A program made the translations under genes and the position numbers. Positions 1-34,284 of a stretch of DNA of 34,284 bases are shown here, piece after piece. Position 1 is the first letter of the stretch. Each line of letters begins with the position of its first letter. Where the stretch lies: NCBI RefSeq assembly GCF_001194135.2, contig NC_069000.1, positions 29,124,879-29,159,162 on the forward strand, read 5' to 3'. The notes under the pieces are model-generated. The model made no database searches and was not told the origin of the DNA. It saw only the letters and a list, made by a program, of their open reading frames with translations. This DNA is from Octopus bimaculoides (Eukaryota).

Positions 1-180
1 ATGTGTCACCCGTACATGAGCCAGTCCAGGGGCACCGGCAACGATCCTGCTCGAAAGATTTCATGTGTCGCCCGCACATGAGCCAATCCGGGGGCACCGG
101 CAACGATCCCGCTCAAAAGATTTCATGTGTCGCCTGCACATGAGCCAGTCCAGGGGCACTGGCAACGATCTCGCTCGAAA
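1..180 (-). repeat. Three tandem 62-bp units, the repeat module of the family C/RTE 3'-tail element; truncated by the window start
   Basis: Units start at 1, 63 and 125 (ATGTGTCRCCYGYACATGAGCCARTCCRGGGGCACYGGCAACGATC...). The reverse complement aligns by eye with the ~65-bp modules at 1057-1150 and 23205-23370. Confidence 0.8.
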
Positions 181-204
181 ATCCTACGACGGTCCCACAC
201 ACAC

Positions 205-235
<31 letters not shown>

Positions 236-796
236 TTTATATGATATTTATGTATATATATGTAATATACTCATGTATTTCATGTGTGTGTGCGTGTGTG
301 CACGTGCACACTCTAAAACTGCATCTATAGGTGACCTAGGGCTGAATAACAACTGCAATTACCTACATACCTAACTGTACCACCCTATTACGTTCTGTCT
401 TCCATCTACCTAACTACCCACTGTCCACCTACTCAGATGGCAGTTATCATCTGGTAACCAAATACAGCTGCACTAGTGAGAGTGGAATATGTAAGTGGTT
501 CAGAATTACACAAGAATCCACCACCCTATTCACTACCCACCACACATACTCACACACAGAGACATATGATTATGTCCGCCCGAAATTCAACACCCTGTAT
601 ATCAGATATCTCAGGAACAGGAGAGAGAAGATATATATTTGGGTGGATGCATACAAGCAGATTTCAATCACGATTACAGGATATACATGACTGTGCACAC
701 GAAGTGATGATATGTATATAGTGTTCATCTATATGCATATCTATCTGTCTATCTAACAAACTTTCTATCTATCTGTCTAACCTTTTTGCACATACT

Positions 797-996
797 GGTT
801 TCAAATTTTGGCACAAGGCCAATAATTTTGGGGTCAGTAACAGTGATCATAGCATTTACTGGTACTATTTTATCAACCGCAAAAGGATGAAAGGCTAAGT
901 TGACCTTAACAGAGTTTGAAACTAGAACATAAAGACACTCAGAATGCTTCTAAGCATTTTGCTTGGTGTGCTAAAGATTTGCCAGCTTGCCACCTT
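797..996 (-). mobile_element. SINE family A, degenerate full-length copy
   Basis: Reverse complement matches the copies at 14912-15128 and 15161-15380 (GCTGGCA head, TTTGCCTTTCATCC core, GGCCTTGTGCCAAAATTTGAAACC tail). Confidence 0.8.
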
Positions 997-1009
997 CCTT
1001 TTTTCACAT

Positions 1010-1012
<3 letters not shown>

Positions 1013-1053
<41 letters not shown>
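1013..1053. repeat. (CA)n microsatellite
   Basis: Direct reading. Confidence 0.97.
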
Positions 1054-1056
<3 letters not shown>

Positions 1057-1320
1057 GACTGGCATCCATGCTGGTGAAACATAAAAAGTACCATTTGAGC
1101 CTGGTCGATGCCAGTGCTGCCTGACTGGCTTCCATGCCTGTGGCACATAAAAAGCTCCTACTACACTCTCAGAGTGGTTGGCATTAGGAAGGGCATCCAG
1201 CTGTAGAAACCTTGCCAGATCAGAGTGGAGCCTTGTGCAGTCTCCAGGCTTGCCAGCCCTCAGTCAAACCACCCAACCCATGCCAGCATGGAAAGTGGAC
1301 ATTAAACAATGATGATGATG
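1057..1320 (+). mobile_element. Family C element: RTE-type 3' tail (SINE or 5'-truncated LINE end) ending in (GAT)n
   Basis: AAAAAGCTCCTACTACACTCTCAGAGTGGTTGGCATTAGGAAGGGCATCCAGCTGTAGAAAC...GGACATTAAACAATGATGATGATG is closely similar to the 3' UTR of the RTE at 22618-23532. Confidence 0.85.
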
Positions 1321-1604
1321 GTATATAGACATATTACACACACATATCCTCCTCATTGTCATTATAGTTTTAAAGTCAACTTTTACATTGAAGCAGATTT
1401 TTTTATGTTTGAATGCTCTTCCTGTTGCCAACCCTCAACTATTTCAAAGCAAAGTAATATTTTCCAATGGCCACACAATGGTCTTCATAGAAGAAAAGAA
1501 ATGGGTGACATTGCTTATGTAATAGTGATGCTCATTTTGAACTCATTTATAACATAAGACAAGAGGACACATACACACAGACATATATATATATATATGC
1601 ATGT

Positions 1605-1606
<2 letters not shown>

Positions 1607-1666
<60 letters not shown>

Positions 1667-1691
1667 GTGTGTGTGTATCTGTGTGTGTGTG
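1607..1691. repeat. (TG)n microsatellite
   Basis: Direct reading. Confidence 0.97.
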
Positions 1692-1990
1692 AAGGCATGT
1701 GTAGTAGTAGTTAGGGTGTTGCACTCATGATCACAAGATCATTATTTCCATTTCCAGACCAGTCGTGCATTGTGTTCATGAGTGAAACACTTCACTCCAC
1801 ATTGTTCCAGTCCACTCAACTGTAAATGGGTAACCCTGCAACAGACTGGAGTCCTGTTTAGAAGGAAATGTTGGTTTGCCCACCCACCCAATGGTCTGAC
1901 AAAATTTGAAAGCTAAGACATTGCAAGGAAGGGCACTGGGACCAGTAGAGTATAACAACATCCTAGAGTCTGGTTGATATAATGATACAC
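1692..1990 (+). mobile_element. SINE family D (tRNA-like head, CCAGTCCACTCA(A/G)CTG core)
   Basis: Shares head and core with 19163-19318. The core resembles conserved central domains of SINE superfamilies, but I cannot assign which. Confidence 0.65.
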
Positions 1991-2302
1991 ACACAAACCC
2001 AAATAATATAATAATCTTCGTCCATCATTTTGACGATGTCCAAAAACATCACATGGGAGATGTATCATGGTGCATGTGGCTGTGGCCAATCAGGCCGATG
2101 CATACTTGGAAGGTTCTACCACAGGTTGGGCCCTGGTTGTCTGCTGGGAATGAAGGCAAGGAGTTGCTTTTGGACTTGTGCAGCTTACATTTTCTTTGTG
2201 CTCCTGCAATTCTGTTCTGTTCATAGGAGGTGGCATCTCTACTGGAGCAGCTATGCTAGACAGGGCATTCCTGTGCTTGTATTTCCCAATATACACACAC
2301 AA

Positions 2303-2462
2303 TGGAGTTCTTTCAGTTTTCATCAAACAAATCTACTCACCAAGCTTTTGTTAGCCTGGAGCTATAGAAGACACTTCCCAAAGGTGTTCCACAGTGGGAC
2401 TGAACCCAAACCACATGGCTGGGATGCAAACTTCTCAAACGCACAATCATGCATGCACCTAT
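2303..2462 (-). mobile_element. SINE family B, 5' half
   Basis: TTCTTTCAGTTT...CTATAGAAGACACTT...CAGTGGGACTGAACC is the reverse complement of the head of 15850-16277 and 19400-19799. Confidence 0.75.
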
Positions 2463-2658
2463 TAGGCATAAGTATGGCTGTGTGAGTAAGGAATTTTCTT
2501 TTCAACCATATAGGTCCAGTATTGTCTTAGGGAAGACAATTGTCCAGGGAAACTGAAAGAAGTTCAGATAGTCAGCCAGCTGGTCATCTTCTTGGCTTCT
2601 TTCATACATACATACATACATACATACACATGTATGTGCATGTGAGGATAATCTAGCA

Positions 2659-2694
<36 letters not shown>

Positions 2695-3550
2695 ACACAC
2701 ACACACACACATGAAACAAAACCAACATAAACCAACAAAACCATCATAAACTATAAATTCCTTGAACAATTCTAAACCTTATCTGTATCGATAATAGATA
2801 CTCAAAGGAGGACAACTCTTAAAATAATGAAAATACAAGATTCACACATAAATAAACTTAAATGTACCTGTCTGTACTCTAGAAGTAACAGCTGAGCAAT
2901 GACACGGCCGTCTGGTACAAAAATTATCACACATGCACAGGAAGGCATTGCATGACATTAGTTTTGGTGGGAAAAAAAGTTGAATACCTTTCAAAGGCAC
3001 CATGTATAATTAGAAAAAGATTTTTTAATGATGTTAACTATTTTTTTAAAAAATTCTTTTTTTTTAACAGAATGTTACTCATCTTTGTGGAAGAAATTTG
3101 TATATAGTGTGTATTTTACATCTAGTGTGTATTTTAAGTGTAAGTGCTTTCAATTTTCAACTTAACATATACATACATTTATGTATTCATGTACATGTAT
3201 ATATTTATGTGCATATACATACACATAACTATGTTGTTTGTATAAATATGTATAAGCAGGTGCATGACTGTAGATAGATAGACAGGTGCATACCTTTACA
3301 TCTGTATGACATGTGCCTAGGTATATTTATTTAATTACCAGTATACATTCATGTGTGTTCATGTATGTATTTGTGCATAGACATTCTGGTTTTTTGACTT
3401 TTATTTACCAGATCAAATATGAATGCCTTTCTTAATTATCAAGTGAAATACACAATTACTCATACAAACACACACACATATACACCACATAAATGCATAC
3501 AGACACAAACACACACATACATACAAACACACAGAAATATTTAAGAAATA

Positions 3551-3745
3551 TCATCATCATCTTTTAACATATACTTTTCTATGCTTGCATGGCTCAGATG
3601 GAATTTGTTGAGGCAGATGGCCAGATGCCTTTCAGGTATCCAAGCAAGGTAATATGCCCCAGGCATATTTTTCATAGAAGACTTGGGCTTGTATAATAGT
3701 GATGCTATTAGTGTCTACAATCATCACATGATGTCAAGGCAAGGG
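3551..3745 (-). mobile_element. SINE family H (family C-like tail)
   Basis: Matches 18881-19085 (TTAACATMTACTTTT...AATTTGTTGAGGCAGA...GAAGACT...TCAAGRCAAGGG). Confidence 0.7.
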
Positions 3746-4034
3746 TTCATGCAAGTACACATATGCACACATGCACATATTTAAACACGAGAGAAAGGAA
3801 ATGAAATTCACAGGATTCTTTATTTGCTACAATCGTTTTGACCCATTGTGCACTGGTACCTTGCAGGTGAGATGCTGTACAGATAATTGCGATACATCAT
3901 AGATGCTGATATATCTTCTCAGATGACTTGTCAAAAGGTAGCTCGTTTTTTTATTCACTGTTTCACTTATTTGCATAACAATCCATTTTAGTAGTTGTGG
4001 TGTGCTGTTCATCTACACAAGGAACTGATATATA

Positions 4035-5013
4035 TATCAGGTTGTTTGGAAAATACTGTCCTGTTCCGATTTTTTAAAAAACTTTTTCCAAATTTAAGAT
4101 GCTATTTTTGTAGTATTTTAGATGAAATTTTACATGCTTAATAATTTATGTGTAACCTTTAATGAATTTTTATTGATTTCTTTCAGAATATAATTTTGAA
4201 GCATAGAAATCCTTAATTTCAAACATGAAGAAAGAAGAAATACATTTACTTTTTTTGCATGAATTCAAGCTCGGGCAAAATGCTTCTCAAACAGTCACCA
4301 ATATCAACAGAGCATGAGGTAAAGGTTCCACTAGTGGTTGGACGGTATGATGGTGGTTTGAGAGATTCTGTGGTGGGAGTGAGAGCCTTGAAGATCAAGA
4401 ACATAACAGACATCCATCCACCCTAGATAATCAACATTTAAAAACAATATTCAAACAAAACCCACAACAAATTGTCAGAGAAGTGTTTCATATGCTTGGT
4501 GTCAGTGTTTCAACAGTATCAGATCATCTGAAGAAAATCGGCAAAGTGAAAGAACTTGATAAGTGTGTCCTGCATGACCTCAGGGAAAATCAAAGACTTT
4601 GGCATTTTGAAATGTGTTCGATGCTCTCTCTGCAAAACTCTAATGACCCATTTCTTGATCAAATAGTGACTTGTGATGAAAAGTGGATCCTTTATGACAA
4701 TCATAAATGATTGGGTCAGTGGCTTGATCGTGATGAAGCAGCCAAATATTTCCTGAAACCAAAGTTGTATCAGCAGAAGATTACATTGGAAGTTTACTGT
4801 AAGCAGCTGGAAGAAATGCATATTCACCTGAGCAAAATGAGACCTACACTTGTTAATTGGCATGGTCCAATTCTGCTCCACAACAACACTTGACTGCACG
4901 TTTCCAAGATAACACTGCAGAAGCTCACAGACTTGGGATACAAGACTTTACCAGACCCTCCATATTCTCCTGATCTTTCACCCACCGACTACCCCTTCTT
5001 CAAGCATTTAGAC
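4035..5013 (+). mobile_element. Mariner transposon, cecropia/Hsmar1-like; decayed, 3'-truncated, internally deleted
   Basis: ATG at 4225 gives MKKEEIHLLFLHEFKLG..., then GKVKELDK, DPFLDQIVTCDEKWILYDN, GPILLHNN and PPYSPDLSPTDYPFFKHLD, with in-frame stops. About 23 aa (MVTVWW...ETI in Hsmar1-type proteins) are missing. TATCAGGTTG TIR-like start near 4035; no right TIR. Confidence 0.92.
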
Positions 5014-5212
5014 AAAGGGGAAGAGCAAGGAAAAAAGAGAGAGTAGGAAACAGCAAAAGTGCAAGAGAGAGCAGGAGAGAGATGGTGGTGAAGTGCCAGG
5101 GTATACTCACAAGTAACAAGGATCAGAGAATAGATGGGATGGTAGAGTAAGGAAGAGAGAGATAAATGGTGGAAATTGCCAGGGCACGCCCTCAAGGTAC
5201 AGAGGTCATAAT
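5014..5212 (+). mobile_element. Family G interspersed repeat that truncates the mariner
   Basis: GAGAGCAGGAGAGAGATGGTG...GCCAGGGTATACTCACAAG...CCCTCAA matches 22165-22340. Confidence 0.7.
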
Positions 5213-5524
5213 ATACACAGCCAGGTATTGCCAAGGATGCTTGCGTAGGGAGTGGGGATTGCGGTGACAGGTGAAAACCTGGGTATAAAGATGGGGTAAG
5301 GGAAGGCAGCGATACAGTGAGCAGGGCAGGGATGGAGAGTGGGAGATAAGTGTATGAAGAGGAAATGTGAGGATGAAACAGATGTAGTTTAGAAGAGGAG
5401 ATATAGTTTACTTTCTTGGGGTAGGGTATATGGAAAGTTTATTATTACATGTGGGTAGGAGACAGCGTTTCTAGCACTCAATTTCTCTGATGTGGGTGGG
5501 TCTTCTCTAGAACCTCATATCACC

Positions 5525-6840
5525 ATATATCTCAGTCCATCATCATTTCCTCTGTGAGCCCTAACAGCCTGAGATTGGTCCTCACCATGTCTTCCTAGAT
5601 CTCCCTCTTCCACAGGTACCACTCACTTTCAGTGATAGGCACTTCTGTATGCAGCTGTCTTTACTAATATGCATCACATGTCCAAACCAGCACATTCTTC
5701 TCTCCTGCATGCCACATTTAATTCCTCTTGTGCCCAACTTTTCTCTCAACACATTTGCACTTTGTCATTCATGCACGCTGATGTTGCACATCCAGTGGAG
5801 CATATTACCTTCATTCCTCTCCAGTATGCATGTTCTCTGCATTCAGAGTATAACCATTCACAGACAAGCATCATACAATCTACCTTTCACTCTGAGAGAG
5901 AATTCTTTTGTTGCCAACAAAGGCAGCAGCTCTCTGAACTTCCTCCATCTTATTCTAGAAACAATACTTTCAGAGCATCCACTACTGTTACTAATTTGGT
6001 CACCTAAGTAGCAGAAATTATCTACTTCCCCAAGAGAGCCTTCTGGGCATAAGTTTCATGTGCTCTTAGTGCTTATTCCTCCTACACATCTGCCACACAC
6101 AAAAGCGATCTTATCTGTTAATCTATCTGTAATTCCCCTGCATTTGTGTCCATAGCTTATTCTGGGTGCAGTGAATAGAATTACTTCCCACTCCTTTTCT
6201 ACATATTGAACAGGGTCATTTACCTGATGGAAAGGGAGTCTTATCTGCTTTCTTGCTAAAAACAACTTTGGTCTTTGCTAGGTTAAGTTTAAGGCCCTTT
6301 GATTCCAGGTTTTGCTTCCATACCTGGAACTTGTCCAATTCTGCAATAAGAGTGAGGTCATCAGCATATAGCAGTTCTCATAGGTATCCAGTTTTGAATT
6401 CCTGTTATGGCCCGGAGGACTATGATGAATAAGAGTGGACTATGAACCCCAACTTGTATGCTAAATTCATCACTGTATTCGTGGTCAACTCTCACCTTAC
6501 TGACAGCACCACTGAACATGGCTTCTTTGGCTCTAACAAGCCACTTCTCTACTCCTAGCTTTCTGAGAGACCACCAGATAACAGAGAAGGGAACTCTGTT
6601 GAAAGCTTTCTCCAGGTCAACGAAAGCTAAGTACAATGGTTTACTTTTGGCCAAACACTTTTCTTAAAACTGTCTCACTAGGAAGACAGCATCTGTGGTA
6701 CTTTCCCCAGGAACAAAACCAAACTGCATCTCACCTAGTTTAATTTTATTACTAATTAATTGAGCTATAACTCCCTCTGTAACTTTCATGACCTGGACCA
6801 GCAGTTTGATACTTCTGTAGTCATTTGTATCTAAAGCATT
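5525..6840 (-). mobile_element. RTE-clade LINE, decayed RT and C-terminal region
   Basis: Minus-strand motifs MQFGFVPGESTTDAVFLVRQ, PLYLAFVDLEKAFNRVP and LLYADDLTLIAE. The 5850-5900 segment matches 22615-22680. Confidence 0.93.
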
Positions 6841-6930
6841 ATACACACACACTCACACACACACTCACACACACACTCACACACACACACACACACACAA
6901 ACAAACACACACACACACAAACACTCACAC
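6841..6930. repeat. (CA)n/(CACACT)n compound microsatellite
   Basis: Direct reading. Confidence 0.95.
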
Positions 6931-6942
6931 ACATTTATATAT

Positions 6943-7012
6943 ATGACAGGCTTTTAAAAAAATTTTCATGCTTTGGTTGGCTGAGTGCTATAGCAGAAGA
7001 TGCTTGCCCAAG
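6943..7012 (-). mobile_element. SINE family B fragment running into a gap
   Basis: GCTTTGGTTGGCTGAGTGCTATAGCAGAAGATGCTTGCCCAAG matches family B on the minus strand. Confidence 0.65.
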
Positions 7013-7396
7013 NNNNNNNNNNNNNNNNNNNNNNNNNNNNNNNNNNNNNNNNNNNNNNNNNNNNNNNNNNNNNNNNNNNNNNNNNNNNNNNNNNNNNNNN
7101 NNNNNNNNNNNNNNNNNNNNNNNNNNNNNNNNNNNNNNNNNNNNNNNNNNNNNNNNNNNNNNNNNNNNNNNNNNNNNNNNNNNNNNNNNNNNNNNNNNNN
7201 NNNNNNNNNNNNNNNNNNNNNNNNNNNNNNNNNNNNNNNNNNNNNNNNNNNNNNNNNNNNNNNNNNNNNNNNNNNNNNNNNNNNNNNNNNNNNNNNNNNN
7301 NNNNNNNNNNNNNNNTGTAATTTGAAATGTGAATAAGCTTGTGCATTTATATGTGTATATACATGTATTTTTTGTGCATGTATATGTGTGTGTACA

Positions 7397-7431
<35 letters not shown>

Positions 7432-7835
7432 ATATATATGTGTATTCAAGATGGTAAAGGGGGTGAAATTAGGGTATAGCTGGGTGCAAAGTAACACATT
7501 TCTTACTACTTTGCCCATTGTTTCTTTGAATCCCTTTCCAGCCTATCCCATTTGCTTTTCATTGGGATATCCATGCCCATCCTATTATTATTTTGAGCAA
7601 TTAATTTATGTATTTTGACAGATGACATGAAACAAAAAGATAAAAACAAAAAAGAAAATATTTTTTTAAAAATCTAAATCCCAAATTAGAATTGATTCAA
7701 TAATTGCAGATCACAAATCATTATATGATGATGTTGATGATGATCATGATTTTCCAACCCACACATTTGAATAAAGAGCAGGTTAGGGTAGTGGTGCTTT
7801 TCAAACCCCTTAGTTTTATTTTGTGTGTTTGTGTG

Positions 7836-7990
7836 TGTTGTTTAGTCTTGATTGGGCAAATCTATGATGAAAGGCTTTCTAGTCATGACCATCCAGTTAT
7901 TTTGCATATGTAACATTACATCAGTGTCCTTTTTTTTAAGACAGTAGAGTATGATTTGAAAAATATTTGGTTGTTATTTCTAGCATATTG
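7836..7990 (-). mobile_element. SINE family F, degenerate
   Basis: Reverse complement resembles 16940-17130 and 27230-27330 (ATGATGAAAGGC...CATGACCATCC...GATTTG...GTTGTTATTTCTAGC). Confidence 0.5.
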
Positions 7991-8511
7991 CCTGACTGCA
8001 TAGGATCTGTTGTTGATATGTTACTTTGTACATGTACTATACCTGATTTGATGTGATCTGTGTGTGTGTGTCGCATGTGTAGCAACTTGCATCTCGCATC
8101 GTATTTCTTCTAAAATACTCCAGCAGATAAAAGATGAAAGATGTTCCAACTGTGATTGTCCAGTCCTATATTTCTGATATAGTGTATTGAGGAATACATT
8201 ATCCTTTGTTTGTTTTCTCTCTCTCTTTATTTTTTTCAAAGCTATTAAGATATAATTTGAATGAGATTTCGCTGCTAATTCTAGCAGGACACACAATTAT
8301 ATAGATGCTATAATTTGATTATGTTTCTTGCAAGAATTGATAACTGCATAAAAATAGAAGTATAGCAAAATATTGAAGCTTTAAATGCAGGCTTCTTGCA
8401 CCCTAAGGTCATGGGCATTGCTCTAATGCCTATTACTAATATGTGTGTGGAGGAAGGGGTATTAATGATTGCTTTTATGATCTTTTGTACCATCGACATG
8501 ATCTTTTGTGC

Positions 8512-9717
8512 ATGCAGATCCAGGAGAAGAACTGGGAGCAGCAGAAACCTGTCTTTTTCATCTTCTACGACTTAGAAAAAGCTTTCGACAGTGTCCCAAG
8601 AGAGGTCATGTGGGATATCCTACATCGTTACGGTTGTCCTGGAGGCTTCATTTCACTGATCAAGAGTTTCCATGATGACATGAGGGGAAGAGTCCTTTAT
8701 CAGACTGACATCTCTGAAGAATTCAAGATCACCTGTGGCCTGAAGCAGGGATGTGTTCTTGCTCCAACCCTGTTTTCTCTCTACATCGCTGCCATGCTCT
8801 CCGAAATTCCAACAGACAACCCCAGAGTGGAACTCAGATGTAGATTTGATGGTGGACTTTTCAACATCGCGCGTTTTCAATCAAGACGTCACTGTCGAGA
8901 GCACAAGATCACTGAGCTTCAATACGCTGATGATAATGCAGCCCCAGCTTCAACTGCAGAGGACCTCCAAACCTCAACAAACAACTTCAGCAGAGCTTAT
9001 CAAACCTTCGGCCTGAAAGTGAACATCGCCAAAACCAAAATGCTCACTCAACCAGCTCCACGTACCAACCTTGACAGCCCCAACATCACCATCAACAACC
9101 AATCAATTGAGGTCGTCGAGGATTTCTGCTATCTTGGAAGTTTTCTGTCACTCACTGCAGGATCTGGTAAGGATATCGAACATCGCATCCAATCAGGTCA
9201 TGCCTTTTTTGGTCGTCTCAAAACGAGGGTCTTTTGCAACAAGGATCTGGCATTTAAAATGAAGCTCATGGTCTATCGGGCTGTTGTATAAACTCTACTG
9301 TACGGGTGTGAAACCTGGACTGTTTACAATAAGGACATGAAGAAACTAGAGCGCTTCCATCAATCCAAACTTCGCTCTATCCTGAACATCAATTGGGAAG
9401 ATCGCATCACCAACAACTCTGTGCTTCAAAGATCAGGTCTCCTGAGCATCAAAGCCTTGATCATTGAACATCGTCTCCAATGGTCAGGTCACGTCTGTCG
9501 GATGAATGAACATCGCCTTCGCAAGATCTGTCTCTACAGTGAACTGTCTGAAGGAAAACATCCTCGTGGAGCCCCCTTGAAGCGGTACAAGGACCAACTC
9601 AAATCAACCCTGAAAAGCACCAACATCGACCCCACACATTGGGAAGATATCTCGGCAAACAGACCCCTCTGGAGACACACCAACAGAACGGGTTCTGCGG
9701 ACTTAGAAAAAGCCTGA
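8512..9717 (+). pseudogene. Reverse transcriptase ORF of the RTE LINE; single frame broken by TAA at 9289-9291
   Basis: ORFs 8443-9291 and 9337-9717 are in the same frame; RT homology starts near 8512. Confidence 0.9.
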
Positions 9718-9918
9718 GTCGCAAGAGCTGAACTCAAGAGACAAGAGAGAAAGCAGTGCCTTCTCCTTCCCAAACCAGCTCTTCTATCCCTTGTTCACAA
9801 TATCCCTGTATGTTTCATGCAACATCTGCGGAGCTATCTGCGGTTCAAACATCCAGGAAAATGAACTGGATTGCAAGCTCAGAAACATGAGACGTAGCCA
9901 ACTACTATTACTACTACT
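8512..9918 (+). mobile_element. RTE-clade (BovB-like) LINE, 5'-truncated, with (CTA)n tail
   Basis: RT region QIQEK...FYDLEKAFDSVPRE...GLKQGCVLAPTLFSLYIAAML...LQYADD, then LYGCETW and WSGHVCRM. Zinc-finger-like remnant CNICGAIC near 9815. Tail CTACTATTACTACTACT at ~9902-9918. Confidence 0.95.
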
Positions 9919-10236
9919 ATGTTGTTGAGTGAACCCTCGTGTTCCTGCTTGACATGTTGGTATAGTACTGATGAGCTCTTCTCTTCCTTGAATTCCCTCC
10001 AATGCTCATTAACCCTCTCTCCTATGCTACATGCTGTCGTGTCTACGTGTGTCATTGTCTTGTTTCTGCACTGTCTCTCAGTACATCTTATTCTATAGAC
10101 TATGTTCCTAGCTTTACAGTTTGTTTGTGGGCTTATTCTACACACCATACAGTTCTTATCAGTACAGGGGCTTCTATTAAAAGGTTGGGTTCTACCGATT
10201 AGGGATTTGATAAGGTTACCTAGCCTTTCTACAACT
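9919..10236 (-). mobile_element. Penelope-like element fragment (GIY-YIG endonuclease)
   Basis: ORF 9879-10307(-) contains CTDKNCMVC...NCKARNIVYRIRC...C...HVDTTACSIGERVNEH...SSVLYQHVKQEHEG. This fits the Cys-rich linker and the VY-I-C...R..EH...H..H pattern of PLE endonucleases. Confidence 0.8.
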
Positions 10237-10582
10237 ACTTTCCTTGCTAGCATAGGTAAGACAGTTTGACTGGAACAGGTAAGCAGGAGAGCTGCACCAG
10301 ATTCCAATCTAATTTGGCGCGATTTCTATGTCTGGATGCTATTCCTAACGCCAACCACTCCAAGAGTGCAATAGGTGCTTTTTACATCCCACTGGCATGG
10401 GTGCCATTTACATGACAGCAGTAATGGCTATGACTACGATTTCACAGGTGCAATTTAAATGGCAGTGGCAATGGCCTCAACTACGATTTCACCTGGCTTA
10501 ACAAGTCTTCTCAAGCACATATTGCCAAAGGTCTGTCACTTGTCATCGCACCCATGAGGCCCAACATTTGAAGATCATGCTA
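10237..10582 (-). mobile_element. 3' end of RTE LINE (ORF end plus family C tail)
   Basis: CTGGATGCTATTCCTAACGCCAACCACTCC and CACTTGTCATCGCACCCATGAGGCCCAACATTTGAAGATCATGCT are reverse complements of 23385-23420 and 22965-23012. Confidence 0.85.
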
Positions 10583-11075
10583 CTGGCTACAAGATTATAC
10601 ACAATAAAGATGAGAAGAGATGATTAGGATATGATTGCCTAAGTAGAGGTGGCACGAGCCCATGTTCTGAGGAGTAGGAGCCATTATAGTTGCTGTAGAA
10701 AGACAGAGAGATGAAACAGTGTGCTTGTGGATTAAAGGCTGGAACATTTCTGTGAGTGACTTTATAACATTCACCTAGAAAGCTCATTTCTGAAAGTGAT
10801 CTAAGAATGTTGGTGCGTGTAGCAATGATACCATCTTGGGTGAGAGAGCAATGCTCTATTGTAGGTCCTGGGCTCATCAGAACATTGATAGCTGTTGGGG
10901 GCTGAAGTATCTTCTGGTCCTGAAGATAACAGCCAGTCATAGGGTAACAGTCCTAGATATGTTAAAGATAAGCTTTCACTGAGGGACCCAGTAATAGACC
11001 CAACAACTGGAGTGAGTGTGAGGACTCTAGCTGAGTGTGACTCATGATTAAGAGAAATGTAGTGTGATGATATGT

Positions 11076-11078
<3 letters not shown>

Positions 11079-11134
<56 letters not shown>
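11079..11134. repeat. (TA)n microsatellite
   Basis: Direct reading. Confidence 0.97.
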
Positions 11135-11136
<2 letters not shown>

Positions 11137-11747
11137 TGGCATATATGGAAATAAGGCCTTACAGCCAGGATACAAGATTTCATAAGCACAGGGAGAAATA
11201 ATGATGTTGCACACGCAACAGCCGCCCAAGAAAGAAAGGTCAAGCTTAGCCGAACACCGGTCACATGGGAAGAGAAGAGAGAGAGGTAGAGGCAGGGGAA
11301 TAGAAGAATTAAGGAGGGGCAAGAAAAATTGAAAGAGACACAGTGAAGTGAAAGAGGAGGGAAAGTGAGCATGAAGAGAAGGCGAGGAAATATAAGAGAG
11401 GGGGAATGAAAGAACGAAGAGTGAAATGAATGAAGTGTGAAAGGGCTGATAGAAAGAAGGAAAGAATGAAAGAATACAAAGAATAATAGAGTCGTACAAA
11501 ATTTATATATATACACTTGCATATAAGAGACCATACACCACTATATTTCATATATAAAAAATACAAAAATGGAACGAGAACGCAAAACATCCAGACAGTT
11601 AGGTGATACAAAAAAAGGACAAAATATCCAGACAGACGATACGAAGAGAACATGGGTCATTCAGAGTTTTCTATCCTCAGTCAAGTTCCAGATTATCTTT
11701 GCAACACATATACATACATACATACATACATACATACTGCATACATG

Positions 11748-11789
<42 letters not shown>

Positions 11790-12037
11790 CACACATATAC
11801 TCACACCCATATAGACGTACACTAGAATATAAACAAGTGGATACAGAAAATCAAAGGGAAGACCCATTTGGCAAGGTTGATAAGTGCAGGAAGAAGAAAA
11901 GAAAGAATGTATATAAGAAGAGGGAAGGTGGCAGTAGGCATGTAAGAGTAGGAAAACCAAGCAGTGTTCAGTTATAGGGAGGAGTTAATTGACAATGTAA
12001 TTTAGTATTACTGTTGTTAGAGTTTCATTTTCATCAT

Positions 12038-12190
12038 CGTCTGAGTTCACATACTGCAGGGTCGACTTTGCCTTTCATCCTTTTGGGGTTGAGAAATTAA
12101 GTGCCAGTTATGCACTGGGATCGTTGTAATCAACTGGTCTCCCCCGCCAAAATTTCAGGCCTTGTGCCTATAGTAGAAAGGATTATTATA
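12038..12190 (+). mobile_element. SINE family A, 5'-truncated
   Basis: GTCGACTTTGCCTTTCATCCTTTTGGGG...GGCCTTGTGCCTATAGTAGAAAGGATTATT. Confidence 0.85.
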
Positions 12191-12191
12191 A

Positions 12192-13255
12192 TTAGAAATA
12201 AGCTGAGAGGAACTTATCTCTGAAGGGTCGGGCAAAGGCAGTGAATGCCTGCATTACATTCCTCATTGAATACCTTCTGACTGTTGACTTTGCACTGCTA
12301 CATGGCTGACCAGAATGTTCTGCTTTTTGTGGAAGGGATGTATCCCATTGGTCAAATGGTCCATTTGCTGTCAGCATCCACTGGGCATGCTGTGACTAAT
12401 AATAATGCACAGACATGCCCTGAGGCCATGACATCTCCAGCCTTTCATTGATGGTGAGCTGGTGTGGTCACCATTTGTTAGACATGCTTTTCCACCGCTC
12501 ACTCTTTGATAGAGCTGCAGTCATGGATCAAATATAGACCGAGATAGAGTGCCTTACACCTTGAATGCTGGCAGATGCTCACAACTCTCTACCAGCCAGG
12601 CATTGCAGTCAGTGGATGCTTCACTTTGACATTCTAGGGATCTATTGGATGTAATGGTGGGTGAGAGCAACAACGTTTATGTGGAAACTTTGAGTATTAT
12701 TGAAAATCAACTGGCTGGTCTTTTCCAGAGGACTTTCAGGTCAAGGCCCATGAATAATTTCCAGAAGTCCCTAGCTTGGAAGTGCCACTGGGGTGCATTG
12801 CTGGTTCAGAGTAAACACTACAGGTATGGTAGTGCGATTAGTCACACCAACCTGAGAAGCACACAGAACAGCAAAACTGTCCTGCACAAAGTACAATGCT
12901 CAATCACTGCTGACTTATGGAATAATATCAAACAGTGGTTATCATGCATAGGACAAATCCAGCTATCAGCCAACTCCATTATAAGATCACACAGCTGCCT
13001 TCCTTTAGTCAGGAAGGGCGAGGAGTTTCCTTCTGTCTGGTGGCTATAGCAAAAGAGGTTGTGTGCTGGACAAGGCAGAAAGAAATGAAAACAAACACTT
13101 TCCTCTTCAGCCAAGCCCTCATTGATATTTTTAAACTTCTTTTTGGAAAGGAAGATGAATATTGAGACAGATTTGTTGAAAGGAGCGTGAATGTGGAAGA
13201 GGTGGCCTGAGTGAGTGGGCCTGCTCTAAGCTGGCATCTGTTGGTTGAGGAGTAC
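12192..13255 (+). mobile_element. L1/Tx1-clade LINE, decayed ORF2 C-terminus
   Basis: Frameshifted motifs LSLKGRAKAVN, FCFLWKG...PLVKWSICCQHP, FQKSLAWKCHWGAL and FCLVAIAKEVVCWTR follow the post-RT layout of L1/Tx1 ORF2. Confidence 0.75.
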
Positions 13256-13266
13256 AGAGAAGAGCT

Positions 13267-13381
13267 AAAATAAGTACCAGTTGAACACTGGACTTGATGT
13301 AATTGACTAGTCGCCTACCTGCAAAATTTCAGGGTTTTGTGCCTGTAGTAGAAAGGATTATTATTATTATTATTATCATTA
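13267..13381 (+). mobile_element. SINE family A, 3' half with (TTA)n tail
   Basis: AATAAGTACCAGTTG...AAAATTTCAGGG...GTGCCTGTAGTAGAAAGGATTATTATT. Confidence 0.8.
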
Positions 13382-13383
13382 TG

Positions 13384-13500
13384 AAGGTTACCAGCTGGCA
13401 GAATCATTAGCATGTCAGGTGAAATGCTTAGCGGTATTTCGCCCATTGCTACGTTCTGTATCCAATTTCTGGTGAGGTCGACTTTGCCTTTCATCCTTTC
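13384..13500 (+). mobile_element. SINE family A, 5' half
   Basis: AGCTGGCAGAATCATTAGCA...GAAATGCTTAGCGGTATTTCG...GAGGTCGACTTTGCCTTTCATCCTTTC. Confidence 0.85.
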
Positions 13501-13504
13501 AGTT

Positions 13505-13718
13505 ATTTTCAAGTTAACAATGTCTTTCTTAGGATGTGGACAACACCCATGAGAATAGTTTTTTTGTAGTCCTGACACCTTGTGGGAGGGTTACCTGATA
13601 TTTGGCCGTAGTGTTCAAGTGTACCATTTGGTATTGCTCCAAAAGCTCCAATGATTACAGGTACAGTTGTTGTTCTTAGTTGCCACATTTTTGAGACCTC
13701 TATTTCAGGGTCCTTGAA
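13505..13718 (-). mobile_element. Restriction-like-endonuclease non-LTR retrotransposon (R4/Dong-type), C-terminal fragment
   Basis: FKDPEIEVSKMWQLRTTTVPVIIGAFGAIP...ISGNP...ILMGVVHILRKTL matches the KYxDLxxEIxxMW...VPVVIGALG...AHILRKVL end of R4-clade ORFs. Confidence 0.8.
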
Positions 13719-13724
13719 ATAGAG

Positions 13725-14417
13725 TCGCAACTGGAGTCAAGCAGGGATGTGTTATGTCAAACTTCCTGTTTCTTATGGTGATAGACTGGGTCATGTGAAG
13801 AACAACAGAAAGGCATAGGAATGGCATTAGATGGAAGATCTCAATTTGTGGATGATGTAGATTTGCTATCATCCACCTACAAACGTATCTGAAGCAAGAC
13901 ACAGAAAAATGTAAAACACTAATGATTAATGCCAAACAAGCTTGTGTGAGAATCGGTGATATTAAAAAGAAAGAGAAAGGGGGAATGGCATATAAAAAGA
14001 ACAGAATATCCAAAACCTGGAGAGTATTCTACAATCTAACAAAGGCATGGAGAAGCAAAGGTACAGGCAGCAAAATGAAGCTGATGCTGTTCAAGACATT
14101 GGTCTGGCCAGTATTACTCTACAGATATGAATACTGGAAAGTGACAAAAATGGAAGAAAAAACAATGGACAGCTTCCAATTCACATGCTTAAGGAGAATA
14201 CACAACATCAAGTGGTTGCAAAGAGTCTGAAATTACACAATTGAGATGAAAATGGGCATCAACAGGATCAGTGATGAAATAAGATTAAGTCGCTGGAACT
14301 GGATGAGGTAGGTCCTCAGACAAGATCAAGAAGGCAGTTGTATGGTAGCACCAAAGTGGCAGCCTGGGAGATAAAGAGCAGCAGGGTGTCCTAAAACCAC
14401 ATGGTGAAGGACCATTG
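13725..14417 (+). mobile_element. RTE-clade LINE fragment, internally deleted, running into a gap
   Basis: TGVKQGCVMSNFLFLMVIDWVM, KLMLFKTLVWPVLLY, FQFTCLRRIHNIKW, SRWNWM and PKTTW motifs, with stops. Confidence 0.88.
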
Positions 14418-14823
14418 NNNNNNNNNNNNNNNNNNNNNNNNNNNNNNNNNNNNNNNNNNNNNNNNNNNNNNNNNNNNNNNNNNNNNNNNNNNNNNNNNNN
14501 NNNNNNNNNNNNNNNNNNNNNNNNNNNNNNNNNNNNNNNNNNNNNNNNNNNNNNNNNNNNNNNNNNNNNNNNNNNNNNNNNNNNNNNNNNNNNNNNNNNN
14601 NNNNNNNNNNNNNNNNNNNNNNNNNNNNNNNNNNNNNNNNNNNNNNNNNNNNNNNNNNNNNNNNNNNNNNNNNNNNNNNNNNNNNNNNNNNNNNNNNNNN
14701 NNNNNNNNNNNNNNNNNNNNNNNNNNNNNNNNNNNNNNNNNNNNNNNNNNNNNNNNNNNNNNNNNNNNNNNNNNNNNNNNNNNNNNNNNNNNNNNNNNNN
14801 NNNNNNNNNNNNNNNNNNNNNNN

Positions 14824-14892
<69 letters not shown>

Positions 14893-14910
14893 CATCATTA
14901 TTATTATTAT
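14824..14910. repeat. (TTA)n microsatellite
   Basis: Direct reading; abuts a gap. Confidence 0.97.
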
Positions 14911-14911
14911 T

Positions 14912-15128
14912 GAAGTGGTGAGCTGGCAGGATCGTTGGCACGCTAGGAAAAAGGATAAGCAGCATTTCATGTCTTTACGTTCTGAGTTCAAATTCAACTG
15001 AGGTTGACTTTGCCTTTCATCCTTTTAGGAAGTCAATGAAATAAGTATCAGTTGAGCCCTGGGGTTGATGTAATTGATTTAACTCCTCCCTGAAATTATT
15101 GGCCTTGTGCCAAAATTTGAAACCATTA
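14912..15128 (+). mobile_element. SINE family A, full length
   Basis: GTGGTGAGCTGGCAGGATCGTTGGCACG...TTCTGAGTTCAAATTC (B-box-like GTTCAAAT)...GGCCTTGTGCCAAAATTTGAAACC. Confidence 0.88.
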
Positions 15129-15131
15129 TTA

Positions 15132-15160
<29 letters not shown>

Positions 15161-15162
<2 letters not shown>

Positions 15163-15380
15163 GGTGACAAGCTGGCAGAATCATTAGTGCACTAGAAAAA
15201 ATGTTTAGCAGCATTTAGTCTGTCTTTACGTTCTGAGTTCAAATATCACCGAGGTCGACTTTGCCTTTCATTCTTTTGGGGTCAGGGAAATAAGTACCAG
15301 TCAAATACTGAGGTTGATGTAATCAACAAGCCCCATCACTCCAAAATTTTAGGCCTTGTGCCTATAACAGAAAGGATTAT
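15161..15380 (+). mobile_element. SINE family A, full length, head-to-tail with the previous copy
   Basis: Same head, core and tail; separated from the previous copy only by (TTG)n. Confidence 0.88.
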
Positions 15381-15849
15381 TGTTGTTATTTAAACCACAA
15401 CAGTACCATCAATAGACACAGAAGTCCATCATAGCACAATGGTGCAATATACCACCCCATAAACACATCATAGAAACTGTTCAAGAGATCTATGGCAGTC
15501 TCAAAACAATTCTCCAAAGACATAGCAGTCTTATGAGGAAGAGTGAATGAAAGACTCTACAAAGTGTTGCTTGAGGGAACACCTACATCTAACTGGAAGG
15601 TTTGATCACCTGTCCTCCATGGGAATTGGATAAGTAAACTTTCTAACTTTCACCTTTCCAGTCAACAGAGCTTTATTCAGAATAGGTGGCATACATGTAC
15701 ATGGCTTAATGCTGTCTTGATCTCAAGTCAAAGGTGTGGTAGCAGACAGCAAAACTAGGATTTCTGATTCTCAGACATTAGCATCCATTTTTTAGCTGGT
15801 CTGGATCAGGAGGATTAGCAACAGTGTTGTTTTGGAAAGATTTAGACCT

Positions 15850-16277
15850 AGGTGCAAGTTGCGTGGTAAGACGCTTGCTTCCTAACCACATGGTTCTGGG
15901 TTCAGTCCTACTGTGTGGCACCTTGAGCAAGTGTCTTCTACCATAGCCTTGAGCCAACCATAGCCATGTGAGTGGATTTGGTAGATAGAAACTGAAAGAT
16001 GTCCTTGGTAAATATATGTATACACATGTGGTGGGGGATGCGTGTATACGTGTATGTCTTCATACATATGTTTGTCCCCCACCACCACTTGACAACTGAT
16101 GTTGGTGTGTTTACATTCATGTAACTTAGCAGTTTGGTAAAAGAGACTAATAGAATAAGTACCAGGCTTAGGAAAAAATAAGTACAGGAGATGATTCATA
16201 TGATTAAAAATTCTTCAAGGCAGTGCCCCAGCATGATTGCAATCTAATGACTGAAGCAAGTAAAAGATATCAAGATA
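15850..16277 (+). mobile_element. SINE family B, full length with central microsatellite
   Basis: tRNA-like head (GTGGTAAG...GGTTCAGTCC), central TA/TG tract, 3' half ending TGACTGAAGCAAGTAAAAGA; colinear with 19400-19799. Confidence 0.88.
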
Positions 16278-16299
16278 GAGACAATCACCAACCCCCAAA

Positions 16300-16460
16300 C
16301 CACCCCGGATCCAGATGGTAAGTTGATGATCCTAGATAGATGTGAGCAGCAACAAAGTTGATGCTCTCAGACTATTGACCCTCTATGCTCCGACAGGGAA
16401 AAAGCAGCTGGGTTTCTTCTGGCATCTGGAAGTGTTCCTGGGTAGTCAGTTTCAGTCTCA
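16300..16460 (+). mobile_element. L1/Tx1-clade LINE, APE endonuclease fragment
   Basis: DPDGKLMILD, then frameshifted SSNKVDALRLLTLYAPTGKKQLGFFWHLEVFLGS, resembling DPEGRLVVLD...RLVAVYAP...FF in Tx1-type endonucleases. Confidence 0.7.
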
Positions 16461-16461
<1 letters not shown>

Positions 16462-16499
<38 letters not shown>

Positions 16500-16560
16500 G
16501 TGTGTGTGTGTGTGTGTGCGTGCATGCGTGTGTTTGTGTGTGTGTGTGTGTGTGTATGTG
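16462..16560. repeat. (TG)n microsatellite
   Basis: Direct reading. Confidence 0.97.
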
Positions 16561-16939
16561 TCTGCGCGCACGCGTGCATGTGAGCCTATAAAGGAACCTC
16601 TCTATGTGATTACTGTACCTGCTTAGAAATAGATCCAAATCCCATACAAATCCCACATTATCATCTTACAAAAGAAAGGATACATTGAATAATTTAATGC
16701 TTGAGATGTTGTTCCTTGATAACAGATGGATGATCAATGAGTGGAATTCATTTTATGGCAAGCCTGCCTGATCAAGTCTGACCTGCAGCTAAACAGCTGC
16801 AATAACAGCTGTATTTTCTATTGGCAAGATTTTTTTGACACTATGTAGTTGGCAGAAATATAGGATCCTAATCTCTCAATCCTTAATTGTTTGAATTAAC
16901 AAGAATGGGTTTTAAGAACTGCTTACCATAAGCAAATGA

Positions 16940-17130
16940 AATGTAGCCAAGTCACTTGACTTAATGATAAAAATAGCAATCGAATCTCCCTCCAATTTCA
17001 CCTAGAGTGTGATTGGAGGGAGTTACACATTCCATAGTGTAATCCTTGATGTAATAAGAAAAGATGGAATGGCACAATTGGAGCATATTTGATAATAGGT
17101 TTATTTGTATGGGACTAGACCTAGGGTTAA
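16940..17130 (+). mobile_element. SINE family F, degenerate
   Basis: AAATAGCAATCGAATCTCCCTC...GGGACTAGACCTAGGGTTAA; the tail matches 27295-27320. Confidence 0.55.
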
Positions 17131-17330
17131 CCCTTTAGCATTCAGATTATTCTGTGAAATGTAATGTTTTTTATTCACATTGTTTTGAATTAATCATGCA
17201 TTATCTCATAGCTTTGAGATTTCAATGATGTGACTATTTATTTTTAGAATGACATTGTAGAGCAGGCCAGTTTGAACATAAAACAAGTAGAATATTTGGG
17301 GCAGATGTGGCCAGTTTAAATGCTAAAGCA
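17131..17330. mobile_element. TTAA-flanked MITE (piggyBac-like ends), family E
   Basis: TTAA at 17127-17130 and 17331-17334. Termini CCCTTTAGCATT and AATGCTAAAGCA. Second copy at 28721-28948. Confidence 0.8.
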
Positions 17331-17969
17331 TTAAACAGTCAGAATAATTGCTGCAAGTGGAGTATGATCCTAGATCTGATGGATCAGGATTGACCCGGAT
17401 CTGAAAAACTACAAGATGAAAAATAAAACAGTGTCACAAAGTACATTTGGTGCGGAGACATGCTGGTCATTAACATTTATGAGTGGGTTAATAAGTGTAA
17501 GCAGACATTAAAAAATGTCTATTTACAAATTCTCCTGTCACAAAAAATTACAATAAGGAATGTAGAAAGTTTAATTATCCATTCTGATGGTTTATATTCC
17601 TTGATATGCGTATATTTTTAATTAAATAATCTGTAATAGCAATTAGTCAGCAATATTTGTAGGTTCACAGGTCAATCACTTTAAATGGAAAAATTTATTA
17701 AAACCAGAGGGGAAAATAATATTAGTATCTTTAATTATATTGGCTGTGATGATTATTATTATACATAATCCAAGTTGCACTAAATATTCACATGGACATA
17801 CACAAGTATTTATGGACTAAGAAATTGAATTAAGTCACTTGTAACTCATTCTCTCTGGGTATTACTGTCTCTTTCTCCACCTCACTCTTTGTCTATCAAT
17901 AATGTCAGCTGTCACTTCCTCTCTCCCTTTTCTTGTACTTACATGTGTGTGTGTGTGTGTGTGTGTGTT

Positions 17970-18007
<38 letters not shown>

Positions 18008-18204
18008 NNNNNNNNNNNNNNNNNNNNNNNNNNNNNNNNNNNNNNNNNNNNNNNNNNNNNNNNNNNNNNNNNNNNNNNNNNNNNNNNNNNNNNNNNNNNN
18101 NNNNNNNNNNNNNNNNNNNNNNNNNNNNNNNNNNNNNNNNNNNNNNNNNNNNNNNNNNNNNNNNNNNNNNNNNNNNNNNNNNNNNNNNNNNNNNNNNNNN
18201 NTCT

Positions 18205-18850
18205 CTTTGAGTGTTTTTTTGAGCTTTAGGAATAGCTAAAAGTCACACGAAGCCAAGTCTGGTGAGTGGGAAGCCTGACGGACAAGTGTTTTGCTTGACA
18301 AGGAGTGCTTGGATGACATGGGCGGTATGAGCAGGTGCATTGTTATGGTAGAGCTTCCAGTTCTTTGTTTCCCACAGGTCGGGTCATTTTCGCCACACAA
18401 CTTCATGAAGGTGACGAAGGACCTCCAGGTAGTATTCTTTGTTAACTGTCTGGCCACAACGTGGCTCACTGTCCACTGAGGTAGAGCCATCCTTGAACTA
18501 GTTGTACCACTCTTTTATTTGTGTTTTTCCCATAGCATCATCTCCAAAGGCCTTCTGAATCTTCTCAATAATCTGGGCTTGCATATCACTAAATTTTGGG
18601 CAGCATTTGATACACTAGCGTTACTCAATGCACTCGGTTACATTGACTCAAAAAGAAAAATCATATAGCACACTCTTCACAGCTGTACTTAACGCATCAC
18701 TGTGGACAAGTGGTGCAACCTACAGACAAGAAAATTTTTGCGCATGCTCAAGAAAGACATGGCCTCCTAATATCTATGCAGATTTTGCTCATGCATTATT
18801 ATTTTGTGCAAAAAAAATCAAGGTCAGATACTTTTTGACTACACCTCATA
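18205..18850 (-). mobile_element. Mariner internal-deletion derivative; 3' end in a gap
   Basis: TIR TATGAGGTGTAGTCAAAAAGTATCTGA at 18850(-). N-terminal IQKAFGDDAMGKTQIKEWY...FKDG is joined directly to QTVNKEYYLEVL...HNNAPAH...SPDLASCDF. Confidence 0.85.
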
Positions 18851-18880
18851 AATATATATATTTGTATATTTGTATATATA

Positions 18881-19085
18881 TCATCACTTAACATCTACTT
18901 TTCCATGGTTGCATGTACCAAATAGAATTTGTTGAGGCAGACCTTCCTGTCACCAACTCTCAGTTGTTTCTAAGCAAAGTAACATTTCCCTATGGCCAGA
19001 CATATTTTTCGTTGAAGACTAGAAACGAACAACATTGTTAGTATGATGGTGAGGTACTTTTACAACCATGACATCAAGACAAGGG
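18881..19085 (-). mobile_element. SINE family H
   Basis: Matches 3551-3745. Confidence 0.7.
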
Positions 19086-19162
19086 TACACACAAACACAC
19101 ATACATGTATACACACATACACTCCCACATAAACAAACATGTGTGTGTGTGTGTGTGTGAGT

Positions 19163-19317
19163 AGAAGTGCATGGCTTAGTGGTCAGAGTGTTGCATTTAT
19201 GATCATAAGATTGTGGTTTTGATTCCTGGTCTGAGTACGATGTTGTGTTCTTGGTTACTCCAGTCCACTCAGCTGGCAATAGTAATCCTGCAACATACCA
19301 GTGTCCCATCTAACAAG

Positions 19318-19318
<1 letters not shown>
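19163..19318 (+). mobile_element. SINE family D
   Basis: GCATGGCTTAGTGGTCAGAG...GTGGTTTTGATTCCTGG (A/B-box-like), CTCCAGTCCACTCAGCTG core. Confidence 0.7.
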
Positions 19319-19354
<36 letters not shown>

Positions 19355-19399
19355 ATAGAATCTAGGGGAAACCAGCTTTATAAGCGTATGGCTTAGGAG

Positions 19400-19544
19400 A
19401 GGCCTGTAAGGAGCTTGCTTTCCAACCACATGGTTCTGGGTTCAGTCCCACTGCATGACACCTTCGGCAAATGTTTTCTACCATAGACTCAGGCCAACCA
19501 AAGCTTTGTGAGTGGATTTGGTAGACAGAAACTGAAAGAAGCCC

Positions 19545-19591
<47 letters not shown>

Positions 19592-19799
19592 ATATGTTTG
19601 TGTGTTTGTGTTTGTCCCCACCCCACCATCACTTGACAACTGAGGTTGGTGTGTTTACGTAGCGAAAGTGACTGATGGAATAAGTACAAGGCTTACAAAG
19701 AATAAGTCCTGGGGTCAATTAGTTCGACTAAAGGTGGTGCTCCAGCATGGCCACAGTTAATGACTGAAACAAGTAAAAGAATAAAATAATAAAAGAATA
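19400..19799 (+). mobile_element. SINE family B, near full length
   Basis: Colinear with 15850-16277; central (TG)n at 19550-19590. Confidence 0.88.
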
Positions 19800-19807
19800 T
19801 ATATATA

Positions 19808-20343
19808 CAGGGCTATTAAAAATGAAAGAACCGATTTCATTACACAATATTTTAATAAGGAAAAGCAATAGAAAACTCCAGCTGAGTCCCAAGTATTTAC
19901 TGTCTTATAAGTGTTCAATGTGGCTGCTGCCTGCAGCACTGGTAACATCAATGCAATAAGAGAATTCCTCCCAGATGCATATCAGTATATCACAATCCAC
20001 TGAGTTGATCACTGTTGTTATTCAATGTTTAAGGTCATCGAAGTTAGTAGGTAGCAGTGGAACATAAACGCAATCCACTAACCTCAATGACCTTAAACAT
20101 TGAATAACAACAACGATCAACTCAGTGGATCATGATATGCTGATACACGTCTGGGAGGAATTCTCTTATTGCATTGATGTTGCCTGTGCTGCAGGGAGTG
20201 TCCACATTGAATACTTGTAAGACAGGAAATAAAAGTTGAGTGTGAGTAAATACTTGTGACTTAGCTGGAGTTTTCTATTGCTTTTCCTTATTAAAATATT
20301 GTGTAATGAAATCGGTTTGTTCTTTTTGAATAANNNNNNNNNN

Positions 20344-20346
<3 letters not shown>
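19808..20346. mobile_element. Fold-back (palindromic) Tc1/mariner-superfamily MITE
   Basis: TA|CAG...CTG|TA ends. Arms 19808-20050 and 20071-20346 are inverted copies. The right arm encodes ...DMLIHVWEEFSYCIDVACAAGSVHIEYL*. Confidence 0.9.
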
Positions 20347-20390
<44 letters not shown>

Positions 20391-20740
20391 CATGCATGCA
20401 TGTATGTATGTATGTATGTATGTATGTATGTATGTATGTATGTATATGTATGTATATATCAGATAAAAAGGATTTTAAAAATCCAAGGTAGATCCACAGT
20501 CATTACCTCTGCTAATCCATTGCTAACAGATGGTTTATCTGAAAGAAGAAAACTATCCATACAAATAGAAATTCCAGGTCAAATAAATTGGTTGCAGGTC
20601 ATAATACATTAAGTCAAAGACTGAAATTTATGGTATTACATCTAATTCTTTAATTATGCTTGTTTCAACATTATTAGGAATACGCATTCCATTAATATAA
20701 ATAACAATATTCATATAAATATAAATGAATTTACAATATT

Positions 20741-20951
20741 GGTTTCAAATTTTGGGACAAGGCCAGCAATTTCAAGGCAAGGAGTGAGTTAATTACATTG
20801 ACCCTAGAGCTCAACTGGTACTTACTTTATCAATCCTGAAAGGTGAAAGACATTTGACCTCAATGAAATTTGATCTTGAAACATAAAGACGAACAAAATG
20901 CCACTAAACATTTTGCCAGACATGCTAACAATTTTGCCAGCTTGTTGCCTT
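20741..20951 (-). mobile_element. SINE family A, degenerate full length
   Basis: GGTTTCAAATTTTGGGACAAGGCC...ATGCTAACAATTTTGCCAGCTTGTTGCCTT. Confidence 0.8.
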
Positions 20952-21115
20952 AAATGAATTTATAATATCATGATATATTGCTAATGTAAACTATGTACAT
21001 TTCTTCAAAAAAAATCTCATAAGTCATAAAATTGTTACTTCTGAGACTGTCAGAAAACCAAATGGTTTATCTCAATAGCAATATATATAGCAATATATAC
21101 TATAATATATTATAG

Positions 21116-21678
21116 CAGCGGTTCCCAAACTATGAGTCACGACCCACTGATGGGTCGCAAACGGAATCGTAGTGGGTCGCAAAAAGTTATAAAATTACCC
21201 ATTAGCTTTGATTAACTGCTGTCTATGAAGATAGTTCAAGACTCATGTTTTCAATACCAGACTGGTTGTTTTATCAAGCAGTAGGCTTTTTTCACGAACT
21301 TAACAAATCAGAGGTGGTCATTTTCTCAAGTTATTTATTCGTACGTAATCGTAAAAAGGAAAAGTCTGTTTTTACCTATTTATAGAGAACTTTAACTAGG
21401 CGCAGTACAACACTGATCGAGCCGATAACAGTTACTGCTTCGAGGTTTTGTATTAGAGTTAATACCTGCCCATAGGGTATGGAGATGTTGAAACAGTTAT
21501 AAAACATTTTGTTTCACATTTAATATAAATGAGGCCTTCTCACAGGCCTCTATGAAAATGTAATCTGAAATAAATTTGTTTCTTTCATTAATGTTTTTAC
21601 CCAGTAGAGTTAAGTGGGTCACCATAAACTGGTGTCATAAATAGTGGGTCGCATCTCTAAAAAGTTTGGGAACCACTG
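21116..21678. mobile_element. hAT (Charlie-like) non-autonomous element
   Basis: 16-bp TIRs CAGCGGTTCCCAAACT and AGTTTGGGAACCACTG. 8-bp flanks TATTATAG (21108-21115) and TATTATAA (21679-21686). Subterminal GGGTCGC/GACCCAC motifs. Confidence 0.9.
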
Positions 21679-21905
21679 TATTATAATATTGTGGAATGCT
21701 TTTATATTCATGAATTATATATTCCATGTAGTATTGAAATGAGTGTAATTAACTAATTAGATGTATTACCTAAGTTCCAGTCTTTGATATCATACATATA
21801 TATCCTTTCACTTACATATACAATCACATGGACAGACCAATTATACTCAACAATATAAGTACCCATGCATATGTAAAATCACTTGCAGGTATATTCCGGC
21901 ATGTG

Positions 21906-21943
21906 CAGGTGTTTTGCTGTAGAGGAGATACATGGTTACCCGG

Positions 21944-22004
<61 letters not shown>

Positions 22005-22340
22005 TCAAGAATGAGGACAGAAACAGGTATGCTGCTGTAAAAGAGGCATGTGGTTATCCAGCCAGAGAAAGAGAGAGAATGATCAAGAATGAGGACAGAA
22101 ACAGGTGTTGTAGAGGAGTTACATGGCTACCCAGACAGAGAGAAGAGTAAGAGAGAGAGAGAGAGAGAGTAGAAGATAGTATGAGTGCAAGGGAGAGCAG
22201 GAGAGAGATGGTGTGAAAGTGTCAGGGCATACTCACAAGGAATGTGGATCAGGATATAAATGGGATGTTAGGGTAAAGGAAGAAAGAGACAGATGGTGGC
22301 AAGTGCTTGGACATACCCTCAATGTACAGTGGTTACAATT
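21906..22340 (+). mobile_element. Family G element with three tandem head modules containing (GA)n
   Basis: CAGGT...GCTGTA...ATGGTTAYCC...(GA)n...TGATCAAGAATGAGGACAGAAA recurs. The 3' part matches 5014-5212. Confidence 0.7.
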
Positions 22341-22453
22341 TATATAAAATAAGTGACACACAGCCACTGATCCTGCAACAAGCAAATTAGCTAGTTGAAA
22401 AAATCTCTAAGAGATGAAAGCAGTAACTATATTGAAAAGTAACGTTTATTGTC

Positions 22454-22603
22454 ACTTAAACATGGCTGTTCCATAGGAACCAACATTACTGCTATTCTTA
22501 TATATCGGGTGCAGATTGCATTGAATAACCAGCTAGAGGAGGTGTCCTCCTGGGGTTAAAAGTAACAGTAATGTCAGTTCTTCTGGAATAGCCATGTTTA
22601 AGT
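22454..22603. mobile_element. Candidate small MITE with 20-bp terminal inverted repeats
   Basis: ACTTAAACATGGCTGTTCCA (22454-22473) vs the reverse complement of TGGAATAGCCATGTTTAAGT (22584-22603): one mismatch. Confidence 0.55.
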
Positions 22604-22614
22604 AGAAGTGCCTC

Positions 22615-23532
22615 TCACTCAGAGTAAAAGGTAGACTGTATAACACGTGTGCGAACAGTCATGCTACATGGCAGTGAAACATGGGCTGTGACGGCTGAGG
22701 ACATGCATAAGCTTGCAAGGAATGAAGCTAGTATGCTCTGCTGGACGTGTAATATCAGTGTGCATACACGACAGAGTGTAAGCACCCTGACAGCAAAGTT
22801 GGACATAAGAAGCATCAGATGTGGTGTGCAAGAGAGACGACTGCACTGGTATGGTCAGGTGTTGCATATGGATGAGGGCAGCTGTGTGAAAAAGTGTCAC
22901 AACCTAGTAGTAGAGGGAACCTGTGGAAGAGGTAGACACAGGAAGAACTGGGATGAGGTGGTGAAGCACGACCTTCAAATGTTGGGCCTCATGGAGGCAA
23001 TGACAAGTGACTGAGACCTTTGGAGATATGCCGGGCTTGAGAAGACACAACAAGCCAAGTGAGACCGTAACCATGGCCTATGCCAGTGCAGCATAACCAC
23101 CCCATTTAAGAGTACCCTTCAATCATTGGGCAATGCAATAAACTGCGCTCATGAAGACCTGTCGAGTCAAATGAAGTCATTGTCATGGTCGATGACAGTA
23201 CTGCCTGATTGGCACCTGTACTGGTGGCACGTAAAAAGCACAATTTGAGTATGGTCATTGCCAGTGCCGCCTCACTGGATCCCATGCCAGTGGCATGTAA
23301 AAAGCACCATTCAAGCGTGGTCAATGCCAGTACTGCTTGACTGGCCCGCGTGCTGGTGGCACATAAAAAGCACCCACTACACGCTCAGAGTGGTTGGCAT
23401 TAGGAAGGGCATCCAGCTGTAGAAACTTTGCTAGATCAGATTGGAGCCTGGTGCAGCCTTCTGGCTTGCCAGCCCTCAGTCAAACTGTCCAACCCATGCC
23501 AGCATGGAAAGTGGACGTTAAATGACGATGGT
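22615..23532 (+). mobile_element. RTE LINE 3' end with complete 3' UTR (tandem modules and GAT tail)
   Basis: MLHGSETWAVTAED...RRLHWYGQVLHM...GTCGRGRHRKNWDEVV. The UTR has three ~65-bp modules (23205-23370) and ends GGACGTTAAATGACGATG. Confidence 0.92.
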
Positions 23533-23640
23533 ATATATATATGCATTTCTAGCAAATATATGTGCTTGAAATGCATTCACTGTTCCACTAGAGGGTGTCA
23601 TGAAATGACTGTTGATGTTTTTGACACCTATTATTCTTTT

Positions 23641-23835
23641 ATTTTTTTACTTGTTTCAGTCATTTTGACTGTGGCCATGCTGGAGCACCACCTTTTAGCC
23701 AGAGAAATCAGCCCCTGGACCTATTCTTTGTAAGCCTGGTACTTATTCTATCAGTTACTTATGCTGAACTGCTAAGTTATAGGGACATAAACACACCAAG
23801 ATCGGACAAACACAGATACAAACACACAAATATAT

Positions 23836-23882
<47 letters not shown>

Positions 23883-24589
23883 CATTTAAAATTATAATAC
23901 AGGGTATCAAGAGATACCACCACGCTGAAAAAATAGCAGTCAAATCCTGACTCTAAAACCACAATAAATGTCCACATGGCACGAGTAGCGAAGACGAAGA
24001 CCAAATAAACCAGTAAAAATAATAAGATAATTCCAAATCCTGGATTTCTGGCTTTGCATAAATAATAATGCTCTGCCTTCATCAGTGGAATATACTCAAG
24101 TACATAAATACAAATACATGTATATAAACAGTATACTTACATATACGGACGTATACATACATATATATGCACGTATGCACATATATATATATAAAAGGCT
24201 TCTTTTAGCTTCTGTCTGCCAAATTCACTCACAAGGCTTTGGTTTGTCTGAGGCTATGGTAGAAGACACTTGCCTAAAGTGCCATGCAGTGGAACTGAAC
24301 CCAGAATCATGTGGTCGGGAAGCAAGCTTCTTATTTCTTTATTGCCCACAAGGGGCTAAACATAGAGGGAACAAACAAGGACAGACGAACGGATTAAGTC
24401 GGTTACATCGACCCCAGTGAGTAACTCGTACTTAATTTATCGACCCCGAAAGAATGAAAGGCAAAGTCGACCTTGGCGGAATTTGAACTCAGAATGTAAT
24501 GGCAGACGAAATACTGCTAAGCATTTCGCCCACCGTGCTAACGTTTCTGCCAGCTCGCCGCCTTCTTACCACATAGCCACACCTGCGCC
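23641..24589 (-). mobile_element. SINE family B interrupted by two insertions
   Basis: 3' half at 23641-23830, 5' half at 24195-24333, extreme 5' end CCACATAGCCACACCTGCGCC at 24569-24589. Confidence 0.85.
24334..24561 (-). mobile_element. SINE family A (young subfamily with a distinct tail) nested in family B
   Basis: CpG-rich copy flanked by CTTCTTA at 24327-24333 and 24562-24568. Confidence 0.9.
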
Positions 24590-24619
24590 ATAAAGTGAGA
24601 TTTTTTCTTAATGGCAAAT

Positions 24620-24925
24620 GGCAGTGACTGAGGAATGAGAAAGGATCAAAGTTCCAAGAGACTTCACCATTTGCAGTCCTAACTTCAGGAAACCAGTCAG
24701 CCACCTTATCATGTCCCACTTAGGCAAACATACAAGCCAGATAGATACCATACTCATTAGAAACATGGGTTAGTTGATGGTTGTGAATATTATGTCTTTT
24801 CCTGGTGAAGAATGCTCCACCAATCATAGACTAGATTAGTGACTTCAGAGTTAGATCCAGATTGACTCAGAGACAAAAAGCTATCTGGAGAAGGAAAGTA
24901 CGGAAGCTAAAAGAATTTTTGACTA
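24620..24925 (+). mobile_element. RTE LINE, end of the APE endonuclease and linker
   Basis: NFRKPVSHLI...GKHTSQIDTILIR and SFPGEECSTNHRL motifs. Confidence 0.75.
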
Positions 24926-25224
24926 GTTATAGTTTCTTCCTCTAATTTCCTTCATGATGCCTATGCATGTTCCAAATCATTCATTTTCAATATCCATTGC
25001 TCTCTCTCTCCTACCACCACCCAGCCTATCTCAATAACTACCTATTATTGTCTCTGTTATTCAGCTCAACTCAGTAACCCAACTTTTCTCTATGACTACC
25101 TTTCACTTGCTCTTTCTCACCTGTAACCATCATCATTCTCTCTCCCCAGTTCAGTCCAGGTTACTTATAACTATTATCTATCATTATCTCTTACCAGTAA
25201 CCATCTTTCATATTACTTCCTATC

Positions 25225-25672
25225 TATTGTATTTCCCTCGGGAGACTCGCAGAGATAACACAACGAGTTGTACAATNNNNNNNNNNNNNNNNNNNNNNNN
25301 NNNNNNNNNNNNNNNNNNNNNNNNNNNNNNNNNNNNNNNNNNNNNNNNNNNNNNNNNNNNNNNNNNNNNNNNNNNNACGGTAAAGTAAGCATGTAATCCT
25401 ACCGGCGACGCCAATAAACTCTGTTGCATTTCCCTCGAGAGACTCGCAGAGATAACACAACGAGTTGTACAATTTAATTATTACATTTATTATTCAATTA
25501 CATACAAAGAATGCACTCACCCAATGTTCGTTATGAATAAACAAGAATCATGTCCGCCATATCTATCAATGACCTTTTACTACGACAGTCACACAAGACA
25601 ACAACAATGAAACAATGAACTCAGACGAACCACTGTGACACACGGAACGTCAGACGAATAACATATCCAACA
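25225..25672 (-). mobile_element. LTR retroelement: 5' LTR 25422-25672, PBS 25395-25413, start of second LTR 25225-25276; interior hidden in a gap
   Basis: TGTTG...CAACA inverted termini. The same ~50 bp recur at 25225-25276 with 3 differences. AATCCTACCGGCGACGCCA resembles a tRNA 3' end including CCA. Confidence 0.7.
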
Positions 25673-25904
25673 GTCCATATAACACTATCATTCTTTCTCT
25701 CCAGCATTAATCCCTGTTCTATCACTGTCTCTCTTTCCAGCATTGTCTCTGTCTTGCCATTACTGTCTCTCTTTCCAGTATTGTCACTTCCATTATTATT
25801 CTTTCATCCACCGTCTTGTCACACAAACCCCTTTGCTTCTCTCATACATTTGCTTCCTTCCTCTTCTCATCCAATTTTATCTTTTGTCATTGTAAAAGAA
25901 ACCT

Positions 25905-26157
25905 AACTAGTGTTGGTGCCACAGTAAGTTATGTTGAGAACACGATGACTTCTCGAATGTTGACGCCATAATAAAATGCACCTACCACGCCCTGCAAAGT
26001 GGTTGGTATTAGGAAGGTCATCTAGCTACAGAAACCATGCCAAACTGTAATGTGTAATGTACAAGTGAGATGAGGTTCTCCAAATAATAACTGATTTGGA
26101 TTATGATGATGTTTCCAAGCCATGAAAACAGGAAAAGTGAAACTAAAATGATGATGG
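25905..26157 (+). mobile_element. Family C-type tail element, degenerate
   Basis: AAAGTGGTTGGTATTAGGAAGGTCATCTAGCTACAGAAACCATGCC...ATGATGATG. Confidence 0.6.
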
Positions 26158-26159
26158 AA

Positions 26160-26361
26160 GGTGGTGGGTTGGTAGAATTGTTACAGAGTCTTGTGCCATT
26201 TGTTCTGACTTTTTATGCTCTGAGTTCAAATTTCAACAAGGTCAACTTTGAACTTTGCATTTTATCCCTCCAGGTTCAATAAAACAAAGTTCCGAATTGG
26301 GATCATTATTATCAATTACCCACCACTTAAATTTCTTGCCTTGTGTCTTTTTTGGAAATAA
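26160..26361 (+). mobile_element. SINE family A, degenerate
   Basis: GGTGGTGGGTTGGTAGAATTGTTA...CTGAGTTCAAATTTC...CTTGCCTTGTG. Confidence 0.6.
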
Positions 26362-26405
26362 TTGTTGCCGCTGCTGTTGTTGTTGTTGTTGTTGTTGTTG
26401 TTGTG

Positions 26406-26441
<36 letters not shown>

Positions 26442-26445
26442 ACTG
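26362..26445. repeat. (TTG)n/(CTG)n compound trinucleotide repeat
   Basis: Direct reading; follows the SINE A tail. Confidence 0.95.
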
Positions 26446-26553
26446 CTTTTATGTGAGTTGTTCCAAGTCTCATTCAGAGACGTCTAATAACAGCAAGTTG
26501 GACATTGTACTGTGGATATCATTTATGAGTAATAATGATATATTACCAGGAAA

Positions 26554-26996
26554 CTAACTTAACCTTTGCACACTCATGATACTTATTTACAGCCACATAG
26601 GCTGAGCCATTGTCACTTAAATGTATTTGCTACAACCACAGAACAATACTAGTGGTGATATATCATTGGCAGAGATGGAACAACAAGCATTACCATCCCC
26701 ATTCGCTGGACTATGGACCTTTCAGATGTTAGTGTGGACACTGGGCCAACCATCACTTACTTCTTACAGAGAAGCAGGTGGATGATATGTCTAAGTTAAT
26801 AAATAGGAGGAAAAGAAGGAAGAAGAGGAAAGAAAGAGAGAAAGAAGTGAAGAATGTTAGTGGTGAGGAGGAGGAAACAGAAAGTGAGTGGAAAAAATAA
26901 ATGGAAATGAAGATTATGATGGAGTAAAAGAGAGAGAAAGAGAATTATGATGAGGAGGAGGAGGAAAAGGAGGATAGAGGTGATGGTGAGGAAAAA
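26554..26996 (+). repeat. 443-bp duplicate of 29401-29843, flanked by the 17-bp direct repeat GATATATTACCAGGAAA
   Basis: Direct repeat at 26537-26553 and 26997-27013. One mismatch by my reading (26797 T vs 29644 A). Confidence 0.93.
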
Positions 26997-27547
26997 GATA
27001 TATTACCAGGAAAGGAGATCAAACACTGAGAATTAAGATTCTGTTAAAAGATTCTTGCATTTAAATTGTTGATGAACCAGATTTAAATGAAATATAAAAC
27101 AGTTTTGTATAACAGGAACCAAATGACAGACAGTCTCTTAGACATGTTTGGTGTCAAAAGTTTGAAAAATTCAAACTACATCCCAGATGCCCTCTAGAAA
27201 TACTGTTATTTCTAGAGGGCATCTAAGTCTCCTTAAAACCAAAATAAAGAAAGGTTGGTCATGGTTAATAGGCTTTTGATCTTGGGTCTACTGAATAGGG
27301 ACCAGCCTAGGGTTAAATAGCAACATCCTATGTGTCAGGCCAAAACAGGGATGTAGGATGAAATTGACAACAGCTTCTCATCTGAAATAACAATATCAAC
27401 TTCCAATAACAACATATGCAGTAACATCATCATACCAGCTTCAGTTTGAACATCTGTACACACACACACATCTGTATGCATACAGGGTACATCTGCAAAC
27501 AGACACACAGACATACACACATAAATGGTCATACAAACGTGCAAATG

Positions 27548-27549
<2 letters not shown>

Positions 27550-27622
<73 letters not shown>
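27550..27622. repeat. (CA)n microsatellite
   Basis: Direct reading. Confidence 0.97.
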
Positions 27623-27625
<3 letters not shown>

Positions 27626-27676
27626 TGTACACACACATCTGAACACCCATGCACATCTGACATACACACTTACACA

Positions 27677-28243
27677 TATGAGAGCTGATGAAAAAGTTTC
27701 AAGACTGCTGCAACAAAAGGCAAACTTCAACACGTATTAATTTGGCATTTAATCTATTTCAAAGAATCCTCTTCTGAAGCCACACACTTTATCCAGCATC
27801 GTTTTCATTAATGAAAATAGTCCTGGAACTCCTTTTTGGGGGACAGTAAGCAACTGCCTTGTCACATTCTCTTGGATTTCCTTGGCATCTTAAAATCATG
27901 TTAGTGGTGCTTTCCACTGCAAAGACTGAACCTTGATTTTGGGTCATAGCCATGAACTCACAATTCATTTCCTGTTATGACTGTTTCCAAAAACTTTTCA
28001 TCCTGCTCAACACAGTCAAGAAAATCCCATGCAGTTGAAACCTGATCTTCTTTTCAAGACGACCACACTCAACATACTTGACTTCCAAGCATTGTTATAA
28101 ACAATGGAAATGAGCAAGAACATTATAACTTCGTGTTCATGCATGACAGAGTTCAAGGTTAGTCTGTGCCAAGCAGCTTCACTCTGCATACTTTAGCTCC
28201 ATTAAAATAGCAACAGTCCTGATATTTTTTATCAGTTCTTGTC
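27677..28243 (-). mobile_element. Mariner internal-deletion derivative with both TIRs
   Basis: TATGAGAGCTGATGAAAAAGTTTCAAGACTG and CAGTCCTGATATTTTTTATCAGTTCTTGT are degenerate TIRs. Minus-strand remnants FLETVITGNE..VHGYDP and KEFQDYF...WIKCVAS. Confidence 0.8.
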
Positions 28244-28653
28244 CAAATATATTCAAACACACACATACATAAAAACTAATAACCCAGTCTATAACTTCAC
28301 CAATATATGTTGTTATATGTTAGTGTTTGCTCTTCACCTGACAATAAATACATCTCCAAAAGAATAACCAACTCGCTTCACCTATCCGTTCATTACCACA
28401 GTGAAATAACTTCTTTTCACCATTTACCCATCCTCCTATCCTTTCATCATCATCAGCTAATGATGGTGATGATGATGATGATTAAGATGGCTCTTTCTTC
28501 TGACCTCCATCTTTTCATCTTCCCATTCTGCCTCCTCTTATTACAATCTCCTCCTCTCACTTTTATTCATCTCCCTTCTCCTCCTTTTCCTATTTTTTCA
28601 TCTAATGATCACACACAATCACACCTATTACTTTAAGTCAACTCTCAGAGTTA

Positions 28654-28712
28654 CCCAATTAGGATATACCAATTAGGATATACCAATTAGGATATACCCA
28701 ATTAGGATATAC
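28654..28712. repeat. 14-bp tandem repeat (CCAATTAGGATATA) x4
   Basis: Direct reading. Confidence 0.92.
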
Positions 28713-28720
28713 CTTCATAT

Positions 28721-28948
28721 TTAGCTTTTTAACACTCAAATTTGTCAGTCAAATGTAATACTTATTTATTCACATTATTTTGAATTAATCATGTATTATC
28801 CTGTGGCTTTGAAATTTCAATGATGTGATTGTTTAATATTAGAATGACATTGTAGGGGAGGTGTGAGAAGTGACATCTGGCCAGTTGGGACATAAAACAT
28901 GTTGAATATTTAGGCTGGAAATGGCTGGTTTAAATACTAAAGGGTTAG
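28721..28948. mobile_element. MITE family E, older copy
   Basis: Colinear with 17131-17330 (ATTCACATT...TTTGAATTAATCATG...AGAATGACATTGTAG...TAAATACTAAAGGGTTA). Confidence 0.8.
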
Positions 28949-28959
28949 AGATTGAGGTC

Positions 28960-29190
28960 AGGATACAACTGTTCCCTCATTGACTTCTGCACTGACTCTC
29001 ACAATGATTCTCATATTGACTCACTCATTGACTACCTTACTAAATCTCTTGTTGACTCATACACTGATTTCTACATTGTCTCCTAAATTGATTCCCTCAT
29101 TGAATCTTTTATTTGATCTCACATTGACTCCGATGCAGACTCTCACATTATCTCCCATACTGACTCTCAGATTGACTCCTCCATACTGAC
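28960..29190. repeat. Degenerate minisatellite/low-complexity tract (ATTGACTCTCAC-like)
   Basis: Recurrent TTGACT/TTGATT/CTCAC with multiple-of-6 periodicity. Confidence 0.7.
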
Positions 29191-29400
29191 TCTTTCTTTC
29201 TCCTTTCTATCACTAACCCCTTCTTTGTCCAGTTTCTAGCTGCAAATCTGTAAAGGACTTATTAAATTGGTTATGTTTCTCAAAGTAACGCTGGTCATGA
29301 AAAGATTTTTAACTAAACATTGCTGCAAGCTAGTGTAACAGTCATTAGTTTTACTCACTGTTGACAACAACAATCTATCCTTTTCTACTGTGGTACCCAA

Positions 29401-29843
29401 CTAACTTAACCTTTGCACACTCATGATACTTATTTACAGCCACATAGGCTGAGCCATTGTCACTTAAATGTATTTGCTACAACCACAGAACAATACTAGT
29501 GGTGATATATCATTGGCAGAGATGGAACAACAAGCATTACCATCCCCATTCGCTGGACTATGGACCTTTCAGATGTTAGTGTGGACACTGGGCCAACCAT
29601 CACTTACTTCTTACAGAGAAGCAGGTGGATGATATGTCTAAGTAAATAAATAGGAGGAAAAGAAGGAAGAAGAGGAAAGAAAGAGAGAAAGAAGTGAAGA
29701 ATGTTAGTGGTGAGGAGGAGGAAACAGAAAGTGAGTGGAAAAAATAAATGGAAATGAAGATTATGATGGAGTAAAAGAGAGAGAAAGAGAATTATGATGA
29801 GGAGGAGGAGGAAAAGGAGGATAGAGGTGATGGTGAGGAAAAA
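29401..29843 (+). repeat. Source copy of the 443-bp duplication
   Basis: No direct repeat at its flanks; its purine-rich tract continues uninterrupted to ~29900. Confidence 0.9.
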
Positions 29844-30730
29844 GAAGGAGCTGGGCAGAGAAAAGAGGAAGAATTTGTAGTAGTAGTAGTAGTAGCAGCA
29901 GTAGCAGAAAATGTGTCCATAAAGAAGTGACCTTAATTAGAAGCAGGTACAGCGTTATGGGGTTACTGAGCAATTTTACAGCTCCTCCCTATTTCTCCCT
30001 CTCTCCCACACCTCATTTTTATCCCATACATTCCATCATTTTTACACACATATTCACACACACACACACACACACATACATTCTCATATTCACAGCTGTA
30101 CACACACATAACATGACACACACCCACAGCAGCTTGATCATTCCTTTAAGTAGAACAGGTCATATTGGTGGCAACTGTGTGTGTGTGTGTGAGTGTGTGT
30201 ACGCGTGTTTATATTCATACATACATCCACACATTATATTCCAGTGCATAACACCCAATATTGCTCCAACCTCATTTTCATCAGATTTCTATTTACACTA
30301 ATTACTTCTCAAAATCTCAGATAATATTTCACATCTATGGGTTCTTACCCCTCCCCTTCTCTCTCCCCATCTTTTTCCTTTTCACATTCTTCTCTCTCCT
30401 CCCTTTCCCTCTTATATATATTTGTGTGTGTGTGTATGTATAAATATGCCCATATATGTATATATATCTATGTTTAGCTATCAAATATATATACATGTGT
30501 GTGTGTGTGTGTATACACATATAGAGTATAAGTGTATTTGGTATTTTACTAATTCAATTATTTATTCAGAAACTTTTCAAGAAAATTCATTTAAGGAGCC
30601 CCAATGCATCCTAACTTACGTGCACACACACACATACTTCAAATAAATAACTACACAGAAATAAAATTCTCCAGTGCATATGTATATATGATTATATACT
30701 TAAATACATACATGCATACATGTGTAAGAT

Positions 30731-30835
30731 GCAGCATGGCCAGTTGTTTCAGAAGTTTGTTTCACCATCATGCAGTCCCAAGTTCAAACTAACTGTATGG
30801 CATCTTGGGCAAGTGTCTTTTTCTATAGCTGTCTT
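30731..30835 (+). mobile_element. SINE family B, old 5' fragment
   Basis: GCAGTCCCAAGTTCAAA...GGCATCTTGGGCAAGTGTCTTTTTCTATAGC. Confidence 0.5.
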
Positions 30836-31201
30836 GGATGATACAGTCAAATATATTTCATCCTTTCATATTTGTTGAGTAAATAAAGAATGAACCAGTC
30901 CATTACCAGGCCAATATTTCATCTGTTTCCTTCTCAAATTCTCCTATTGTTATTCCTTCTAGAAGAAATTAGCTGTCTTCAGACATGGGCTTTGCACATA
31001 TATTCATAAACATAGAAATGTGGTTTAAGATGTTCATTTTGCAACCATGCTGTCTATGTTTAAACCTACAACTGCAGCATCACAGGCAAATATCATGCAA
31101 CAACAAAACTTGCTCTGCAAGTGATATTTGGTGAATGGAAACTGCATGAAAGCACACATGTATCTCAGTGAATGTCTCTTTTTGTGTACACCAATGTAAA
31201 C

Positions 31202-32517
31202 TATGAGGGAGAGTCAAAAATTATACGCACTCTTGTTTTTTCAAAAAAATTATATGCACTCTTGTTTTTTCAAAGTATTTACACAAAAGCAATGGATAAA
31301 CAAGTATGTCATTTTTCTATATAGTCTCCTTCCTGCACTTGGTCCAGTGGTCCACAAACTTGTATGTCCCCTCCAAGAAGGTTTTCAGTTGGTTGTGCAA
31401 CCATTTCTATACCGTTTCCTTCACATCTTCATCCATAGGAAATCGATGACCTCGTAAACCATCTTTGACCGGTCCAAAGATATGATAGTTGGAAGGAACA
31501 AGATCTGGGCTGTAGGCAGGGTGTTCCAACAACTCAAAACCCAATTGGTTAATGATTTCAACGGTTTGGGCAGCCATGTGTGGGTGTGCATTGTCATGCA
31601 GCAACAAAACTTTCTTCGACAATAGGCTTCGGCATTTGGTGTGAATTGCTGGCTTTGGTTTGTTGGCAAACAAAGGAGTGTATCTTGCACTGTTGATTGT
31701 ACACCACTTTTCCAGGCAGTCTTTGAGTACAGGCCCTTCTGAGTTCCCAAAAAAGGGTTAGCATCACCTTTCTTGCGAAAAACTGAGACTTGAATTTCTT
31801 CATCACTGGTGAGCCAGAATGTTTTCACACCATACTGTCTTTTGGATTCTGCCTCATAATGATGGACCCACGTTTCATCTCCTGAGACTATTCTGCTCAA
31901 AAATTGCTTGCCCTCATTGTAGCGATTAAGTAAATGTTGGCAGACCTCAAGATATTTGCACTTGTGCTCTGCAGTAAGATCTCTTAGCACCCATCTTGCA
32001 CTTTATGGAATCTGAGCTCACCGTAGATGATTTGATAGGCAGAACCATGTCTAATCTGCAGATGATCATTCATCAATGATAACTCACCAGCTCACCATTA
32101 ACATCTCTTGAGCTTGCTGAATCTCATCAGTAGTGGAGGTTGATGGACGTCCTGTTCCCTCTTTGTGCATCATGCTTGTCCAGCCACTTTTAAACTTCTC
32201 GATCCACTCATACACACTTCTATGTGATAGTGCTGCCCCGTATTGTGCTAAAATCTTCCAATGAATTTCAGCACCTGACACACCTTCCAACCAGAGAAAT
32301 TGGATCACTGCTCTTTGTTCTTCTTTGGTGTACATTGCTAGTGGAGCAGCCATGCTTACACAGTAAAACCAGAAAGAAAAATGGTGTGACCAGGCTCAAA
32401 CTTCGATCATGTGACCACAGTAGTACCAACTATAAACATGCATGCACAGAAAGCAGTGTGACAATAATAAAGACATGTTATGACGAAAGTACAGATAATT
32501 TTTTACTTCCCCTTATA
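31202..32517 (-). mobile_element. Full-length mariner (irritans/Hsmar2-like), decayed, TA-bounded
   Basis: TIRs TATGAGGGAGAGTCAAAAATTATACGCA and TACAGATAATTTTTTACTTCCCCTTATA; about 1.3 kb. Confidence 0.93.
31309..32353 (-). pseudogene. Mariner DD34D transposase with frameshifts and stops
   Basis: MAAPLAMYTKEEQRAVIQFLW...SVYEWIEKFKSG, IVSGDETWVHHYEAESKRQ, LLLHDNAHPH, PAYSPDLVPSNYHIFG (third catalytic D read as N). Confidence 0.92.
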
Positions 32518-33429
32518 GTTTATCAATTTATTTTCATTATGTAAAAAAAAAAAACAAGTAGCAGTGGTATTTGATAGAGATCGATATAATAACCAGACTA
32601 AGTACTAGGATTCATGTGATTCTCTAAGACACTCTGTGTGAGTGTCCTAGCATAACATAGTCTGTTGACTAAAAGACAGTAAAAGAATATATATACACAC
32701 ACACATACTCTTTATGTATACATACATACATATGCACAACACACTGTAAATTAGAAGAATTGAATAGCCTCATAAGGGGTCAAATAAGAATGTAAACAGA
32801 TTTTTTCTATATGAATCATGTACAGAAAAAAATGTAAGTCTCCTGTCAGATCATTTCCCAATTTGTTCAATGCACGTCAGAAGAGACACAAAGAATCTTT
32901 CACCATTCAATAAGATAGATCAGCTGCTCATAAAGCAATCATGGGTTAGGTTAGCACTGTGATAGATAATCTAGTTTGCATTTTTTATGTTTTTGATCGC
33001 TTGTTATTAATTGAACAATATTTATTTATACACAGCACAGTATGAATCAGAACGAAAATAAATTTCAATATTACAAAGCCTCGTTGTGAGTAATAATAAT
33101 GTGATGTAAAGGAAGAAAAAGATGGAAGCAAAGAGAGGATTACCGTAGTCTTACCTGTCGGTCCAGAAAAAGGGTCACTTTCAATGTCCACATGCTGTCT
33201 CGATCTGCAAGGTTCACTCCATGTCCACATGCACTATCTGTCGCTGTACAGTCTCAAATGTCTGCTCTGATGTGTTGTCCACCGCCAACTAACTCCTTGC
33301 ACTTCACTGATGCTGCATGCCTACCGTGGCACTTCCAGTGGGACCCACCAGCAACCACTTCCAACAGGACAAGCCTACTTCCTCGCTTCCGATCCTTCCT
33401 TACAACACAGCCTGACTCATAACACCGCA

Positions 33430-33945
33430 TGCCCCCCTGATCTGAAGATCATTCAACCAACCTACCCATGCCCTCTTCTCAATCCCGACCACACGCCTTA
33501 ACTTGTCTCATAATCAGCCAACCAGTGAGGCAGGCACCGCTCCCTCTGTGGGACTTCAGGACTGGCCTCAGTTCCTGGCATGTTGCTGCTGGCTTCGTCC
33601 TCTTGTCCATTACTGTTAGCCCCATCATCCATCACAGTGATGATTCTGCGCACATCCAAAGCATGTCGTGGCATGCCATCTATGGACACATTGTTCCTCA
33701 AATTCACAGAGGTTATTGTCCCCTTTCCCCACTGTGATGTGCACCACGCATTTGGGGGTTTAACCCAGACTTCTTCCCTGACCTGCACAAAGGCATGCTC
33801 TTTCCCTTCTGTGGGATGCGGTGACGCAGTACATGGATGTCTCCAATCGTACTTGAATATTGCCCTGTGTGACACTGACACCTCAGCCTGTCCCGTCCCG
33901 GGTGACATATACCAATTTAGTAGAAAGTGGGTTATACATCTTTAG
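33430..33945 (-). mobile_element. Gypsy-type LTR retrotransposon: integrase C-terminus and polypurine tract
   Basis: HRAIFKYDWRHP...EEVWVKPPNAWCTSQWGKGTITSVN...VSIDGMPRHALDVRR...RERCLPHWLADY*. Minus strand then reads AGGGGGGCA|TG at ~33430; a probable LTR continues to ~33140. Confidence 0.8.
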
Positions 33946-33946
33946 A

Positions 33947-34277
33947 TGTATACCTGACTTTCCTACTATAAAATTAAAGAATATAACGGAACGCTGAACT
34001 CCAGATTATCAACTTAAACAACATTTATTCAGGTGGTAAATATATACATCTTTAGTTCTTGTTGTTACAGCTTCTGATTGTGTGAGCATAGTTGTTGGGA
34101 CGTTGTTATGTAGTTGCAAGCGAGCTGTCAAGTGTAAGTCCGAAAGATGTAGAGAGACAGCTTATCACGTCCATGCTCACGGTCGGCCGACCGTAAAAGA
34201 GATAGAATTAAGCGGGAACGCTTGCTTGTTTAATTCCACGCATGCGTGAGACTACGCATGCGCACGGCGTTACTACA
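33947..34277 (-). mobile_element. Probable LTR (331 bp)
   Basis: TGTA...TACA termini, CpG-rich, AATAAA on the minus strand (~34024-34029). No TSD or PBS seen. Confidence 0.55.
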
Positions 34278-34284
34278 CCAAAAA

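What the first reader, a model, noticed from the sequence alone, without database searches (positions are those of the whole stretch)
26537..29843. 443 bp of local non-TE DNA copied 2.85 kb away into a site with a perfect 17-bp target-site duplication
Seen: 26554-26996 equals 29401-29843 in the same orientation, with one substitution by my reading. Only the upstream copy is bracketed by GATATATTACCAGGAAA (26537-26553 and 26997-27013). Each junction has 2 nt of microhomology with the source flanks (AA left, GA right), and the insert ends in GAGGAAAAA with no poly-A tail. I recognise no TE in the segment. Established: TSDs of this length are typical of non-LTR retrotransposon endonuclease/TPRT insertions, and templated insertions also arise during break repair. 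Inference: a recent capture of neighbouring sequence, either a nascent transcript reverse-transcribed by an RTE/L1 enzyme or DNA-templated repair of a staggered break. That would be a route to local duplication in this genome.
Basis: partly seen in the sequence, partly recalled or inferred. Interest (0 to 1): 0.78.

Follow-up and report, generated by a model that had tools for sequence, protein, structure and literature searches.

The report
Recent local copy-and-paste of unique DNA
A 443-base stretch of ordinary, non-mobile DNA in what looks like an octopus genome was recently copied 2.85 kb upstream and is flanked by a 17-base duplication of its landing site; this is a real but single example of a known kind of event, and its mechanism is not settled.

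Summary
26552-26998 equals 29399-29845 over 447 nt without gaps, with one mismatch (26797 T, 29644 A). GATATATTACCAGGAAA occurs only twice in the window, exactly bracketing the upstream copy. Junction microhomologies are AA and GA.

The segment has no TE hallmarks: no further copy in the window, no TIR, LTR ends, tRNA head or poly-A, and no protein or Rfam relatives. The source copy has no TSD, and its right edge lies inside a continuous purine-rich tract, so the copied ends look arbitrary.

It is most likely a genuine, young, local duplicative insertion. The mechanism is unresolved. I favour DNA-templated copying by two microhomology-mediated template switches (a forward jump 26553→29401, then a back jump 29845→26537). 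The reasons are that the source is close by and in the same orientation, there is no poly-A or LINE tail, and both junctions show microhomology. LINE-mediated TPRT on a local transcript is the main rival: a 17-bp TSD is typical of it, and there is a weak RTE-like target motif on the minus strand.

Genome-wide copy number, read support and the empty site could not be tested with these tools. This is a known kind of event (templated insertion) and of modest interest.

The parts
26537..26553 (.). Left copy of the 17-bp target-site duplication GATATATTACCAGGAAA. Its last 2 nt (AA) are also shared with the source flank at 29399-29400.
26554..26996 (+). Inserted copy, 443 nt. Identity with the source runs from 26552 to 26998. 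The only difference is T at 26797.
26997..27013 (.). Right copy of the 17-bp duplication. Its first 2 nt (GA) are also shared with the source flank at 29844-29845.
27014..29400 (.). 2,387 bp between the copies, not duplicated. It contains an 18-bp-stem palindrome (27185-27224), (CA)37 (27550-27623), a sequence that looks to me like a mariner transposase remnant on the minus strand (about 27740-28250; not tested), and 14-bp and 12/24-bp tandem arrays.
29401..29843 (+). Source copy, same orientation, with no flanking duplication. A at 29644.
29640..29915 (+). Continuous purine-rich tract (72-97% purine per 40-nt bin from 29620 to 29899). The right end of the copied segment (29843/29845) falls in the middle of it, so that end coincides with no natural sequence boundary.

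Best explanation
This is a genuine, evolutionarily very recent, local duplicative insertion of unique non-mobile DNA, made by DNA-templated synthesis with two microhomology-mediated template switches (FoSTeS/MMBIR-like, or synthesis-dependent repair of a break). A growing 3' end that had just copied ...GATATATTACCAGGAAA left its template and re-annealed through its terminal AA 2.85 kb further along the same strand, at 29399-29400. It copied 29401-29845, left again inside a purine-rich tract, and re-annealed through its terminal GA at 26537-26538 of the original site, 17 nt behind where it had left. Re-copying those 17 nt produced the apparent target-site duplication. The net result is one extra co-oriented 443-nt copy with the source left intact. 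Shown: the two copies, the 17-bp duplication, the 2+2 nt microhomologies, the absence of TE hallmarks and of poly-A, and the arbitrary ends. Inferred: that the template was DNA rather than RNA, and that polymerase switching produced the 17-bp duplication rather than a staggered cut.
For: (1) The source is 2,847 bp away on the same strand and in the same orientation. That is the expected range for local template switching. Retrotransposition in trans has no reason to land next to its source.
(2) Both junctions carry 2 nt of microhomology. The chance of at least 2 nt at both junctions is about 0.024. Microhomologies of 1-3 bp are the reported signature of insertions attributed to FoSTeS/MMBIR (PMC5120786).
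(3) No poly-A or poly-T lies at either end, and no AATAAA lies within 95 nt of the plus-strand 3' end.
(4) No stable 3' hairpin exists in either orientation, and neither end resembles any LINE or SINE tail in the window. A stringent-type LINE would therefore have no recognition signal.
(5) The right end falls inside a purine-rich tract of about 275 bp. The interval also holds (CA)37, (TGY)n and an 18-bp-stem palindrome. These are sequences generally held to impede replication forks (established knowledge; their role here is inference).
(6) The whole structure can be written as one forward jump and one back jump on a single template.
Against: A clean 17-bp flanking duplication is the classic product of LINE endonuclease staggered nicking; the median L1/Alu TSD is 15 bp (PMC9996862). 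It is not the usual outcome of replicative insertion: in the human 'basic complex insertions' a deletion, not a duplication, was always found at the insertion site (PMC5120786). Read on the minus strand, the target shows a TSD starting with T and TTT at P-8 to P-10, a weak match to the RTE signature (PMC6007223). LINE reverse-transcriptase fragments are abundant in the window, and RTE activity is reported in Octopus (PMC9115989). Templated insertions of several hundred bp are longer than most documented MMBIR or Pol-theta patches. Proximity is partly an ascertainment effect, because only local sources are visible in a 34-kb window.
Confidence: 0.45

Rival explanations
1. LINE-mediated target-primed reverse transcription of a local, non-TE transcript. 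A LINE endonuclease of a clade that does not depend on poly-A (RTE-like) nicks the two strands 17 bp apart. One 3'-OH primes on a nearby, perhaps nascent, RNA through 2 nt of pairing. The cDNA is joined at the other end by 2-nt microhomology, and fill-in gives the 17-bp TSD.
For: The perfect 17-bp TSD lies within the typical LINE range; the L1/Alu median is 15 bp (PMC9996862). Overlaps of 1-2 bp at the 3' junction are described for RTE, CR1 and L2 (PMC6007223), and microhomology at the 5' junction is usual for truncated LINE copies (established knowledge). In minus orientation the TSD starts with T and TTT lies at P-8 to P-10, partly matching the RTE signature. A variant AAUAAG lies 28 nt upstream of the minus-strand 3' end. 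RT fragments are frequent in the window, and recently active RTE LINEs are reported in Octopus (PMC9115989).
Against: There is no poly-A in either orientation and no TTTT/A nick site, so the L1-type route (class 1 TSIP, PMC5110952) fails three of its four criteria. RTE-type LINEs mobilise RNAs that share their 3' tail (PMC6007223). The segment has no similarity to any LINE or SINE tail in the window, no microsatellite-like tail and no 3' hairpin. Landing 2.85 kb from the source in the same orientation is unexplained unless a cis or nascent-RNA bias is assumed, and I found no precedent for one. The RTE motif match is weak: three Ts rather than about five, at a single site.
Confidence: 0.27
2. 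Ordinary mobile element. The 443-mer is a non-autonomous retroposon, or the terminal or internal part of a longer LINE. The two copies are independent or master-and-daughter insertions of a multicopy family.
For: The window is dense with SINE, LINE and mariner remnants. The TSD-flanked copy looks like a retroposon insertion. The genome-wide copy number could not be measured.
Against: The unique 245 nt has no other copy in 34 kb that holds many members of other families. There is no tRNA or other Rfam RNA, and no TIR, LTR termini or poly-A. A six-frame search found no protein relatives in 5.8 billion proteins, and the 54-aa ORF found none in 1.84 billion representatives. The source copy has no TSD within the window at up to 3 mismatches, and its right edge is embedded in a continuous purine tract. 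A divergence of 0.2% between two copies 2.85 kb apart, when every other family pair is 3-26% diverged, argues for direct local descent.
Confidence: 0.1
3. Assembly artefact. In a gapped short-read scaffold, gap closure or haplotype merging placed a second copy of reads from about 3 kb away between two contig ends that overlapped by 17 bp.
For: The scaffold has five N gaps. The nearest gap (25277-25376) is flanked by a 54-bp repeat at 94% identity, a pattern typical of falsely duplicated haplotypic contig ends. A near-perfect 447-bp repeat is hard for short-read assemblers to resolve.
Against: There are no Ns within 1.2 kb. All four junction sequences are distinct and unique, so reads must have existed for each. 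Gap closers join by overlap, not by 2-nt microhomology. The copies differ at one base. A 17-bp overlap is shorter than the usual k-1.
Confidence: 0.1
4. Two separate events: a tandem duplication of the 2,847-bp unit 26997-29843, followed by a 2,387-bp deletion inside the first copy that removed everything between the 17-mer and the 443-mer.
For: The sequence is formally [17-mer + 443][17-mer + 2387 + 443]. Junction 29845|26537 is a tandem-duplication junction and junction 26553|29401 is a deletion junction, each with 2-nt microhomology.
Against: This needs two independent rearrangements within the time in which only one substitution accumulated in 447 nt. The deletion would also have to start exactly at the 17th base of the unit. 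A single two-switch event is more parsimonious.
Confidence: 0.05

Closest known systems
FoSTeS/MMBIR templated insertions (replicative template switching at microhomology; Lee, Carvalho & Lupski 2007 and Hastings et al. 2009, as cited in PMC5120786; PMC8421209)
   Same: The source is retained and a copy gained. Each junction has 1-3 nt of microhomology. The template is nearby in cis and two switches are involved.
   Different: The documented germline cases are mostly kb to Mb in size, or are short patches under 100 bp, and usually come with a deletion at the insertion site. Here the insert is 443 nt with a neat 17-bp duplication of the target.
Class 1 templated sequence insertion polymorphisms (L1 ORF2p acting on non-L1 RNA; Onozawa & Aplan, PMC5110952)
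   Same: Non-TE sequence of a few hundred bp is inserted with a TSD of at least 5 bp, and the donor stays intact.
   Different: Class 1 TSIPs have a 10-40 nt poly-A, AATAAA 10-30 nt upstream of it, a TTTT/A target and a distant donor. None of these is present here.
RTE-clade LINE/SINE integration (Nishiyama & Ohshima 2018, PMC6007223)
   Same: No poly-A is needed. There is 1-2 bp of overlap at the 3' junction. On the minus-strand reading, the TSD starts with T about 10 nt downstream of a short T run.
   Different: The inserted sequence has no RTE-type 3' tail or microsatellite-like end. The T run is only 3 nt. On the plus-strand reading the signature is absent.
Orphan 3' transductions of LINEs (severely 5'-truncated read-through transcripts)
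   Same: Unique flanking DNA is inserted with a TSD and without any TE sequence.
   Different: These need an active LINE directly upstream of the source and normally a poly-A. No LINE 3' end was recognisable next to the source on either strand.
Class 2 TSIPs and polymerase-theta templated insertions at double-strand breaks
   Same: There is microhomology at the junctions and the patch is templated.
   Different: Class 2 TSIPs lack TSDs and show microdeletions. Pol-theta patches are typically tens of bp (established knowledge).

Membership tests
Class 1 TSIP / L1-type retrocopy | Target-site duplication of at least 5 bp | tested here: met
   Perfect 17 bp
Class 1 TSIP / L1-type retrocopy | Untemplated poly-A of 10-40 nt at the 3' end | tested here: not met
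   The insert ends GAGGAAAAA, which is templated by the source. There is no poly-T at the other end.
Class 1 TSIP / L1-type retrocopy | Polyadenylation signal 10-30 nt upstream of the 3' end | tested here: not met
   On the plus strand, AATAAA lies 95 and 193 nt upstream. On the minus strand there is only the variant AATAAG, 28 nt upstream, and no tail.
Class 1 TSIP / L1-type retrocopy | First nick at 5'-TTTT/A-3' | tested here: not met
   The nicked strands would read ATATATC/ATTATTA or CCAGGAAA/GGAGATC.
RTE-type retroposition | TSD starts with T about 10 nt downstream of a T stretch | tested here: inconclusive
   Plus orientation: P1 = G, not met. Minus orientation: P1 = T, with TTT at P-8 to P-10 against about 5 Ts expected. 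This is a single site.
RTE-type retroposition | Template carries the LINE's 3' tail or a microsatellite-like end | tested here: inconclusive
   No similarity to any LINE or SINE in the window and no terminal microsatellite or hairpin. No consensus of this genome's RTE was available.
Transposable element (any class) | Multiple genomic copies with the same termini | not testable with these tools
   Only two copies occur in 34 kb. There were no matches in the metagenome, prokaryote-genome or viral collections and no protein matches. The host genome is not searchable here.
Transposable element (any class) | Structural hallmarks (TIRs, LTR TG..CA ends, tRNA/7SL/5S head, poly-A or microsatellite tail, coding capacity) | tested here: not met
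DNA transposon | TSD of a fixed 2-11 bp together with TIRs | tested here: not met
   The TSD is 17 bp and there are no TIRs.
FoSTeS/MMBIR templated insertion | Microhomology at the breakpoint junctions | tested here: met
   AA and GA. The chance of at least 2 nt at both junctions is about 0.024.
FoSTeS/MMBIR templated insertion | Template close by in cis, with the donor retained | tested here: met
   2,847 bp away, same strand, both copies present
FoSTeS/MMBIR templated insertion | DNA (not RNA) template; replication- or repair-associated origin | not testable with these tools
   The sequence alone cannot tell a DNA template from an unspliced RNA template.

The most novel reading that the evidence does not exclude
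In this cephalopod genome a LINE machinery that does not depend on poly-A (RTE-type) regularly reverse-transcribes nascent local transcripts in cis and pastes them a few kb away. That would create a recurrent class of TSD-flanked, tail-less local duplicates, a retrotransposon-driven route to local sequence duplication not described so far.
Probability: 0.1. Interest if true: 0.6.

Novelty: new member of a known kind. Interest (0 to 1): 0.3.

Why it matters
On its own this is one young dispersed local duplication in repeat-rich, apparently non-coding DNA, with no gene or function attached. Its value is as a clean specimen. It has unique sequence, intact junctions and almost no decay, so the mechanism can still be read from it. 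If a genome-wide scan finds many events of the same kind, their source distances, orientations, flank-duplication lengths and target motifs would show which process generates small local duplications in cephalopod genomes: replication template switching or LINE enzymes acting on local RNA. Those genomes are known for their repeat expansions.

Tried and rejected
External evidence was sought and none was obtainable.
- Exact-pattern scans found nothing: metagenome contigs with a 48-mer and a 23-mer, and prokaryotic genomes and viral contigs with a 30-mer. None was expected from the last two.
- Seven exact-product look-ups of window ORFs in and around the locus were all 'not on record'. These included the ORF that spans the left junction. 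No allelic or orthologous empty site could therefore be fetched.
- The six-frame protein search of the unique part and the full HMMER search of its 54-aa ORF gave no hits.

Other attempts that led nowhere:
- I tried to obtain comparator TSDs from SINE copies in the window. The copies are old (75-87% identical) and composite, with no definable ends.
- I looked for a paralogous empty site for the joined flanks inside the window and found none.
Reading the translations by eye showed no RT or endonuclease remnant next to the source.

Explanations rejected:
- DNA transposon or MITE: no TIRs, and the TSD is too long.
- Solo LTR: no TG..CA ends, and the TSD is too long.
- SINE: no Pol III head.
- L1-type processed retrocopy: no poly-A.
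- Chance: about 4^-17 for the flanking repeat.
Full report
OBSERVATION. At an offset of 2,847 bp the window is identical from 26552 to 26998 versus 29399 to 29845 (447 nt, no gaps). There is one mismatch, 26797 T versus 29644 A, and identity collapses immediately outside. BLAST gives 99.776% over 447 nt. Every other repeat pair in the window is 74-97% identical. GATATATTACCAGGAAA occurs only at 26537 and 26997, on either strand. A census of all exact direct repeats of at least 14 bp lying within 8 kb of each other shows it is the only pair that is neither part of a repeat family nor a tandem array. The 443-nt core plus two 2-nt microhomologies (AA on the left, GA on the right) accounts for the 447 nt. 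Depending on how those 4 nt are assigned, the strictly target-derived duplication is 13-17 bp.

CONTEXT. The window is 38% G+C and full of microsatellites, SINE-like families and decayed LINE and mariner fragments. It comes from a gapped scaffold with five N runs; the nearest is 25277-25376. The longest RT fragment (8443-9291) finds an Octopus bimaculoides protein as its best hit at 65% identity. The mariner-like ORF at 31421-31990 finds Octopus sinensis proteins among its hits. The host is therefore probably an octopod, but this is not proven. No host exon was recognised, and the locus looks intergenic or intronic.

IS THE SEGMENT A MOBILE ELEMENT? Nothing says so.
- Its unique 245 nt has no further copy in the window even under very permissive BLAST. 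Only its purine-rich half hits other low-complexity DNA.
- It contains no tRNA or Rfam RNA.
- It has no TIRs, no LTR-type ends and no terminal poly-A or microsatellite.
- It has no protein relatives, either in a six-frame search of 5.8 billion proteins or for its 54-aa ORF against 1.84 billion representatives.
- The downstream copy has no flanking duplication. The 17-mers abutting it on either side occur nowhere else in the window with up to 3 mismatches.
- The right end of the copied segment lies in the middle of a continuous purine-rich tract running from about 29640 to 29915, so the end coincides with no natural boundary.

These points fit an arbitrary piece of native sequence that was copied. 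The searchable collections do not hold this genome, and none of seven window ORFs is on record.

IS IT AN ARTEFACT? Caution is justified. The neighbouring gap is flanked by a 54-bp repeat at 94% identity, which looks like falsely duplicated haplotypic contig ends. At the finding itself, however, there are no Ns. All four junction sequences are unique and mutually consistent. The copies differ at one base. The junctions have only 2 nt of overlap, which overlap-based gap closers do not produce. I put an artefact at about 0.1.

ANATOMY AND MECHANISM. The structure can be read in two ways.

(a) Staggered nicks. Nicks 17 bp apart leave two 3' ends that prime on a foreign template. This is the geometry of LINE target-primed reverse transcription, and also of DNA-templated repair of a staggered break.

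(b) Two template switches on one DNA template. The first is forward, from 26553 to 29401 through AA. The second is back, from 29845 to 26537 through GA. The return lands 17 nt behind the exit point, so those 17 nt are copied twice. Formally this is [17 + 443][17 + 2387 + 443], a 2,847-bp tandem unit whose first copy lacks its central 2,387 bp.

EVIDENCE BEARING ON RNA VERSUS DNA.

Against a poly-A-dependent LINE:
- There is no poly-A or poly-T at either end.
- The nearest plus-strand AATAAA lies 95 nt from the end.
- There is no TTTT/A site.

Three of the four class 1 TSIP criteria (PMC5110952) therefore fail.

Against a stringent LINE such as RTE:
- The segment lacks any LINE-like tail.
- It lacks a terminal microsatellite.
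- It lacks a 3' hairpin. RTE-mobilised SINEs share the LINE's 3' end (PMC6007223).

For a LINE:
- A 17-bp TSD is typical. The median for L1-driven Alu insertions is 15 bp (PMC9996862).
- Overlaps of 1-2 bp at the 3' junction are reported for RTE, CR1 and L2.
- On the minus-strand reading the TSD starts with T, with TTT at P-8 to P-10. This is a weak match to the RTE signature of a T about 10 nt downstream of a T stretch.
- Recently active RTE elements are reported in Octopus (PMC9115989).

For DNA-templated switching:
- The source is 2.85 kb away, on the same strand and in the same orientation.
- Both junctions use microhomology. The chance of at least 2 nt at both is about 0.024.
- One switch occurs inside a long purine tract. 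The interval also contains (CA)37, (TGY)n and an 18-bp-stem palindrome with z = -8.5. Such sequences are generally held to stall forks; their role here is inference.

Against DNA-templated switching:
- The human insertions attributed to these mechanisms usually carry a deletion, not a duplication, at the target (PMC5120786).
- 443 nt is long for a templated patch.

Proximity has to be discounted somewhat, because a reader of a single 34-kb window can only detect local sources. Even so, under random trans retrotransposition a local landing is very improbable per event, whereas under template switching every event is local.

I therefore favour the DNA-templated two-switch model (0.45) over LINE TPRT on a local transcript (0.27). 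An ordinary TE (0.10), an artefact (0.10) and a two-step duplication-then-deletion history (0.05) follow.

AGE. One difference in 447 nt gives 0.22% divergence, with a Poisson 95% interval of 0.006-1.25%. The 17-mers are identical. The event is recent, unless gene conversion has homogenised the copies.

COMPARISON AND VERDICT. It works like a templated insertion or dispersed local duplication. It fails membership of class 1 TSIPs (no poly-A, poly-A signal, TTTT/A site or distant donor) and of class 2 TSIPs (it has a TSD). It is inconclusive for RTE-type integration. It meets the testable criteria of FoSTeS/MMBIR (microhomology, a nearby cis template, a retained donor), with an atypical neat 17-bp flank duplication.

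I rate it a new member of a known kind. Interest is 0.3.

Noticed in passing
window 25223-25276 and 25420-25473 (flanking the N gap 25277-25376): The 54 nt just before the 100-N gap recur 43 nt after it at 94% identity. This looks like falsely duplicated haplotypic contig ends (or a real 197-bp tandem repeat) and is a warning about local assembly quality.
   Followed up: partly
window 27185-27224: A near-perfect palindrome, GATGCCCTCTAGAAATA...TATTTCTAGAGGGCATC, with an 18-bp stem (RNA fold -29.2 kcal/mol, z = -8.5). It lies 170 bp downstream of the insertion site. It could be a hairpin or cruciform, or a tiny foldback element.
   Followed up: partly
window 26363-26447 and 29878-29908: A (TGT)n(TGC)n array lies 90 bp upstream of the insertion site, following a SINE-like sequence (about 26160-26350). 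Its complement-type array, (GTA)n(GCA)n, lies 35 bp downstream of the source copy. The two are not true inverted repeats of each other, and the resemblance is probably coincidental low complexity.
   Followed up: partly
window 31421-31990 (-) and about 27740-28250 (-): The 189-aa ORF at 31421-31990 has relatives carrying Pfam PF01359, including Octopus sinensis proteins, so it is a decayed mariner/Tc1-type transposase remnant. The second stretch lies between the two copies and looks to me like another such remnant; this was not tested.
   Followed up: partly
window 8443-9717 (+), 6361-6654 (-), 13922-14230 (+), 22649-23014 (+): Decayed non-LTR reverse-transcriptase fragments. RVT_1 is confirmed for the first (E = 7.8e-22) and marginal for the second (19 bits, below the 29.6 cut-off). 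The best relative of the first is an O. bimaculoides protein at 65% identity. The clade (RTE or other) was not determined.
   Followed up: partly
window 9879-10307 (-): A 142-aa ORF with a Cys-rich, GIY-YIG-like motif pattern that recalls Penelope-like element endonucleases (from memory). It had no Pfam hit.
   Followed up: no
window 33498-33908 (-): A 136-aa ORF that resembles the C-terminal tails of retroelement integrases (from memory). It had no Pfam hit and is not on record.
   Followed up: no
window 1-180; 23184-23374 (with 1058-1306 and 10237-10400): A 62-bp tandem repeat lies at the window start. A 66-bp tandem repeat belongs to a dispersed family with three copies in the window (86% identity between two of them). 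It may be a satellite-like part of a SINE or LINE.
   Followed up: no
window 28655-28713 and 28970-29193: Two tandem arrays lie in the interval just upstream of the source copy: a 14-bp array (CCAATTAGGATATA, 4 copies) and a 12/24-bp array (CTCATTGACTCC-like). A dispersed repeat at 28728-28956 matches 17134-17342.
   Followed up: no
window 26797 versus 29644: The single substitution turns AAGTAA (a stop in the small ORF of the source) into AAGTTA in the copy. That extends a low-complexity 40-aa ORF (26778-26900). It is almost certainly meaningless.
   Followed up: no
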